This document shows, one piece after another, positions 1-64,000 of a stretch of DNA of 64,000 nt (positions within the stretch are counted from its first letter, which is position 1; the number at the start of each line of letters is the position of its first letter). Position numbers and translations under genes: made by a program. The stretch spans positions 4,400 to 68,399 of the forward strand of contig JAHITE010000097.1 in assembly GCA_018817585.1 (NCBI GenBank), given 5' to 3'. The notes under the pieces were generated by a model. That model worked only from the letters and a program-made list of their open reading frames with translations. It was not told where the DNA came from and searched no databases. The DNA is from Candidatus Omnitrophota bacterium (GTDB taxonomy: Bacteria; Omnitrophota; Gorgyraeia; B26-G9).

Positions 1-1
1 A

Positions 2-316
2 AAATCGGCTTTAATGGGCATTGCTTATAATGTTCCGGATAACGCGGTTTGTGTTGAATGTAAACTAAATGAAAATGAATGCATGTATGATAAGGGAATT
101 GCTTGTATGGGGCCGGTTACACGCGCTGGATGCAATTCTTGGTGTATTAATAATGGGAATATTTGTTACGGCTGTCGGGGAATTGTTAGCAATCCCGCGG
201 AAAAGGGCCAGAAGGATATTATGGAAAAATATAATATTTCTTTGGAATGGATAGAAAATAAAATAAACATGTACAACAAGCCGCGTGAGTTAGGGGAGTT
301 GAAAACTAATGAGTAA
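2..316 (+). CDS. [NiFe]-hydrogenase small subunit, C-terminal part (5' end lies upstream of the window)
   Basis: The reading frame is open to position 2 with no upstream stop. A Cys-rich tail (CVECK...CMYDKGIACMGP...CNSWC...CYGC) resembles the distal Fe-S cluster ligands of group 3 small subunits. It overlaps the start of the large-subunit gene by 8 nt. Confidence 0.6.
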   Translation, partial: KSALMGIAYNVPDNAVCVECKLNENECMYDKGIACMGPVTRAGCNSWCINNGNICYGCRGIVSNPAEKGQKDIMEKYNISLEWIENKINMYNKPRELGELKTNE

Positions 317-1634
317 AAATGTAAAAGTAAATGTTGAGTATCTGACCCGGGTAGAAGGTCATGGAAATATTGTGGTAAATGTTAAAAACGGCAAATTGGA
401 AGAATGCCGCTTGGATATCGTCGAGTCACCACGATTTTTTGAAGGTATGCTCAGAGGACGTTCTATCTTCGAAGCCCAGCATATTACCAGCCGAATTTGC
501 GGAATTTGCGCTTGCGGACATACTTTAGCCTCAATTCAGGCGGCTGAGGACGCGATTGGGTTTCAACCAACAGAGCAGACAATTAAACTGCGAAAACTGC
601 TATTACATTTGGAAAATCTGGATAGTCATATTTTGCATATATATCTTTTGGTTGCTCCAGATCTTTTAGGAGTAAAAAGTTTTGTGCCGTTAATTCATAC
701 TCATAATGATGTTGTTAGAAGAGCCTTGCGTATGAAAAAAGCATGTAATGATGTGTGTGATATTTTAGTGGGCAGGCATGTGCATCCGATTTCGGCAATT
801 GTTGGCGGATTCACTAAGCTGCCAAAAGAAAAAGAACTGGATGCCATGCTGGAAATATTAGAAAGCATTCAGGTTGATATGGCTCCGACTATTGAGCTGG
901 GAGCAAGTCTTAAATTTCCGGAATTTCAAAGGGAAACCGAATATGTGGGCTTGGTAAATGATACAGATGAGTATCCGCTTTTACAGGGAGATATTGGCTC
1001 AACTGATGGTTTGCGCATGGATAAGCATGATTATAAAAAGATTACCAATGAGTTTATTGTACCGCATTCTTCGGCAAAGCATACCAAAGCCAGTCGTGAT
1101 TCGTATATGGTTGGGGCTTTAGCTCGAGTGAATCTTAATTTTGAAAAACTCCATCCTAAAGCAAAAAAAGTAGCGAATGCAATTGGTTTAAAACCAATAA
1201 CGGCTAATCCGTTTTTAAATACAGCGGCTCAGCTTATTGAATGTATTCATAGCTTGGAAGATTCAATTAAAATCCTTAAAGAATTTAAAAATGAGGGGAT
1301 TGATTATGCCCAGGCAATTACAGTTGGTTTAAATGAAAATGGCCAGATACCGGTTAAGGCCGGAAAAGGCGTGGGCGCGGTAGAAGTTCCCCGCGGAATA
1401 CTGTTTCATGAATATGAAGTGGATAATAAAGGTAAAATTATAAATGCTAACTGTATTATTCCTACCGGGCAGAATTTAAATAATATTGAATATGATATGA
1501 AAAAACTTGTTCCGGAAGTTTTGGATAAAAAACAAGATGAAATAACTTTGCTCATGGAAATGCTGGTTCGGGCGTATGATCCTTGTATTTCCTGTTCAGC
1601 ACATTTTCTTGATGTTAAATACATTGACTGCTGA
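309..1634 (+). CDS. [NiFe]-hydrogenase large subunit (cytoplasmic group-3-like)
   Basis: N-terminal RICGICACGH (RxCGxCxxxH) and C-terminal DPCISCSAH (DPCxxCxxH) Ni-Fe ligand motifs. A 9-aa extension after the His (FLDVKYIDC) is typical of a protease-processed precursor. The 441 aa size fits group 3. Confidence 0.85.
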   Translation: MSKNVKVNVEYLTRVEGHGNIVVNVKNGKLEECRLDIVESPRFFEGMLRGRSIFEAQHITSRICGICACGHTLASIQAAEDAIGFQPTEQTIKLRKLLLHLENLDSHILHIYLLVAPDLLGVKSFVPLIHTHNDVVRRALRMKKACNDVCDILVGRHVHPISAIVGGFTKLPKEKELDAMLEILESIQVDMAPTIELGASLKFPEFQRETEYVGLVNDTDEYPLLQGDIGSTDGLRMDKHDYKKITNEFIVPHSSAKHTKASRDSYMVGALARVNLNFEKLHPKAKKVANAIGLKPITANPFLNTAAQLIECIHSLEDSIKILKEFKNEGIDYAQAITVGLNENGQIPVKAGKGVGAVEVPRGILFHEYEVDNKGKIINANCIIPTGQNLNNIEYDMKKLVPEVLDKKQDEITLLMEMLVRAYDPCISCSAHFLDVKYIDC

Positions 1635-2094
1635 TATTCTTGAATTATTAAAGATTAATCCCGACAGTGACCTGATTGTTGCTGTCGGGAATTCTTTTAG
1701 GACAGATGATGGAGTCGGGCCTTATATCGCGCAGGGGCTTGAACAAATAAAAGGCTTAAAGCTGATAAACGCGGGTTATAATCCGGAAAATATTATCGAA
1801 GATGTTATTAAGCTCGCGCCGCAAAAAATATTGATTATCGATGCTGCTGATTTTAGAGGCAATTTCGGGCAAGCGCGGATAATTCCGGAAGATAAAATTC
1901 CCCAGACAACTTTGAGTACTCACGCTATTCCCTTGAATGTTATTAGCGGGGTAATCAGTCAAAGCATAAAAACAGCAATATATTTTATTGGCATTCAGCC
2001 TGAATCAGTTTGTTTGGGCGAAGGGCTCTCAGCAGAAGTTAAAAAAACCGCGGACCAAATTATTGAAATTATAAAAAAAAGTTTGCTAAAATAA
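1612..2094 (+). CDS. hydrogenase maturation endopeptidase (HycI/HoxW family)
   Basis: LIVAVGNSFRTDDGVGPY matches the GN..(L/R).DDG motif of Ni-dependent C-terminal endopeptidases. It lies immediately after the large subunit. Start is uncertain (ATG 1612 or 1576, or TTG 1624). Confidence 0.7.
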   Translation: MLNTLTADILELLKINPDSDLIVAVGNSFRTDDGVGPYIAQGLEQIKGLKLINAGYNPENIIEDVIKLAPQKILIIDAADFRGNFGQARIIPEDKIPQTTLSTHAIPLNVISGVISQSIKTAIYFIGIQPESVCLGEGLSAEVKKTADQIIEIIKKSLLK

Positions 2095-2119
2095 AACTGT
2101 AGTCCAAGCGGAGGCTTTT

Positions 2120-2362
2120 ATGCATGAAATGCATGTGATCAAAAATCTTTTTCAGGATTTGCTGAAATTGGCAGATGAAAACAATACGCGGAAAATAACA
2201 AATGTTTATCTGAAAATGGGGCTGTTTACTGAGATAAATCCCGAGATATTAACTTATTTTTTTAAAGAACAGGGCAAAGGTACTCCATTGGAATCAGCAA
2301 AACTGCATTTTGCGGATTCTGATATGCGCGAATTGAAACTTGTTTCTTTTGATTGCGAATAA
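2120..2362 (+). CDS. hypA: HypA-like hydrogenase nickel-insertion protein, N-terminal domain only (Zn-ribbon missing)
   Basis: It starts MHEMH (the MHE Ni-binding motif) and aligns colinearly with E. coli HypA until ...FDCE, where the first CxxC pair of the Zn site should begin. A stop follows, then 62 nt of non-coding sequence before hldD. No zinc ribbon is found in any frame. Confidence 0.6.
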   Translation: MHEMHVIKNLFQDLLKLADENNTRKITNVYLKMGLFTEINPEILTYFFKEQGKGTPLESAKLHFADSDMRELKLVSFDCE

Positions 2363-2423
2363 ACCGTTTTTTGCTATAATAAGATACGGGTAAATAAAGA
2401 TAATAAATTAACAGGGAGTTGGG

Positions 2424-3383
2424 ATGATTATTTTAACTGGCGGAGCAGGATTTATTGGTAGCGGATTTCTTTGGAAATTAAACAGTCAGGGAATTGATGA
2501 TATTATTGTTGTTGATGAGCTTGATCAGACTGAAAAATGGAAAAATCTGGTTGGTAAAAGGTTTGCTGATTATATTCAAAAAGATGAGTTTTTAAGACTG
2601 GTAGTTGAAGATAAACTGCCTGTTCCGACAAAAGTCATACACATGGGGGCATGCAGTTCAACTACTTGTAAAGACGGAGCTTATTTTATTCAGAACAATT
2701 ATGAATATTCGAAAATTTTGGCGCAGTGGGCTTTTTTGCATAAAGCTTCTTTTATCTATGCATCTTCCGCGGCGACATATGGCGACGGAGCTTGCGGTTA
2801 TGAAGATAAACAAGATATTAATCTGCTTAAACCGCTGAATATGTATGGCTATTCAAAACAGATGTTTGATCTTTGGATGCAGAACAATGGATTTGCTAAA
2901 AAAGCTCAGGCAATTAAATTTTTTAATGTTTTTGGGCCAAATGAATATCATAAAGATGATATGAGCAGTGTTGTTTGTAAAAAGTTTAATGAAGTAAAAG
3001 ATAAGGGCAGTATTAGTTTATTCAAATCTTACCATAAGGATTATAAAGATGGTCAGCAACAAAGAGATTTTATATATATAAAAGACGCGGTAGAAGTCAT
3101 GTTTTGGCTGTTTAATAATCCTCAAGCAGCTGGGATTTTTAATTTGGGAGCAGGTAAGGCTCAGACCTGGAATGATCTGGCCAATGCCATGTTTAAAGCT
3201 TTGGGAAAGGCTCCGGTCATTGATTATATAGATATGCCGGATTATCTGCAGCCGAAATATCAGTACTATACTTGTGCCAATATGGATAAGCTTAAAGCTG
3301 CTGGTTGTGATTTTAAATTTTCCAGTTTAGATGATTCAGTGGCTGATTATGTTAAATATCTTGACAAAAACGCGTATTTGTAA
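2424..3383 (+). CDS. hldD: ADP-L-glycero-D-manno-heptose 6-epimerase
   Basis: MIILTGGAGFIGS Rossmann N-terminus and SDR-extended family features, including the YxxxK region and the ...FNVFGPNEYHK motif conserved in HldD/RfaD. Confidence 0.8.
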   Translation: MIILTGGAGFIGSGFLWKLNSQGIDDIIVVDELDQTEKWKNLVGKRFADYIQKDEFLRLVVEDKLPVPTKVIHMGACSSTTCKDGAYFIQNNYEYSKILAQWAFLHKASFIYASSAATYGDGACGYEDKQDINLLKPLNMYGYSKQMFDLWMQNNGFAKKAQAIKFFNVFGPNEYHKDDMSSVVCKKFNEVKDKGSISLFKSYHKDYKDGQQQRDFIYIKDAVEVMFWLFNNPQAAGIFNLGAGKAQTWNDLANAMFKALGKAPVIDYIDMPDYLQPKYQYYTCANMDKLKAAGCDFKFSSLDDSVADYVKYLDKNAYL

Positions 3384-3491
3384 TAAATTTTATTAAGTGT
3401 TAAGTGTAATAAATTAGTTATAGCATCCTGCGGTAAGGATTAGTTAAATCTAAAGCCAAGGGTCGGGAAAAAAGTTTTAATTTGATTATAT

Positions 3492-3527
3492 CCCAACCTT
3501 AAGGAGTATTTAAGGTTGGGTTTTTTT
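3492..3527 (+). terminator. Rho-independent terminator after hldD
   Basis: A 10-bp perfect stem (cccaacctta / taaggttggg) with a 9-nt loop, followed by TTTTTTT. Confidence 0.7.
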
Positions 3528-3542
3528 ATAAAACAGCGGTAT

Positions 3543-3618
3543 GTAGGGGCCGGTCTTGCGCCGGCCCGTGACAATGGAATGATATTAATATACGGGAGGA
3601 CGCAAGGCCCTCCCCTAC
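3543..3618. repeat. short inverted-repeat element, copy A (arms gtaggggccggtcttgcgccggcccgt / acgggaggacgcaaggccctcccctac)
   Basis: The 3' arm is a near reverse complement of the 5' arm. Related copies occur at 27469-27575 and 51632-51725, with a degenerate copy at about 9535-9653. It ends 31 nt before the ATG of the TM1266-like gene. Confidence 0.65.
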
Positions 3619-3649
3619 AATTTCTGATAAAAATAGGAGATGAATTATT

Positions 3650-3913
3650 ATGGAAAAAAGGCTTGGCTTTGTTGGAATTATTCTTGAAGATCGGAAAAAA
3701 CAGGCTGCTGCGGTTAATCAGATTCTCTCAGAATACGGCGATAATATTATCGCTCGGGTAGGCTTGCCATATAAGGAAAGAAACTGTAGTGTTATTACCT
3801 TGACTGTGGATATTACGACTGATGATTTAGGGACAATGACCGGTAGATTGGGCAATATAGCCGGAGTTTCGGTTAAATCCGCATTGAGCAAACAAAATTC
3901 ACAAAATAAATAG
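3650..3913 (+). CDS. TM1266-like small ACT/CopG-type regulator associated with [FeFe]-hydrogenase maturation genes
   Basis: An 87-aa protein with a VGIILEDR...AARVNQILSEYGD...ARVGLPY...SVITLTVD pattern typical of the iron-only hydrogenase system regulator family. AGGAG RBS. It is the first gene of the hydFGE cluster. Confidence 0.7.
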   Translation: MEKRLGFVGIILEDRKKQAAAVNQILSEYGDNIIARVGLPYKERNCSVITLTVDITTDDLGTMTGRLGNIAGVSVKSALSKQNSQNK

Positions 3914-3921
3914 AGGGATTT

Positions 3922-5310
3922 ATGGAAAACAGGATTGAAACCGATCTTTTAGGCAGTAAAGAAGTTTGTCAAGACGCATACTGGGGAATACATACGCAAA
4001 GAGCTTGGGAAAACTTTTCCATAACCGGATATAGAATAAATATTTCACTTATTCATGCTTTGGCTTTGGTAAAAAAAGCTTGTGCCATGGCCAATGCAGA
4101 GCTGGGCTATCTTGATCAGCTAAAAGCTGATTTGACTTGCCGGGCATGTGATGAGATCCATGCCGGGTTGCACAATGATCAGTTTATTGTGGATGCTTTA
4201 CAAGGCGGAGCAGGGACTTCGACAAATATGAATATTAATGAAGTTATTGCTAATATCGCGATTGAAGCAATGAATGAAAAAAAGGGGGATTATACTTTGA
4301 TTCATCCAATTGAAGATATTAATAAACATCAGTCAACAAATGATGTTTATCCCACGGCTTTGAAAATCGCGGTGATCTATAAATTGAATTTATTGAGTGA
4401 GCAGATCGCTAAAGTGCAGGGAGCGTTTCAGGTTAAAGAAAAAGAATTCGCCCGGATTATTAAAATCGCCAGGACTGAATTGCAGGATGCTGTGCCGATA
4501 ACTCTGGGGCTTGAGTTCTCGGGTTTTGCTGAGGCATTTGGCCGGGACAGATGGCGAATGTTTAAATCCCAGGAACGCATTCGCACAATCAATATCGGCG
4601 GCACAGCTGTTGGCACCGGGCTTACAGCTCCGCGCGATTATATTTTTCTAGTAATTGAAAAACTGAGAACGCTGACAAATTTGGGAATTTGCCGGGCGGA
4701 GAATCTGGTGGATAATACAGCGAATAGTGATGCTTTTGGGGAAGTATCGGGAATTATCAAAGCTCACGCGCAAAACCTGATTAAAATATCGCAAGATTTG
4801 AGAATGCTTCATTTGCTTAAAGAAATAGAATTACCGGCTGTGCAGGCTGGATCTTCGATTATGCCAGGCAAAATTAATCCGGTAATTATGGAAGCAATAA
4901 TTCAGGCAGGTTTAAAAGTAATTGCTAATGATTTTTTAATCACCGAGTCAGTAAGCAGAAGTACTTTTCAGATCAATGAATTTATGCCGCTGTTAGCTGA
5001 TTCAATCCTGGAATCTTTGGATATATTAATCAACGCGAATAAAATACTATCCAAACATGTGATGCAGATAAAGGCTGATGAAAAAGTATGCGGCGAATAC
5101 TTAAATAAAAGTTTTGGTTTAATAACCGCGTTTCTCCCTTATCTGGGATATGAAAAAGCCACAGAATTAGTTCAGGAGTTTATCCGGCTTAAAGAAAAGA
5201 GCGATATATGTTTAAGCGATTTTTTACAAGATAAACTAGGCAAGGATTTAGTATCCAAAGTGCTGGATCCGGATAATATTATATCATTGGGGTATAAGCA
5301 AAATGAATAA
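3922..5310 (+). CDS. aspartate ammonia-lyase / fumarase-superfamily lyase, hyd-cluster associated
   Basis: Fumarate-lyase signature GSSIMPGKINPV with conserved TNMN and HPIEDIN-like regions. Size 462 aa. Translationally coupled to hydF by an 8-nt overlap. Confidence 0.8.
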   Translation: MENRIETDLLGSKEVCQDAYWGIHTQRAWENFSITGYRINISLIHALALVKKACAMANAELGYLDQLKADLTCRACDEIHAGLHNDQFIVDALQGGAGTSTNMNINEVIANIAIEAMNEKKGDYTLIHPIEDINKHQSTNDVYPTALKIAVIYKLNLLSEQIAKVQGAFQVKEKEFARIIKIARTELQDAVPITLGLEFSGFAEAFGRDRWRMFKSQERIRTINIGGTAVGTGLTAPRDYIFLVIEKLRTLTNLGICRAENLVDNTANSDAFGEVSGIIKAHAQNLIKISQDLRMLHLLKEIELPAVQAGSSIMPGKINPVIMEAIIQAGLKVIANDFLITESVSRSTFQINEFMPLLADSILESLDILINANKILSKHVMQIKADEKVCGEYLNKSFGLITAFLPYLGYEKATELVQEFIRLKEKSDICLSDFLQDKLGKDLVSKVLDPDNIISLGYKQNE

Positions 5311-6586
5311 AACACCAAAATCACTGCGTCTGCATATTGGCTTGTTTGGCAGAATGAATGTTGGTAAATCGACATTTCTTAATTATATGAGTCTGCAGGA
5401 TGTGGCGATAACTTCTCCGATTGCCGGGACAACAACTGATGTTGTGGAAAAAACAATGGAGTTATTGCCTTTAGGGCCAATTGTTTTTTTAGATACAGCG
5501 GGAATCAATGATGCCTCAGCGCTTTCAGAACAGAGACTTAAAAAAACATACGCTGTGTTTAAACGAGCGGATATCGCGGTGCTTATTGTGGAAGCCGGTA
5601 TTTGGCAGGATTATGAAATTTTAATTGTTGAAAAAGCTAAACAGGAAAATATTCCTTTGGTTGTGGTTATTAATAAAACTGATCTAAGTAATCCGGATGC
5701 TGCCTATCTGCGGCAGATTAAAGTTTTTTCGCGACAAATATTGACTTGCTCAAGCATTGATCGGGAAAATCAGGATCAGACGATTAATAGTTTTAAAAAA
5801 CTGCTGATTGATGTTTGTCCGGATGATTTTTTAAAGCCAGGAGATTTAATCAGTGATCTTGTGCCGGCAGCAGGCTGGGCGGTATTGATTGTGCCGATTG
5901 ATTTGCAAGCGCCAAAGGGGCGTTTGATTTTACCCCAGGTGCAGACAATTCGGGAAATTTTAGATAATGACGCGATCAGTATTGTGGTTAAGGAAAGAGA
6001 ATATGCCCATGTTCTGAAAAATATGGTAGCCAAGCCGGATATTGTAATTTGTGATTCTCAGGTTGTATTAAAAATGGCGGCCGATACGCCGCCAGATGTT
6101 AAATGTACTACTTTTTCAATTTTATTTTCTAGATTTAAAGGGAATTTAATAAAAGCAGCGCAGGCGGCCGCGATAATAGATACGCTTAAATCAGGCGATA
6201 AGATTTTAATTGCTGAGAGCTGTTCACATCATCCGATTGAAGATGATATTGGCCGAGTTAAAATACCGCGTTGGTTTCGGCAGTATACTGGGGCGGAAAT
6301 CATATTTAATACTTGTTGCGGCAGTGATTATCCGGAAAATCTCGCGGAGTATAAGCTAGTCATTCATTGCGGAGGATGCATGGTTAATCGGCGGGCAATG
6401 TTAAGCCGGATAGCGCAGGCTGAGCGGGCTGGCGTAGGGATTAGTAATTATGGAGTATGTATTGCCAAGCTGCAGGGAGTGCTGGAAAGAGTTTTGAGCC
6501 CTTTTCCCGCGGCGCTTGATGCTTATAAAAAAACAGAAAAATTATTAAACGGAGGAAGTAATGGAATTAAAAACCGAAGAACCTAA
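5303..6586 (+). CDS. hydF: [FeFe]-hydrogenase maturation GTPase HydF
   Basis: N-terminal GTPase G1 motif GRMNVGKST with G3/G4 NKTD motifs. C-terminal Fe-S binding region with CSHHP...HCGGC cysteines. Flanked by hydG and hydE. Confidence 0.85.
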   Translation: MNKTPKSLRLHIGLFGRMNVGKSTFLNYMSLQDVAITSPIAGTTTDVVEKTMELLPLGPIVFLDTAGINDASALSEQRLKKTYAVFKRADIAVLIVEAGIWQDYEILIVEKAKQENIPLVVVINKTDLSNPDAAYLRQIKVFSRQILTCSSIDRENQDQTINSFKKLLIDVCPDDFLKPGDLISDLVPAAGWAVLIVPIDLQAPKGRLILPQVQTIREILDNDAISIVVKEREYAHVLKNMVAKPDIVICDSQVVLKMAADTPPDVKCTTFSILFSRFKGNLIKAAQAAAIIDTLKSGDKILIAESCSHHPIEDDIGRVKIPRWFRQYTGAEIIFNTCCGSDYPENLAEYKLVIHCGGCMVNRRAMLSRIAQAERAGVGISNYGVCIAKLQGVLERVLSPFPAALDAYKKTEKLLNGGSNGIKNRRT

Positions 6587-8057
6587 AAACTGGACTAATC
6601 AACGGATAAAACAAGAGCAAATCGATAAATATTTATCTAATGGAAATAATTTTATTGATCCAGAGAATATAAATGCTTTGATTGAAAAAACAAAAAATCC
6701 AGATAAAGCAACTATTCTTAATATTCTGGAAAAGTCGATGCGGATACAGACGCTAAGCGCGCTAGATGCGGCTTGCCTTTTAAATGTTACTGATCCTGAT
6801 TTATGGGATCTTATGCGGCAAACAGCTTTAAAAGTTAAAAAGAAAGTGTATGATAATCGAATTGTTACTTTCGCGCCCTTATATTTAGGTAATGCTTGCG
6901 TAAATAATTGTCTTTATTGCGCGTTTAGAAAAGACAATCATACAAATCAAAGAAAGATACTCTCATTATCTGAGATTGAAAAAGAAGTCCGAGTGCTTTG
7001 CGGCCAAATTGGGCATAAGCGTCTTGTTGTGGTTTATGGCGAGCATCCGATCACGGATATTGATTATATGGTTGAGTCAGTTAAAACAATCTACGGCATA
7101 AGAGAAAAGACCGCTAAAGGTATTGGGCAAATAAGAAGAGTTAATGTTAATGCCGCGCCGCTTTCGATCGAAGAATTAAAACGTTTGCATGAGGTGGGGA
7201 TAGGAACCTATCAAGTTTTTCAGGAAACTTATCATCCTCAAACATATAAAAATGTGCATCCTGAGAATACACTTAAAAGTAATTATAATTGGCGGCTTTA
7301 TGCCATGCACCGAGCAATGGAAGCAGGAATTGATGATGTGGGTTTAGGGGTATTATTTGGATTGTATGATTGGAAATTTGAAATCATGGGACTGCTCAGC
7401 CATAATCGGGAATTAGAAAAAAAATTCGGAGTAGGCGCGCATACAATTTCTTTTCCGCGAATTGAACCAGCGGATAATACTCCGCTTACTGAGAATTTAG
7501 AATATAAAGTCTTAGATGAGGATTTTAAAAAAATTATTACGGTTTTAAGACTGGCAGTACCGCATACCGGGCTGATCATCACTGCCCGGGAAAATGCCGA
7601 GATCAGAAAGCAGGCTATTGCTTTAGGCATTACCCAAACCGACGCGTCTACTAAAATAGCGATTGGATCATATAGTGATAAGACTGAGAATCAGCAAGGT
7701 CAAAGACAGCAGTTTATACTCGGAGATACGCGCAGTTTGGAAGAACTGATCAATGAATATATTCAGATGGGATATATTACTTCTTTTTGCACCGCGGGAT
7801 ACCGCTGCGGCCGGACTGGGGAGTGCATCATGGATATGCTGCGCAGCGGTAAAGAAGGAAAGTTCTGCAAGCTTAACGCGGTTTTAACTTTTCAAGAATG
7901 GGTTGATGATTTTGCTACAGAGCAGACAAGGACTAAAGCAGAAGAGATAATTGCTAAAGAGATTCAGGAAATAAAGCAAACATTGCCGGATATTTTCGAG
8001 CAGTTTATGGACTATTATAATCGGGTGAAAAATGGCGAACGAGATCTATACTTTTAA
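6561..8057 (+). CDS. hydG: [FeFe]-hydrogenase maturase HydG (radical SAM, ThiH-like)
   Basis: Radical SAM CVNNCLYC motif and a C-terminal additional Cys cluster (CTAGYRCGRTGEC). Overlaps hydF by 26 nt. Confidence 0.85.
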   Translation: MELKTEEPKNWTNQRIKQEQIDKYLSNGNNFIDPENINALIEKTKNPDKATILNILEKSMRIQTLSALDAACLLNVTDPDLWDLMRQTALKVKKKVYDNRIVTFAPLYLGNACVNNCLYCAFRKDNHTNQRKILSLSEIEKEVRVLCGQIGHKRLVVVYGEHPITDIDYMVESVKTIYGIREKTAKGIGQIRRVNVNAAPLSIEELKRLHEVGIGTYQVFQETYHPQTYKNVHPENTLKSNYNWRLYAMHRAMEAGIDDVGLGVLFGLYDWKFEIMGLLSHNRELEKKFGVGAHTISFPRIEPADNTPLTENLEYKVLDEDFKKIITVLRLAVPHTGLIITARENAEIRKQAIALGITQTDASTKIAIGSYSDKTENQQGQRQQFILGDTRSLEELINEYIQMGYITSFCTAGYRCGRTGECIMDMLRSGKEGKFCKLNAVLTFQEWVDDFATEQTRTKAEEIIAKEIQEIKQTLPDIFEQFMDYYNRVKNGERDLYF

Positions 8058-9333
8058 GCAAACAGAAAATTTAAATCAAGGTAAATATTCAGAACTCAGG
8101 CATTTAACTGAATGCATTGAGCAGTTGTATCCAGTGAGAGTGCGGTTTATTAATATTAAGGAAAATAGATGGGAATTTGTTTTTGGCCAAGATATTAGTC
8201 AGGAGCTGATAGTTGACGCAAAACTGATAGCGCTTGAGAAAAAATATGGGATTATTATATATGGCGTCAGTAAATTAAGTGCTGAACAGCAAAGCTATAT
8301 CGCGGGGTTGTATCAAATTGTTCTGACTACAAATCGGCAAAGTTTAAAGCGGAATATAATATATTTTTTGCAAACCAAGGCGGAAGAAATACTGTTTAAC
8401 TTCGCGGATACAATTAGAAAATTTTATTGTGGAGATGAAATACATCTCCGGGGCTTAATTGAGTTTTCTAATTACTGCGCGCGCGATTGTCTTTATTGCG
8501 GATTAAGAAAAGATAATAAAGCTGTGTTCAGATATCGATTACCAAGCCAGGAAATCATTGATATTGCCAAATCCGCAATGGTGCTTAATTATAAAACCAT
8601 TGTTTTACAGTCAGGAGAAGATCCGGCTTATTCGATTGAACAATTGTGTTATATTGTCCGGGAAATCAAGCAACAGACAGATTGCGCGATTACTTTATCA
8701 GTAGGCGAGCGGTGTTTGGCTGATTATCAAAAACTGCGCCAGGCAGGTGCGGAGCGTTATTTACTTCGCTTTGAAACTTCGAATCAGGAATTGTTTAAAA
8801 AAATAAAGCCAGATTCTGATTATCAAGCGAGAATTCAATGTTTAAAAGATCTAAGAAAAGCTGATTTTCAGATAGGATCAGGCTGCATAGTTGGTTTGCC
8901 AGGACAGACTGTGGAAATAATTGCTGAGGACTTGCTTTTAATGCTGGATCTTGATCTGGATATGATTGGGATCGGCCCGTTTATCCCTAATCCGGAAACA
9001 CCTTTGCAAGCTGATAATAAAGGCACAATAGAAATGATGAGCAAAGTTATTGCTTTAGCGCGGATTTTAACAAAGAATACGCATTTGCCGGCAACAACTG
9101 CCGTGGGATCAATTGATCCACAAGGCAGACAAAAGATATTGCGCTGCGGAGCTAATGTGCTTATGCCTAATTTGACTCCGCAGGAGTATCGAGAACATTA
9201 TCGGATATATCCGGATAAAATATGTATTAAAGAACAGCCAGATGACTGTCACGGCTGTGTTGGCGCTATGGCAATATCATTGGGGCGAACTATTGCTCAA
9301 GGTTATGGACATAGCCTTAAAAGCAGGGTTTAG
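8032..9333 (+). CDS. hydE: [FeFe]-hydrogenase maturase HydE (radical SAM, BioB-like), with about 100 aa N-terminal extension or mis-set start
   Basis: VHLRGLIEFSNYCARDCLYCGLRKDN is the HydE/BioB-type radical SAM motif. The Cys motif sits at about residue 148 instead of the usual 60 or so. The 26-nt overlap with hydG supports the ATG at 8032. Confidence 0.8.
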   Translation: MANEIYTFKQTENLNQGKYSELRHLTECIEQLYPVRVRFINIKENRWEFVFGQDISQELIVDAKLIALEKKYGIIIYGVSKLSAEQQSYIAGLYQIVLTTNRQSLKRNIIYFLQTKAEEILFNFADTIRKFYCGDEIHLRGLIEFSNYCARDCLYCGLRKDNKAVFRYRLPSQEIIDIAKSAMVLNYKTIVLQSGEDPAYSIEQLCYIVREIKQQTDCAITLSVGERCLADYQKLRQAGAERYLLRFETSNQELFKKIKPDSDYQARIQCLKDLRKADFQIGSGCIVGLPGQTVEIIAEDLLLMLDLDLDMIGIGPFIPNPETPLQADNKGTIEMMSKVIALARILTKNTHLPATTAVGSIDPQGRQKILRCGANVLMPNLTPQEYREHYRIYPDKICIKEQPDDCHGCVGAMAISLGRTIAQGYGHSLKSRV

Positions 9334-9334
9334 C

Positions 9335-9760
9335 GTATAGCGGTTAGCGATTAGGAAAAGCATTAAACCGAAGGCTGAGGGACGAAGGACGCAAAAGCAG
9401 TTATGAATGACTAATGAATTATGAGTGAAAAGCGTAGAACAGAAAACAAATTACTAATTACTAATTTCTAAACTCTAAATAAACTCAAATGACTAAAACT
9501 AAAAAATGGAAGATAGAAAAAGAGCGGGTAAAAGGTAATCGGTTACGAAGCCCGTATCGGTAATGTTTAATGGTTACGGTTAGAAAAATAAATTTAAAGC
9601 CGATAGACTTTGCCTTGAAACGAAACGGGCATCGTCCCCCTAACCGCGAAACCTGTATTGAGTGTTTTTGCGCAATACGCACGACGTTCTACGCAATACC
9701 CCCGCTACACAAAGGCGGGACAAGACAGTCATTTGGTCTCTTTTTAACTGAAAATGCTTG
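9335..9760. repeat. long non-coding block homologous to 51226-51790
   Basis: Shares tagcgtatagc...gattagcgattag[ga]aaaagca...aaaagcag with the 51.2 kb block. Both contain a cgcaatac direct repeat pair spaced exactly 21 bp and a degenerate inverted-repeat copy (about 9535-9653). Confidence 0.5.
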
Positions 9761-9809
9761 AAATTATATATAGATTATGATATCTTGAAATGTCTAACCG
9801 ATCACTATT

Positions 9810-10916
9810 TTGGTATTAAAGTATATGGAAAATAAAAAAACTCCCTTATTTGAACAACACAATAAATTAGGCGCGAAATGTGCTCCTTTTGGCGGATGGC
9901 TTATGCCTATACAATATGAAGGCATAATCAATGAGCATCAATGGACAAGGAATAATTGCGCGGTGTTTGATATTTGTCATATGGGTGAATTCTTGATTCA
10001 GGCTGATGCATTGTCCAGCAATTTAGATAAAATTTTAACCCAGAATTTAGTGGGTATGCCGCTTAAAACCTGCAGATACGGGTTTATGCTCAATGATAAT
10101 GCGGGAATAATTGATGATGTTATTATTTATCGCATAGAGCAGAATAAGTGGATGCTGGTTGTAAATGCCGCAACCCAAGCAGCGGATTTTGAACATTTGC
10201 GGAAAAACTTAGCCAGGAATAATGTTAAGCTGGAAAATGTGTCTAATTCATTGGCAAAGCTTGATTTGCAAGGCCCGCTCAGCCGTGATGTTTTGGTTGC
10301 GATAGCTGGTGAGGGGATTTTAAAACTAGATTATTATGCTTTTGATTATTTTTCAGTGCTGGGAGAAAATATTATTATCAGCCGCACGGGTTATACGGGT
10401 GAACTGGGTTTTGAATTATATGTAAATAATGATAAAGTCATTGAATTGTGGAATTTGCTGTTGGAAAACAAAAAAGTTAAGCCAGCGGGTTTGGGCGCCA
10501 GAGATACTTTAAGATTGGAAGTAGGTTACCCGCTCTATGGCCAAGATATTAATCAAAAAACTACTCCGCTGGAAGCAGGTTTAACAAGTTTTGTAGATAT
10601 GAAAAAAGATTTTATCGGGAAAACTGCTATTGAAAAAAAACAGAAGCAGGGCTTGGAAAAAAAGTTATGTTGTTTTCAAACTGAATCAAGACGCGCTCCG
10701 CGGCATGATTATGAAATATTCGCTAATAATCAAAAAATCGGGATTGTGACCAGCGGGTCTTATTCGCCCAGTTTGGGCTGCGGCATTGGTATGGGTTATC
10801 TTGAAACCCAAATTACCGCGATCGGAACTGAAATAATCCTGCTGCTTGAAAATATTAAAATAAATGCCAAAGTGGTTAAAAGGCCTTTCTACCAAAAAGG
10901 AAGTTTGCGCGCATAA
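9810..10916 (+). CDS. gcvT: glycine cleavage system T protein (aminomethyltransferase)
   Basis: KTPLFEQHNKLGAKCAPFGGWLMPIQYEG N-terminus typical of GcvT. Followed by gcvH and gcvP. Confidence 0.9.
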   Translation: MVLKYMENKKTPLFEQHNKLGAKCAPFGGWLMPIQYEGIINEHQWTRNNCAVFDICHMGEFLIQADALSSNLDKILTQNLVGMPLKTCRYGFMLNDNAGIIDDVIIYRIEQNKWMLVVNAATQAADFEHLRKNLARNNVKLENVSNSLAKLDLQGPLSRDVLVAIAGEGILKLDYYAFDYFSVLGENIIISRTGYTGELGFELYVNNDKVIELWNLLLENKKVKPAGLGARDTLRLEVGYPLYGQDINQKTTPLEAGLTSFVDMKKDFIGKTAIEKKQKQGLEKKLCCFQTESRRAPRHDYEIFANNQKIGIVTSGSYSPSLGCGIGMGYLETQITAIGTEIILLLENIKINAKVVKRPFYQKGSLRA

Positions 10917-10932
10917 TGAAAGGAAGTAAATC

Positions 10933-11319
10933 ATGAATGTACCAGAAGGATTGTTTTATACAAAAGAACATGAATGGGTGAAAATTGACGGTAATCTGGC
11001 AAAAATGGGAATCAGCGACCACGCGCAGCATGAGCTTGGCGATATCACCTTTGTGGAATTACCAGCCTTACATGTTCAATGTAAACAGTTTAAACAGATC
11101 GCAATAATAGAATCAGTTAAAGCGGCATCAGATGTTTACGCGCCATTATCGGGAAAAATCTCGGCAGTGAATAAGCAAGTTGTAGCAAATCCCGAGCTGG
11201 TTAATCAATCGCCGTATGATCAAGGCTGGTTACTGGTAATTGAACTAACTGAAGAATCTCAGCTGGCAAATCTTATGGATGCTGAGACATATAAAAACTA
11301 TTTAAAGGAAAACCTGTAA
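10933..11319 (+). CDS. gcvH: glycine cleavage system H protein (lipoyl carrier)
   Basis: 128 aa. Lipoyl-lysine region ESVKAASDVYAPLSG (the K in ESVKA). Sits between gcvT and gcvPA. Confidence 0.9.
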   Translation: MNVPEGLFYTKEHEWVKIDGNLAKMGISDHAQHELGDITFVELPALHVQCKQFKQIAIIESVKAASDVYAPLSGKISAVNKQVVANPELVNQSPYDQGWLLVIELTEESQLANLMDAETYKNYLKENL

Positions 11320-12656
11320 TGCCATATACTCCGCATACAAAAGAACAAATAAGTGAAATGCTCAAAACTATCGGGGTTAAAAAAATCGATGATTTGTTCA
11401 AGGATATAACTCCTGACCTGAGAGCCCAATCATTTAATATCCCTGAGGGAAAATCTGAGTTTGAGGTTATTGAACATTTTAAAAAACTTGCCAATAAAAA
11501 CGCGACAAACCTGATCAGCTTTTTGGGCGCGGGTTTTTATGATCATTATATTCCGGCAGGAGTTGATGCTTTAAGCAATAGATCAGAATTTTATACAGCT
11601 TATACGCCTTATCAGCCGGAATGTTCACAGGGCTGGCTGCAGTCGATTTTTGAATATCAAACCGCGATTTGCGAATTAACCGGCCTGGACGCGGCCAATG
11701 CTTCTTTGTATGATGGCGGTACTGCTTTGTATGAAGCAGCAATGATGGCCGTGCGGATTACCGGCAGACGCAAAATAATTGTTGATAGCGGTGTTAATCT
11801 GGTATACCGCAGTATGTTATATAGTTATACAACAAATCTCTCTATTGAATTTATTGAAACAGATGTCGAGCATGGACATAGTTCCCGCGATCAGATATAC
11901 AGGCATCTGGATGATAAAACAGCGGCCGTTATTGTGCAAAATCCTAATTTTTTTGGAGCAATCGATGATTATTCAGATATTGCTAAAAAAGCGCATTCTC
12001 TGGGAGCTTTACTGGTTCAATCGGTTTATCCTATAGCTTTAGGGTTGATGAAACCACCAGCTGAAATGGGAGTTGATATTGCTACTGGAGAAGGGCAGAG
12101 TTTGGGGATTCCGCTTTCCTTTGGCGGACCTTATCTGGGGTTTATGTGTGTAAAAAAAGAATACGCCCGAAAAATTCCGGGCAGAATTGTTGGGCAAACA
12201 GTGGACAAAGATAATAAAAGAGGTTTTGTCCTGACTCTTCAGGCAAGAGAACAACATATCAGACGGGAAAAAGCAACATCAAATATTTGCTCAAATGAAG
12301 CGCTTTGCGCTTTGCGGGCAATTATATATATGTCTTTGATTGGTAAACAAGGATTAAAAGAGCTAAGTTTGATCAATTATCGCAACAGTGAATTTGCCAA
12401 AGAAGTATTGGATAAAATTCCGGGAGTTGAAGTTAAAAGAACAACGCCTACGTTTAATGAGTTTACGGTATTGCTTCCGCAAAATGCCGGAGAAGTTGTG
12501 AATAAAATGATTGAAAAGGGTTTTGCCTGCGGATTTCCCTTGGGACGGTTTTATAAAGATATGGATAATTATCTTTTAGTCACGGTAACTGAAAAAAGAA
12601 CAAAAGAAGAAATTAAAAAGCTGGCAGAAAGCTTAGAGGCGGTTTTATGCAGTTAA
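11319..12656 (+). CDS. gcvPA: glycine dehydrogenase (decarboxylating) subunit 1
   Basis: Split P-protein N-terminal half (about 445 aa) with a YTPYQPE motif. ATG overlaps the gcvH stop. Confidence 0.9.
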   Translation: MPYTPHTKEQISEMLKTIGVKKIDDLFKDITPDLRAQSFNIPEGKSEFEVIEHFKKLANKNATNLISFLGAGFYDHYIPAGVDALSNRSEFYTAYTPYQPECSQGWLQSIFEYQTAICELTGLDAANASLYDGGTALYEAAMMAVRITGRRKIIVDSGVNLVYRSMLYSYTTNLSIEFIETDVEHGHSSRDQIYRHLDDKTAAVIVQNPNFFGAIDDYSDIAKKAHSLGALLVQSVYPIALGLMKPPAEMGVDIATGEGQSLGIPLSFGGPYLGFMCVKKEYARKIPGRIVGQTVDKDNKRGFVLTLQAREQHIRREKATSNICSNEALCALRAIIYMSLIGKQGLKELSLINYRNSEFAKEVLDKIPGVEVKRTTPTFNEFTVLLPQNAGEVVNKMIEKGFACGFPLGRFYKDMDNYLLVTVTEKRTKEEIKKLAESLEAVLCS

Positions 12657-14098
12657 TATTTGAAAAAAGCGTAAAAGGGCGTAAGGGATTAAAATTACCG
12701 GCATGTACGGTTAATCAGAACTTAGAGTTTCCCAAACAATATCTCAGAGCTAAAGACGTGGAACTACCTGAGGTTTCGGAACTTGACGTGGTGCGTCATT
12801 ATACTAATTTATCCAGACTGAATTTCTCAGTGGATAGTAATTTTTATCCTTTGGGATCATGCACAATGAAATATAATCCTAAATTTACGGAAAAGATAGC
12901 AGCTTTAGACGGTTTTTTGGATTTACACCCATTAATGCCGCAGCTTAGAGGCGGCGGGATGCTGGCGCAAGGTTCTTTGGAAGTTGTTTATAAAACAGAA
13001 CGTTTGCTTTCTGAAATTACCGGCATGGACGCGTTTACAATGCAGCCTTTGGCCGGAGCGCACGGTGAGTTAACCGGAGTTATGATTATTGCCGCTTATC
13101 ATCGCTACCAGGGACAACAGCGGAAATATATTATTGTTCCTGATTCTTCCCACGGAACTAATCCCGCCAGCGCGGCAATTGCTGGATATGAAGTAATTGT
13201 TGTTCCCACGGATAAAAACGGCTGTATGGATATCGATGAATTTAAAAACAAACTTAATGAAGATGTGGCCGGGGTTATGCTGACCTGTCCTAATACTTTG
13301 GGTATATATAATTCCCAGATCAAAAGTATTTGTGACGCGGCGCATGAGGTTGGAGCGCTGGTTTATTATGATGGAGCAAATCTTAACGCGATATTGGGGA
13401 AGTCTCGTCCGGGAGATCTGGGGTTTGATATAGTGCATTTAAATCTACATAAAACTTTTGCCACTCCGCATGGCGGCGGAGGTCCTGGCGCCGGTCCAGT
13501 GGGAGTAATTAAAAAATTAAAGGATTTTCTACCGATTTCCCGCGTAAAAATGAGAACAGACGGAACATATTCTCTGGATTATGATAAACCGAAATCGTTA
13601 GGGTTTATTGCTCCTTTTTGTGGAAATTTTGGAGTTATTTTAAAGAGTTACGCATATATTATGCTTTTAGGTAAATCCGGATTAATAGATGTAGCGGAAA
13701 GAGCAGTATTAAATGCTAATTATTGCCGAGTTTTGTTAAAGAAATATTTTTCGATTTCTTATGACAGAATATGTATGCATGAATTTGTTGTTTCAGCTCA
13801 GGCGCAAAAAGAAAAAGGAGTTAGCGCTTTGGATATAGCCAAATACCTGATTAGCAAAGGAATTCATCCGCCGACAGTATATTTTCCTTTGATCGTAAAA
13901 GAGGCAATGATGATTGAACCAACAGAAACAGAGTCTAAAGAAACATTGGATAATTTTGTCGATTTGATGATCGAGGCTGCTAAGCTTTGCGATAGTGACG
14001 CGCAAAAATTGCACGATGCTCCGGATAATATGCCGGTTAAACGTTTGGATGAGACTAAAGCAGCTAGGGACCTAAATCTTAGATGGCAGAAGTCCTAA
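12647..14098 (+). CDS. gcvPB: glycine dehydrogenase (decarboxylating) subunit 2
   Basis: PLP-binding half with the HLNLHKTF lysine motif. 10-nt overlap with gcvPA. Confidence 0.9.
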   Translation: MQLIFEKSVKGRKGLKLPACTVNQNLEFPKQYLRAKDVELPEVSELDVVRHYTNLSRLNFSVDSNFYPLGSCTMKYNPKFTEKIAALDGFLDLHPLMPQLRGGGMLAQGSLEVVYKTERLLSEITGMDAFTMQPLAGAHGELTGVMIIAAYHRYQGQQRKYIIVPDSSHGTNPASAAIAGYEVIVVPTDKNGCMDIDEFKNKLNEDVAGVMLTCPNTLGIYNSQIKSICDAAHEVGALVYYDGANLNAILGKSRPGDLGFDIVHLNLHKTFATPHGGGGPGAGPVGVIKKLKDFLPISRVKMRTDGTYSLDYDKPKSLGFIAPFCGNFGVILKSYAYIMLLGKSGLIDVAERAVLNANYCRVLLKKYFSISYDRICMHEFVVSAQAQKEKGVSALDIAKYLISKGIHPPTVYFPLIVKEAMMIEPTETESKETLDNFVDLMIEAAKLCDSDAQKLHDAPDNMPVKRLDETKAARDLNLRWQKS

Positions 14099-14127
14099 AA
14101 GATAAATTTGTAATTTGAAGTTTACGA

Positions 14128-14970
14128 ATGGATATTCGGTTTATGACTAATTGGCGTTTGATAATTTCTCCACCTAGCGATGCCGTGACAAATATGGCGA
14201 TTGATGAGGCCATATTGCGGACTTATGTATATACCACCGGCGGGATTCCGACTCTGCGGATATATAGCTGGCATCCAGCGGCTGTTTCTTTAGGTTCTTC
14301 GCAGTCTCCTGATCAGGTTTTAAATCTATCTCAATGTATAATTCATAAACTGCCTTTTGTCCGTCGAATTACTGGAGGTGAAGCAATATTTCATGATAAT
14401 GAAATAACCTATAGTCTTGTTTGTACAAAGAGTGATTTAAATCTTTCTGATTCAGTTAAAAAAAGTTTTCGGATATTAACGGCTTTTGTTTTTAACGCTT
14501 ATCGAGAAATGGGATTTATGCCTTGTTTTGCCGGAGATACGGAAACTTATCAGCATGGCGATTCATCAGAGTTTTGTTTTGCCACAACTGAAAAATTTGA
14601 TATTATGCTTGATGGTAAGAAAATTGGAGGTAATGCCCAAAAACGCTCGAAAGATATTATTTTTCAACATGGCTCAATCCCTTTTACATTGGATTTTCCT
14701 AGAATAAAAACTTTTATAAAGGAGGATCTTGGAGGCGTAGAGCAGCGCGTTACCTGCTTGCAAGATGAACTTAAAAGAAGTGTTAGTTTTAAAGAAGTAT
14801 CCAGGATATTGATAGACTCTTTTAAATCGTCCTATGCTGTAAACTTGAAAAAAACGATTCTAACCAGAGCTGAACAAGATTTAGCGCATACCTTAAGTGA
14901 AGAAAAATATAAGACCAAACAATGGAATTATTTTAAGAAAGCAAGTATTTCAACAAAGCAAGAAGACTAA
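14128..14970 (+). CDS. lipoate-protein ligase / octanoyltransferase family protein (LplA/LipM-like catalytic domain only)
   Basis: BPL/LPL catalytic-domain features (RRITGGEAIFHD, GGNAQKR with the lysine in NAQK). No LplA C-terminal domain. Sits between the gcv genes and lipA. Confidence 0.75.
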   Translation: MDIRFMTNWRLIISPPSDAVTNMAIDEAILRTYVYTTGGIPTLRIYSWHPAAVSLGSSQSPDQVLNLSQCIIHKLPFVRRITGGEAIFHDNEITYSLVCTKSDLNLSDSVKKSFRILTAFVFNAYREMGFMPCFAGDTETYQHGDSSEFCFATTEKFDIMLDGKKIGGNAQKRSKDIIFQHGSIPFTLDFPRIKTFIKEDLGGVEQRVTCLQDELKRSVSFKEVSRILIDSFKSSYAVNLKKTILTRAEQDLAHTLSEEKYKTKQWNYFKKASISTKQED

Positions 14971-14997
14971 AATCTTAGCATATTAAGGTTCTTATAA

Positions 14998-15852
14998 ATG
15001 AACGCGATTGAAACCACAAGAAAACCAGACTGGCTTAAAAAAAAGATTGATTTAGCTAAGTGTTTGGATTTACACCGGCTTTTTGGTCAGCTTGAGCTGA
15101 ATACTGTTTGTAAAGAAGCGCATTGTCCGAATATCAGTGAATGTTTTTCAGCAAAAGTAGCGACTTTTCTTATCCTGGGTAATATTTGCACACGTAAATG
15201 CCGATTTTGCGCGGTTAAAAAAGGGATTCCGCAACCGATTGATTCTAATGAGCCGCAAAGATTGGCAGAGGCAGTAAAAAAATTAGGGTTAAAACATGTG
15301 GTAATTACTAGCGTGACACGCGATGATTTAGCTGATGGCGGGGCAGAGGCATTTGTCCAAAATATAAAAGGATTAAAGTTTTTGAATCCAGGGCTTAAGG
15401 TAGAAGTTCTGGTTCCGGATTTCCAGGGAGACGCGCGGTTAATTAAGCGAGTAATCCAGGCGGGTTGCGATATTTTCGCGCATAATATTGAAACGGTTCC
15501 AGAACTTTATAGTCAGGTAAGAGCGGATTCGGATTATCAAAGATCGCTTAAAGTTTTAAAAACAGCTAAAGAAATTGATTGTAATATTTATGTAAAATCC
15601 GGGATCATGCTTGGCCTGGGGGAAACAGAAAAACAGTTATCCGAAGTTTTAACAGCTATAAAAAAAACTGGTTGCGATTTTCTGAGTATCGGTCAATATT
15701 TAGCGCCGAGTAAAAGTCATTATCCAGTTAAAGAATTTATTCATCCGGATAAATTTGTTTTCTATAAGCAAAAAGCCGAGGAACTGGGATTTACTCATGT
15801 GGAAAGCGGCGCTTATGTCCGTAGTTCTTATCTTGCTTCAGAATATTTATAA
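14998..15852 (+). CDS. lipA: lipoyl synthase
   Basis: Two Cys clusters: CPNISEC (auxiliary) and CTRKCRFC (radical SAM CxxxCxxC). 284 aa. Confidence 0.9.
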   Translation: MNAIETTRKPDWLKKKIDLAKCLDLHRLFGQLELNTVCKEAHCPNISECFSAKVATFLILGNICTRKCRFCAVKKGIPQPIDSNEPQRLAEAVKKLGLKHVVITSVTRDDLADGGAEAFVQNIKGLKFLNPGLKVEVLVPDFQGDARLIKRVIQAGCDIFAHNIETVPELYSQVRADSDYQRSLKVLKTAKEIDCNIYVKSGIMLGLGETEKQLSEVLTAIKKTGCDFLSIGQYLAPSKSHYPVKEFIHPDKFVFYKQKAEELGFTHVESGAYVRSSYLASEYL

Positions 15853-15863
15853 GGAGTAATCGT

Positions 15864-16493
15864 ATGCTGATTAAAGAAATTATCAAAGAATTAAAAGAAC
15901 ACGCTCCCATGACTTTTATCGGAGCAGTTTTCGGGATTATCCTTGTTTTCTTGTTTAATAAAATATCATATCAAACGGCAGAAAATCTGTTTTATATTTC
16001 TCATCCAGCACATGTATTGTTAAGTGCTTTAGCAACCGCGGCAATGTATAAACGTTATCAGTGTCCCATTGATAAGAAAAACTGTAATATTTTTTTTATC
16101 TTAGTGATCGGCTATGTCGGCTCAATCGGAATCGCGACTTTAAGTGATTCGGTTATTCCTTTTTACGGTGAAAAATTATTGAATATGCCGCATGCTCATA
16201 TGCATGTTGGTTTTATTGAAAAACCTTTATTAATAAATTCCATGGCATTATTAGGAATAATCATCGCTTATTTTAACCCAACGACAAAATTTCCGCACTT
16301 GGGACATGTATTACTCAGTACTTTTGCTTCCATGTTTCATATTCTGATGGCAAAAGATGTTGGGATGAGTATGGCGGTTTATTTGCCGATAATGATTTTT
16401 TTGTTTATTTCAGTGTGGATGCCATGTTGTATTAGTGATATAGTATTTCCCTTATTATTTGTAAAATCACCGCGCATAGGACATGAGCATTAG
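15864..16493 (+). CDS. hypothetical His-rich integral membrane protein
   Basis: About 5 hydrophobic segments and conserved-looking His clusters (HPAH, HAHMH, HLGH). No family recognised. Confidence 0.5.
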   Translation: MLIKEIIKELKEHAPMTFIGAVFGIILVFLFNKISYQTAENLFYISHPAHVLLSALATAAMYKRYQCPIDKKNCNIFFILVIGYVGSIGIATLSDSVIPFYGEKLLNMPHAHMHVGFIEKPLLINSMALLGIIIAYFNPTTKFPHLGHVLLSTFASMFHILMAKDVGMSMAVYLPIMIFLFISVWMPCCISDIVFPLLFVKSPRIGHEH

Positions 16494-16496
16494 AAT

Positions 16497-17276
16497 ATGG
16501 ATATTCTCACTCAAACTAAAAAACTAAAATGTATTTGCTTGATTATTTTTCTGGTTTTAAGTTTAAGCTCATGTTCGAGAGCTCCAGTCAGAAAAACAAT
16601 GCCATTGCCGCCTATCCAGCCGCGAATTACGCCGGAAATTTTTCCGCCGGGTATGCGGAGCAATATTGTACATGTAGTTGCTCCCGGGGAGACGGTTTGG
16701 CGGATTGGAAAAATGTATGATGTGTCAATTGAGCATATTGTCAGAGAAAATAAATTGAAAAATTCAAGCATGTTGGAAAAGGGGCAGCGTTTAAATATAT
16801 CACAAGCCGCGCCAGTGCGTCCGGTGGTAACTCTTTATCCATCGAAGAAATGGAAATATATTATTATCCATCACAGTGCTACTGATTCCGGCAGCGCTCT
16901 GGGTTTTGACAAATCGCATCAGGCTCGTGGTTTTAATCGCGGTTTGGGCTATGATTTTGTGATTGCTAATGGAACTGCTGATAAGCTGGATGGGCAAATT
17001 GAGGTTTCCCCCAGATGGATTAAGCAGGAAGATGGAGCTCATTGCAAAGCCGGCAATATGAACTGCCGGGCAATTGGAATTTGCCTGGTTGGAAATTTTA
17101 GCCAAGAGCGGGTTTCGCTAAAACAAATTGATTCTTTAATTTATTTAGTTAATCGATTACGTAAATATTATAAAATTCCTAAGAAAAATATTCTAGGGCA
17201 TGGCCAGGTAAAAGGGGCTAACACCGAATGTCCGGGCAGTAAATTCCCCTGGGCTGATTTTAAAAGCAAACTTTAG
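16497..17276 (+). CDS. LysM-domain N-acetylmuramoyl-L-alanine amidase (amidase_2/PGRP fold) lipoprotein
   Basis: Lipobox LSLSSC. LysM motif (GETVWRIGKMYDVSIEHIVRENKL). Amidase_2 motifs IIIHHSATD and the C-terminal CPG. Confidence 0.8.
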   Translation: MDILTQTKKLKCICLIIFLVLSLSSCSRAPVRKTMPLPPIQPRITPEIFPPGMRSNIVHVVAPGETVWRIGKMYDVSIEHIVRENKLKNSSMLEKGQRLNISQAAPVRPVVTLYPSKKWKYIIIHHSATDSGSALGFDKSHQARGFNRGLGYDFVIANGTADKLDGQIEVSPRWIKQEDGAHCKAGNMNCRAIGICLVGNFSQERVSLKQIDSLIYLVNRLRKYYKIPKKNILGHGQVKGANTECPGSKFPWADFKSKL

Positions 17277-17317
17277 AAAAACAGCGATTAGCGGATAGCG
17301 TTTAGTTATTAAAAAAA

Positions 17318-17345
17318 GGGCAAGCTTAGATGCTTGCCCTTTTTT
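17318..17345. terminator. bidirectional Rho-independent terminator between convergent amidase and gpmA genes
   Basis: Perfect 8-bp stem gggcaagc / gcttgccc with a 6-nt loop. Flanked by A7 upstream and T6 downstream. Confidence 0.75.
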
Positions 17346-17424
17346 ACTATAAACAATATTTTTTCTAATCGCTGCTTTTAATCTTTTAACTCATAACTTA
17401 TAACTTATCACTAGTAATTTATAA

Positions 17425-27575: not shown

Positions 27576-27590
27576 GATTTCTAAAATATT

Positions 27591-28508
27591 ATGGACCCAT
27601 TCTATTATTCTTTTAATAATTATTTAAAAACCCGCTTTCAATCAAGAGTCCGCAGAATTTCTTTAAACGCGGGTTTTGGCTGTCCGCATAGAGATGAGAA
27701 ATTAGGTCTTAAAGGGTGTTTTTATTGCAATGAAAGCGGATTTGTAAGCTATAAGGATATTAAATTATCGTTAGTTGAGCAGATTGAAACTTCAATGGCT
27801 ATATTTAAAAAACAGTTTAAAGCAGACAAATTTATTGCTTACTTCCAAAATGCCAGCAATACTTACGCTCCAGTTGAAGATTTGAAACAGATTTATGATG
27901 TAATCAAGCAGTTTGATCAGATCATTGGTTTAGCTATATCAACTAGACCGGATTGTATTGATGATCAGAAGCTAAAACTGATTGACAGCTATTGTGGTCA
28001 ATATGAGGTATGGCTTGAATATGGATTACAGAGTATTCATATTCAGACATTGGAACTGTTGAATCGGCAGCATACGATGCAGGACTTTCTTGATGCTGTA
28101 GCTAAAACAGCTAAAACCAGAATTAAAATCGCGGCGCATGTTATGCTGGGAATTCCCGGAGAGTCTAGGCAGGATATGATCGCGACTGCTTTGAGCTTGG
28201 CGCGGCTTCCAATCCAAGCCGTTAAAGTTCACATTTTTCATATCTTAAAAAATACGCGCTTTGCTGAAATATACGAACAAGAGCAGTTTAAATTGATTAG
28301 TGAGCCGGAATATGTGCGGATTGCCTGTGATTTTCTCGAACATTTAAAACCGGATTGCGCGATTATGAGGCTTGTTTCTGAGTCTAGTCAGGAATTACTG
28401 ATAGCTCCGCTATGGATGAATCAGAAACAAAAAATTCTGCATGCTATTGGTAATGAATTTCAGAAAAGAGGCACACATCAGGGTTCGTATTGGGGGAAAA
28501 ATAAATGA
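27591..28508 (+). CDS. radical SAM protein, TIGR01212 (YhcC-like) family
   Basis: ISLNAGFGCPHRDEKLGLKGCFYCN N-terminal Cys motif characteristic of this family. Confidence 0.75.
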   Translation: MDPFYYSFNNYLKTRFQSRVRRISLNAGFGCPHRDEKLGLKGCFYCNESGFVSYKDIKLSLVEQIETSMAIFKKQFKADKFIAYFQNASNTYAPVEDLKQIYDVIKQFDQIIGLAISTRPDCIDDQKLKLIDSYCGQYEVWLEYGLQSIHIQTLELLNRQHTMQDFLDAVAKTAKTRIKIAAHVMLGIPGESRQDMIATALSLARLPIQAVKVHIFHILKNTRFAEIYEQEQFKLISEPEYVRIACDFLEHLKPDCAIMRLVSESSQELLIAPLWMNQKQKILHAIGNEFQKRGTHQGSYWGKNK

Positions 28509-28588
28509 GAAAATTTATACTTATTTTCCTTGTTTTAGGTGTAGCGGTATTGCTTATTGCTACTGGAGGATTAATCTTATTTGTTTAG
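28505..28588 (+). CDS. candidate 27-aa hydrophobic mini-protein (MRKFILIFLVLGVAVLLIATGGLILFV)
   Basis: Its ATG overlaps the upstream TGA (ATGA coupling). It has a single predicted TM helix. It is below the size cutoff of the ORF track. Confidence 0.25.
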   Translation: MRKFILIFLVLGVAVLLIATGGLILFV

Positions 28589-28720
28589 TTTTAAGACGTA
28601 TAAAATTATTTACTATTATTTTTTAGCGGTCTAAAAAATCTAATCTTGACATTGATAATAAAAGGTCTATGCTATTAAATACAGGTAAATTATCGCTTAA
28701 ACAAAAGAAGGGAGCATATT

Positions 28721-29164
28721 ATGACGGGGATTGTTTGTAAGGTTTGTGGATTTATATCAATTGATGGAGCTGCTCCAGAAAAATGTCCAGTGTGTTTTTC
28801 TTTGGCTTCTGCTTTTGGATTAAAAGAAGATGCGATTAAGATTCCAGCTAATGTTAACAACTTGACTGATCTTGAGAAAAAGCATATTCCTTTGATAACT
28901 GTAGTTAAAACATGCGGTCTGATTTCTGAAGGTTGCCAGGATGTGCATGTTAAGATGGGGGCAATTCAGCATCCGATGCTAGCAGAACATTGGATCCAAC
29001 ATATTGATTTTTATATTAATAAAAAGTTTATTTCCCGAGTAGCGCTTACTCCGGAATCATGCAATCCGGCAGCGGCTTTGCATTTAAAAGCTAAAGAAGG
29101 CACGCTCACAGTTGTTTCATACTGCAATCTTCATGGGGCATGGATTCAAGAAGCTGGATTGTAG
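28721..29164 (+). CDS. superoxide reductase (desulfoferrodoxin/neelaredoxin family) with an N-terminal rubredoxin-like CxxC...CxxC domain
   Basis: CKVCG...CPVC zinc-ribbon/rubredoxin-like pattern. SOR centre motifs EKKHIP, HPMLAEHWIQH and YCNLHGAW. Confidence 0.8.
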   Translation: MTGIVCKVCGFISIDGAAPEKCPVCFSLASAFGLKEDAIKIPANVNNLTDLEKKHIPLITVVKTCGLISEGCQDVHVKMGAIQHPMLAEHWIQHIDFYINKKFISRVALTPESCNPAAALHLKAKEGTLTVVSYCNLHGAWIQEAGL

Positions 29165-29274
29165 ACAAGTTTGTATTAAAAGACAGTTTATTGTTATCGG
29201 GTGAACTGTCTTTTAAATGCTTTTTGCTACTGTTCTCTAAATAATTCGCGAGTTTAAGTAAATATGGAGAATCT

Positions 29275-30198
29275 ATGGGCTTTGATGCTTTAATGCTGAA
29301 CAGTAAAAATGTTGCTAAAAGGATTAAAGAGCTTGAACGGATAAAAATTAAATACGAACGAACCCGTCATGATCTTGGAGAGCGGGTTAAAGAGCTGCAT
29401 TGTATGTATGGGATTATGCGGCTGATTGAAAAATACGAATCTTCTATTGATAAAGTTTTTCAAGGAACAGCTGATCTCATTCCTCCATCCTGGCAATATC
29501 CGGCAGTTACTCATGCTTGTATAAGTTACGCGGAGAAAACTTATTACACTAAAAAATTCAGAAAGAGCAAATGGAAACAAACAGCAGATATTTGTGCTGA
29601 AAAACAAAAGGTTGGCACTGTTGATGTTTATTATATGAAAAAAATGCCGGAAAGTGATGAGGGGCCTTTTTTAAAAGAAGAAAGAGCATTGATTCAAGGT
29701 ATTGCTAATCGCCTAGGTAGTTTTATAGAACGTAAGGACGCGCTTAGCTTGCTTACTGAATCGCAAAAACTTTTAGAACAGAAAAATGTTGATTTGAATA
29801 AAAAAAATATTGCCTTAAAAGAATTAGTCTCGCAATTTGAGATCGAAAAGCGCAATCTTGCTAAAAAAGTTTCAGTTAATGCTCAGCGACTGCTTTTGCC
29901 GCTGATTGAGAGATTGGCAACAATTAATGTGCCTAAAGAATATGTGAAAGCTTTGGAAGACAGTGTTAACCAAATTGCTTCAGAGTTTGGGCCAATTATT
30001 ACGCATTCAAAATTCCGCCTTTCGGCTCGCGAAATAGAAGTTTCCCATATGATTAAATCCGGACTTTCCTCTAAGCAGATTGCTCAGATTCTTTCTTTGT
30101 CTTTTCAAACTATTGAAGCTTATCGTAAAACTATTAGAAAAAAGCTTGGGCTTACTCAACAGGGAATCAATCTGGCCACTTACTTAAAAGAATTATAA
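29275..30198 (+). CDS. LuxR-family transcriptional regulator with an uncharacterised N-terminal domain
   Basis: C-terminal LuxR/GerE HTH (LSAREIEVSHMIKSGLSSKQIAQILSLSFQTIEAYRKTIRKKLGL). Confidence 0.7.
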   Translation: MGFDALMLNSKNVAKRIKELERIKIKYERTRHDLGERVKELHCMYGIMRLIEKYESSIDKVFQGTADLIPPSWQYPAVTHACISYAEKTYYTKKFRKSKWKQTADICAEKQKVGTVDVYYMKKMPESDEGPFLKEERALIQGIANRLGSFIERKDALSLLTESQKLLEQKNVDLNKKNIALKELVSQFEIEKRNLAKKVSVNAQRLLLPLIERLATINVPKEYVKALEDSVNQIASEFGPIITHSKFRLSAREIEVSHMIKSGLSSKQIAQILSLSFQTIEAYRKTIRKKLGLTQQGINLATYLKEL

Positions 30199-30338
30199 CC
30201 ATTTGTTATTATGGGGTATTTATTACCCCATAAATACCCTGGTAATTACCCGTTGTATTGCTATTTTAATAATGCTATTATTAAATAATACTTTATCAGG
30301 CACAATGGCGTGCCGGCATAAAAGTCGGAATAACAACG

Positions 30339-30373
30339 GTGTTCTTCTGCAGGGGAGAACGCTGTTTTTTTTT
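30339..30373 (+). terminator. Rho-independent terminator-like hairpin plus T9 run in the luxR-gdhA spacer
   Basis: An imperfect stem (gugUUCUUC...GAGAACgc) followed by TTTTTTTTT. A separate perfect 8-bp hairpin lies at 30211-30231, with no T-run. Confidence 0.5.
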
Positions 30374-30474
30374 AACTAGGAACAAGTCATAAAATAAGTT
30401 AGATAACTTGTTTTATGATGGGCGGCTAGAAATTTTAGATAAATCTTAGTATTAACAATTATAAGGAGGCAGGA

Positions 30475-31812
30475 ATGAAAAAGAACATTAATGAATTTAT
30501 GAGTAAAGTTATTGATAAAAACCCAGGCGAGAGTGAATTTCATCAGGCAGTTCTCGAGGTAGCTGAGAGTTTAATGCCTTTTATAGAAGAAAATCCTAAA
30601 TATTCTAAGGCTAAAATCCTGGAAAGGATGGTAGAACCGGAAAGAGTAATTATGTTCCGTGTGTCTTGGATGGATGATAAAGGGGAAATTCAGGTAAATC
30701 GTGGTTTTCGGGTACAAATGAACAGTGCAATCGGTCCTTATAAAGGCGGGCTGAGATTGCATCCCACAGTGCGTTTAGGTATTTTAAAATTTCTTGCTTT
30801 TGAACAGGTTTTAAAAAATAGTCTAACGACTTTACCAATGGGCGGAGGTAAAGGAGGATCTGACTTTGATCCTAAAGGAAAATCTGATAATGAGGTAATG
30901 CGCTTTTGTCAAAGTTTTATGACTGAACTGGAAAGACATATCGGCTCTAATAGTGATGTGCCGGCCGGAGATATTGGTGTAGGCGGCCGTGAAATCGGAT
31001 TTATGTTTGGCCAGTACAAAAGATTGCGTAATGAATTTACTGGAATTTTAACCGGAAAAGGCCTTAACTGGGGCGGAAGTTTGATTAGACCGGAAGCTAC
31101 TGGGTATGGGTGTGTTTATTTTACAGAGGCAATGTTAAATCAAAGAGGAGACTCTTTAAAAGGCAAAGTTTGCGCGGTTTCCGGATCAGGAAATGTTGCT
31201 CAATATACGGTAGAGAAAGTAAACCAACTTGGCGGGAAATGCGTTACTTTGTCTGATTCCGGCGGATTTATTTATGATCCTAAAGGCATAGATGCTGATA
31301 AATTAGCTTATGTTATGGAGCTCAAAAATGTAAAACGCGGTAGAATTCAAGAATATGCTAAAAAGTATGGCTGTAAATATGTTGAAGGAAAACGTCCTTG
31401 GGGAGTTAAATGTGATGTTGCATTTCCGTCTGCTACTCAGAATGAACTCAATGAAGCAGATGCAAAAGCATTGATTGCCAACGGATGCATTGCTGTAGGT
31501 GAAGGGGCTAATATGCCGACCACTCCAGAAGGGGTCAAAGTATTTCAAAAGGCTAAGATTTGCTATGGCCCGGGTAAAGCAGCTAATGCCGGGGGAGTGG
31601 CAACTTCAGGCCTTGAGATGTCTCAGAATAGTCAAAGATTGGCTTGGTCTAGAGAAGAAGTAGACGAGAAATTACAGGGAATAATGCTGGCTATTCATAA
31701 ACAGTGTGTAAAATATGGTAAGCAAGGCAATTATATCGACTATGTAAAAGGGGCAAACATTGCCGGTTTTGTTAAAGTTGCTGATGCGATGATCGATCAG
31801 GGTGTGGTGTAA
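30475..31812 (+). CDS. gdhA: NAD(P)-specific glutamate dehydrogenase
   Basis: PMGGGKGGSDFDPKGKSD Glu/Leu/Phe/Val dehydrogenase active-site motif. AGGAGG RBS. Confidence 0.9.
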   Translation: MKKNINEFMSKVIDKNPGESEFHQAVLEVAESLMPFIEENPKYSKAKILERMVEPERVIMFRVSWMDDKGEIQVNRGFRVQMNSAIGPYKGGLRLHPTVRLGILKFLAFEQVLKNSLTTLPMGGGKGGSDFDPKGKSDNEVMRFCQSFMTELERHIGSNSDVPAGDIGVGGREIGFMFGQYKRLRNEFTGILTGKGLNWGGSLIRPEATGYGCVYFTEAMLNQRGDSLKGKVCAVSGSGNVAQYTVEKVNQLGGKCVTLSDSGGFIYDPKGIDADKLAYVMELKNVKRGRIQEYAKKYGCKYVEGKRPWGVKCDVAFPSATQNELNEADAKALIANGCIAVGEGANMPTTPEGVKVFQKAKICYGPGKAANAGGVATSGLEMSQNSQRLAWSREEVDEKLQGIMLAIHKQCVKYGKQGNYIDYVKGANIAGFVKVADAMIDQGVV

Positions 31813-31880
31813 ACACAAAACATTTTATAAGCAGCTTTATTGTTTAAAAGTATTACAAGATTTTTAAAAAAGGAATAAGC

Positions 31881-32720
31881 ATGTATAAAATAATCCAAAA
31901 AAGACAGTTAAACTCCCAAGTACATCTTATTGAATTTGAGGCAAAAGATTTAGCGATGGCGGCAAGTGCTGGGCAATTTGTAATCCTGCGCGTAGATGAA
32001 TTTGGGGAAAGATTTCCGCTGACACTATATGATTTTGATTGCGAAAATGGCACGATAACTGTGGTTTGTCAAGCAATAGGGGTAAGCACAAGAAAACTTT
32101 GTGCTTTAAGCCAAGGGGATTCTGTTTTGGATATATCCGGTCCATTGGGTCGCTCAGAGCAGGTGCAAAATGTCGGTAAAGTAATCTTTGTTGGCGGAGG
32201 CGTGGGCACAGCGGAAGTTTATCCTATTGCTAAAGCAATGAAACAAGCTGGAAATGATGTCACAGTTATAATTGGGTTTAGGACAAAAGATCTGATTATT
32301 TGTGAGCAGGAAATAAAGCGCATTTGTGATAATTTATACATAACCACTGATGATGGTTCTTATGGCAGAAAAGGTTTTGTAACTGATATTTTAAAAGAAC
32401 TTTTAGCTAAGGATTCATATGATTTGGTTTTTGCAATCGGCCCGCTTGTGATGATGAAGTCGGTATCAGGCGTAACAAAATTAAAATCCATAAAAACGAT
32501 TGTATCTTTAAATTCAATCATGATCGATGGAACAGGGATGTGCGGCGGCTGCCGAATTAAATATAATGAACAAGCAAAATTTACTTGTGTTGACGGCCCG
32601 GCATTTGATGGACATTTAGTTGATTATGATGATATTATATTGCGCCAAGGCAGGTTTAAAAACAAAGAAGAACAGAGCACTAAACATTATGAACACAAGT
32701 GTCAAATTAAGCTAAAGTAA
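31881..32720 (+). CDS. NfnA/SudB-like FAD/NAD(P)-binding ferredoxin-NADP reductase subunit with C-terminal [2Fe-2S] motif
   Basis: Dihydroorotate dehydrogenase electron-transfer-subunit-like fold, with a CGGC Fe-S motif near the C-terminus (GMCGGCR). Paired with a GltD-like gene. Confidence 0.7.
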   Translation: MYKIIQKRQLNSQVHLIEFEAKDLAMAASAGQFVILRVDEFGERFPLTLYDFDCENGTITVVCQAIGVSTRKLCALSQGDSVLDISGPLGRSEQVQNVGKVIFVGGGVGTAEVYPIAKAMKQAGNDVTVIIGFRTKDLIICEQEIKRICDNLYITTDDGSYGRKGFVTDILKELLAKDSYDLVFAIGPLVMMKSVSGVTKLKSIKTIVSLNSIMIDGTGMCGGCRIKYNEQAKFTCVDGPAFDGHLVDYDDIILRQGRFKNKEEQSTKHYEHKCQIKLK

Positions 32721-32736
32721 GATAAAGGATGCGGCA

Positions 32737-34110
32737 ATGAGAGAGCAAGATCCCAAAGAGCGGATAAAGAATTTTGATGAAGTTCCTTATGGTTACAGTG
32801 AAGCTGAGGCAGTAGCTGAAGCATTAAGATGTTTACAATGTAAAAATCCGCCATGCGTTAAAGGGTGTCCGGCTGAGATTGATATCCCCGGATTTATCAA
32901 GGCCATAGCGGAAAAACAGTTTAGCGCGGCTAGTGCAATTTTACTTGAAACTAATAATTTGCCAGCGGTTTGCGGCAGGGTTTGTCCTCAGGAAGACCAA
33001 TGTGAAAAGCTGTGTATCTTAAGGCATAAAGCTAAACCGATTGATATTGGCAATCTAGAAAGGTTTGCTGCTGACTGGAAATTAAAAAATGGCTTTGGTC
33101 AAGAAAAACCAGCAATAGCTCAAGTGATCGGACATAAAAAAGTAGCGGTTATCGGAGCCGGTCCAGCAGGGCTAACCTGCGCTGCGGATTTAGCAAAAAT
33201 GAATTATAATGTAACTTTGTTTGAAGCTTTGCATAAGCCTGGAGGAGTGCTTACTTACGGTATCCCTGAATTCCGCTTACCTAAAGATATTGTTATGCAG
33301 GAAGTAGAACAAATTAAGAATTTAGGTGTGGATATAAAATATAATTATATTATTGGTAAAATTAAAACAATAGAAACACTGCGTAATCAAGGGTTTAAAG
33401 CCTTTTTTATTGCTACCGGGGCAGGTTTGCCGTATTTTATGGATATACTGGGCGAGGATCTTAATGGAGTGTATTCGGCAAATGAATTCCTAGCACGTGT
33501 AAATTTAATGAAAGCTTATAAATTTCCTGAATATGATACACCGGTAGAAGTGGGTAAAAGAGTTGCTGTTATTGGCGCGGGAAATGTTGCTATGGATTCA
33601 GCTAGGTGCGCTTTAAGGCTTGGCGCGGAAAAGGTATACATTATTTATCGCCGTACGGAAAATGAAATGCCGGCAAGGAAAGATGAAATATATCATGCGA
33701 GACAAGAAGGGATTGAATTTCATTTACTTACAAATCCAATTAAAATAATTGGGGATGAAACCGGTAATGTGAAAACAATAGTTTGTATTAAGAATGAACT
33801 TGGTACAGTAGATGCCAGCGGCCGGAGGCGGCCAGTTCCCATAGAAAATTCTGATTTTGAAATGTTGATGGATACTGTCATAATCGCCATAGGTAATGGA
33901 TCAAACCCTTTATTATTGGACACAATCAAAGAGCTTAAGCTTACACGCAAGAACAATATTGAAGCCGATGATGCTGGGGCTACCAATATCCCTGATATTT
34001 ATGCTGGAGGAGATATTGTTACAGGCTCAGCCACGGTTATTGCGGCAATGGGTGCTGGTAAAAAGGCGGCTAAAGCTATTGATGATTTTTTAAAAACCTC
34101 AAAAAGCTAG
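32737..34110 (+). CDS. NfnB/SudA/GltD-like NADPH-dependent glutamate-synthase small-subunit homologue
   Basis: Two [4Fe-4S] Cys clusters (CLQCKNPPCVKGCP, CGRVCPQEDQCEKLC). FAD and NAD(P) Rossmann motifs (VAVIGAGPAGL, VAVIGAGNVAMD). Confidence 0.8.
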   Translation: MREQDPKERIKNFDEVPYGYSEAEAVAEALRCLQCKNPPCVKGCPAEIDIPGFIKAIAEKQFSAASAILLETNNLPAVCGRVCPQEDQCEKLCILRHKAKPIDIGNLERFAADWKLKNGFGQEKPAIAQVIGHKKVAVIGAGPAGLTCAADLAKMNYNVTLFEALHKPGGVLTYGIPEFRLPKDIVMQEVEQIKNLGVDIKYNYIIGKIKTIETLRNQGFKAFFIATGAGLPYFMDILGEDLNGVYSANEFLARVNLMKAYKFPEYDTPVEVGKRVAVIGAGNVAMDSARCALRLGAEKVYIIYRRTENEMPARKDEIYHARQEGIEFHLLTNPIKIIGDETGNVKTIVCIKNELGTVDASGRRRPVPIENSDFEMLMDTVIIAIGNGSNPLLLDTIKELKLTRKNNIEADDAGATNIPDIYAGGDIVTGSATVIAAMGAGKKAAKAIDDFLKTSKS

Positions 34111-34374
34111 CTTTAGCAAGGCAGTAGTCCATAAACCCATCTAAAAAGCTGATTAATTCAGCCCTCAGAGTGAACCAAGTTTATATTTAACGAACTTTTA
34201 GTGAGTGATCTAAAGGAAAAAACCCGAAGAGATTTTTAATTTTTATTTAAATAGAGAATAAATAAGAAATTATATTGAGCTTGCATAATACTTATTGAAA
34301 GTATAAAATAACTGTAATAAATACAGTTTCATATTTCTGAGATGAATAAGATTTTGGTTAATAGAAAGTAAAAT

Positions 34375-34860
34375 ATGCAAGTCTCGTTTCAAACACCACA
34401 TTATAATTTGCTGGTAGATCTTAATTCTACGGATTGCGCAAAGAAAGTTCTAGATAGCCTTCCTTTAGATTCAAAGATTCGCAAGTGGTTAGAAGGTGTA
34501 TATTTTGAAGCTAATATCGATTTTGATGGGGAAGGTTTTGCCAGAGATATAAAAGAAGGCGATGTTGTCTATTGGCCTGAGGGTAAAGCAATCGGTATAT
34601 TTTTTGGAACAGCGCCGATGACTGTGGAAGAAAAGCTAATCCCTGTTTGGAAATTAATTAAAATCGGAAAAACAAAAGTGGATATTTTAGGTTTTCAATC
34701 AATGCGTGAAGCAGATGAAGTACTAGTCGCGACAGCAGAAAAAGAAGAGGAAATTATTTGTATAGATAGTGTTCCTGATCCTGATCGAAAGCTTTCCCAG
34801 TCTGAAATTGATGTTTTGGTTCAGAAATTATTAGCGCAAAAGAAAAGCCAAGGCAAATAA
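34375..34860 (+). CDS. hypothetical protein (possibly cyclophilin-like fold)
   Basis: 161 aa soluble protein. Only weak pattern resemblance to TM1367-type cyclophilin-like proteins. The call is unsupported beyond that. Confidence 0.4.
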   Translation: MQVSFQTPHYNLLVDLNSTDCAKKVLDSLPLDSKIRKWLEGVYFEANIDFDGEGFARDIKEGDVVYWPEGKAIGIFFGTAPMTVEEKLIPVWKLIKIGKTKVDILGFQSMREADEVLVATAEKEEEIICIDSVPDPDRKLSQSEIDVLVQKLLAQKKSQGK

Positions 34861-35025
34861 CCTCTCAAAAGCATATATATTTTCTGATATTTCTAATATC
34901 CTGATTAAACAATTTTAAGTTTGGATTGAGCTTATTCTTAGATAATAATTGTTCAATAACGATGATTTTGGTATAATTATGCCTTGGATTTTTTTATTTT
35001 TAACCGATGGAAATAGATAGGATTT

Positions 35026-36867
35026 ATGAAAGACACAATATATCGCTTATTAGAACAATATTGGGGGTATGAATCTTTTCTCCCTTTCCAGCAAGAAACG
35101 ATTTTTTCTATACTAAAAGGGCAAGACAGTTTGACTGTATTGCCTACAGGCGGAGGCAAATCGCTTTGTTTTCAATTGCCGGCTTTGCTGGAAAAAGGTC
35201 TGGCTGTGGTTATTTCTCCACTTATTTCATTAATGAAAGATCAGGTTGATGGTCTTAATGATATGGGCATACCCGCGGCTTATCTTAACTCAAGCTTGTC
35301 TGTGGTTCAGCAACGGATAGTAATCGAAGATATTAATAGCTCAAGTCTCCGGCTTTTATATTTATCTCCCGAACGCTTGCAGAATGAATCAACCTTGGAT
35401 TTATTAAATAAAGTCGGGGTAAGTTTTTTTGTGATTGATGAAGCTCATTGTATCAGTCACTGGGGACATGATTTTAGAGCTGAATACAGATCCTTGGGAA
35501 TCATCAAAGGCATGTTTAAATCAGCCAGTGTGCATGCTTTTACGGCAACAGCAACTAAAGAAGTTCAGATTGATATTTTAAGACAATTAGGGCTGGATAG
35601 TCCGGTAATTCATACTGGTCCGGTTGATCGGACTAATTTAACTTATCGGGTTATGCAGCGTCAGCAGATTGTAAAACAAGTTACTGAGGTTTTAGATAAA
35701 CACAATGACGAACCAGGGGTTATTTATTGTCTTAGGCGTAAAGATGTTGATAATCTGTCCAAGACACTGAAGAAACTGGGATATGACAATGTTCCCTATC
35801 ACGCGGGCATGACTGATAAACAGCGCCATGAAAATCAGGAAAAATTTGTCAGCGAATCAGTTAATATTATTGTGGCCACAGTGGCTTTTGGTATGGGCAT
35901 AGACAGGTCAAACATAAGGTTTGTTATTCATGAGGGAATGCCGAAAAGCATTGAACACTATCAACAGCAAACCGGTCGAGCTGGGCGCGACGGATTGCCG
36001 GCATTTTGTTATATGTTTTATAGCGGCAGTGATTATCAGCTATGGAGTTTTTTTGCTAAAAAATCAACTGAAAATAAAACTATGATGCTTAAACTTGGTT
36101 TAATGTATGATTTTTGCGCTCAGCCGCAATGTAGACATAAGGTTTTGGTTAATTATTTTGATCAACGGTATGGTAAAGATGGCTGTAATGCTTGTGATTA
36201 TTGCTTAAATGAACTGGATATGGTCGAGGCCCCATTGCTTGTTGGTCAGAATATTGTGGCTTGTATTGATAGCTTAAGTCAGCAGGGATATGGTTTTGGG
36301 GCAGTATATATCGCGGATGTATTAAAAGGTAACTTGATTGATAAAATTATTAAAATGCGTCATCATGAATTACCTCGATTCGGGACTATGTCTGAGGAAT
36401 CAACTAGTTTTATCAGGTATATGATTGAACAGCTTATTGGGCAGGGGTTTTTACAAAGAGAAGGGGAGTTTTCCTGTTTAGCTGTGACGGCAAAAGGGGA
36501 GCAGCTGCTTGATGGTGAACTTGCTCCGGTTCTGGCTAAACCGCTTGTTCAGCAAAAGAAAAAGCAGGTTGAACAGCAAAGTAAGGCAATAAGACAACAG
36601 GAATGGCTGGGAGTAGATGAAGGTTTATTTCAGAAGCTGCGCCAGATAAGAGCGGAAATTGCCCGGAAAAAAGGTGTGCCGGCATATATTGTTTTTGGTG
36701 ATAAAACTCTAAAAGATATGGCAGCTAAAAAACCATCAAATATTGATGATTTTGCTGATATTTACGGTGTGGGAGATCGGAAATTAAAAATATACGCGAA
36801 AGCTTTTATTGATGTAATTAATGATAATCAGGTTTTGCAGAAGCAATCATTAGAAGATGTATTTTAA
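35026..36867 (+). CDS. recQ: ATP-dependent DNA helicase RecQ
   Basis: Helicase motifs: motif I LPTGGGKS and the DEAH box. RecQ-C zinc-binding Cys (CRHKVLVNYF...CNACDYC). C-terminal HRDC-like region. Confidence 0.9.
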   Translation: MKDTIYRLLEQYWGYESFLPFQQETIFSILKGQDSLTVLPTGGGKSLCFQLPALLEKGLAVVISPLISLMKDQVDGLNDMGIPAAYLNSSLSVVQQRIVIEDINSSSLRLLYLSPERLQNESTLDLLNKVGVSFFVIDEAHCISHWGHDFRAEYRSLGIIKGMFKSASVHAFTATATKEVQIDILRQLGLDSPVIHTGPVDRTNLTYRVMQRQQIVKQVTEVLDKHNDEPGVIYCLRRKDVDNLSKTLKKLGYDNVPYHAGMTDKQRHENQEKFVSESVNIIVATVAFGMGIDRSNIRFVIHEGMPKSIEHYQQQTGRAGRDGLPAFCYMFYSGSDYQLWSFFAKKSTENKTMMLKLGLMYDFCAQPQCRHKVLVNYFDQRYGKDGCNACDYCLNELDMVEAPLLVGQNIVACIDSLSQQGYGFGAVYIADVLKGNLIDKIIKMRHHELPRFGTMSEESTSFIRYMIEQLIGQGFLQREGEFSCLAVTAKGEQLLDGELAPVLAKPLVQQKKKQVEQQSKAIRQQEWLGVDEGLFQKLRQIRAEIARKKGVPAYIVFGDKTLKDMAAKKPSNIDDFADIYGVGDRKLKIYAKAFIDVINDNQVLQKQSLEDVF

Positions 36868-37000
36868 CAAAAGGTTCCCAGGTCACAAAGTCACATGTTT
36901 GAGTTATCGGGTTTGCGAGTTAACGCGTTTACAAGTTCTAGAATTAACGCGCAAACGGGAAAACGGGCAAACGCGCCAACAGCTTTAGGCTGAAAAAACT

Positions 37001-38863
37001 ATGATTGAATTAAGGGATATATCTAAATCATTTGGGGGACAGGAGCTTTTTGAAAACATTAGTTTTTCGATTGGTTCAAATGAGAAAATTGGACTTGTTG
37101 GCCGCAATGGTCATGGAAAGACAACGCTTTTTAGTTTAATCAATGGAACGCTTGCTGCTGATGCCGGGACAATTGTGATTCCAAAGAATTATCGGATCGG
37201 ATATCTTAAACAAGATATTACTTTTTCTCAAAACACTGTAATAAACGAAGTTTATCAAAGCATGCCGCGGAGCGAGCAGGATAATACCTGGATAGCGGAA
37301 AAAGTTTTGCATGGTCTGGGTTTTTCTAATCAGGATATGCTCAGAGCTCCGGAAGAATTTTCCGGAGGATTTCAAGTTAGAATTAATCTTGCCAAAATTC
37401 TTGTATCAGATGTAAATCTGCTTTTACTTGATGAACCGAATAACTATCTGGATGTTGTGGCAATCCGCTGGCTTATCCGGTTTCTTAACCAGTGGAGCGG
37501 AGAATTGGTTCTTATTACCCATGACCGTTGTTTTATGGACGCGGTTACTACGCATATATTGGGTATTTATCGGAAAAAACTGCGAAAAATCAAAGGTAAT
37601 ACGCAGCGATTTTATGATCAGATAGCGCAAGAGGATGAAATTCATGAAAAGACGCGGGTGAAGGATGAACGTAAACGGAAGCAAGCCGAAGTTTTTATAA
37701 ATAAGTTCCGAGCGAAAGCCCGCCAAGCCGGAATGGCTCAGTCTCGGATTAAAAGTATTGCTAAAATGGAAAAAAGGGAAAAGCTGGAAGCAATTAAGAC
37801 ATTTAATATTTCATTCAATGCTGCTGAATTCGGAGCAGCAAATATGATGACGGTGACTAATCTTAGTTTTGCTTATGACCTTAATTTGCCGCCTTTATTT
37901 AAAGATATTTCGCTGCGTATTGGTAAAAGGCAGAGATTATGTGTTGTTGGTAAAAATGGAAAAGGTAAATCAACATTACTCCGAGTGCTTGCCGGACAGT
38001 TAAAGCCTGTGACCGGGACAATAAAAACGCATCCTAAGCTGGAAATCGGGTTTTATGCTCAAACTAATATTGCTCAACTGAATTCGAAAAGAACGATACT
38101 TGATGAATTAAAAAGTTCTGATCCCGATGCCGCAGGGCAAAGAGTGCGCAGTGTTTGCGGATCTTTATTATTCAGCCAGGATTTAGCTTTAAAGCCAATA
38201 TCAGTTTTATCCGGAGGCGAAAAAAGCCGGGTTATGCTGGGAAAAATATTGATGAAGCCAGCTCATTTACTTTTGCTGGATGAACCGACAAATCATCTTG
38301 ATCTTGAATCAAGCGAGGCTTTATGCGAGGCTATTGATAACTTTGACGGTTCAGTGGTGATGGTAACGCATAATGAGCTTTTTTTAGACAGGATTGCCGA
38401 ATCATTGCTAATATTTGACGAGCAGGGAGTTACTTTTTTCGATGGTAATTATCAGGATTTTTTAAGTAATATTGGCTGGCAGGATGAAGAAGCTGGCTTA
38501 AAAAGTCAAACTCAAAAAATAAAAAGTGAGCTGCCAGGTATTGACCGAAAAACCCGCAAAAGACTTATTGCTGAGTTAAGAGATGATAAGTCAAGAATTT
38601 TAAAGCCTTTGGAAGTTCAAATTACTGATTTTGAGAATAAAATAAGCAATTTAGAGAACAGATTAAAAAAAGTTAATGATGAATTATTAGAGGCTGCTTA
38701 TGCTTCTGATGCTCAGGCAATTGCTGATCTTGCGAAAGAAAGTAAACGCTTGCCCGCGCAGATTGATGAACACTATAATGATCTGGACAAAATTTTTCAA
38801 AAATATGAAATTTTAAAACAAGAATTCGAACAGAAAATCAGGGATATTGAAATAAGTGAATAA
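37001..38863 (+). CDS. ABC-F family ATPase (tandem ABC domains, no TM domain)
   Basis: Two Walker A motifs (GLVGRNGHGKTT, VVGKNGKGKST). LSGG signatures. An inter-domain linker and a C-terminal coiled coil. Confidence 0.85.
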   Translation: MIELRDISKSFGGQELFENISFSIGSNEKIGLVGRNGHGKTTLFSLINGTLAADAGTIVIPKNYRIGYLKQDITFSQNTVINEVYQSMPRSEQDNTWIAEKVLHGLGFSNQDMLRAPEEFSGGFQVRINLAKILVSDVNLLLLDEPNNYLDVVAIRWLIRFLNQWSGELVLITHDRCFMDAVTTHILGIYRKKLRKIKGNTQRFYDQIAQEDEIHEKTRVKDERKRKQAEVFINKFRAKARQAGMAQSRIKSIAKMEKREKLEAIKTFNISFNAAEFGAANMMTVTNLSFAYDLNLPPLFKDISLRIGKRQRLCVVGKNGKGKSTLLRVLAGQLKPVTGTIKTHPKLEIGFYAQTNIAQLNSKRTILDELKSSDPDAAGQRVRSVCGSLLFSQDLALKPISVLSGGEKSRVMLGKILMKPAHLLLLDEPTNHLDLESSEALCEAIDNFDGSVVMVTHNELFLDRIAESLLIFDEQGVTFFDGNYQDFLSNIGWQDEEAGLKSQTQKIKSELPGIDRKTRKRLIAELRDDKSRILKPLEVQITDFENKISNLENRLKKVNDELLEAAYASDAQAIADLAKESKRLPAQIDEHYNDLDKIFQKYEILKQEFEQKIRDIEISE

Positions 38864-38924
38864 TTGAATTTTTTAAAATATAAATTTGGCTTTATTGGAA
38901 AATAGAATTGAAAGGTTTTAATGT

Positions 38925-40289
38925 ATGGATCGTGCTAAGCAAATGGGCACAAAACCAATAGCAAGATTATTGGCAAAATTCGCTATTCCTTCGATATTCA
39001 GTTTGGTCTTGCACGCGATGTATAATATTGTTGATCGGATATTTATCGGCCGGGGAGTGGGCTCTTTGGGTTTAGCCGGAGTAACTCTTTGTTTTCCTAT
39101 GCTGCTTTTTATTTTTGCTTTTTGTCTTTTGTTTAGCAGTGGATCAGCATCTTTGATTTCCTTGCTGCTGGGCAAACAGGAAAAAGATAAAGCTGAGCAG
39201 GTTTTTGGTAATACTTTCGCGATCATGACAATTACCTCGGTTTTAATTACTTTTCTTGGTTTATGGTTTTCCGAACAAATTTTAAGTTGGATGTCCGTAG
39301 GTCCGCAGGTTTATCCCTACGCTAAAGATTATCTGCAAATATTGTTTGGCGGTTCTATTTTCTTTTTTTATGGTTTTTTTCTGACCTTTATTATCCGGGC
39401 TGAGGGAAATCCGGTTTACGCGACATTAATGATGGTTGTCGCAACAGTTGTTAATTTAATCCTTGATCCGATATTTATTTTTATTATGCATATGGGCACT
39501 GGAGGCGCGGCTCTGGCTACGATTATTTCCGAAGCAGTGATTGTGCTGATGGGGTTATTGTATATTATGCGTAAACAAGGGCTTCTGCACATTAGAAGAA
39601 AGAATCTTAATTTTAATTGGCCGAATATCGGGCAAATAGTTTATCTAGGTTTATCTCCGGCATTGATGGATATTGCCGCGAGTATTCAGGTAACTATTTT
39701 GAATTCGCGTTTGGTTGTTTTGGGCGGGGATATCGCGGTTGCCGCTATGGGAATTATTTTCGCGATTACCTCATTAATTGCTTTATTTACTTTTGGTATG
39801 GCCGCTGGCATGCAGCCGATAATTGGTTATAATTACGGCGCGGGTAATTATCGGAGAGTAAAGCAGACTTTTAGTTATGCGTGTGGGAGTACATTGTTTA
39901 TTATTATTATGGCAGTTATTTTGATCATTGTTTTTTCCCGGCAGATTGCCATGCTTTTTTGCAAGAGCGATCCAGGGCTAATAGATTTAAGTTCTCATGG
40001 TTTAAGAATTTTTATTTTCATGTATCCCTTGGTTGGGATTCAAATATTGGGAACACGCTATTTTCAAGCTATAGGCAAGGGGGTTCACGCTGTTTTAATT
40101 GGGGTTTCACGACAATTATTTTTATTTATCCCGATTCTTTATGTTTTGTCAGCTGTGTGGGGTGTTGAAGGAGTGTGGCTGAGTAGTCCGGTTACTGAGG
40201 TTTTGGCAACAATGGTAACTATGTTATTTCTTGCTCGGGAGTTAAAGTTGCTTAATTCGAAAATTAAAGCGCAGTCTGAAACGGTTTAA
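38925..40289 (+). CDS. MATE-family multidrug efflux transporter
   Basis: 454 aa with 12 predicted TM segments in the typical MATE N/C repeat organisation. Confidence 0.75.
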   Translation: MDRAKQMGTKPIARLLAKFAIPSIFSLVLHAMYNIVDRIFIGRGVGSLGLAGVTLCFPMLLFIFAFCLLFSSGSASLISLLLGKQEKDKAEQVFGNTFAIMTITSVLITFLGLWFSEQILSWMSVGPQVYPYAKDYLQILFGGSIFFFYGFFLTFIIRAEGNPVYATLMMVVATVVNLILDPIFIFIMHMGTGGAALATIISEAVIVLMGLLYIMRKQGLLHIRRKNLNFNWPNIGQIVYLGLSPALMDIAASIQVTILNSRLVVLGGDIAVAAMGIIFAITSLIALFTFGMAAGMQPIIGYNYGAGNYRRVKQTFSYACGSTLFIIIMAVILIIVFSRQIAMLFCKSDPGLIDLSSHGLRIFIFMYPLVGIQILGTRYFQAIGKGVHAVLIGVSRQLFLFIPILYVLSAVWGVEGVWLSSPVTEVLATMVTMLFLARELKLLNSKIKAQSETV

Positions 40290-40429
40290 TTGATTTATGT
40301 TTAAAAGATGCTAAGCCGTATATTTAGCCATCGATATAAGTATATAGTTTTTCTGGTTTAAAATCTAGCCTAAAATTAACCGCAGATATAGAATAATAGT
40401 TGGGAGGATGAGTAAAAAAAATTATTTGT

Positions 40430-40768
40430 GTGCTTATTTCTAGTTTAATTATCGGAGGATTTATGCAGGTCGCCAGATTTATTGATTTGATTGATTATCA
40501 GGATGGTTCAATTGTAAGTAAAGAGATTATGAAAAAAGATGCAGGTACAGTGACTTTATTTGCGTTTGATAAAGGCCAGGGATTGAGCGAGCATACAGCG
40601 CCTTTTGATGCATTGGTTCAGGTGCTCGATGGGGTAGCGGCTGTTAGTATATCGGGACAACCCTATAGCGTAAAGCAAGGGGAAATGGTTATTATGCCGG
40701 CAAATGAGTCTCATTCTGTAAATGCTGAGCAAAAGTTTAAAATGCTTTTAGTGCTTATAAAAAAATAA
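40430..40768 (+). CDS. cupin-domain protein
   Basis: Small beta-barrel motif pattern (G..L.EH......LVQVLDG......G......G..V..PAN..H). Confidence 0.6.
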   Translation: MLISSLIIGGFMQVARFIDLIDYQDGSIVSKEIMKKDAGTVTLFAFDKGQGLSEHTAPFDALVQVLDGVAAVSISGQPYSVKQGEMVIMPANESHSVNAEQKFKMLLVLIKK

Positions 40769-40797
40769 GATATCAGCCTATATGTATTGAGGGAAAT

Positions 40798-41724
40798 ATG
40801 AAATTATCAAAATGGGGACAAATTATTAATAAGCGGACAAGGGCAAGCCCTGTCCCTACTATTTTTTTTTGTTTTTTTATGATTACTTTTTTTTCTGCGC
40901 AGGCATTCGCGCTTGAATGGGTGAATTTGCATGAACAATCAGATAAGCTGACAGGGCTTGAATCCGCGGAAATAGCAGCGGCTGAGTATAAAACAATTGA
41001 TTCTTTGTATGTTTTAGGATTAACTTACTTGGCAGAATATAAAGATGACGCGGCGCAAACAATATTTTTAGAGATATTATCTAAAGCTCCAGATACTATC
41101 GAAGCTAAATGGGGGTTAGGGGAAGTTGCCAGGCGCAAATACAAGCTTGCGCAGGCTTCCCAGATATTTGAAGAGCTGATCTTACAATCCCCAGATTTCT
41201 CCCCGAGTTATATTAGTCTGGCTTATATTAAATTCAATTTAAAGGACTATAAACAAGCGATTCTGCTGGCTAAACAGGTAATTAATCAAGGCCAGAAAAA
41301 TGTCGACACAAGCAATTATGTCCGGGCTTATTTAATTTTGGCAGGAGCAAATGGAATGCTGGCGGAAAATGGCGGGCCATTAGCCAAAGTTATTCACGGG
41401 ATTGGTGTTTTTTCGATGCTTAAGAAAGCTGAGAAATTACAGCCGGAATGTCCGGGAGTTTATTTTGGATTAGGAACATTTTATTTGATGGCTCCCGGGT
41501 TTGCTGGAGGAGATATTGAAAAATCTTTTATCTATCTTGAACAAGCGATTCAGCTTGATCCCAATTTAATTGATGTTTACGCGCGTTTAGCTCAAGCCTA
41601 TAAACAAAAAGGTGATATCCCGAAATTTAAAGAATATCTTAATTTAGCTTTAGAAAAAGACCCGAACAATCTACTTTCCCAGGAAATCAGACAAGAGAAT
41701 CTATTAATTATCCAGGCGGATTAA
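40798..41724 (+). CDS. secreted TPR-repeat protein (paralog of 54121-55014)
   Basis: Signal peptide ending AFALEW. TPR-like repeats. Alignable along its full length with the 54121 gene (shared IEAKWG, (F/Y)ISL(S/A)YIKFNLK(E/D)Y, YLNLAL). Confidence 0.7.
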   Translation: MKLSKWGQIINKRTRASPVPTIFFCFFMITFFSAQAFALEWVNLHEQSDKLTGLESAEIAAAEYKTIDSLYVLGLTYLAEYKDDAAQTIFLEILSKAPDTIEAKWGLGEVARRKYKLAQASQIFEELILQSPDFSPSYISLAYIKFNLKDYKQAILLAKQVINQGQKNVDTSNYVRAYLILAGANGMLAENGGPLAKVIHGIGVFSMLKKAEKLQPECPGVYFGLGTFYLMAPGFAGGDIEKSFIYLEQAIQLDPNLIDVYARLAQAYKQKGDIPKFKEYLNLALEKDPNNLLSQEIRQENLLIIQAD

Positions 41725-41730
41725 ACATAG

Positions 41731-42771
41731 TCAAATTTTGAGGATTTCTTGGCAATAGCAAATCATTTCTCGCTGGTAATTTTTTTTTAATTGTGAAGTT
41801 TTTAGGGCTTTGATTGATTTTCGCGTAAGATTTTTTATTAAATTTAGACAATAGCGGAGACTACCGCTATCCCGCAATATCCGGCGCATATCAGTAATGT
41901 CCTGATTGCTGAGTTTTTTTTCGCCGAGAATGTTTTTTAAGCGGGTTTTCTCAGTATGATTAGCATGTTTATACGCGTACCAAACAAGTAAAGTTTTTTT
42001 ATTTTCTTGGATATCGCTAAGATTTGATTTGCCAGTTTGGTTTATTTCGGCAAATATGCCAAGGATATCATCTTTTATTTGAAAAGCCCGGCCGCAGTAT
42101 TTACCAAATTTGAATAGTTTCTTAATTTCACTGTTTTTGGCCCCGGCGAGTATGGCAGCGGTTATTATCGGAGCAGAAAAGGTATAATAAGCAGTTTTGT
42201 AATCATAGGTTTGATAGATTTCTTTTTTGCTGATTTGTTTGATTTCTTTTCTGCTGTTGACTATCTCCACAAATTCTCCGCAGCCGGTATAAAAACCAGA
42301 TTCAATAAATTTTAAAAGGGCTTTTTGCTTTTTCTCGAAAGATTCATTGATGGCCATAAATGAATCTATGGCAAGCGCATAAATCAGATCACCCGTGATT
42401 AAAGCTAAGGACATGCCGATGGACTGTTTTTCGCTAGAAGAGCTTAGGTAATTACTCAGAAGAACATGCATCGATGGTTTGTCGCGGCGGATATCAGCGT
42501 TATCCAGGATATCGTCATGGATTAATAAAAAACAATGCAGTAATTCCAGGGCTAACGCGGATCTGTAAAGTCCTTTTGGTTTTTTTTTGGAAAAACCTTT
42601 ATAACTAAGAATAAATAACAAAGGCCTGATTCTTTTTCCCGGGCGATTTAAAAAATCGATTAGACTTTTATAGAGCAAGGGAGATAACTTGCTGAGTTTG
42701 TACTTTTTATTAAGTGAAATTATGAATTCAGCAAGTTCTTGCTCAATATTTTTTTTAATATTGTTTAACAT
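41731..42771 (-). CDS. polyprenyl diphosphate synthase (IspB/HepT-like trans-prenyltransferase)
   Basis: First Asp-rich motif LIHDDILDNADIRR. Second motif region FQIKDDILGIF (DDxxG instead of DDxxD). Confidence 0.8.
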   Translation of the reverse strand: MLNNIKKNIEQELAEFIISLNKKYKLSKLSPLLYKSLIDFLNRPGKRIRPLLFILSYKGFSKKKPKGLYRSALALELLHCFLLIHDDILDNADIRRDKPSMHVLLSNYLSSSSEKQSIGMSLALITGDLIYALAIDSFMAINESFEKKQKALLKFIESGFYTGCGEFVEIVNSRKEIKQISKKEIYQTYDYKTAYYTFSAPIITAAILAGAKNSEIKKLFKFGKYCGRAFQIKDDILGIFAEINQTGKSNLSDIQENKKTLLVWYAYKHANHTEKTRLKNILGEKKLSNQDITDMRRILRDSGSLRYCLNLIKNLTRKSIKALKTSQLKKNYQREMICYCQEILKI

Positions 42772-42797
42772 AGGTTCATGGTAACATATATACTGTT

Positions 42798-43739
42798 ATG
42801 CTACAAATAAAACCAAATCTAGCTTCATCCCATAAATACAAAGCGGCTGAAAAATATATCAGGGCTTTAAGAATACCTTTTATTACGGCCAGTCTGATTC
42901 CTTTTTTTTCCGGAACTCTACTCCAAACAGGGAGTATTGACTATTTGAAATTTGCCCTGGGTTTGCTGGCAGTTATCGCGACGCATTTAGGGGCTAATCT
43001 GATGAATGATTACTCTGACTCAAAATCAGGAGCAGACTGGCATGATCAGAAATTTTATGGTTTTTTTGGCGGTTCAAAGCTAATTCAGGAAAATGTTTTA
43101 TCCGAAAAATTCTATCTAAAAACAGCCAAAGTTTGTATGTTTATTGCTTGTTTCGCGGTAATCGGCTTGAGTGTTCGAGGCTCAGATTTGAAAATAATTG
43201 GATTGTTTTTGGGGATATTGTTTCTGGGAATTTCTTATTCTTATGGACCATTAAAATTTTCCTATCGATGTTTAGGAGAAATTGTTGTATTTATTTTGTT
43301 TGGTCCGGCAATTGTTATGGGCGCTTATTTTATTCAAACAAATATTTTTCCAACTTTAGCTGGATTTTTTTTGTCTTTGCCTTTTGCTTTTTTAATCGCA
43401 GGAATTCTTATCGCTAATGAAGTCCCGGATTTACCAGAAGACCTTAAAGCCGCAAAATTTAACCTGGTTAGTCTGGTGGGAGTAAAAAAAGCGTATTTGC
43501 TTTATTATGGGGTCATGGGATTAGGGTTTTGCTTTGTATTAGTAAACATATTAATTAATACTCTATCGCTTGTTTCTTTGAGTGTATTTCTGCTGATACC
43601 TTTAATCGGAAAAGCCGGAGTTTTATTGAAAAATAGTTATGAAGATAAAGCTAAACTTGTAAATTCCTCAAAGCTTACAATTATAGCGCAAACAGTCATA
43701 GGATTAATAATTGTTTTAGATCAATTATTAAGCAGATAA
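42798..43739 (+). CDS. UbiA-family prenyltransferase, MenA-like (1,4-dihydroxy-2-naphthoate polyprenyltransferase)
   Basis: NDYSDSKSGAD (NDxxDxxxD) motif. Polytopic membrane protein. Adjacent to the polyprenyl synthase. Confidence 0.7.
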   Translation: MLQIKPNLASSHKYKAAEKYIRALRIPFITASLIPFFSGTLLQTGSIDYLKFALGLLAVIATHLGANLMNDYSDSKSGADWHDQKFYGFFGGSKLIQENVLSEKFYLKTAKVCMFIACFAVIGLSVRGSDLKIIGLFLGILFLGISYSYGPLKFSYRCLGEIVVFILFGPAIVMGAYFIQTNIFPTLAGFFLSLPFAFLIAGILIANEVPDLPEDLKAAKFNLVSLVGVKKAYLLYYGVMGLGFCFVLVNILINTLSLVSLSVFLLIPLIGKAGVLLKNSYEDKAKLVNSSKLTIIAQTVIGLIIVLDQLLSR

Positions 43740-43742
43740 GCT

Positions 43743-44867
43743 ATGAAAAAAATAATAATTATTGGCGGGGGATTTGCCGGAATTGCCGCTGCTGATTTAT
43801 TGTCTAAATATCGCAATCAATTTGATATCACCTTGATTGATAAAAAGCCGGATTTTAATTTTTTGCCAATGCTGCCTGATGTGATAAGCAATAGAGTATC
43901 TGTGAAATTCTTAAGATGTAGCTTGAGTGATCTGGCTGCAAAATGGGGGATTAAATTTATAAACGCTTTTGTTCATGATGTTTGCTTAGAGGAAAATAAG
44001 ATTCTATATGCAGATAATGCGTTGAATTATGATTATTTGGTATTGGCAGCTGGTTCGGAAACAAACTTTTATAATGATATGAATTTGCAAAAACAAGCAT
44101 TTAAACTGGATAATCTAGAAGATGCTGTTTTAATCTTAAACGATCTTAATTCGCAAAAATATGAGAATTTTGTAATCTGCGGAGGAGGTTATACGGGAGT
44201 TGAGATAGCTACAAATATCCGGCGCTATTTTTTTAAAAGAAAACTCGCGGTTAAACCTATTTTTATTGTAGAAAAAAGCAAGGAAGTTCTTGACCGGCTT
44301 CCGCAATGGATGCAGGAATATACTTGTTTAAATTTAAAAAAAATGGGCATTGAAGTTATTCGGCAAGCCGAAGTTAAAGCTGTAATAGATGGAAAAATAA
44401 TGCTTAATAATGGAAAAATTTTTCCAAAAGCAGGTCTTATTTGGGCAGCGGGAGTTAAAACTCCTGATTTCCTAAGCCGGATAGGTTTAAAAACTTCATT
44501 TCAAGGCAGGGTATTTGTAGATGAATATTTAAGAATAAATCCTAATTGTTTTTGTGTTGGTGATAATGCCTATATTGAAACAAGTGGACAGCCATTAAGA
44601 ATGGGAGTGCAATTTGCCATTGCCCAAGGTTGTTTAGCGGCAAAGAATATTATTCGATCAATACAGAGGGGAAAATTAAAAAAATATCATGCTTTGGACC
44701 TTGGGTATATAATACCAATGGCTAATAATAAAGCTTGTGGCATAATATTAGGGCTAAAGGTAACTGGGCTGGTTGCTGTTTTTTTGCATTATCTAATGTG
44801 CGTATTTCGCTCCCTATCAATTAGAAACAGATTGGGGATTATCGGAAATTTGTGGAGAAAAAAATAA
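43743..44867 (+). CDS. ndh: type II NADH:quinone oxidoreductase (NDH-2)
   Basis: KIIIIGGGFAGI and ICGGGYTGVE dinucleotide folds. LIWAAGVKTPDF matches E. coli Ndh MVWAAGIKAPDF. Confidence 0.75.
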   Translation: MKKIIIIGGGFAGIAAADLLSKYRNQFDITLIDKKPDFNFLPMLPDVISNRVSVKFLRCSLSDLAAKWGIKFINAFVHDVCLEENKILYADNALNYDYLVLAAGSETNFYNDMNLQKQAFKLDNLEDAVLILNDLNSQKYENFVICGGGYTGVEIATNIRRYFFKRKLAVKPIFIVEKSKEVLDRLPQWMQEYTCLNLKKMGIEVIRQAEVKAVIDGKIMLNNGKIFPKAGLIWAAGVKTPDFLSRIGLKTSFQGRVFVDEYLRINPNCFCVGDNAYIETSGQPLRMGVQFAIAQGCLAAKNIIRSIQRGKLKKYHALDLGYIIPMANNKACGIILGLKVTGLVAVFLHYLMCVFRSLSIRNRLGIIGNLWRKK

Positions 44868-45007
44868 AGAGGTATTGTTTATGGCACAGAAGTTGCTAAA
44901 TAAACATAGGGATGAAGGTTTGATGTTCATTTGAGTTGGTTTATGGGGTCGGGGAAATAGAGTCTTGATTGTGTATTTCATAAAAGCAAGTGAAATAGGG
45001 GACAGGA

Positions 45008-45412
45008 ATGATTTATTGTTCAGCTGTTAAACAAAAAAAAGGATTTACTTTAGTTGAAATAGTGGTGGTATTATTGATTCTTGGCGGAGTTATTGCCGGC
45101 TTTTTAAGTGTAAATACAGCTAGTTTTTCATTATTAGAACAGATTAGCAGTTCAGTGATCGCGGTGAATGATGCTCGCTCTGTTATTGAAAATATGCGTA
45201 ATATTGATCCGTTCAACGCCGCAAATCTGACATCATTATATCCTGATGGAGCAAATGTCGTTGGTTTTGACAATTTGGTACAGGAATCAGTCAAAGTAAA
45301 TTATCTGAATACCGGGTCTGATCCGATTCAAGTCACAGTTAGCGTTAGTTGGCAAGGAAGAGCGAACCAGGCTTTTACCGAGCAGTTGACAACGCTTTTA
45401 ACAGCGCGTTAA
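45008..45412 (+). CDS. prepilin-type N-terminal cleavage/methylation domain protein (pseudopilin)
   Basis: KKG|FTLVEIVVVLLILGG leader. Confidence 0.75.
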   Translation: MIYCSAVKQKKGFTLVEIVVVLLILGGVIAGFLSVNTASFSLLEQISSSVIAVNDARSVIENMRNIDPFNAANLTSLYPDGANVVGFDNLVQESVKVNYLNTGSDPIQVTVSVSWQGRANQAFTEQLTTLLTAR

Positions 45413-45431
45413 TCAAGGAAAAACGAAAAAT

Positions 45432-46253
45432 ATGCGTAAAATTTTTTCTAAAAAAGGGATGTCTTTATTTGAAATATTAATTGTAAGCGTTATCGCGGTT
45501 TTTATTATGTTTACACTTTTGGCATTATTGTCTTCATCACGCAGTACCTGGGTGATATCCGATATTAAATCAGACATATATATTAATGCCCGTAAAGCGA
45601 TGAATGAGATGTTTGATGATTTAATTGAAGCTTCAAGCGGTAATACCGAAGACTTTATATTTATTGATCCGATCAATGGGCAGTTTAGCCAAGGGCTTTG
45701 GCTTGCATCAGCAAGAGGTGATTCCGGAGTTGGCGGTGAGGACGGAAGCGCGAATAATAATTACCTGCATTTAGATGTTAATAATGTAGTTAGCTGGAGA
45801 GCGCTTATTGTTTATTGTCCATATGAGAATTCTTCAGGGATAAAGCAGTTACGCCGGTACGTAGATTTTGGTTCGAGTATTAATTTTTATAGTCAGCTAA
45901 ATATTTTTCCTATGACTTTCTTATCGGTTACAACAGAAAAATTAAATTTTATTGCTGCTGACGGGGTAACAGTTATATCGATTGATCGTGCGGGTGGCCG
46001 AGTTTTAGCAAATAATATCAGCACAGAAGATTTTAATAATAACAATGTTCTAGATTCTAATGAAAATGATGGGCAGGTTAACGCTCCGGTTGATAATGAA
46101 GACGGAATTCTGAATTATGGGGTGAATTTTACTAAAAATGTGGGTAGTATTGATATTATTTTATTTTTAGCTAAAAAAGCCGCAAGGCTACAAGCTCAAG
46201 GGCTTGAATTTTCAACTACTTTAAGCAATAAAATTAAATTTAGGCAGCCTTAA
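45432..46253 (+). CDS. pilin-like protein with atypical prepilin leader
   Basis: KKGMSLFEILIVSVIAVFIMF N-terminal hydrophobic helix with Glu at +5-like position. Sits between two pilin genes. Confidence 0.55.
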   Translation: MRKIFSKKGMSLFEILIVSVIAVFIMFTLLALLSSSRSTWVISDIKSDIYINARKAMNEMFDDLIEASSGNTEDFIFIDPINGQFSQGLWLASARGDSGVGGEDGSANNNYLHLDVNNVVSWRALIVYCPYENSSGIKQLRRYVDFGSSINFYSQLNIFPMTFLSVTTEKLNFIAADGVTVISIDRAGGRVLANNISTEDFNNNNVLDSNENDGQVNAPVDNEDGILNYGVNFTKNVGSIDIILFLAKKAARLQAQGLEFSTTLSNKIKFRQP

Positions 46254-46273
46254 AAATTTTTAGGGGGGGGTAT

Positions 46274-47335
46274 ATGTTAAAGAATAAAAAAGGGTTTTTG
46301 TTAATAGTTGTTTATCTTGTTATCGCAGTGCTTTTGACATTGTTGGGTGTTTTTGTGTTTAAAAATATTTGGGAGGCAAAATCAGGCGCGGAATATAAAC
46401 AAAGAATGTCGGCTTTTTATTGCGCGGAAGCAGCTTTGGATAAGGGGATTGAGCGATTACCATCTAATTTAACCGGAGAAGCCAATGTCGCGCTGAATAC
46501 TGTTGGAGGTTCGCAGCAGGGTGAATATACTTATACAATATCAGTTATTGATGCAGGAAAAAGTTGGCGGGTAGAAAGCTGGGGGTTTGTGCCTAATCAG
46601 GCACAGGCAGCAGCAACTGCGCATCTTGAGGCTTATATTTCGAAAAAAGATTTGCCTTCCTCTTTTTGGGACAATGCGATCTATACAGCAGGAAATGTTA
46701 GGGTAAATGGGGTGGCTTATGATCTTAACGGTGATATTACTTATGGAGGTTCTTTGGTGCCAGGAACATTGGATCCAGCAAATTTTGTAGGAACAGCAAC
46801 GAATGATCCTAGTGTTTCTCCATTGGTCAAGCTAGATTATGAATCCCTAAGAACTGTTGCGGCAGGCCAGATTAAGGCTGATGGCAGTGATAATGTGTAT
46901 ACTTTTATGGAAGTATCCGCAGGCAATCCGCCGTTTCCTACATCTTTCTGGTTTGATAATTCTGATTCTGATCCAACAAAATGGGTGCCGAATGTTGTTT
47001 ATGTGGAAACAGACCTGGTTTTAAACGGTAGTATTGGAACAATTGGAGGGTTTTTTCTGGTTGTGGGTGATGTTACAACAGATCCCTTAGCTACATCAGA
47101 GACAATTATTAATGGTAATGGGGAAATAGATGGTTGTGTTTATAGTACAGGACAGTTCCGGGTTAATGGTGGAGGTACTGGTTTGAATGTTCTGGGAGGC
47201 GTTTGGTCGGGCACTGATGGAGTACGTTTAAACGGCAGTATTGAAATAGGTTATCATCAGCCTTATATGAATGCTATTCGGGATGTGATTCAGCCTGGTT
47301 CTACTGTCCAGCTTATTTCTTGGCGCAAGCTTTGA
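46274..47335 (+). CDS. PilX-like minor pilin / pilus assembly protein
   Basis: KKGFLLIVVYLVIAVLL leader. Gly/Thr/Asn-rich beta-rich C-terminal region. Confidence 0.55.
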   Translation: MLKNKKGFLLIVVYLVIAVLLTLLGVFVFKNIWEAKSGAEYKQRMSAFYCAEAALDKGIERLPSNLTGEANVALNTVGGSQQGEYTYTISVIDAGKSWRVESWGFVPNQAQAAATAHLEAYISKKDLPSSFWDNAIYTAGNVRVNGVAYDLNGDITYGGSLVPGTLDPANFVGTATNDPSVSPLVKLDYESLRTVAAGQIKADGSDNVYTFMEVSAGNPPFPTSFWFDNSDSDPTKWVPNVVYVETDLVLNGSIGTIGGFFLVVGDVTTDPLATSETIINGNGEIDGCVYSTGQFRVNGGGTGLNVLGGVWSGTDGVRLNGSIEIGYHQPYMNAIRDVIQPGSTVQLISWRKL

Positions 47336-47500
47336 TAAGCGGGAAAAGGAATTAAAAGGGGAGTCAGATTATATCTATGAAGTTTCCCAGATAGTTGTTT
47401 CTTCATTGTAATCCTATCTAAAAATATTCGGTTTTTTCAGTTTTAAAAAATAAACTATTGAAAAAAACTAAATACATGGTATATTTGTTTATAGTAAATA

Positions 47501-47534
47501 AAGTTAATTTAAGTTAATTTAAGTTAATTTAAGT
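47501..47534. repeat. 10-bp tandem repeat (aagttaattt)x3 plus a partial unit, 15 nt upstream of the HTH-EIIA gene
   Basis: Three perfect units at 47501, 47511 and 47521, then aagtaataaa. Confidence 0.8.
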
Positions 47535-47548
47535 AATAAAAGGGTTAA

Positions 47549-48265
47549 ATGATGTCTAAAAATAATATAATGACAACAAGAGAACTAGCTGAATATATTA
47601 AGCTTAATGAAAAAACTGTTATTAAAATGGCGCAAAGCGGTAAAATTCCGGGAATAAAAATCGGCAATCAGTGGCGTTTTCATCTAAGATCAATAGATAA
47701 TTATTTGCAGGGGCAGATAGTCCAGTCGCCTAATGAAGATTTAGACTTGGTTATCCAGACAGAAAACGATATTATTCCTTTATCAAGATTGATCAATCCT
47801 GGGTTAATTGATTTGAATATGGATGCGGATAAGCCGTACGCGGTTTTGGCAAGACTTGTAAAAATAGCTAAAGATAATAATCTTACTGAAAATGAACAGC
47901 TGCTGTTAAAAGAATTAAGAGATCGGGAAAAAATGATGAGTACGGGGATTGGTAATGGGATCGCGATTCCGCATCCACGTAATCCTTCAGAAAAGCTGTT
48001 TAGAAAGCCGAATATCATTTTAGCGCGGACAATTAAGCCAATTGATTTTAATGCTCCGGATGGTAAAGCAGTCTCGATTTTTTTTATGATCTGCGCGCCA
48101 AATGAATTCGCGCATTTGCGGATTCTGGCTAAAATCGCTAAGTTTTTAAATAAAAAGGAAATCGGAAACAAACTGTTGGCGGCTGAAGACTCAGTAAAAT
48201 TAGTTCAGGTTTTTCTGGAATTTGAACGTATGAATATGTTTTTAAATTTTAAAGCTAAATTATGA
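47549..48265 (+). CDS. HTH (excisionase/MerR-type) DNA-binding domain fused to a PTS EIIA type-2 (PtsN/EIIA-Ntr-like) domain
   Basis: N-terminal TTRELAEYIKLNEKTVIKMAQSGKIPGIKIGNQWRF. EIIA-2 phosphorylation-site motif GIAIPHPR. Confidence 0.75.
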   Translation: MMSKNNIMTTRELAEYIKLNEKTVIKMAQSGKIPGIKIGNQWRFHLRSIDNYLQGQIVQSPNEDLDLVIQTENDIIPLSRLINPGLIDLNMDADKPYAVLARLVKIAKDNNLTENEQLLLKELRDREKMMSTGIGNGIAIPHPRNPSEKLFRKPNIILARTIKPIDFNAPDGKAVSIFFMICAPNEFAHLRILAKIAKFLNKKEIGNKLLAAEDSVKLVQVFLEFERMNMFLNFKAKL

Positions 48266-48588
48266 GAAATTTTAAAATATTTTTAATTTTAATAATCTGT
48301 GTTATTGCTGTTCAATTATCAATGGACGGATTGTCATTTGCTTCGGATCAAGCCGAGGCAGCGGAGCGTTACTGCCAGTTAAGGGAATGCGAAAATTATA
48401 AAGCAGTTGGTCCATGCGCGAGAGTACAAAAAATAGAATTAAGCAGCAGGTTAATGGTAATCGCTTGTTTTGTTTACCGCAGATTACCTGTTTTTGTTTT
48501 TGCGACAAATAAAAAATGTTCGATCTTTGTTTCTGAGCTTTTCAATAATTCTCCGCCTTTTTTATATTCATTGCCTGAATTTTCTTAA
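48262..48588 (+). CDS. hypothetical small Cys-rich protein with signal peptide
   Basis: N-terminal hydrophobic leader. No recognisable family. Coding status is uncertain. Confidence 0.3.
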   Translation: MRNFKIFLILIICVIAVQLSMDGLSFASDQAEAAERYCQLRECENYKAVGPCARVQKIELSSRLMVIACFVYRRLPVFVFATNKKCSIFVSELFNNSPPFLYSLPEFS

Positions 48589-48631
48589 CATTCTTAAAAT
48601 ATAATATAAATATTAAAAACGAGGTGCAATA

Positions 48632-48979
48632 ATGGTTGTGGTTATATATCATAATAATATGGATTATTTAAAATCACTGGTCAATATAGTCGCGGAGCAT
48701 GGGTTTAAAGCAAAACAAATTACGGAAAAAAAGAATATAGGGACGGAAATTGTCGGGCCGAGTTCATCGGTTACTTATTTACATGGCAAAGCAGTGCCTT
48801 CTTACAATAAAGCTTTAGTTGTGCATGTAGCATCAGAAAAAGAGGCAATATCTTTTCTTAATATCATAGAAAACGATAAGGTTTTGAATCTCTGTAATAT
48901 GCAGGACAAGGGATTTGTTTCAGTTTTGCCATTGTGTTCATTCGAAGGTTTCAATAGTTGGGTTGCAAATAAAGGATAG
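48632..48979 (+). CDS. hypothetical small protein, possibly PII-like/ACT-like beta-alpha-beta fold
   Basis: 115 aa. The alternating pattern (VVVIYHNNMDYLKSLVNIV..GFKA...ALVVHVASEKEAISFLNII) suggests a ferredoxin-like regulatory fold. This is inference only. Confidence 0.4.
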   Translation: MVVVIYHNNMDYLKSLVNIVAEHGFKAKQITEKKNIGTEIVGPSSSVTYLHGKAVPSYNKALVVHVASEKEAISFLNIIENDKVLNLCNMQDKGFVSVLPLCSFEGFNSWVANKG

Positions 48980-48983
48980 GACG

Positions 48984-49907
48984 ATGAGTGAATTAAAGGA
49001 AGGTATCAAAGGGAAACTGATTATAAAACAATTGCCGGTTTGTGATAAATACCAAGCAATTAAATTCCTGCTTAATGAAGTGTTTGCTTCGGAAAAAGCA
49101 AAAATTGGCGGTTTCGCTGAAGAAGAAATTTTTGAAAGTATTGTTTCTCGTGAAAATATGAGCACAACAGGCATTGGTTTTAGCTTGGCTATTCCTCATT
49201 CCCGGATAGAAGGCTGGGGGAGATTTGTTTTAGCGGTGGGCCTGAGTTATGAAGGTATTGATTTTAATAGTATGGATAAAAGTCAGGCTAAAATAATATG
49301 TTTGATGATTTCTTCAGCAGATGAGCCTTATGTTATATTACAGACAACTGCCGCTATTATTAAATTTCTGGAAAAGCAAAAAGGAGCGGAAGCGTTTTTA
49401 AAAACATACCCTGTTTTTAATCGGGCAAAAGAGAAGTTATCAGCGCTTTGTTTAGATGTTAATGAACAGATATTCGCGAAAGATGTTATCCGTCCGGTGC
49501 AGGCATGTGTAAATCTCAATGATTCAATTGAAATAGCTACCCGGTTGATGCATTTAAAGCATTTTGATGTTTTACCGGTTGTGGATGATGAGTATAATTT
49601 TTGCGGTCAGTTAACTTGCTTGGATATTTTTCAGTACGGAATGCCGAATTTCTTTAATAACTTAAAGACGATATCTTTTGTTAGACATATTGACCCATTT
49701 GAAAAATATTTTAGAATTCATCGTAATCTTAAAGCAAGTAATTTTTACAAACACACTGAACCGATTAGTCAGGATAAAACTTTATTGGAAATTATCTTTG
49801 AGTTAAGTATCAAACAAAGATCAAAGTTATTCGTAACAAATGAACGCAATAAATTAATCGGGGTTATTGATCGGTTTACCATAATAGATAAGATCTTAGT
49901 ATTTTAA
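48984..49907 (+). CDS. PTS EIIA type-2 domain fused to a CBS domain pair
   Basis: EIIA-2 His motif LAIPHSR. Two C-terminal CBS repeats. Start re-set to ATG 48984 (RBS aaagga), because the track start at 48915 overlaps the upstream gene. Confidence 0.7.
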   Translation: MSELKEGIKGKLIIKQLPVCDKYQAIKFLLNEVFASEKAKIGGFAEEEIFESIVSRENMSTTGIGFSLAIPHSRIEGWGRFVLAVGLSYEGIDFNSMDKSQAKIICLMISSADEPYVILQTTAAIIKFLEKQKGAEAFLKTYPVFNRAKEKLSALCLDVNEQIFAKDVIRPVQACVNLNDSIEIATRLMHLKHFDVLPVVDDEYNFCGQLTCLDIFQYGMPNFFNNLKTISFVRHIDPFEKYFRIHRNLKASNFYKHTEPISQDKTLLEIIFELSIKQRSKLFVTNERNKLIGVIDRFTIIDKILVF

Positions 49908-49920
49908 ATTAGGAGATACA

Positions 49921-51219
49921 ATGAAAGCATTACTTTCAGTTATTATTTTTGTGGGAGCTTATATTGCCATTGCTTCCGATAAAGTCAGTAAAACAATAGT
50001 CGCTGTAATCGGCGCTTGTTTGGTTATTATGCTGCATCTGGTGTCATTTGAGGAGGCAATGCATGCTGTTGATTTAAATGTAATTTTTTTACTTGTGGGA
50101 ATGATGACTTGCGTCTATATTTTGTCTAAAACCGGATTTTTTGAATGGGCGGCGATTAGTGTAGCTAAATACTCTCGCGGCAATCCTTTTCTGATAATGT
50201 GTTTGCTTCTGCTGGTAACCGCAGTCTTATCTGCTTTTTTTGATAATGTGACTACAATTATTCTTCTAGTGCCCTTAACTATTCTTATTGCGGAACTTCT
50301 TGAGATTAATCCGATACCGTTTATTATTCTTGAGACATTGGCTTCAAATATTGGAGGAACAGCGACTCTGATCGGGGATCCGCCGAATATTATTATTGGC
50401 TCAGCAGCTAAGTTATCGTTTTCAGATTTTTTAGTGTACCTTTCTCCTGTGGTAATTATGATTTTCGCGGTTTTTCTTTTTACTGTTTTTTTATTATTTC
50501 GTAATGTTTTTACAGTCCAGGAGTCAATGAAAAAACGGGTGATTAATTCTATTCCGAATTTGGCTATTGTTGATAAAAAGAATATGATAAAAGCGCTTTT
50601 AATAATGGGTCTTATTTTTGTCGGGTTTTTTTTCCATGCAAAGCTTGATATAGAGCCTGGAATTGTCGCGCTTGGCGGCAGTATGCTGATGATGCTTTTT
50701 TGTAAATCAGACAGTGAAGAGACTTTGATGAAAGTTGAATGGGGTGTTATTTTCTTTTTTATCGGAATGTTTATAATGATCGCGGCTTTGGACGCAAATG
50801 GGGTTATTGAAAGAGCGGGACAGCTGATATTAAATGCTTCTGGACAAAACCTATTCCATGTATGTCTTATTGTGCTTTTTGGGTCAGCTTTATTTTCAGC
50901 GATATTGGACAATATTCCGTTTGTGATCACGATGGTTCCCCTAGTTAAAAATTTTATTGAGCATTTCGCGGTCTCTTTGGGTACTCAAAATATCGAACAA
51001 ATAAGCCAGCCTTTATGGTGGGCTTTGGCTCTGGGCGCTTGTTTGGGGGGCAATATGACAATTATTGGCGCTTCAGCGAATGTGGTTATGGTCAGGATCG
51101 CGGCGCGTAATAAATATAAGGTAACTTTCGGAAAATTCCTAAAATATGGAGTACCATTTACGATACAATCATTGATAATAAGCGCTTTATATCTTTGGCT
51201 TAGATATTTTAGAGTTTGA
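49921..51219 (+). CDS. ArsB/NhaD-superfamily (SLC13-like) ion/anion permease
   Basis: 432 aa with about 11-12 TM segments. Internal repeat with GDPPN-like re-entrant loop motifs (LIGDPPNIIIG). Confidence 0.7.
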   Translation: MKALLSVIIFVGAYIAIASDKVSKTIVAVIGACLVIMLHLVSFEEAMHAVDLNVIFLLVGMMTCVYILSKTGFFEWAAISVAKYSRGNPFLIMCLLLLVTAVLSAFFDNVTTIILLVPLTILIAELLEINPIPFIILETLASNIGGTATLIGDPPNIIIGSAAKLSFSDFLVYLSPVVIMIFAVFLFTVFLLFRNVFTVQESMKKRVINSIPNLAIVDKKNMIKALLIMGLIFVGFFFHAKLDIEPGIVALGGSMLMMLFCKSDSEETLMKVEWGVIFFFIGMFIMIAALDANGVIERAGQLILNASGQNLFHVCLIVLFGSALFSAILDNIPFVITMVPLVKNFIEHFAVSLGTQNIEQISQPLWWALALGACLGGNMTIIGASANVVMVRIAARNKYKVTFGKFLKYGVPFTIQSLIISALYLWLRYFRV

Positions 51220-51225
51220 TTGAAA

Positions 51226-51790
51226 AAATAGCGTATAGCCCTTCGACTTTGCTCAGGGTAAACGATTAGCGATTAGAAAAAGCAAGAAGCAAAGAGCGCT
51301 TGGCTAATAGCTGATCCTCCTTTGCCAAGGCTTCGGAGGACAGGTGGCTGATAGTAAAAGCAGAAAAGCAAAAGCGATTAAAAAAGGTCACTGGAAAGCT
51401 AAAAGCTATAAACTATAAAGGACAGGAATAATTATTTAGGCGGGTTTGAAGCCTGATTTTGATAGGACTGGCAAAATCAGAGATTCATCCTCGGAGTCCC
51501 GCAGGATGCGGGACGAGAATGAGCCAAAATGATTGATTCCGGACCGCCATTGATTAGCTGGCTACAAGATGATAAGTAAATTTTACGCTGACACAAAGTT
51601 TGTAAAGTTCATAAAGTAGCTAGATTATATGGTAGGGGCCGTGCTTGTCCCGGCCCGTAATAATATGGATTATTAAATCGGGCAAATGATTGATAAGCGG
51701 GCGCAGGCAAGTTGCGCTTCTATGGTTAATTAATCGCAATACGTGATACTCACTACGCAATACTGAACCACAGGTTTCCCTTAATTGTGT
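51226..51790. repeat. long non-coding block homologous to 9335-9760
   Basis: Shares tagcgtatagc...gattagcgattagaaaaagca and cgcaatacg-N13-ctacgcaatac with the 9.3 kb block. It embeds inverted-repeat copy E. Confidence 0.5.
51632..51725. repeat. short inverted-repeat element, copy E
   Basis: 5' arm gtaggggccgtgcttgtcccggcccgtaataat is about 85% identical to copy A. The 3' arm gcgggcgcaggcaagttgcgc matches the 3' arm of copy C. Confidence 0.6.
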
Positions 51791-52043
51791 TGATTGTTTT
51801 AATGCAGTATTATGTGAGAAAATATCATAAATATTACTTGAAAAGCTAATATTATTTACATTCTCACCCCTTAGAGCTTATTTTGAAAGATCATGTTTAA
51901 TTTATTTGCCTATCTTCTTGCTCTATAATTTGTTATATTTGTATGGGGTATTGGATAATTATTATTAATTATATTTTATTTGGTTTTGTATTATAATAAT
52001 CAATAAATATTGTTTTCTAAATTAAATATTAACAAAGGAGGAA

Positions 52044-52667
52044 GTGATGAGTTTGCGGGAATATTTTGAGAATACAAAAGGTATGGGGATCTTAGCTACT
52101 TCAGATAGTAAAGGAATTATTGATACAGCTGTTTATGGTAGACCGCATTTTATTGATGAGAATAATTGTATATTTTTAATGGCTGATAAACTTTCTCATA
52201 AAAATATTCAGGAAAATCCAAAAGCTTCATATGCTTTTATTCAGAAAGACGGTCATTATACTGGTAAGCGTTTGTATTTAACAAAAACTAAAGAATTGGA
52301 TGATTCTGCTTTGGTTGATGAGCTTAGAAGAAAAAAACATGGATGTCAATGTGATGAAGATAAAAAGACTTTCGTGGTTTATTTTCAAGTTGATTCAGTC
52401 AGGCCTTTAGTGGGTGAGGGCTCTACGGCTTGTTCAGATAAGGCAGATACTTGTCCTACCTGTATGCAGGAAACAGGCTCAACAGGACATATGTGTGTTC
52501 CAGCTAATAAAAAAGACGAGAAATGTAATTGGTGCGGAGCAATGATTCCAACTGAACGCCATTTATGCAATGAAAAAGTAAAAGAACTGGCATATATATG
52601 CAATAGTTGCGGCAGGACAGCTGTTAAAGCGGAGCATTTATGTCAGCCTAAAAAGATTGAAAAATAA
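52044..52667 (+). CDS. PNPOx-like (FMN-binding split-barrel) domain fused to a C-terminal triple C-x2-C-x8-H-x-C repeat domain
   Basis: The N-terminus resembles pyridoxamine 5'-phosphate oxidase-family proteins. C-terminal repeats: CPTCMQETGSTGHMC, CNWCGAMIPTERHLC, CNSCGRTAVKAEHLC. Strong AGGAGG RBS. Confidence 0.7.
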   Translation: MMSLREYFENTKGMGILATSDSKGIIDTAVYGRPHFIDENNCIFLMADKLSHKNIQENPKASYAFIQKDGHYTGKRLYLTKTKELDDSALVDELRRKKHGCQCDEDKKTFVVYFQVDSVRPLVGEGSTACSDKADTCPTCMQETGSTGHMCVPANKKDEKCNWCGAMIPTERHLCNEKVKELAYICNSCGRTAVKAEHLCQPKKIEK

Positions 52668-52722
52668 ATATTATTTTTCCTTATTCCGCTTGTAGAAACA
52701 TTTATAAATAAAGATAAATTCT

Positions 52723-53616
52723 ATGATTAAATTAGGCTTGTGTTGTAAATTTCAAGTAGAATCAATTAAATTCTATACAACAACAGCGCGTTATATAAGC
52801 AAGCTTACTCCTAAACTCAGGTCGCGTAAAATTTCTCAGTTATGTTTGCAGAATAGTAAATCACTTTTATCAGCAATCAATTATTGTGGTGATAATAAAA
52901 TTGGGTGTTTTAGAGTGAATAGCAGAATTTTGCCGCTTAAGACTCATCCTAACTATGGCTATGATTTAAATTTACTAGAGCATGCAGAAGAGATAAAGAA
53001 TTTTTTTGAGCTTTGCAAACAGACAGCAAAAAAACGGGGAATACGTTTAACTTTTCACCCGGATCAGTTTATTTTATTGAGTTCAAAAGATCAGGCTATA
53101 ACCAATAAATCAATAGAAGAGCTTATATATCAATCTGAAGTAAGTGAATTAATTGGTGCGGATGTTATCAATATCCATGCCGGAGGCGGATATGGGGATA
53201 AAATATCTGCTTTGAAAATAGTTAGCAGAGTTCTATCTAAGCTTGATAAAAAAATATTGAATAAAATAACATTTGAAAATGATGATCGCGTATATACTCC
53301 CGCAGATCTTTTGGGTTTTTGCAAAGATAATGAAATCCCTTTTGTATATGATGTGCACCATCATCGCTGTTTGCCTGATCAGCATTCGATTGAATATGTT
53401 ACTGAAATGGCGCTAAAGACATGGAATCGGGAGCCATTATTTCATGTTTCCAGTCCGAAATTTGGCTGGAATGGATCAAAACTTAATTCACATCATGATT
53501 ATATTGATATAAATGATTTTCCTCGGTGCTGGCTTGATTTAAATATTACAGTTGAGGTTGAGGCAAAGGCAAAAGAATTGGCTGTAAAAAAAATAGCTGG
53601 TCAGCTTGGTTTGTAA
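52723..53616 (+). CDS. uvsE: UV DNA damage endonuclease
   Basis: Colinear with B. subtilis UvsE: HPDQF, NIHAGG, ENDD, FVYDVHHH, HVSSPK, HHDYI. Confidence 0.9.
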   Translation: MIKLGLCCKFQVESIKFYTTTARYISKLTPKLRSRKISQLCLQNSKSLLSAINYCGDNKIGCFRVNSRILPLKTHPNYGYDLNLLEHAEEIKNFFELCKQTAKKRGIRLTFHPDQFILLSSKDQAITNKSIEELIYQSEVSELIGADVINIHAGGGYGDKISALKIVSRVLSKLDKKILNKITFENDDRVYTPADLLGFCKDNEIPFVYDVHHHRCLPDQHSIEYVTEMALKTWNREPLFHVSSPKFGWNGSKLNSHHDYIDINDFPRCWLDLNITVEVEAKAKELAVKKIAGQLGL

Positions 53617-53633
53617 TTAAGGGGGGGTGTTCT

Positions 53634-54098
53634 ATGGATAAAATAGAAATACTAAATCGAATAAAAATGCTTTTAAATACGCAGCATTTTGCTGTATTGG
53701 CAACTCAAAGCAGTGATTACCCCTATTCGAGTTTAGTGGGATTTTCTCAGTCAGAGAACTGTGAAGAAATTATATTTGCTACGATTCGTGATACTCATAA
53801 ATATAGGAATTTGCAAAAATTTCCTAATGTCTCATTGCTTATTGATAGTCAGACAAACCAGGCTAATGATTTTAAGCAAGCTCAAGCCCTTACAGTATTA
53901 GGGAAATCAAAAGAAATTAACGATCAAGAAAAAAAAGAATATTTGGCTAGTTATCTTAAGAAACAGCCTTATTTAAAAGAATTTGTAACAGCTAATAATT
54001 GCGCGTTAATAAAAATAAGTGTTGTTAAATATATTTTGGTTAATGACTTTCAAAATATTTATGAATATTCTTTTGAAAGCAATAAAGATACTATTTAG
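53634..54098 (+). CDS. pyridoxamine 5'-phosphate oxidase-family (FMN-binding) protein
   Basis: 154 aa. Split-barrel family pattern (QHFAVLATQSSDYPYSSLVGF). Confidence 0.6.
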   Translation: MDKIEILNRIKMLLNTQHFAVLATQSSDYPYSSLVGFSQSENCEEIIFATIRDTHKYRNLQKFPNVSLLIDSQTNQANDFKQAQALTVLGKSKEINDQEKKEYLASYLKKQPYLKEFVTANNCALIKISVVKYILVNDFQNIYEYSFESNKDTI

Positions 54099-54120
54099 TA
54101 GAATAGGAAAGTTTAAAGAT

Positions 54121-55014
54121 ATGAAAATTAAAATCATAGCACTTATTTTTTTTACAGCTTGTTTTATAGTCAATAATGCTTTTAGTTTAGATTGGAAATC
54201 TTTGCATGAGCAGGCTGAAAATGCTGATCAGGATAGTGTTAAGATAAAAGTGGAAAAGGATAGTAATAATCTAAGTAATCTGTATGAATTAGGTCTTGTG
54301 TATTTAAATTTATATGATCATAAGCAGGCTAAAAAAATTTTTGAGCAAATGCTCGCAGTCGATCCAGATTTGATTGAAGCAAAATGGGGAATAGCGGAAT
54401 GTCTGCGCCGGGAATATCGAATAGATTTAAGTCAGAAAATGCTGGAAGAAATTGTAGCTATACAGCCTGACTTTTTTCCGGCTTTTATCAGTTTATCGTA
54501 TATTAAATTTAATTTAAAAGAATACGATCAAGCGGCAAAATTATCAGACAGCATTATTCGCAGAGGTAAAAAGAAAGCGGATCGTCATACATTAACCAGG
54601 GCTTATTTAATCTTTGCCGGGTCCAAAGGGATGATTGCGCATAACGGAGGACTGTTGTCAGCGTTTATCAATGGCTCGTCTGTGTTTACAAATATAAAAA
54701 GAGCGAGAACTTTAATGCCTGATTCCGCGGAAGTTTATTATGGTTTAGGATGTTTTTATTTTCTTGCGCCTGGAGCATATGGCGGAAATATTGATAAAGC
54801 CAAAGAATATTTGGAAAAAACAATTGAATTAGACCCGCAAATAATAGACGCGTACGTACGTCTCGCCCAGGTTTACAAGTTTAACGGAGACATGGATAAA
54901 TTCGATTATTATCTGAATCTAGCATTAAATAAAGAACCCCAGAATTTTCTGGCCAATGATATAAAGAGTAATACCTGTAATTTTATTTGTCTAGACCGCC
55001 CCCCAGAGTTTTAG
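54121..55014 (+). CDS. secreted TPR-repeat protein (paralog of 40798-41724)
   Basis: ATG at 54121 gives the signal peptide MKIKIIALIFFTACFIVNNAFS. The track's GTG 54019 is an upstream alternative start. Colinear similarity to the 40798 gene. Confidence 0.7.
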   Translation: MKIKIIALIFFTACFIVNNAFSLDWKSLHEQAENADQDSVKIKVEKDSNNLSNLYELGLVYLNLYDHKQAKKIFEQMLAVDPDLIEAKWGIAECLRREYRIDLSQKMLEEIVAIQPDFFPAFISLSYIKFNLKEYDQAAKLSDSIIRRGKKKADRHTLTRAYLIFAGSKGMIAHNGGLLSAFINGSSVFTNIKRARTLMPDSAEVYYGLGCFYFLAPGAYGGNIDKAKEYLEKTIELDPQIIDAYVRLAQVYKFNGDMDKFDYYLNLALNKEPQNFLANDIKSNTCNFICLDRPPEF

Positions 55015-55274
55015 CCGCAAATGTTGAGGCTGTAGGAAAAACCCCTTACCCCGCCGAAAATCATTTCTTTTTATCGTAAAGTTCGATAAAATAGAGGGAA
55101 GGAACAGTGGCAGACTCGGAAAATGGAAAACTAATTTAACATATAACAATTAAATCCAACTAACTGGTGAGCGCCTTCAAAGGAGTTCAACCCAGTAGCT
55201 GATTATGATGTTATAATCGTTATATAGCAAGAGGTGATTCTGAAATTATAAAGTGATTAAAAGGAGAATCAAAT

Positions 55275-55955
55275 ATGGTATTAAGGATAGGGCACAGAGG
55301 AGCTCGAGGTTATGAGCCGGAAAATACAATCCTTTCTTTTAAAAAAGCCTTAGAATTAAATGTAGACATGGTAGAGTTTGATGTCTGCAGGTGTAAAAGC
55401 GGCGAGATAGTTGTTTTTCATGATAAAAGAGTTGATAAACTGACTAATGATACGGGTTATGTCCAGGAGAAAACATTTGAGGAACTGCGTTCATATGATA
55501 TAGGCAAAGGTCAAAAAATTATGAGCCTGCAGGAAGCATTAGATTTTTTGGACAGAAAGATAAAAGTAAACATAGAGGTTAAAGGGGAAAATATGGCAGA
55601 ATGCTTGTTTTCGGTTTTAACTCATTATGTGAAAGAAAAAAAATGGTCATGGGATAATTTTATTATTTCCTCGTTTAACCATTATGAATTATTAGCGTTT
55701 AAGCGATTAACTGCAGAAGTTAAAATAGGGGCAATAATTGCCGGTATACCGATTGGCTACGCTGAGTGCGCGGCTAAAATAAACGCCTATTCTTTGCACG
55801 TGTCCAAGGAATTTATTAATCAGGCTTTAGTAGATGACGCGCATAATAGAGGCATGAAAGTGTTTGTTTATACTCCAAACGCGCCTGAAGATATTGAAAA
55901 AATGAAATCAATGCGGGTAGACGGCATATTTTCCGATTTTCCTGATAGAATATAA
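55275..55955 (+). CDS. glycerophosphodiester phosphodiesterase
   Basis: RIGHRGARGYEPENT...VEFDV GDPD catalytic motifs. Confidence 0.85.
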   Translation: MVLRIGHRGARGYEPENTILSFKKALELNVDMVEFDVCRCKSGEIVVFHDKRVDKLTNDTGYVQEKTFEELRSYDIGKGQKIMSLQEALDFLDRKIKVNIEVKGENMAECLFSVLTHYVKEKKWSWDNFIISSFNHYELLAFKRLTAEVKIGAIIAGIPIGYAECAAKINAYSLHVSKEFINQALVDDAHNRGMKVFVYTPNAPEDIEKMKSMRVDGIFSDFPDRI

Positions 55956-56026
55956 TGCTATGTATTAAAATTGCTAAGGCGGATAGACATAATAACAGAA
56001 GAATACATTAAAAAAGGAGTATATTT

Positions 56027-64000: not shown

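Follow-up and report, generated by a model that had tools for sequence, protein, structure and literature searches.

GTAG-tagged hairpin doublets in an Omnitrophota genome resemble REP dimers of the BIME/REPIN type

Introduction

REPs (repetitive extragenic palindromes) typically number many dispersed, mainly extragenic copies in a genome and are usually pictured as species-specific sequences that are inherited vertically. The enzyme linked to them, RAYT or TnpA_REP, is an HUH-Y1 protein related to the TnpA of IS200/IS605 elements, and in the BIMEs of E. coli the two arms are of different types, the Y and Z REPs. Correia and RUP elements belong to another kind of small repeat, being TIR-type MITEs that are mobilised by DDE transposases.

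A super-family of GTAG-tagged REPs has been defined whose sub-families carry alternative complementary residues in their stems (Di Nocera et al. 2013, PMC3733652). Dimers of these REPs have partners 1–5 bp or 20–100 bp apart, the commonest dimer type (“HH”) has the GTAG termini outside, and in-frame insertions into open reading frames (ORFs) have been reported for the super-family (PMC3733652). In the work of Quentin et al. (2018, PMC6006769), TnpA_Y1 subclass 2.4, equivalent to group 4 among the RAYTs of Bertels et al. 2017, is scattered across phyla, has REPs whose lowest three stem pairs are G-C and is described as unique in carrying REPs in frame within tnpA_REP, between the HuH motif and the Y motif. 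Table S1 of the same work gives GTAGGGGCGACCCTTGCGGTCGCCC, with the loop CTTGC, for the subclass 2.4 RAYT ABG58622.1 of Cytophaga hutchinsonii; a TIRYT class (subclass 2.1) with GGGGWSAS terminal repeats is also described (PMC6006769, PMC3733652). For short perfect-palindrome REPs, work in vitro has found the GTAG and single positions of the loop to matter, and binding of the folded single strand by the enzyme is strand-specific; specific stem contacts are described for the E. coli enzyme only, which touches the stem mostly in a non-specific way (Corneloup et al. 2021, PMC8266576).

Here we characterize a family of short inverted-repeat elements within a 64,000-nt stretch of a Candidatus Omnitrophota genome (hereafter the window). 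A first-pass annotation of this DNA had likened the elements to Correia, RUP or BIME-like miniature elements. We combine pattern and covariance searches, comparison with related loci and a survey of one genome per species, and compare the elements with described mobile repeats and with several regulatory alternatives.

Results

A 27-nt hairpin unit recurs at four loci

Reading and aligning the loci of the window defined a unit of 27 nt, GTAGGGG-N5-CTTGY-N5-CCCGT, in agreement with the arm of about 27 nt proposed by the first-pass annotation. Positions 5–12 of the unit pair with positions 18–25 to give an 8-bp stem, and CTTGY forms the loop. Seven such units, six full and one truncated, are found at four loci, three of which hold two units in inverted orientation, GTAG pointing outward (copies A, B and C), and one a single unit (copy D) (Table 1). 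When the window was searched with the unit pattern at up to three mismatches, five matches were obtained (four exact, one with three mismatches) compared to an expectation of 0.08 from 100 dinucleotide-preserving shuffles, none of which reached five. A covariance model (CM) built from 65 distinct units recovered the six full units with E-values of 2e-12 to 2e-7, values that include the effect of all six being in the training set, four of them matching the exact pattern independently; the truncated unit (27468–27486) scored at E of about 1. Direct reading, the pattern and the CM thus place the three clear elements listed previously at 3543–3618, 27468–27575 and 51632–51723, and they add copy D (40833–40859), which was missing from that list.

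Table 1 Coordinates of the repeat elements and associated features in the window
Feature	Position	Strand	Basis or remark	CM score	CM bounds
Copy A, 5′ REP unit GTAGGGGCCGGTCTTGCGCCGGCCCGT	3543..3569	+	exact pattern	42.0 bits, E 2.9e-12	3542-3569
Copy A, AT-rich spacer, 22 nt	3570..3591	.	sequence		
Copy A, 3′ REP unit, inverted, GTAGGGGAGGGCCTTGCGTCCTCCCGT	3592..3618	-	exact pattern	41.7 bits	3592-3619
Copy A, 3′ extension AATTTCTGATAAAAAT	3619..3634	+	alignment; also in copy B and in the L150 orthologue of B		
Separate inverted-repeat (long hairpin) element, not a family member	9502..9669	+	upstream of gcvT		
Copy B, truncated 5′ unit TGTAG-GGACTTGTCCCT-GT, 5-bp stem	27468..27486	+		9.5 bits, E 0.97	
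Copy B, AT-rich core	27487..27548	.	3′ part AATCGGTAAAATCATTTATAAAC homologous to C and D cores (repeat family, alignment)		
Copy B, 3′ REP unit GTAGGGGCGCTGCTTGTCTGCGCCCGT	27549..27575	-	exact pattern	42.4 bits	27549-27576
Copy B, 3′ extension GATTTCTAAAATATT	27576..27590	+	up to ATG of TIGR01212 radical SAM gene		
Copy D, core remnant (40790-40832) and single REP unit (40833-40859) GTAGGGACAGGGCTTGCCCTTGTCCGC	40790..40859	-	repeat family, pattern	33.5 bits	40833-40860
Copy C, 5′ REP unit GTAGGGGCCGTGCTTGTCCCGGCCCGT	51632..51658	+	exact pattern	38.8 bits	51631-51658
Copy C, AT-rich core	51659..51696	.	alignment		
Copy C, 3′ unit, decayed head, ATAGAAGCGCAACTTGCCTGCGCCCGC	51697..51723	-		28.6 bits, E 1.6e-7	51697-51724

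In six units of the window, GTAG stands immediately at the foot of the 8-bp stem with its 5-nt loop, which agrees with the definition of a GTAG-tagged REP as a short GC-rich hairpin (stem of 6–13 bp, short loop) preceded, 0–2 nt 5′ of the stem, by a conserved and unpaired GT[AG]G. As had been noted from the sequence, every arm forms a hairpin by itself, and the stem letters differ between copies while complementarity is kept (CCGGT/GCCGG, AGGGC/GTCCT, CGCTG/CTGCG and CAGGG/CCTTG). That the CUUG and CAAG loops are complementary, as had also been pointed out, is true and trivial, because the arms are inverted. The unit hairpins carry no T-tract. Three of the loci are intergenic, and the remaining one probably lies in frame within an ORF.

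The arms are separated by 22 nt in copy A, 62 nt in copy B and 38 nt in copy C. Alignment of the four loci showed that homology continues through the AT-rich core beside the 3′ arm (consensus AAAT.ATT.ATAA.CGG), where the copies are 62–77% identical and no two are near-identical, so that there is no sign of recent transposition. At three of the four loci an arm is truncated, decayed or missing: copy B has a truncated arm, copy C a decayed GTAG head and copy D no 5′ arm. Rfam returned no match for the elements, whether judged by the gathering score or at E ≤ 1, and a blastn comparison of all intergenic regions with one another gave nothing convincing in the way of larger composite repeats. An ENA contig of the same organism (L122) reaches 4.4 kb further upstream than the window, and this stretch contained no further units.

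A fourth, degenerate copy had been proposed at 9535–9653. This stretch gave no CM match even at E 10 and instead forms part of a separate inverted-repeat element of about 110 nt. Over its full extent (Table 1), that element is perfectly conserved in a JGI contig (L123), which holds a second copy at 4972–5081; the resemblance to CCCCTA is lost in this second copy, and we rejected the stretch as a decayed unit.

Genomic context of the copies and possible host use

Copies A and B end 31 nt and 15 nt upstream of ATG codons (at 3650 and 27591, respectively), exactly the distances given in the first-pass annotation, and the 3′ flank that they were said to share, (R)ATTTCT..A.AAAATA, is borne out by both sequence and alignment. 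Copy A, located upstream of hydrogenase-maturation genes, is immediately preceded by a canonical intrinsic terminator (3492–3520) and is therefore not needed for termination. The stem sequence of its 3′ unit differs from that of its 5′ unit. Copy A as a whole can also be folded as a single long hairpin (DNA minimum free energy −21.4 kcal/mol, z −4.6), whereas small hairpins that remain separate form in copies B (z −2.5) and C (z −1.3). In L123, which matches the window at 85.7% identity over 10 kb, copy A occurs at the same place and is 100% identical. The longest perfect run of this 10-kb alignment (111 nt, 3521–3631) covers copy A and takes in positions 3619–3631 of its 3′ extension, compared to perfect runs of at most 60 nt in coding regions. 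Observed in this one genome pair, such conservation hints at a use of copy A by the host.

The history of copy B can be followed in relatives. In two of them (L150 and L151), the radical SAM protein is 85% identical to that of the window and an intact doublet ends 15 nt before its ATG, with the full unit GTAGGGGCCGCGCTTGCCCCGGCCCGT at the position of the truncated 5′ unit of the window. This doublet has the same ATTTCTAAAATA extension as copy B (reading AATTTCTAAAATACC in both relatives), yet follows a different upstream gene. In a further relative (L153), whose radical SAM protein shares 81% identity with that of the window, the neighbouring gene is the SpoU methylase, as in the window, and the SpoU–radical SAM spacer is 6 nt where the window has copy B. 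We read this as an empty site; since the extension is missing from it, the 15 nt before the radical SAM ATG apparently came with the insertion.

A second empty site concerns copy D, which probably lies in frame inside the 5′ end of a TPR-protein ORF (40798–41724), where it would encode ..KRTRASPVPT... Starting from a conserved ..GGAAATATGAAA.. context, this ORF reads in frame through copy D (..INKRTRASPVPTIFF..). The orthologue in L154 has no copy D and 16 fewer N-terminal residues, and its cupin and TPR genes are separated by 10 nt, compared to 29 nt before the conserved start context, followed by copy D, in the window. Judged by the predicted start codon, copy D would thus add 16 residues to the n-region of a signal peptide relative to L154. 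The search for empty sites in relatives, suggested at first pass as a check on mobility, was accordingly positive for both copy B and copy D, with the copy B doublet retained in L150 and L151. By assembly, copy B is present in GCA_018817165.1, its site is empty in GCA_043805415.1, and the site of copy D is empty in GCA_054043625.1.

These contexts bear on whether the elements, though derived from REPs, now mainly serve the host, either by stabilising the mRNA 3′ end of the upstream gene or terminating it weakly, or by providing the downstream gene with a 5′ hairpin and translation-initiation region. The identity of 3521–3631 in L123 against 85.7% overall speaks for such use, as do the constant 15-nt distance of copy B from the radical SAM ATG in two lineages with differing upstream genes, the absence of those 15 nt at the empty site, and roles in mRNA stability, termination and translation that are published for REPs (PMC6006769). 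Set against this are the hairpins without T-tracts, the position of copy A directly behind an intrinsic terminator, and the truncated or decayed state of copies B, C and D; the conservation itself comes from a single genome pair. The first-pass annotation had raised the possibility that the elements supply promoter or 5′-UTR functions. Consensus scans found no forward-strand sigma-70-like promoter inside the elements and no consistent one in or around copies A, B and C. Two features hint indirectly at such functions: the 15 nt in front of the radical SAM ATG, which apparently arrived with the insertion, and the placement of copy A in the longest perfect run of the 10-kb alignment. We regard host service as the main present function of the family as a tentative and rather doubtful reading, and a 5′ leader or stabilising-hairpin role for copy A in particular as possible. 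Host service of this kind is compatible with an origin as REPs.

The unit is widespread and its stem covaries

To place the unit in a wider context, an exact-pattern scan was run over one genome per species, and at least 120 stretches of DNA carried the unit. Among the matches listed, at least 15 phyla were represented; unit-bearing groups comprise Gammaproteobacteria, Clostridia, Chloroflexota, Acidobacteriota, Planctomycetota, Verrucomicrobiota, Bacteroidota, Desulfobacterota, Myxococcota, Latescibacterota, Margulisbacteria, NC10, Armatimonadota, Gemmatimonadota, Omnitrophota and others. The search pattern leaves ten N positions free, and at these positions all five of five bases were complementary in 116 of the 141 units among the matches listed. 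Across 65 distinct units, 95.2% of cells were paired, compared to 71.8% in shuffles and 44–54% when the partner was slid along, and cells with double changes numbered 113 against 36 in shuffles. The stem foot (GGG...CCC) was invariant or nearly so in the unit alignment. Selection on structure, suggested earlier from a single copy, is upheld by this covariation.

Outside the hairpin, the flanks of the unit are not conserved except for a preference for a pyrimidine at the base 5′ of GTAG, which identifies the unit as the hairpin itself. A looser scan of the listed loci returned 251 units, compared to 0 in shuffled DNA. Neighbouring units had GTAG outside in 67 of 99 cases (26 had GTAG inside and 6 were direct repeats), and the gaps between them, ranging from 2 to more than 100 nt, clustered at 2–6 and 14–30 nt. 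Copy A, with its 22-nt gap and GTAG outside, is typical of the form taken elsewhere; single units and arrays also exist in other genomes. In a sample picked regardless of pairing, G-T exceeded A-C on the GTAG strand (13 vs 4), which weakly suggests that this is the strand that folds. All-against-all clustering of ORFs from the 120 listed loci revealed no dominant neighbouring gene family besides a small RAYT cluster, which argues against a gene-specific regulatory motif.

The same data weigh on the idea that the elements are structured cis-regulatory RNAs, similar to leaders or riboswitches in 5′ untranslated regions and unrelated to transposition. Strong covariation of the stem would be expected under it, as would the three copies that end 15–31 nt before a start codon or overlap one, the location of copy A in the longest perfect run of the 10-kb comparison, and the excess of G-U over A-C on the GTAG strand. 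However, with units lying on either strand in inverted pairs, any transcript would show the GTAG strand in only one arm per pair. They also sit in arrays, in coding frames and beside RAYT genes, unrelated contexts in at least 15 phyla, with neither a recurrent neighbouring gene family nor an Rfam match, and relatives L153 and L154 have empty sites. We therefore judge a purely regulatory RNA to be very improbable.

RAYT genes accompany the unit in other genomes

Among the matches listed, RAYT-like genes were present in 5 of 120 loci, a strong association given that these stretches were picked by the hairpin pattern alone. Proteins of the RAYT cluster show ..MPNHLHGII.. as their HUH motif and end in a C-terminal region with the motif ..Y(I/V)..NP... 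One of them (from L006) matched the NCBIfam equivalog NF047646, “REP-associated tyrosine transposase”, at 81.7 bits (cutoff 80) as well as PF01797 (Y1_Tnp), and its sole match among solved structures in the PDB was 4ER8, the TnpA_REP of E. coli. The L006 gene lies between arrays of units (13 in total), and on either side of the L004 RAYT (7293–7796, minus strand) stands one of two inverted units that share a stem, at 7234(+) and 7815(−). In three further loci the units are internal: L115 has units within its RAYT-like ORF, and in L032 and L042 a doublet with GTAG outside is carried in frame in the RAYT ORF between the HUH and Tyr motifs, with the translation ..VGAPLAGA...RAGASPAPT... The BIME-like part of the original comparison is borne out by this association and by the structure of the elements, in which the arms are GTAG-tagged REP hairpins in inverted pairs.

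Closer to the elements themselves, tblastn with five RAYTs and the TIRYT of L122 detected no RAYT, either in the window or across some 400 kb of DNA from related Omnitrophota and hyd loci, and the roughly 68 kb covered of this genome yielded no cognate RAYT. The only Y1 transposase near the window is a gene of L122 (315–1265) with Y1_Tnp and Bac_DnaA_C domains, flanked by GGGGTCAGACCTCC inverted repeats and GCAAAAC repeats. As a DnaA_C-fused protein with its own terminal repeats it fits TIRYT subclass 2.1. We rejected it as the cognate enzyme by the criterion of its flanks, which hold terminal inverted repeats of its own and no GTAG hairpins.

An enzyme of the HUH-Y1 type is hard to reconcile with the Correia/RUP part of the original comparison, in which a TIR-type MITE (Correia, RUP or ERIC-like) would be moved by a DDE transposase acting on terminal inverted repeats. 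An intergenic inverted repeat of 76–107 nt around an AT-rich core has the look of such a MITE. Unlike TIRs, though, the arms are self-folding hairpins with a 5′ GTAG whose stems vary freely with pairing kept; they occur singly and in arrays, stand 2 to more than 100 nt apart, and have flanks conserved only in the pyrimidine before GTAG, and no DDE partner was seen near the units. This explanation is left with next to no probability. Hardly any more can be granted to a palindromic operator of a dimeric DNA-binding regulator, which would account for the inverted symmetry and the positions upstream of genes but not for arm spacings of 22, 38 and 62 nt, for variation at the very bases a sequence-specific protein would read on duplex DNA, or for the spread of the unit across phyla and within ORFs.

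Discussion

Taken together, the structure of the unit, its pairing and its company in other genomes indicate that the elements are GTAG-tagged REPs in inverted HH dimers, non-autonomous elements of the BIME/REPIN type and not Correia/RUP MITEs. Our preferred reading, to which we assign a probability of roughly 0.85, is that these dimers were spread in the past by a RAYT of the subclass 2.4 type and are now vertically inherited, some of them decaying and some perhaps co-opted by the host. Such a RAYT would bind the folded single strand, reading GTAG and particular loop bases, and would then cleave and rejoin the DNA beside the unit. If its stem contacts are largely non-sequence-specific, GTAG, loop and foot would be expected to stay constant while the stem covaries. 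We infer that the copies in this genome were spread by an enzyme of this kind and that they are old and mostly inherited vertically, because none are near-identical and three of the four loci have a truncated, decayed or missing arm. Co-option may apply to individual copies, in that copy A is perfectly conserved, the 15 nt in front of a start codon are supplied by copy B, and a signal peptide would gain residues from copy D.

If copy A has indeed been domesticated, it would form, with the preceding terminator, a conserved leader of the [FeFe]-hydrogenase maturation operon (TM1266-like regulator, HydF, HydG, HydE), and the TIGR01212 radical SAM gene would likewise take its translation-initiation region from copy B. 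Conservation of GTAGGGG-N5-CTTGY-N5-CCCGT across at least 15 phyla would, for its part, mean that one RAYT–REP partnership has spread horizontally, contrary to the usual picture of REPs as species-specific and vertical. That both hold together, an old REP doublet domesticated as a cis-acting module in this Omnitrophota lineage and a single partnership dispersed horizontally, we consider unlikely.

The class to which the elements belong, REP/BIME repeats moved by RAYTs, is already well described, and the finding is sound but ordinary; it leaves the current understanding of REPs unchanged. It does add a REP/BIME family to the mostly uncultured phylum Omnitrophota, and it shows that very distant bacteria have in common, together with subclass 2.4 RAYTs, one short REP type in which GTAG, loop and foot are fixed and the stem is free. 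It also explains several artefacts in the annotation of metagenome-assembled genomes (MAGs), namely GC-rich hairpins in AT-rich intergenic regions, spurious peptides such as ..RAGASPAPT.. or ..VGAPLAGA.. in predicted proteins, and contig breaks at REP sites. Copy A, placed before the hydrogenase-maturation operon, offers a small and testable case of possible host co-option.

Comparison with known systems

The subterminal hairpins of the IS200/IS605 family (IS608, ISDra2) resemble the elements in that a folded single strand is recognised by an HUH-Y1 enzyme and that a tetranucleotide stands 5′ of the hairpin foot, where the guide sequence lies (PMC8266576). They differ in that the IS ends have no GTAG tag, and the arms in the window enclose no transposase gene. 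The REPs of E. coli (GTAG-3, RAYT group 2) have long bulged stems, whereas those of the window are short and nearly perfect; the pairs are nonetheless like E. coli BIMEs in having arms of different stem types, in the manner of Y and Z REPs.

With the REPINs of Pseudomonas fluorescens (Bertels and Rainey 2011, PMC3116915) the elements have in common that the doublet, and not the single REP, is the copied unit. Homology from copy to copy spans the core, and copy C as a whole is 74% identical to the L150 doublet over 115 nt, core included. Presumed mobilisation by a single-copy RAYT and long vertical persistence are further likenesses (PMC3116915). REPINs, in contrast, have near-identical arms that form one long hairpin, which in the window copy A alone does, since the differing stems of the two arms keep most pairs from forming the single long hairpin of a strict REPIN; they also exist as many near-identical copies, of which the window has none.

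The published HH dimers (PMC3733652) also correspond to the elements. Pairs A, B and C are likewise inverted REPs with GTAG outside, with two stems per pair, and the gap distribution of units across genomes matches the published description. The unit string itself had no match in the supplements of Di Nocera et al. 2013.

A close likeness exists to the REPs of subclass 2.4. In the parts of Quentin et al. 2018 and Bertels et al. 2017 available to us, Omnitrophota are not named as a host, and the window differs further in that its copies are few, diverged and partly decayed, with no cognate RAYT found in the roughly 68 kb covered of this genome. The REPs of the subclass have the same GTAG at the hairpin foot, three bottom G-C pairs, 8-bp stem and 5-nt loop; the subclass has the same scattering across phyla and the same in-frame REPs between the HUH and Tyr motifs that we find in L032 and L042; and the REP tabulated for C. 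hutchinsonii ABG58622.1 is of the sequence type GTAGGGG-N5-CTTGC-N5-CCC, which is exactly the motif of the window.

Genomic context of GTAG-REP sites

We compared gene order at window positions 2363-3650 with that at 5397-7740 of L123 (a relative, 85.7% identical over 10 kb) and at two loci of other Omnitrophota relatives, 259-1860 of L154 and 9830-10000 of L150. The first relative carries an additional small ORF (about 115 codons, without annotation here), which separates the epimerase gene from the terminator and doublet copy A. In L154 the radical SAM gene comes next after an epimerase-family gene, and in L150 a PDDEXK nuclease gene replaces the SpoU gene 5′ of doublet copy B. Across these four loci, the REP sites coincide with or adjoin synteny breakpoints. 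Two relatives have a different short hairpin repeat, CCTCCTTCGCCAAGGCTATGGAGGAC, 5′ of the radical SAM gene (L151, about 150-185; L154, about 1255-1290).

Features mapped alongside the GTAG-REP doublets (L122, contig of the source organism extending upstream of the window; L032, L042 and L115, loci from the cross-phylum pattern scan)
Feature	Locus	Position	Remark
Inverted-repeat element, ~110 nt, long imperfect hairpin, termini GGTTACGAWGCCCGTWTCG	window	9502-9669	upstream of gcvT
Same element, termini GGTTACGAWGCCCGTWTCG	L123	13544-13711; 4972-5081	
Direct repeat CGCAATAC-N13-CGCAATAC	window	9671-9699; 51735-51763	21-nt period
GTAG-REP units within RAYT ORFs	L032	6855-6925	
GTAG-REP units within RAYT ORFs	L042	362-456	
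GTAG-REP units within RAYT ORFs	L115	6921-7055	
Y1_Tnp plus Bac_DnaA_C gene	L122	250-1340	316 aa; from the source organism, about 4.2 kb 5′ of the window start

Elements distinct from GTAG REPs

The gcvT-gcvH-gcvP operon is preceded by 570 nt without an annotated gene (window 9334-9902), in which an Rfam search returned no glycine riboswitch and no other match (gathering score or E ≤ 1). The inverted repeat located here was rejected as a GTAG REP and is a separate element. In L123 it is conserved almost without change, with perfect runs at window positions 9502-9582 and 9616-9669, and the second L123 copy, 82% identical, sits between hycI and hypA, genes that are spaced by only 8 nt in the window. 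Judged from these comparisons, the element looks mobile. The CGCAATAC direct repeat also occurs at the end of relative L153 (about 20890-20912). In the window, each of its two copies follows an inverted-repeat element at a distance of 12-18 nt, and the repeat may serve as a binding site or belong to a larger composite repeat.

On a Chloroflexi contig (L034, 74% GC), four matches to the unit pattern at 54-nt spacing (1918-2160) were rejected as a tandem repeat matching by chance, because their N positions are complementary at only 1-2 of 5.

REP units within reading frames and transposase genes

Single unit D is seemingly read in frame (window 40798-40880) and would form part of the n-region of a TPR protein's signal peptide (MKLSKWGQIINKRTRASPVPTIFF...); these 16 residues are missing from the L154 orthologue, whose sequence begins MKIKLNVMLLL.... 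Within the RAYT (REP-associated tyrosine transposase) ORFs of L032 and L042, an in-frame doublet between the HUH and Tyr motifs yields peptide strings such as VGAPLAGA...RAGASPAPT; translated units of this kind are one origin of unusual low-complexity peptides in protein predictions. In-frame REPs at this position are described as a subclass 2.4 feature by Quentin et al. (2018; PMC6006769).

The Y1_Tnp/Bac_DnaA_C gene of the source organism is flanked by GGGGTCAGACCTCC inverted repeats and by runs of GNAAAACAC / GCAAAACCG short repeats, which may act as boxes for the DnaA_C-like domain. The gene agrees with published descriptions of the TIRYT class (TnpA_Y1 subclass 2.1).

What the first reader, a model, noticed from the sequence alone, without database searches (positions are those of the whole stretch)
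47501..51219. Regulatory cluster: HTH-EIIA(Ntr), PII-like protein, EIIA(Ntr)-CBS and an ArsB/NhaD permease, preceded by a helical-turn tandem repeat
The cluster holds two different proteins with PTS EIIA type-2 (PtsN-like) domains, both with the phosphorylatable His motif (GIAIPHPR, LAIPHSR). One is fused to an excisionase-type HTH DNA-binding domain. The other is fused to a CBS pair, which is an adenosyl-ligand sensor. They flank a small PII-like candidate and precede a 12-TM ArsB/NhaD-type permease. EIIA-Ntr proteins are known to regulate ion transporters such as K+ uptake. PII-like proteins (SbtB, for example) gate adjacent transporters. Here the pieces look assembled into one module, with a DNA-binding EIIA that could autoregulate through the three exact 10-bp repeats (aagttaattt) placed 15 nt upstream of its gene. 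No EI, HPr or sugar-specific PTS components are in the window.
Basis: partly seen in the sequence, partly recalled or inferred. Interest (0 to 1): 0.6.

Follow-up and report, generated by a model that had tools for sequence, protein, structure and literature searches.

The report
Self-regulated ion-transporter operon with EIIA switches
A five-gene operon of an uncultured Omnitrophota bacterium joins a membrane ion permease to two PtsN-like EIIA proteins, a previously unnamed PII-like protein and a small membrane protein, and its DNA-binding EIIA protein most likely shuts the operon off by sitting on three 10-bp repeats; the same undescribed kit recurs beside other ion transporters in dozens of uncultured bacteria.

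Summary
The exact 10-bp repeat, the HTH_17-EIIA protein, the EIIA-CBS protein and the CitMHS/ArsB-type permease are at the stated coordinates.

The 115-aa protein ("X") has no Pfam or NCBIfam match. It is predicted to adopt a PII-type fold. It is linked by profile comparison to small PII-like proteins that do hit Pfam P-II. Elsewhere it is fused to EIIA in about 270-aa proteins.

The gene set recurs with unrelated flanking genes. The same regulators also sit next to Na+/H+ exchangers, TrkA and CrcB, and one exchanger carries a fused EIIA domain.

The repeat is a conserved operator-like array with unit TRRGTTAAWW and 3-5 copies at 10-bp phase, lying between the promoter and the ribosome-binding site. 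It reaches at least 16/18 core matches in 31 of 46 regions upstream of HTH-EIIA genes. None of 958,208 background positions reaches that score.

Best reading: a self-repressed ion-transport operon whose permease is gated by EIIA-CBS and X. This is a new variant of PtsN/PII-type transporter control. Binding, phosphorylation and substrate are all untested.

The parts
47458..47485 (+). Sigma-70-type promoter: TTGAAA, 16 nt, TATATT, with TG upstream (extended -10)
   Evidence: Consensus scan, 10/12 matches with TG. The TGGTATATTT block is invariant in five relatives. The inferred transcription start is near 47492, which places the repeats at about +9 to +42.
47501..47534 (+). Operator-like array: AAGTTAATTT x3 exact plus a partial fourth unit (family consensus TRRGTTAAWW at 10-bp phase)
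   Evidence: TRF. The core is conserved and the spacers are free in relatives. At least 16/18 core matches in 31/46 upstream regions versus 0/958,208 background positions. Consensus from 110 units in 33 loci. This is the only exact site in the window.
47549..48265 (+). HTH_17 (excisionase/BldC-type winged helix) fused to a PtsN-like EIIA domain; proposed autorepressor
   Evidence: Pfam and NCBIfam. Best solved relatives are PtsN structures for the EIIA part and RdfS/BldC for the HTH part, both marginal. H142 and H189 are invariant in the seven aligned relatives. 356 relatives found among GTDB species genomes.
48262..48588 (+). Small 108-aa protein with an N-terminal signal/anchor, a second hydrophobic segment and a C-terminal ..LFNNSPP.. 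motif (SP-ORF); function unknown
   Evidence: ATGA overlap with the HTH-EIIA stop codon. The frame is kept open in relatives, with indels in multiples of three. Third-position substitutions exceed first and second. An ORF of 103-119 aa with the same N-terminus and an xSPP C-terminal motif precedes X in 13 of 21 distinct loci. Hydropathy.
48632..48979 (+). X: 115-aa member of an unnamed PII-like family (motifs MHN, YDKA, DKGFIC..PF)
   Evidence: 42 cluster representatives with E<=1e-3 in an exhaustive HMMER search. AF2 models. Foldseek matches to GlnK/GlnZ/CutA/PstA. hhalign to the PII-like partners of Na+/H+ exchangers, 94.7%, and those hit PF00543. Fused to EIIA elsewhere.
48984..49907 (+). 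EIIA(PtsN-like)-CBS protein; proposed gate or sensor for the permease
   Evidence: Pfam and NCBIfam. PDB best hits are PtsN and EIIA-Mtl. It lies directly upstream of the IT permease in 13 surveyed loci. The His of PHxR is invariant in 14/14 and the linker GMPxFFxxLxTISFVRHIDPFEKYF is conserved.
49921..51219 (+). Ion-transporter-superfamily permease (CitMHS/ArsB/NhaD-like); substrate unknown
   Evidence: PF03600 283 bits. Below all NCBIfam equivalog cutoffs, for example MamN 180/500 and ArsB 123/457. PDB matches are ArsB and VcINDY. 72% identical to the L052 orthologue.

Best explanation
This is one autoregulated ion-transport operon.

Transcription. A single strong promoter (47458-47485) drives five co-oriented, tightly packed genes. 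The first product, HTH_17-EIIA, most likely binds head-to-tail as 3-4 protomers to the TRRGTTAAWW units. These units are spaced one helical turn apart, between the -10 element and the ribosome-binding site. Binding there would repress the operon. The EIIA domain of the same protein would decide whether it binds.

Transport. The last product is an IT-superfamily permease, probably a cation/proton or small-anion carrier. It is likely gated at the protein level by the cytoplasmic EIIA-CBS protein, together with the PII-like protein X, which physically partners EIIA domains. The small membrane-anchored ORF is an accessory of X.

Signals. The likely inputs are the phosphorylation state of the invariant EIIA histidine, as for PtsN, and adenosine-type ligands sensed by the CBS pair and by X.

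Shown here: gene content, domain identities, conservation of the operator array, synteny and domain fusions.

Inferred: DNA binding, the sign of regulation, protein-protein contacts, the ligands, phosphorylation and the substrate.
For: One module. The five-gene order is kept in L013/L050 and L052, which do not contain the window's flanking genes, at 47% (HTH-EIIA), 39% (X), 57% (EIIA-CBS) and 72% (permease) identity. HTH-EIIA + EIIA-CBS + permease occurs in 13 surveyed loci.

Fusions. X-EIIA fusions of about 270 aa. A Na_H_Exchanger-EIIA fusion in L065.

Regulators travel between transporters. HTH-EIIA with X-EIIA or EIIA sits next to Na_H_Exchanger plus a PII-like protein in at least 12 loci, next to TrkA in L023, and next to CrcB+DUF190 in L018.

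Operator. The array is conserved in core and phase with variable spacers. It is present in 31/46 regions upstream of HTH-EIIA genes versus 0 of 958,208 other positions. It is absent upstream of the three modules that lack HTH-EIIA. The recognition helix differs (NEKTVIKMAQ versus NERTVLKLVS) in the clade that has GTAA-type 10-bp-phased units instead.

Precedent for the binding mode. BldC, a MerR/excisionase-like winged HTH, oligomerises head-to-tail on 2-4 direct repeats (PMC5859096).

Precedent for the logic. PtsN binds TrkA, KdpD and the CPA1 antiporter YcgO (PMC11808508; PMC13104625). PII proteins GlnK and SbtB plug AmtB and SbtA, and CBS pairs gate transporters with nucleotides (PMC10710835).

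EIIA identity. The phosphorylatable-His motif is invariant in HTH-EIIA and EIIA-CBS. Both EIIA domains match PtsN structures best.
Against: There is no experiment of any kind.

No EI, HPr or NPr gene is in the window or in about 1 Mb of related loci. The rest of these genomes could not be searched, so phosphorylation is unproven.

EIIA-CBS has Gln where PtsN has its second conserved His.

X does not hit Pfam P-II, and its direct profile comparison with canonical PII proteins is insignificant (probability 3%). The AF2 model is only moderately confident (pLDDT 76.5) and the Foldseek E-values are 5e-4 to 5e-3 with TM about 0.5.

X and the small ORF are absent from most EIIA-CBS/permease loci, so they are not essential to the core mechanism.

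Fifteen of 46 upstream regions score below 16/18. Several of these are degenerate arrays or are cut by contig ends.

The permease substrate is unknown.
Confidence: 0.6

Rival explanations
1. Same module, but the EIIA domains are never phosphorylated. These bacteria would lack a PTS relay, and the EIIA fold would serve only as a ligand-binding or protein-binding regulatory domain, as in the cytoplasmic domains of some transporters. The real signals would then be nucleotides sensed by CBS and X.
For: No EI or HPr in the window or in any fetched locus. EIIA-CBS lacks the second catalytic-site His of PtsN. Both EIIA proteins are far below the PtsN equivalog cutoffs (79.6 and 43.4 versus 138.7 bits). 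EIIA is fused directly to an exchanger in L065. The 2026 review describes PTS-Ntr as widely distributed in proteobacteria and does not mention the terms DNA-binding, fusion or CBS.
Against: The His of the G-x-A-x-P-H-x-R motif is invariant in all three EIIA families, which are otherwise 30-50% identical. In HTH-EIIA the second His is invariant too. A related clade of HTH-EIIA genes sits directly upstream of PEP carboxykinase, which hints at a PEP-linked signal.
Confidence: 0.3
2. The repeats are not the operator of HTH-EIIA. They could act in the 5' UTR RNA, be bound by another factor, or be promoter-like AT-rich elements. HTH-EIIA could also be an activator rather than a repressor.
For: The array lies downstream of the predicted -10 element and so is transcribed. 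The units contain -10-like TAAnnT hexamers, and in some loci the array overlaps the -10 element itself. No binding data exist.
Against: The array is found only upstream of HTH-EIIA genes: 31/46 versus 0/958,208 positions. It is missing where HTH-EIIA is missing. Exact one-turn phasing of direct repeats matches the documented binding mode of BldC-type winged HTH proteins. No Rfam family matches in the window. The recognition helix and the repeat core change together between clades. The position at or downstream of the -10 element fits repression.
Confidence: 0.12
3. An arsenite-resistance operon, or an organic-anion (citrate/DASS-type) or sugar-PTS uptake operon, in which the EIIA proteins are ordinary sugar-PTS components.
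For: Pfam ArsB, CitMHS and Na_sulph_symp hits. The best PDB hit is an arsenical pump, followed by VcINDY. The top NCBIfam hit for both EIIA domains is the fruA EIIA domain model.
Against: No ArsR, ArsC or ArsA, and no EIIB, EIIC or PRD domains, in the operon. The ArsB models score 109-123 bits against cutoffs of 415-760, and fruA scores 93.5 and 54.9 against a cutoff of 103.5. The same regulators flank Na+/H+ exchangers, TrkA and CrcB, pointing to inorganic-ion homeostasis.
Confidence: 0.1
4. Fortuitous adjacency of unrelated genes, with a chance tandem repeat.
For: Close relatives share wide synteny, so their agreement alone proves little.
Against: The gene order is conserved with different flanking genes. 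Domain fusions link the components. Start and stop codons overlap or nearly abut. Repeat statistics.
Confidence: 0.02

Closest known systems
PtsN (EIIA-Ntr) control of K+ transport in E. coli: TrkA, KdpD and the CPA1 antiporter YcgO (PMC11808508; PMC13104625)
   Same: A PtsN-like EIIA domain with the phosphorylatable His is genetically tied to monovalent-ion transporters, and the logic is protein-protein gating. In sister loci the partner is a CPA-type exchanger, as with YcgO.
   Different: These are not PtsN orthologues; they score below the equivalog cutoffs. The EIIA domain is fused to a DNA-binding HTH, to a CBS pair, to a PII-like domain or to the exchanger itself. The genes are encoded in cis with the target. 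No PTS relay genes were seen nearby. The lineage is Omnitrophota and neighbouring phyla, not proteobacteria.
PII-family transporter plugs: GlnK-AmtB and SbtB-SbtA (PMC10710835)
   Same: A small protein of about 110 aa with a PII-type fold and a long flexible loop is encoded next to a transporter.
   Different: X lacks a Pfam P-II hit and the GDGKIF B-loop signature. Its demonstrated evolutionary partner is EIIA, by fusion, rather than the transporter. It is dispensable in many loci.
BldC, and excisionase/RDF winged-HTH proteins such as Xis and RdfS (PMC5859096)
   Same: An HTH_17/excisionase-type domain. The target is an array of 3-5 direct repeats at about one helical turn, matching head-to-tail oligomerisation on a variable number of repeats.
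   Different: BldC is a 68-residue protein with no sensor domain, whereas here a C-terminal EIIA sensor is attached. The BldC subfamily model scores 17 bits against a cutoff of 77. The unit is 10 bp (TRRGTTAAWW), not the 9-bp AATTNNNN(C).
PRD-type PTS-controlled transcription regulators carrying EIIA domains (MtlR, LicR, ManR); this comparison is from my own knowledge
   Same: A DNA-binding domain and an EIIA(Mtl/Fru/Ntr-class) domain in one polypeptide, which allows PTS-state control of transcription.
   Different: No PRD and no EIIB-like domain. The protein has about 235 aa instead of about 650-700. It has a different HTH class, and its targets are ion transporters rather than sugar operons.
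c-di-AMP receptor set controlling K+/osmolyte transport: CBS proteins (OpuCA, DarB/CbpB) and PII-like DarA/PstA (PMC7900238; PMC10710835)
   Same: A CBS pair and a PII-like protein associated with cation transport. Weak hits of EIIA-CBS to CbpB and of X to PstA (4rww).
   Different: The hits are far below cutoffs. No cyclase or phosphodiesterase was seen in the loci. The ligand is unknown.

Membership tests
PTS EIIA type 2 (PF00359) | Domain match above the Pfam gathering score | tested here: met
   112.2 bits (HTH-EIIA) and 60.1 bits (EIIA-CBS) against a cutoff of 27.
PTS EIIA type 2 (PF00359) | Phosphorylatable His in the G-x-A-x-P-H motif (His73 of E. coli PtsN) | tested here: met
   GIAIPHPR and LAIPHSR. 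The His is invariant in 7/7 HTH-EIIA and 14/14 EIIA-CBS sequences.
PTS EIIA type 2 (PF00359) | Actual phosphoryl transfer from HPr/NPr | not testable with these tools
   No EI or HPr in the window or in the fetched loci. The rest of the genome could not be searched.
PtsN (EIIA-Ntr) orthologue | Score above the equivalog cutoff (TIGR01419 138.7; NF008145 221) | tested here: not met
   79.6 and 61.3 bits for HTH-EIIA; 43.4 and 39.9 bits for EIIA-CBS. They are PtsN-like but not PtsN.
PtsN (EIIA-Ntr) orthologue | Second conserved His (His120 of E. coli PtsN) | tested here: inconclusive
   Present and invariant in HTH-EIIA (H189). Replaced by an invariant Gln in EIIA-CBS.
PII / GlnB superfamily | Pfam P-II (PF00543) sequence match | tested here: not met
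   No hit for X at E<=0.01. Direct hhalign to four canonical PII proteins gives probability 3%. The link is indirect only: X family to the PII-like partners of Na+/H+ exchangers at 94.7%, and two of four of those pass PF00543 at 28.8 and 25.4 bits against a cutoff of 25.
PII / GlnB superfamily | Double beta-alpha-beta ferredoxin-like fold with a long T-loop between beta2 and beta3 | tested here: met
   AF2 model: E2-6, H10-22, short strand, disordered 43-47, E60-65, H69-81, E95-99 (pLDDT 76.5). Foldseek matches GlnK, GlnZ, GlnB, CutA and PstA with probability 0.8-1.0 and TM about 0.45-0.5. This is a prediction, not a structure.
PII / GlnB superfamily | B-loop nucleotide-binding signature (T-G-x-x-G-D-G-K-I-F) and trimer formation | tested here: not met
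   X has L-N-x-x-D-K-G-F-I-C at the equivalent place. Trimerisation is not testable here.
CBS pair (Bateman module) | Two tandem CBS motifs | tested here: inconclusive
   One CBS at 37.5 bits against a cutoff of 24. The second is seen only in the family alignment (L-x-G-V-I-D-R-F-x-I-I-D-K-I-L) and in NCBIfam CBS-pair alignments that are below cutoff.
Excisionase/MerR-like HTH_17; BldC family | HTH_17 / excisionase domain match | tested here: met
   PF12728 48.5 bits against 27. TIGR01764 40.9 bits against 28.8.
Excisionase/MerR-like HTH_17; BldC family | BldC subfamily model | tested here: not met
   NF033787 17 bits against 77. PDB BldC entries 6ama and 6amk give E 0.14-0.2.
Excisionase/MerR-like HTH_17; BldC family | Binding to phased direct repeats | not testable with these tools
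   Only comparative evidence is available: co-occurrence and phasing.
ArsB / NhaD / CitMHS ion-transporter superfamily | Family match above the gathering score | tested here: met
   PF03600 283.1 bits against 31.9. PF02040 88.5 bits against 22.2.
ArsB arsenite pump; MamN; NhaB; DASS | Equivalog or subfamily cutoff | tested here: not met
   MamN 179.7/500, ArsB 122.9/457, DASS 121.5/198.6, NhaB 35.4/640.
PRD-type PTS regulators (MtlR/LicR) | PRD domains between the HTH and the EIIA | tested here: not met
   Only HTH_17 and PTS_EIIA_2 are found in the 238-aa protein.
Anti-phage defence systems (MADS and others) | PADLOC system components | tested here: not met
   Only the generic HTH matches mad1 (28.6 bits). 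The other four proteins have no hit.

The most novel reading that the evidence does not exclude
HTH_17-EIIA proteins are a widespread, undescribed class of one-component transcription factors, with at least 356 relatives among GTDB species genomes. They would read the PTS/PEP state, or a ligand, through an EIIA domain and polymerise head-to-tail on 10-bp-phased direct repeats. In Omnitrophota and their neighbours they would head a modular kit (EIIA-CBS, a new PII-like family X that docks on EIIA, and a small SPP-motif membrane protein) that can be attached to different ion transporters: IT permease, CPA exchanger, Trk, CrcB. In Binatota/delta-type bacteria the same factor would control PEP carboxykinase. 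That would merge PTS-Ntr-type, PII-type and CBS-type signalling in one operon.
Probability: 0.35. Interest if true: 0.8.

Novelty: new variant of a known kind. Interest (0 to 1): 0.64.

Why it matters
Control of ion transporters by PtsN and by PII proteins is known mainly from proteobacteria and cyanobacteria, as trans-acting and often puzzling networks. Here the same domain types are hard-wired in cis, next to their presumed targets, in uncultured phyla. Their pairings are made explicit by gene fusions: HTH-EIIA, PII-like-EIIA, EIIA-CBS and exchanger-EIIA.

This gives three testable leads. The first is a predicted operator and its regulator, which could be tested with one EMSA. The second is an unnamed PII-like family with a defined partner domain. 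The third is a set of natural transporter-regulator pairs for asking how EIIA domains gate membrane carriers.

It also offers annotation for several hundred 'PTS sugar transporter subunit IIA' and 'hypothetical' genes that are probably neither sugar-related nor standalone.

Tried and rejected
- Rfam scan of the whole window: no family, so there is no known riboswitch or leader in the 5' UTR or in the stretch 48262-48632.
- The idea that 48262-48588 is non-coding: rejected. The frame is kept open in divergent AT-rich relatives, there is a third-position excess of substitutions, the start overlaps the preceding stop (ATGA), and the N- and C-terminal features are conserved.
- The search for related loci with the X alignment failed because no stretch was conserved enough.
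- The second homologue search used an alignment that still carried EIIA columns, so it mostly returned EIIA proteins. The third, domain-only search returned only 7 hits because of the word index.
- A profile search of X against PDB sequences gave nothing meaningful.
- PADLOC: no defence system.
- Literature searches for EIIA+Omnitrophota, PTS_EIIA_2+HTH_17, and EIIA/CBS/PII-like/antiporter combinations found no description of this architecture.
- An ars operon and a sugar-PTS reading were rejected on cutoffs and missing partner genes.
- EI/HPr search of the window and of all loci was negative. It used sequences from memory and cannot speak for the rest of the genomes.

Full report
**What is in the sequence**

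Window 47458-51219 carries five co-oriented ORFs behind a sigma-70-type promoter: TTGAAA, 16 nt, TATATT, with an upstream TG (47458-47485). Between the -10 element and the ribosome-binding site lies AAGTTAATTT x3.4 with no mismatch (47501-47534).

- Gene 1 (47549-48265) has HTH_17 (48.5 bits) and PTS_EIIA_2 (112 bits) domains. It passes the excisionase domain model.
- Gene 2 (48262-48588) encodes 108 aa. It starts with an ATGA overlap on the stop codon of gene 1.
- Gene 3 (48632-48979) encodes 115 aa and has no Pfam or NCBIfam match. I call it X below.
- Gene 4 is best read from ATG 48984 and encodes 307 aa, as called in relatives. It has PTS_EIIA_2 (60 bits) and one Pfam CBS domain (37.5 bits). 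A second CBS is visible in the family alignment.
- Gene 5 (49921-51219) is a CitMHS/ArsB-type member of the ion-transporter (IT) superfamily (283 bits). It scores below every NCBIfam equivalog cutoff.

Both EIIA domains match PtsN crystal structures best. Both carry the G-x-A-x-P-H-x-R histidine motif. No Rfam family is present. Homologues of the 115-aa protein are annotated as Candidatus Omnitrophica/Omnitrophota MAG proteins, which suggests that the window comes from an Omnitrophota bacterium.

**The small protein X is a remote PII-like protein**

A word-indexed search found only four close homologues. An exhaustive HMMER search of 1.84 billion cluster representatives found 42 with E<=1e-3. 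They define a family of about 105 aa with the motifs M-H-N, Y-D-K-A and D-K-G-F-I-C-x-x-P-F.

With a 40-sequence alignment, AlphaFold2 gives a beta-alpha-beta-(disordered loop 43-47)-beta-alpha-beta fold at pLDDT 76.5. Foldseek against the PDB places GlnK, GlnZ and GlnB among the best matches, with CutA and the c-di-AMP receptor PstA lower in the list. Probabilities are about 0.8-1.0, E-values 5e-4 to 5e-3, and TM about 0.45-0.5.

By sequence, X has no direct significant similarity to canonical PII. However, its profile aligns end to end (94.7%, E 6e-8) with the 105-113-aa proteins encoded after Na+/H+ exchangers in sister loci. Two of four of those pass the Pfam P-II threshold.

I therefore call X PII-like in fold and probably in descent. 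It is not a member of the PII family proper, because the B-loop signature is absent.

**The genes belong together**

Close relatives share tens of kilobases of synteny, which proves little on its own. The decisive loci are more distant.

- L013/L050 and L052 have the same five-gene order. Identities to the window are 47% (HTH-EIIA), 39% (X), 57% (EIIA-CBS) and 72% (permease). The fast-evolving small ORF has no detectable similarity.
- None of the window's flanking genes is found in any surveyed locus outside the close relatives L001/L002/L014, L005/L015 and L006/L007, apart from one TPR-repeat match in L022.
- A survey of 80 genome loci was seeded with the HTH-EIIA protein, which has 356 relatives among GTDB species genomes. 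HTH-EIIA is followed by EIIA-CBS and the IT permease in 13 loci. In most of these, X and the small ORF are absent. The core is therefore three genes, with X and the small ORF as an accessory pair.
- In at least 12 further loci, HTH-EIIA is followed by EIIA or by an X-EIIA fusion, then a CPA-type Na_H_Exchanger, then a PII-like protein.
- Other loci carry TrkA, CrcB+DUF190 or an ATP-synthase a-subunit downstream.

Domain fusions make the links explicit. X is fused to EIIA in about 42 proteins of about 270 aa. In L065 the exchanger itself ends in an EIIA domain.

The small ORF recurs before X in 13 of 21 distinct loci. It is always 103-119 aa, with a basic-hydrophobic N-terminus and a C-terminal [L/F/I]-x-[N/H]-S-P-P motif. 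It also shows a coding-type substitution pattern.

**The repeat is a conserved operator-like array**

The region upstream of the HTH-EIIA gene was compared in close relatives (L001, L005, L006) and in more distant loci (L013, L009, L010, and L017-L054). All have units with the core (A/G)GTTA(A/G) at exact 10-bp spacing. The spacers differ freely between loci. The array follows a TTGACA/TATAAT-like promoter.

Over 33 non-identical loci and 110 units the consensus is T-R-R-G-T-T-A-A-W-W. There are 3 copies in 23 loci, 4 in 9 and 5 in 1. The array ends 9-38 nt before the called start codon in all but one locus.

A triple core with at least 16/18 matches occurs in 31 of 46 upstream regions. It occurs at none of 958,208 other positions on either strand of the same loci. 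In the window, the exact double or triple motif occurs only here. Three modules that lack an HTH-EIIA gene also lack the array.

In the delta/Binataceae clade the units are GTAA-like, again at spacings of 10, 20 or 30 bp. There the recognition helix reads NERTVLKLVS instead of NEKTVIKMAQ, while the wing PGVKIGNQWRF is unchanged.

The HTH belongs to the excisionase/BldC class. BldC binds 2-4 direct repeats by head-to-tail oligomerisation (PMC5859096).

The array lies at or just downstream of the -10 element, at about +9 to +42 in the window. That position fits repression by occlusion or roadblock. DNA binding itself is inferred, not shown.

**How it most likely works**

- Step 1, inferred with strong comparative support: HTH-EIIA represses its own five-gene operon by cooperative binding to the array.
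- Step 2, inferred: the state of its EIIA domain releases or strengthens binding. That state would be phosphorylation of the invariant His142, or a bound partner or ligand.
- Step 3, inferred from conserved adjacency, from fusions and from precedent: EIIA-CBS docks on the permease and gates it. The precedents are PtsN binding TrkA, KdpD and the CPA1 antiporter YcgO (PMC11808508 and PMC13104625). The strongly conserved linker G-M-P-x-F-F-x-x-L-x-T-I-S-F-V-R-H-I-D-P-F-E-K-Y-F between the two CBS motifs is a candidate contact surface.
- Step 4, inferred: X binds the EIIA domain, as the natural X-EIIA fusions imply, and adds a nucleotide or metabolite input. PII proteins and CBS pairs do this for other transporters (PMC10710835).
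- Step 5, unknown: the role of the small SPP-motif membrane protein, and the substrate. The company kept by the regulators (Na+/H+ exchangers, Trk, CrcB) points to inorganic-ion or pH homeostasis. An NhaD-like cation/proton antiporter is my best guess.

**What weakens the model**

- No phosphodonor genes were seen, and I could not search the rest of these genomes.
- EIIA-CBS has Gln at the position of the second conserved His of PtsN.
- The PII assignment rests on a moderately confident model and on a two-step profile chain.
- Fifteen of 46 upstream regions score below the threshold. Some are degenerate arrays or are cut by contig ends.
- The covariation between recognition helix and operator rests on only two clades.

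**Comparison with known systems, and novelty**

In logic the module resembles PtsN-dependent control of K+ transporters and PII/CBS gating of carriers. In DNA recognition it resembles BldC/Xis-type regulators. It is not a member of any of those families:

- the PtsN equivalog cutoffs are missed;
- Pfam P-II is missed by X;
- the BldC subfamily model is missed;
- there are no PRD domains, so it is not an MtlR/LicR-type regulator;
- PADLOC finds no defence system.

Literature searches found no description of HTH_17-EIIA regulators, EIIA-CBS proteins or PII-like-EIIA fusions. The 2026 PTS-Ntr review does not contain the terms DNA-binding, fusion or CBS.

I rate it a new variant of a known kind. 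It is of moderate to high interest because it yields a concrete regulator-operator pair, an unnamed PII-like family with a defined partner, and a portable regulatory kit for ion transporters in uncultured phyla.

Noticed in passing
window 51220-52043 (remnant at 51778-51897): The 825-bp ORF-free gap after the permease holds a decayed copy of the last 40 codons (72% identity, with an in-frame stop) of the 2-thiouracil-desulfurase/DUF1722 gene. That gene is intact at this position in relative L001 (12761-13711).
   Followed up: partly
window 45008-47335: Three ORFs with no Pfam hit directly upstream of the operon have prepilin-like N-termini (KKGMSLFEILIV, KKGFLLIVV). They are present in L005 but absent from L001 and L006, so this block is an indel between close relatives.
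   Followed up: partly
window 52044-52667: A conserved 207-aa protein with a weak PNPOx-like N-terminal half (below cutoff) and a Cys-rich C-terminal half. Function unknown.
   Followed up: no
L064 7720-9489, L071 6415-8232, L083 7723-9543, L085 1394-3178, L089 7721-9490: In delta-proteobacterial and Binataceae MAGs, the HTH_17-EIIA relative (30-32% identity) is immediately followed by GTP-dependent PEP carboxykinase in 5 of 5 loci tested. GTAA-like units lie at 10-bp-multiple spacings upstream. This places a DNA-binding EIIA next to a PEP-forming enzyme.
   Followed up: partly
L065 7736-9994; L026 5034-6842: Na_H_Exchanger proteins with a C-terminal EIIA domain in a single polypeptide, encoded next to HTH-EIIA. 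The L065 case is confirmed by Pfam. The L026 case rests on a local phmmer match only.
   Followed up: partly
L018 7706-8451; L023 8594-9965; L044 2572-3423: HTH-EIIA genes with the same operator array are followed by CrcB + DUF190, by two TrkA proteins (after an X-EIIA fusion), or by an ATP-synthase a-subunit.
   Followed up: partly
window 48262-48588 and, for example, L011 6616-6945, L012 6616-6954, L029 1288-1605: A family of fast-evolving 103-119-aa proteins with a signal/anchor N-terminus and a C-terminal [LFI]-x-[NH]-S-P-P motif precedes the PII-like gene in 13 of 21 distinct loci. It has no match in Pfam.
   Followed up: partly
window 51595-51617: A 9-bp tandem repeat, AAAGTTCAT x2.6 (85% matches), inside the decayed intergenic region.
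   Followed up: no
window 60364-62834: A response regulator and histidine kinase pair. In relatives, the orthologous pair is followed by a porin and a PstS-like binding protein, giving a Pho-type cluster about 9 kb downstream. There is no evidence that it is linked to the operon.
   Followed up: no

What the first reader, a model, noticed from the sequence alone, without database searches (positions are those of the whole stretch)
52044..52667. PNPOx-like flavoprotein fused to three exact C-x2-C-x8-H-x-C repeats
The C-terminal 80 aa carry three consecutive copies of an identical-spacing CCHC motif (CPTCMQETGSTGHMC, CNWCGAMIPTERHLC, CNSCGRTAVKAEHLC). Each resembles a mini zinc-knuckle or rubredoxin-like metal site. 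I do not recognise this repeat as a described domain. It is fused to an FMN-binding split-barrel domain. It sits next to the UV-damage endonuclease uvsE and a second stand-alone PNPOx gene, which suggests a redox or DNA-damage-linked function, for example a metal-dependent flavin reductase or a nucleic-acid-binding module.
Basis: seen in the sequence. Interest (0 to 1): 0.6.

Follow-up and report, generated by a model that had tools for sequence, protein, structure and literature searches.

The report
Undescribed triple zinc-knuckle module fused to split-barrel
A real, conserved gene from an Omnitrophota bacterium joins a cofactor-binding split-barrel domain to a previously undescribed 70-residue module of three small zinc knuckles; that module is mostly a free-standing small protein in several uncultured phyla and is repeatedly fused to stress-protection proteins, so it is probably a portable nucleic-acid-binding tag.

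Summary
ORF 52044..52667 (likely start ATG 52047) encodes a split-barrel (PNPOx-like) domain, a flexible linker and three exact C-x2-C-x8-H-x-C motifs. It is not a fusion artefact: at least 16 full-length homologues exist, down to 44% identity.

The C-terminal 70 aa match no Pfam or NCBIfam model above threshold and have no significant PDB fold match. It is an autonomous family (281 representatives), mostly stand-alone 75-90 aa proteins of Omnitrophota, Elusimicrobia, Sumerlaeota and Armatimonadota. Nine Cys and the first two His are invariant. The third His is replaceable (H/Y/F/Q/N/L).

The module is also fused to dodecin-like, TudS-like, superoxide-reductase, Hsp20 and receiver domains. About 18% of divergent members carry Lys/Ala-rich histone-H1-like tails.

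The uvsE adjacency belongs to the split-barrel family, not the module. That family sits in TspO / YfcH-like / RudS / UvdE / Msr neighbourhoods, and a decayed RudS gene lies just upstream in the window.

Best reading (about 0.45): a zinc-stabilised nucleic-acid-binding array that tethers a cofactor-binding protective domain, within a UV/oxidative-damage response. Redox-switch, rubredoxin-like and protein-adaptor readings remain open. I rate it a new variant of a known kind, of moderate interest.

The parts
52047..52667 (+). Coding sequence of the two-domain protein. The likely start is ATG 52047; the mechanical ORF starts at GTG 52044. Stop codon at 52665-52667.
   Evidence: Homologues start MSL... 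and are 205-214 aa. GGAGG lies 5 nt upstream of the ATG.
52047..52418 (+). N-terminal split-barrel (PNPOx-like) domain, aa 2-125. The cofactor is undetermined (FMN, heme or F420 class).
   Evidence: PF01243 at 18.7-20.5 bits, below the 28.1 cut-off. Profile hit to PDB 3in6 'FMN-binding protein', E 3.5e-5. AF2 pLDDT above 90 over most of the domain. Foldseek hits to HupZ, 3in6, PNPOx-like, F420 reductase and PhdC at probability 1.0.
52419..52451 (+). Flexible linker (aa 126-136) between the two domains.
   Evidence: AF2 pLDDT below 50 here, and the model gives no confident docking of the two domains. Stand-alone N-domain homologues end at ...PLIGD.
52452..52496 (+). Knuckle 1, CPTCMQETGSTGHMC (C-x2-C-x8-H-x-C).
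   Evidence: C6, C9, H18 and C20 (module numbering) are invariant in 119 sequences.
52524..52568 (+). Knuckle 2, CNWCGAMIPTERHLC.
   Evidence: C30, C33, R41 and H42 are invariant; C44 is present in 118 of 119 and W32 in 118 of 119. AF2 predicts a beta-hairpin followed by a short helix carrying the His.
52599..52643 (+). Knuckle 3, CNSCGRTAVKAEHLC. This is the most conserved segment (YICNSCGRTAV), but its His position is variable across the family.
   Evidence: C55, C58, G59, R60, A62 and C69 are invariant. Position 67 is H55/Y37/F9/Q5/N5/L4. This is the highest-pLDDT block of the module.
52452..52658 (+). The whole triple-knuckle module (aa 137-205), an autonomous domain family.
   Evidence: A profile of the module finds more than 160 mostly stand-alone 74-90 aa proteins and 281 representatives at E<=1e-3 in an exhaustive search.
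51980..51999 (+). Conserved promoter-like block TTGGTTTTGTATTATAATAA, containing TATAAT, about 50 nt upstream of the start codon.
   Evidence: Identical in the window, L016 and L017 within an otherwise divergent AT-rich spacer. Function is not tested.
52037..52041 (+). Shine-Dalgarno-like GGAGG.
   Evidence: conserved in L016 and L017.
51778..51897 (+). Remnant (last 40 codons) of a RudS-like (TudS/DUF523 + DUF1722) gene. The gene is intact at this position in the relative L016.
   Evidence: tblastn with L016:6404-7396 gives 72.5% identity over 40 aa, E 1e-12. The L016 protein matches PF04463 and PF08349.
52723..53616 (+). UV-damage endonuclease UvdE/UvsE, 55 nt downstream on the same strand.
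   Evidence: PF03851 174.8 bits; TIGR00629 153.3 bits. No terminator-like site lies between the genes.
53634..54098 (+). Second, stand-alone PNPOx-family gene.
   Evidence: PF01243 52.2 bits against a cut-off of 28.1. It is syntenic in L016 and L017.

Best explanation
The gene encodes a genuine two-domain protein of an Omnitrophota bacterium.

The C-terminal 70 residues are an undescribed, independently folding module of three tandem mini zinc knuckles. Each is predicted as a beta-hairpin carrying C-x2-C, followed by a short helical turn carrying H-x-C. Knuckles 1 and 2 would bind a metal, most likely Zn(II), through Cys3His. Knuckle 3 would use Cys3 plus a dispensable fourth ligand.

The module is normally a free-standing 75-90 aa protein. 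I infer that it is a portable binding module whose target is a conserved nucleic acid or nucleoprotein (DNA or tRNA/RNA).

In the window protein a flexible linker ties it to a split-barrel cofactor-binding domain. That domain belongs to a family embedded in TspO / YfcH-like / RudS / UvdE / Msr neighbourhoods. The fusion would therefore place a cofactor-dependent protective or repair activity on nucleic acid, as part of a UV and (photo-)oxidative damage response, expressed together with uvsE.

Shown: the anatomy, its conservation, the domain promiscuity and the gene neighbourhoods. Inferred: zinc as the metal, nucleic acid as the target, and the damage-response role.
For: 1. Real and conserved. 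16 full-length fusions were aligned, at 89-44% identity to the window protein. Independent genome loci are L016, L017, L018, L022 and L010.
2. Autonomous module. It is stand-alone in most of 62 GTDB loci. An exhaustive search gives 281 representatives at 50% identity.
3. Ligand pattern. Nine Cys and two His are invariant or nearly so, and R41, K47 and R60 are invariant. AF2 (pLDDT 74.6) gives a hairpin plus short helix for each repeat. There is weak profile similarity to tandem C2H2 arrays (PRDM9, E 1.6e-5).
4. Pointers to nucleic acid. 27 module proteins, roughly 18% of the divergent representatives, carry strongly basic Lys/Ala/Pro-rich tails; one scores against the histone-H1-like HC2 model at E 3.5e-7. 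A receiver-domain+module protein puts the module in the output position. TudS-like+module proteins (L034, P0395) put it where RudS carries its tRNA-binding DUF1722 domain (PMC11417400).
5. Fixed target. Non-ligand residues are 55-75% identical across phyla. This argues for one conserved target rather than varied operator sequences.
6. Damage-response theme of partners and neighbours. Fusions: dodecin-like in 11 of 62 loci, a rubredoxin-like+desulfoferrodoxin protein inside a ferritin/rubrerythrin/flavodiiron cluster, and Hsp20. Neighbours: Pyr_excise (L019, L020, L035), MsrAB within 8 kb in 7 loci, rubrerythrin, AhpC, MutY and carotenoid genes.
7. N-domain family context. Among 80 metagenome loci, a YfcH-like/DUF1731 gene is present in 37, TspO in 27, RudS in 7, UvdE in 3 and Msr in 6. 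RudS lies directly upstream in L016, L022, L087 and L088, with a remnant in the window.
8. No fixed interdomain contact. AF2 of the full-length protein gives a confident barrel and a floppy, undocked module.
Against: - No direct evidence for metal identity or nucleic-acid binding.
- The module is only mildly basic (12 K+R against 10 D+E in the window copy) and also has conserved acidic positions.
- There is no universal gene partner. The most frequent synteny (greA upstream, a polyprenyl synthase downstream) may be lineage inheritance only.
- The receiver fusion rests on one 1.1-kb low-coverage contig.
- The TudS-like assignment of the L034 and P0395 N-domain is below the Pfam cut-off (21-23 bits against 34.7).
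- The dodecin-like partner lacks the flavin-stacking Trp, so what the partners bind is unclear.
- The AF2 model of the module is of only moderate confidence, and no coordinates were available to check ligand geometry.
- Hsp20 and superoxide-reductase fusions do not obviously need nucleic-acid targeting.
Confidence: 0.45

Rival explanations
1. Redox-switch or sacrificial zinc-thiolate centre. The nine-Cys module holds Zn(II) in the reduced state. Oxidants (peroxide, singlet oxygen, disulfide stress) oxidise the thiolates and release zinc. This unfolds the module and so switches or protects the attached domain or a partner, as in Hsp33, RsrA or ChrR.
For: - The module is very Cys-rich (9 Cys in about 70 aa, invariant or nearly so).
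- Its fusion partners and neighbours are oxidative-stress proteins: an Hsp20 chaperone, superoxide reductase, rubrerythrin, AhpC, MsrAB and glutaredoxin/ferredoxin-thioredoxin reductase.
- An ECF sigma factor lies downstream of a dodecin-module gene in L012.
- Cys3His sites are the ligand set of ZAS-type redox sensors (established knowledge).
Against: - It does not explain the Lys/Ala-rich histone-like tails or the receiver-domain architecture.
- No known redox-switch family matched by sequence or fold.
- It is compatible with, rather than exclusive of, nucleic-acid binding.
Confidence: 0.2
2. Rubredoxin-like electron-transfer domain. The knuckles bind iron and shuttle electrons to or from the cofactor of the attached domain. 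The analogy is to high-molecular-weight rubredoxin or flavorubredoxin.
For: - C-x2-C-G knuckles are typical of rubredoxin-type sites.
- The partners are redox-cofactor proteins: the split barrel, a superoxide reductase and a TudS-like domain.
- The module occurs in clusters with rubredoxin, a flavodiiron protein and rubrerythrin.
Against: - No rubredoxin model matches.
- The ligand set is Cys3His with a dispensable fourth ligand in knuckle 3. The sites are three separate mini-sites rather than one site built from two knuckles.
- The superoxide-reductase fusion already has its own rubredoxin-like domain.
- The Hsp20, receiver and Lys/Ala-tail architectures make no sense for an electron carrier.
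- AF2 shows no docking of the module on the barrel.
- The dodecin-like partner lacks the flavin-stacking Trp.
Confidence: 0.12
3. Protein-protein adaptor. The module binds a conserved protein (for example RNA polymerase or another core machine) and recruits or regulates it. The fusions simply deliver cargo to that protein.
For: - High cross-phylum conservation of non-ligand residues points to a fixed partner.
- greA lies upstream in 14 of 62 loci.
- Many small zinc modules are protein-binding (established knowledge).
Against: - The greA synteny is largely confined to one set of related Omnitrophota loci plus L028, and may be inherited gene order.
- Lys/Ala-rich tails are characteristic of nucleic-acid binders.
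- No co-varying partner gene was found.
Confidence: 0.13
4. Chance motif or assembly/annotation artefact joining two ORFs.
For: None beyond the prior that metagenome-derived fusions can be artefacts. Some truncated homologues exist (P0013, P0015).
Against: - The reading frame is continuous.
- 16 full-length homologues come from independent assemblies, down to 44% identity.
- 0 of 200,000 shuffles reproduce three motifs.
Confidence: 0.01

Closest known systems
Tandem classical C2H2 (beta-beta-alpha) zinc-finger arrays (Pfam PF00096)
   Same: Both are tandem repeats of about 24-25 residues. Both have a C-x2-C knuckle in a beta-hairpin followed by a His in a short helix, share a (Y/F)-x-C-x2-C-G-(R/K) signature, and have short conserved linkers. 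This is the only significant PDB sequence similarity (PRDM9 arrays, E 1.6e-5). C2H2 arrays bind nucleic acid.
   Different: The ligand spacing is C-x2-C-x8-H-x-C, not C-x2-4-C-x12-H-x3-5-H, and the last ligand is Cys. In the alignments the His does not align with the C2H2 zinc ligands. The module is bacterial and fixed at three repeats. Its helix residues are conserved rather than variable. Foldseek finds no significant match.
CCHC zinc knuckles (Pfam PF00098, retroviral nucleocapsid type)
   Same: Same ligand set and order (Cys-Cys-His-Cys), a tiny independently folding unit used in tandem, and binding of single-stranded nucleic acid (established knowledge).
   Different: The spacing is C-x2-C-x4-H-x4-C against C-x2-C-x8-H-x-C. 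No Pfam hit was obtained. The third unit of the module often lacks the His.
Double zinc ribbon families DZR / DZR_2 (PF12773 / PF18912)
   Same: These are the only Pfam models giving any signal on the module (E 1e-3 to 5e-3), and they also have successive C-x2-C knuckles.
   Different: Scores are 17-19 bits against cut-offs of 27. Those families use Cys4 ribbons built from pairs of knuckles, and they have no established function either.
Haloarchaeal C(P)XCG zinc-finger micro-proteins (e.g. HVO_2753, HVO_0758; PMC11241148, PMC10716476, PMC6562870)
   Same: Small stand-alone proteins of under 90 aa with CPxC(G) knuckles. Some have roles in stress adaptation.
   Different: They are archaeal and form Cys4 sites from pairs of C(P)XCG motifs, with no H-x-C half-site. 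Sequence similarity is only chance-level (9fhl_C, E 0.17).
RudS (TudS desulfidase + DUF1722; PMC11417400)
   Same: The architecture is analogous: a catalytic or cofactor domain plus a small nucleic-acid-binding domain. A RudS-like gene lies directly upstream of the split-barrel gene in L016, L022, L087 and L088, with a remnant in the window. TudS-like+module fusions exist (L034, P0395). [quoted passage not shown]
   Different: The window protein has a split barrel rather than a TudS domain, and the module is unrelated to DUF1722. Activity on tRNA is purely hypothetical here.
High-molecular-weight rubredoxin / flavorubredoxin type fusions (flavin domain + Cys-metal domain; from established knowledge, not tested here)
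   Same: A flavin-type barrel or flavodoxin domain fused to a small Cys-rich metal domain, found in anaerobes' oxidative-stress loci.
   Different: Those carry a canonical Fe(Cys)4 rubredoxin domain. The module matches no rubredoxin model and has Cys3His sites.

Membership tests
PNPOx_N / FMN-binding split barrel (PF01243) | Sequence score at or above the Pfam gathering threshold | tested here: not met
   18.7 bits for the full protein and 20.5 bits for the N-domain alone, against a cut-off of 28.1. Precomputed PF01243 hits exist for many homologues.
PNPOx_N / FMN-binding split barrel (PF01243) | Split-barrel fold | tested here: met
   AF2 pLDDT is above 90 over most of residues 1-120. Foldseek gives 57 PDB hits at E<=1e-3, probability 1.0, with target-normalised TM 0.64-0.75 for the best of them (HupZ, 3in6, 2htd, 3f7e, 2re7). 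The profile hits 3in6 at E 3.5e-5.
PNPOx_N / FMN-binding split barrel (PF01243) | Binds FMN (rather than heme or F420) | not testable with these tools
   The top structural neighbours include heme-, FMN- and F420-binding proteins. TspO neighbours of the family leave a tetrapyrrole ligand open.
C2H2 zinc finger (PF00096) | C-x2-4-C-x12-H-x3-5-H ligand pattern and a model score above threshold | tested here: not met
   The pattern is C-x2-C-x8-H-x-C. There is no PF00096 hit on the window protein. The weak PDB similarity does not align the ligands.
CCHC zinc knuckle (PF00098) | C-x2-C-x4-H-x4-C spacing | tested here: not met
   The spacing is x2/x8/x1. No Pfam hit.
Rubredoxin (PF00301) | Two C-x2-C knuckles forming one Fe(Cys)4 site, and a model match | tested here: not met
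   No rubredoxin model hit at E<=1. The conserved ligands include two invariant His.
Double zinc ribbon (PF12773 / PF18912) | Score at or above the gathering threshold | tested here: not met
   17.4 and 18.9 bits against 27.3 and 27.
Triple C-x2-C-x8-(H)-x-C module (family defined here) | Nine Cys in three C-x2-C...C units with His in units 1 and 2, and a ...YICNSCGRTAV... core | tested here: met
   The window module scores E 4.8e-40 against the family HMM and has all invariant columns.
Triple C-x2-C-x8-(H)-x-C module (family defined here) | Binds Zn(II) | not testable with these tools
   Inferred from the ligand pattern and the predicted knuckle-plus-helix fold.
Dodecin (PF07311), the fusion partner in homologues | Pfam match, and the flavin-stacking Trp | tested here: inconclusive
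   The Pfam score is 55.5 bits against 22.5. However, the Trp of solved dodecins (L[DR]WFEV) is Phe in nearly all fused copies (HFFE). According to PMC7414021, bound flavins sit between symmetry-related Trp residues.
UvdE/UvsE (neighbour gene 52723..53616) | PF03851 / TIGR00629 above threshold | tested here: met
   174.8 bits against 24, and 153.3 bits against 124.45.

The most novel reading that the evidence does not exclude
The triple-knuckle module is a nucleic-acid-binding array specific for damaged or structured nucleic acid, which turns otherwise soluble protective proteins into nucleic-acid-tethered devices.
- Dodecin-like+module would form a 12-valent, Dps-like shell on DNA (dodecin termini are surface-exposed; PMC7414021).
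- Superoxide-reductase+module and Hsp20+module would act locally.
- The split-barrel+module protein of this window would be a cofactor-dependent enzyme acting directly on UV- or photo-damaged DNA or tRNA, alongside RudS and UvdE. That would be a new type of nucleic-acid repair or photoprotection system in uncultured anaerobic phyla.
Probability: 0.15. Interest if true: 0.8.

Novelty: new variant of a known kind. Interest (0 to 1): 0.52.

Why it matters
Small Cys-rich proteins are routinely left as 'hypothetical'. This one is a well-conserved, widespread family in Omnitrophota, Elusimicrobia, Sumerlaeota, Armatimonadota and relatives, with no database model and a ligand spacing I could not find in the searchable literature.

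Its repeated natural fusions give a concrete, testable hypothesis for an unknown small-protein family. The partners are split-barrel, dodecin-like, TudS-like, superoxide-reductase, Hsp20 and receiver domains.

The analysis also gives the associated split-barrel subfamily a functional neighbourhood: TspO, a YfcH-like epimerase, RudS, UvdE and Msr. This points to how these mostly anaerobic, ultra-small bacteria deal with UV and (photo-)oxidative damage.

If the module proves to be a compact 70-aa nucleic-acid-binding tag, it would also be a useful engineering part.

Tried and rejected
- Rfam on the whole window (gathering thresholds) and on 51150-52100 (E<=1): no RNA family. No tRNA or tmRNA near the gene.
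- NCBIfam: nothing for the fusion protein except a faint TIGR03847/DUF3090 C-terminal match (E 0.06), too weak to use.
- Full-length AF2 to look for domain docking: none was confident.
- A universal operon partner of the module, sought by a Pfam census of 129 nearest and 113 next-nearest neighbours: none found.
- 'uvsE adjacency reflects the module': rejected. It is conserved only in close relatives among module loci, but recurs next to module-less split-barrel genes.
- Photolyase (E. coli PhrB probe): absent from all 160+ loci and from the window.
- Carotenoid linkage: one lineage only.
- 'Both fusion partners are flavin binders' as a Rosetta-stone argument: weakened. The dodecin-like partner lacks the flavin-stacking Trp, and the barrel's ligand is unknown.
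- Viral contigs: no module.
- Literature searches for the motif spacing and for dodecin plus zinc-finger fusions: nothing relevant.
- P0258 and P0382 in the exhaustive search are low-complexity false positives.
Full report
**1. Observation**

The ORF at 52044..52667 (+) is uninterrupted and translates to 207 aa. It contains exactly three C-x2-C-x8-H-x-C motifs, at aa 137-151, 161-175 and 186-200 (nt 52452-52496, 52524-52568, 52599-52643). None of 200,000 composition-preserving shuffles, of the whole protein or of its last 76 residues, produced three such motifs. The more plausible start is ATG 52047: GGAGG lies at 52037-52041, and homologues start MSL... and are 206 aa. The neighbours are as described. 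52723..53616 is UvdE (PF03851 174.8 bits; TIGR00629 153 bits) and 53634..54098 is a PNPOx_N protein (52.2 bits). The closest genomes are Candidatus Omnitrophota MAGs (L016 and L017; flanking genes 71-95% identical at the protein level).

**2. Anatomy**

Residues 2-125 form a split barrel.
- The Pfam PNPOx_N score is below threshold (18.7-20.5 bits against 28.1).
- A family profile hits PDB 3in6 'FMN-binding protein' at E 3.5e-5.
- The AF2 model has pLDDT above 90 over most of the domain. It matches HupZ (heme), 3in6 (FMN), PNPOx-like proteins, an F420 reductase and PhdC at Foldseek probability 1.0.

The fold is therefore secure, but the cofactor is not.

Residues 126-136 are a low-confidence linker, and the module is not docked on the barrel. 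Modelled alone with 119 homologues, the module reaches pLDDT 74.6. Each repeat appears as a beta-hairpin carrying C-x2-C, followed by a short helix carrying the His.

**3. The module is an autonomous, undescribed family**

No Pfam or NCBIfam model reaches threshold; DZR and DZR_2 give 17-19 bits against cut-offs of 27. Foldseek against the PDB gives nothing with E<1. The only sequence-level PDB similarity is to tandem C2H2 arrays (PRDM9, E 1.6e-5), and there the zinc ligands are out of register.

A profile of the module finds more than 160 proteins, almost all stand-alone at 74-90 aa. A scan of one genome per GTDB species finds 62 loci. These are in Omnitrophota (including Ca. Velamenicoccus archaeovorus), Elusimicrobia, Sumerlaeota/BRC1, Armatimonadota, Zipacnadia and MAGs labelled Planctomycetia. 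An exhaustive HMMER search of 1.84 billion representatives finds 281 at E<=1e-3. Source annotations are 'hypothetical protein' or generic zinc-ribbon guesses.

In 119 aligned sequences eight of the nine Cys are invariant and the ninth (C44) is present in 118. H18, H42, R41, K47, G59, R60 and A62 are also invariant. The third-knuckle 'His' is H55/Y37/F9/Q5/N5/L4. Only 75 of 281 family members carry three strict motifs, and 173 carry two. The exact triple CCHC is thus a feature of this protein, not of the family. Knuckle 3 has the most conserved sequence (YICNSCGRTAV), yet it must work with three Cys and a dispensable fourth ligand.

**4. Architectures**

The fusion is real: 16 full-length split-barrel+module proteins were aligned, at 89-44% identity to the window protein. 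The same module is also found in these arrangements:
- C-terminal to dodecin-like domains, in 11 of 62 GTDB loci plus P0042, P0112, P0130 and P0241.
- C-terminal to a highly conserved TudS-like domain: L034 in a complete Omnitrophota genome, and P0395. The PF04463 match is weak, at 21-23 bits.
- C-terminal to a rubredoxin-like + desulfoferrodoxin (superoxide reductase) protein. It occurs on three contigs inside a ferritin/rubrerythrin/flavodiiron cluster.
- N-terminal to Hsp20 (Riflebacteria MAG).
- C-terminal to a receiver domain, on one short contig only.
- As tandem double modules with six knuckles.
- With strongly basic Lys/Ala/Pro-rich tails in 27 proteins (net charge of at least +6 in the tail). 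One scores against the histone-H1-like HC2 model at E 3.5e-7.

**5. Context of the module**

There is no universal neighbour. One group of Omnitrophota loci keeps the order OmpA-like / greA / module / convergent polyprenyl synthase. Elsewhere the neighbours recur around damage responses:
- Pyrimidine-dimer glycosylase next to dodecin+module genes (L019, L020) and within 6 kb in L035.
- MsrAB within 8 kb in seven distinct loci from several phyla. My rough expectation by chance is about one.
- Rubredoxin, flavodiiron protein and rubrerythrin, followed by crtI/crtB/lycopene cyclase and Rrf2/hybrid-cluster protein (L001 = L044).
- Rubrerythrin-like, thioesterase and a free dodecin directly after the TudS-like+module gene (L034).
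- AhpC (L036), MutY (L004), and an ECF sigma factor plus glutaredoxin/ferredoxin-thioredoxin reductase (L012).

**6. Context of the split-barrel domain**

The uvsE and second-PNPOx adjacency of the window is kept only in L016 and L017 among module loci. However, 80 metagenome loci encoding relatives of the N-domain (48-60% identity; only two carry the module) contain the following:
- a YfcH-like epimerase/DUF1731 gene in 37 loci;
- TspO in 27;
- a RudS-like gene in 7;
- UvdE in 3, in two of them directly downstream of a module-less gene (L130, L141);
- Msr in 6.

A RudS-like gene (TudS + DUF1722) lies directly upstream of the split-barrel gene in L016, in the distant fusion locus L022, and next to the module-less homologue P0017 (L087, L088). 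In the window the same position is an 820-bp stretch without ORFs. It still encodes the last 40 codons of that gene (51778-51897; 72.5% identity, E 1e-12).

RudS removes the photosensitive tRNA modification 4-thiouridine and reduces UVA-induced growth delay. According to PMC11417400, its genes are often in light-responsive operons with photolyase or carotenoid genes, and its DUF1722 domain facilitates tRNA binding.

**7. Mechanism**

What is shown: a conserved module with Cys3His, Cys3His and Cys3(X) ligand sets; an autonomous existence; promiscuous fusion through flexible linkers; and stress-related partners.

What I infer: it binds Zn(II) and is a portable binding module for a conserved nucleic-acid or nucleoprotein target. 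Five arguments support this.
- The Lys/Ala-rich tails.
- The module takes the output-domain position after a receiver domain.
- The module takes the DUF1722 position after a TudS-like domain.
- It is organised as a tandem array with conserved linkers.
- Cross-phylum conservation of non-ligand residues is unusually high. This fits a fixed target better than diverse operator sequences.

In the window protein the module would tether a cofactor-binding barrel to that target, within a cluster with uvsE that formerly included RudS. Dodecin termini are exposed on the dodecamer surface (PMC7414021). A dodecin-like+module protein would therefore display twelve modules, which is reminiscent of Dps.

Caveats:
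- The dodecin-like partners have Phe in place of the flavin-stacking Trp (HFFE against DWFE).
- The barrel's ligand is unknown.
- The module is only mildly basic.
- The receiver fusion is poorly supported.

Rival readings are a zinc-thiolate redox switch (0.20), a protein adaptor (0.13) and a rubredoxin-like electron carrier (0.12). An artefact is excluded.

**8. Comparison and novelty**

The module resembles tandem C2H2 fingers and CCHC knuckles in logic, but fails their defining ligand spacings. It resembles haloarchaeal C(P)XCG micro-proteins in size only. No paper in the searchable library mentions this spacing. I classify it as a new variant of a known kind: a new family of small zinc-knuckle arrays. 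Interest is moderate. The domain family, its fusion spectrum and the TspO/YfcH/RudS/UvdE/Msr neighbourhood of the barrel family are new, testable leads. No biochemical function is established.

**9. Dead ends**

Rfam, tRNA, viral-contig and photolyase searches were negative. No distant-fold libraries beyond Foldseek-PDB were available. No operon partner or docking interface was found.

Noticed in passing
window 51220-52043 (remnant at 51778-51897): An 820-bp stretch without ORFs lies upstream of the fusion gene. Its 3' part still encodes the last 40 codons of a RudS-like (TudS+DUF1722) gene that is intact at this position in relative L016 and absent in L017. The rest (about 51230-51777) has coding-like G+C content (0.38-0.45) and folds moderately well (z = -2.6), with no Rfam hit. 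It is probably a decayed gene, though an unannotated RNA is not excluded.
   Followed up: partly
window 52044-52049: The mechanical ORF starts at GTG 52044, but ATG 52047 is the likely start. GGAGG at 52037-52041 gives a 5-nt spacer, and homologues begin MSL... at 206 aa.
   Followed up: yes
window 51980-51999: The block TTGGTTTTGTATTATAATAA, containing a perfect TATAAT, is identical in the window, L016 and L017 within otherwise divergent AT-rich upstream DNA. It is probably the gene's own promoter. An AT-rich imperfect palindrome (ATAATTATTATTAATTAT) lies just upstream at about 51954-51973.
   Followed up: partly
window 52335-52350 (aa 98-103, HGCQCD): A surface loop of the split-barrel domain carries one or two Cys (HGC...) in 13 of 16 fused proteins, but in only 6 of 49 stand-alone homologues. 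This may be just shared ancestry, or an extra ligand or redox contact for the tethered module.
   Followed up: partly
loci L089-L168, L078-L081, L087-L088: The roughly 125-aa split-barrel subfamily of the N-domain has a strongly conserved neighbourhood: a YfcH-like epimerase with DUF1731 (37 of 80 loci), TspO or TspO-MsrB-MsrA fusions (27 of 80), a RudS-like gene (7), UvdE (3) and a second PNPOx-like gene. This looks like an undescribed photo-oxidative or UV stress gene set in anaerobes.
   Followed up: partly
L034:7401-8219, P0395, P0396-P0514: A roughly 195-aa TudS-like family (precomputed PF27735; only weak PF04463 similarity; C...C / YPCPE / NSPTCG motifs) is 75-87% identical across more than 500 clusters from Omnitrophota and Deltaproteobacteria. 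That is unusually high conservation for an unnamed protein. JGI labels it 'predicted secreted protein'.
   Followed up: no
L019, L023, L025, L027, L028, L030, L039, L073, L034:9186-9374: The dodecin-like domains of these phyla, whether fused to the module or free, have HFFE where solved dodecins have DWFE or RWFE. They therefore lack the Trp that sandwiches the flavins. Only L052 keeps a Trp. Their ligand may not be a flavin.
   Followed up: partly
P0249, P0251, P0255, P0260, P0263, P0289: Divergent family members are tandem duplications of the whole module (six knuckles, 150-175 aa). In these, knuckle 1 sometimes has x7 spacing, and the knuckle-3 and knuckle-6 'His' is D, E, L or another residue.
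   Followed up: no
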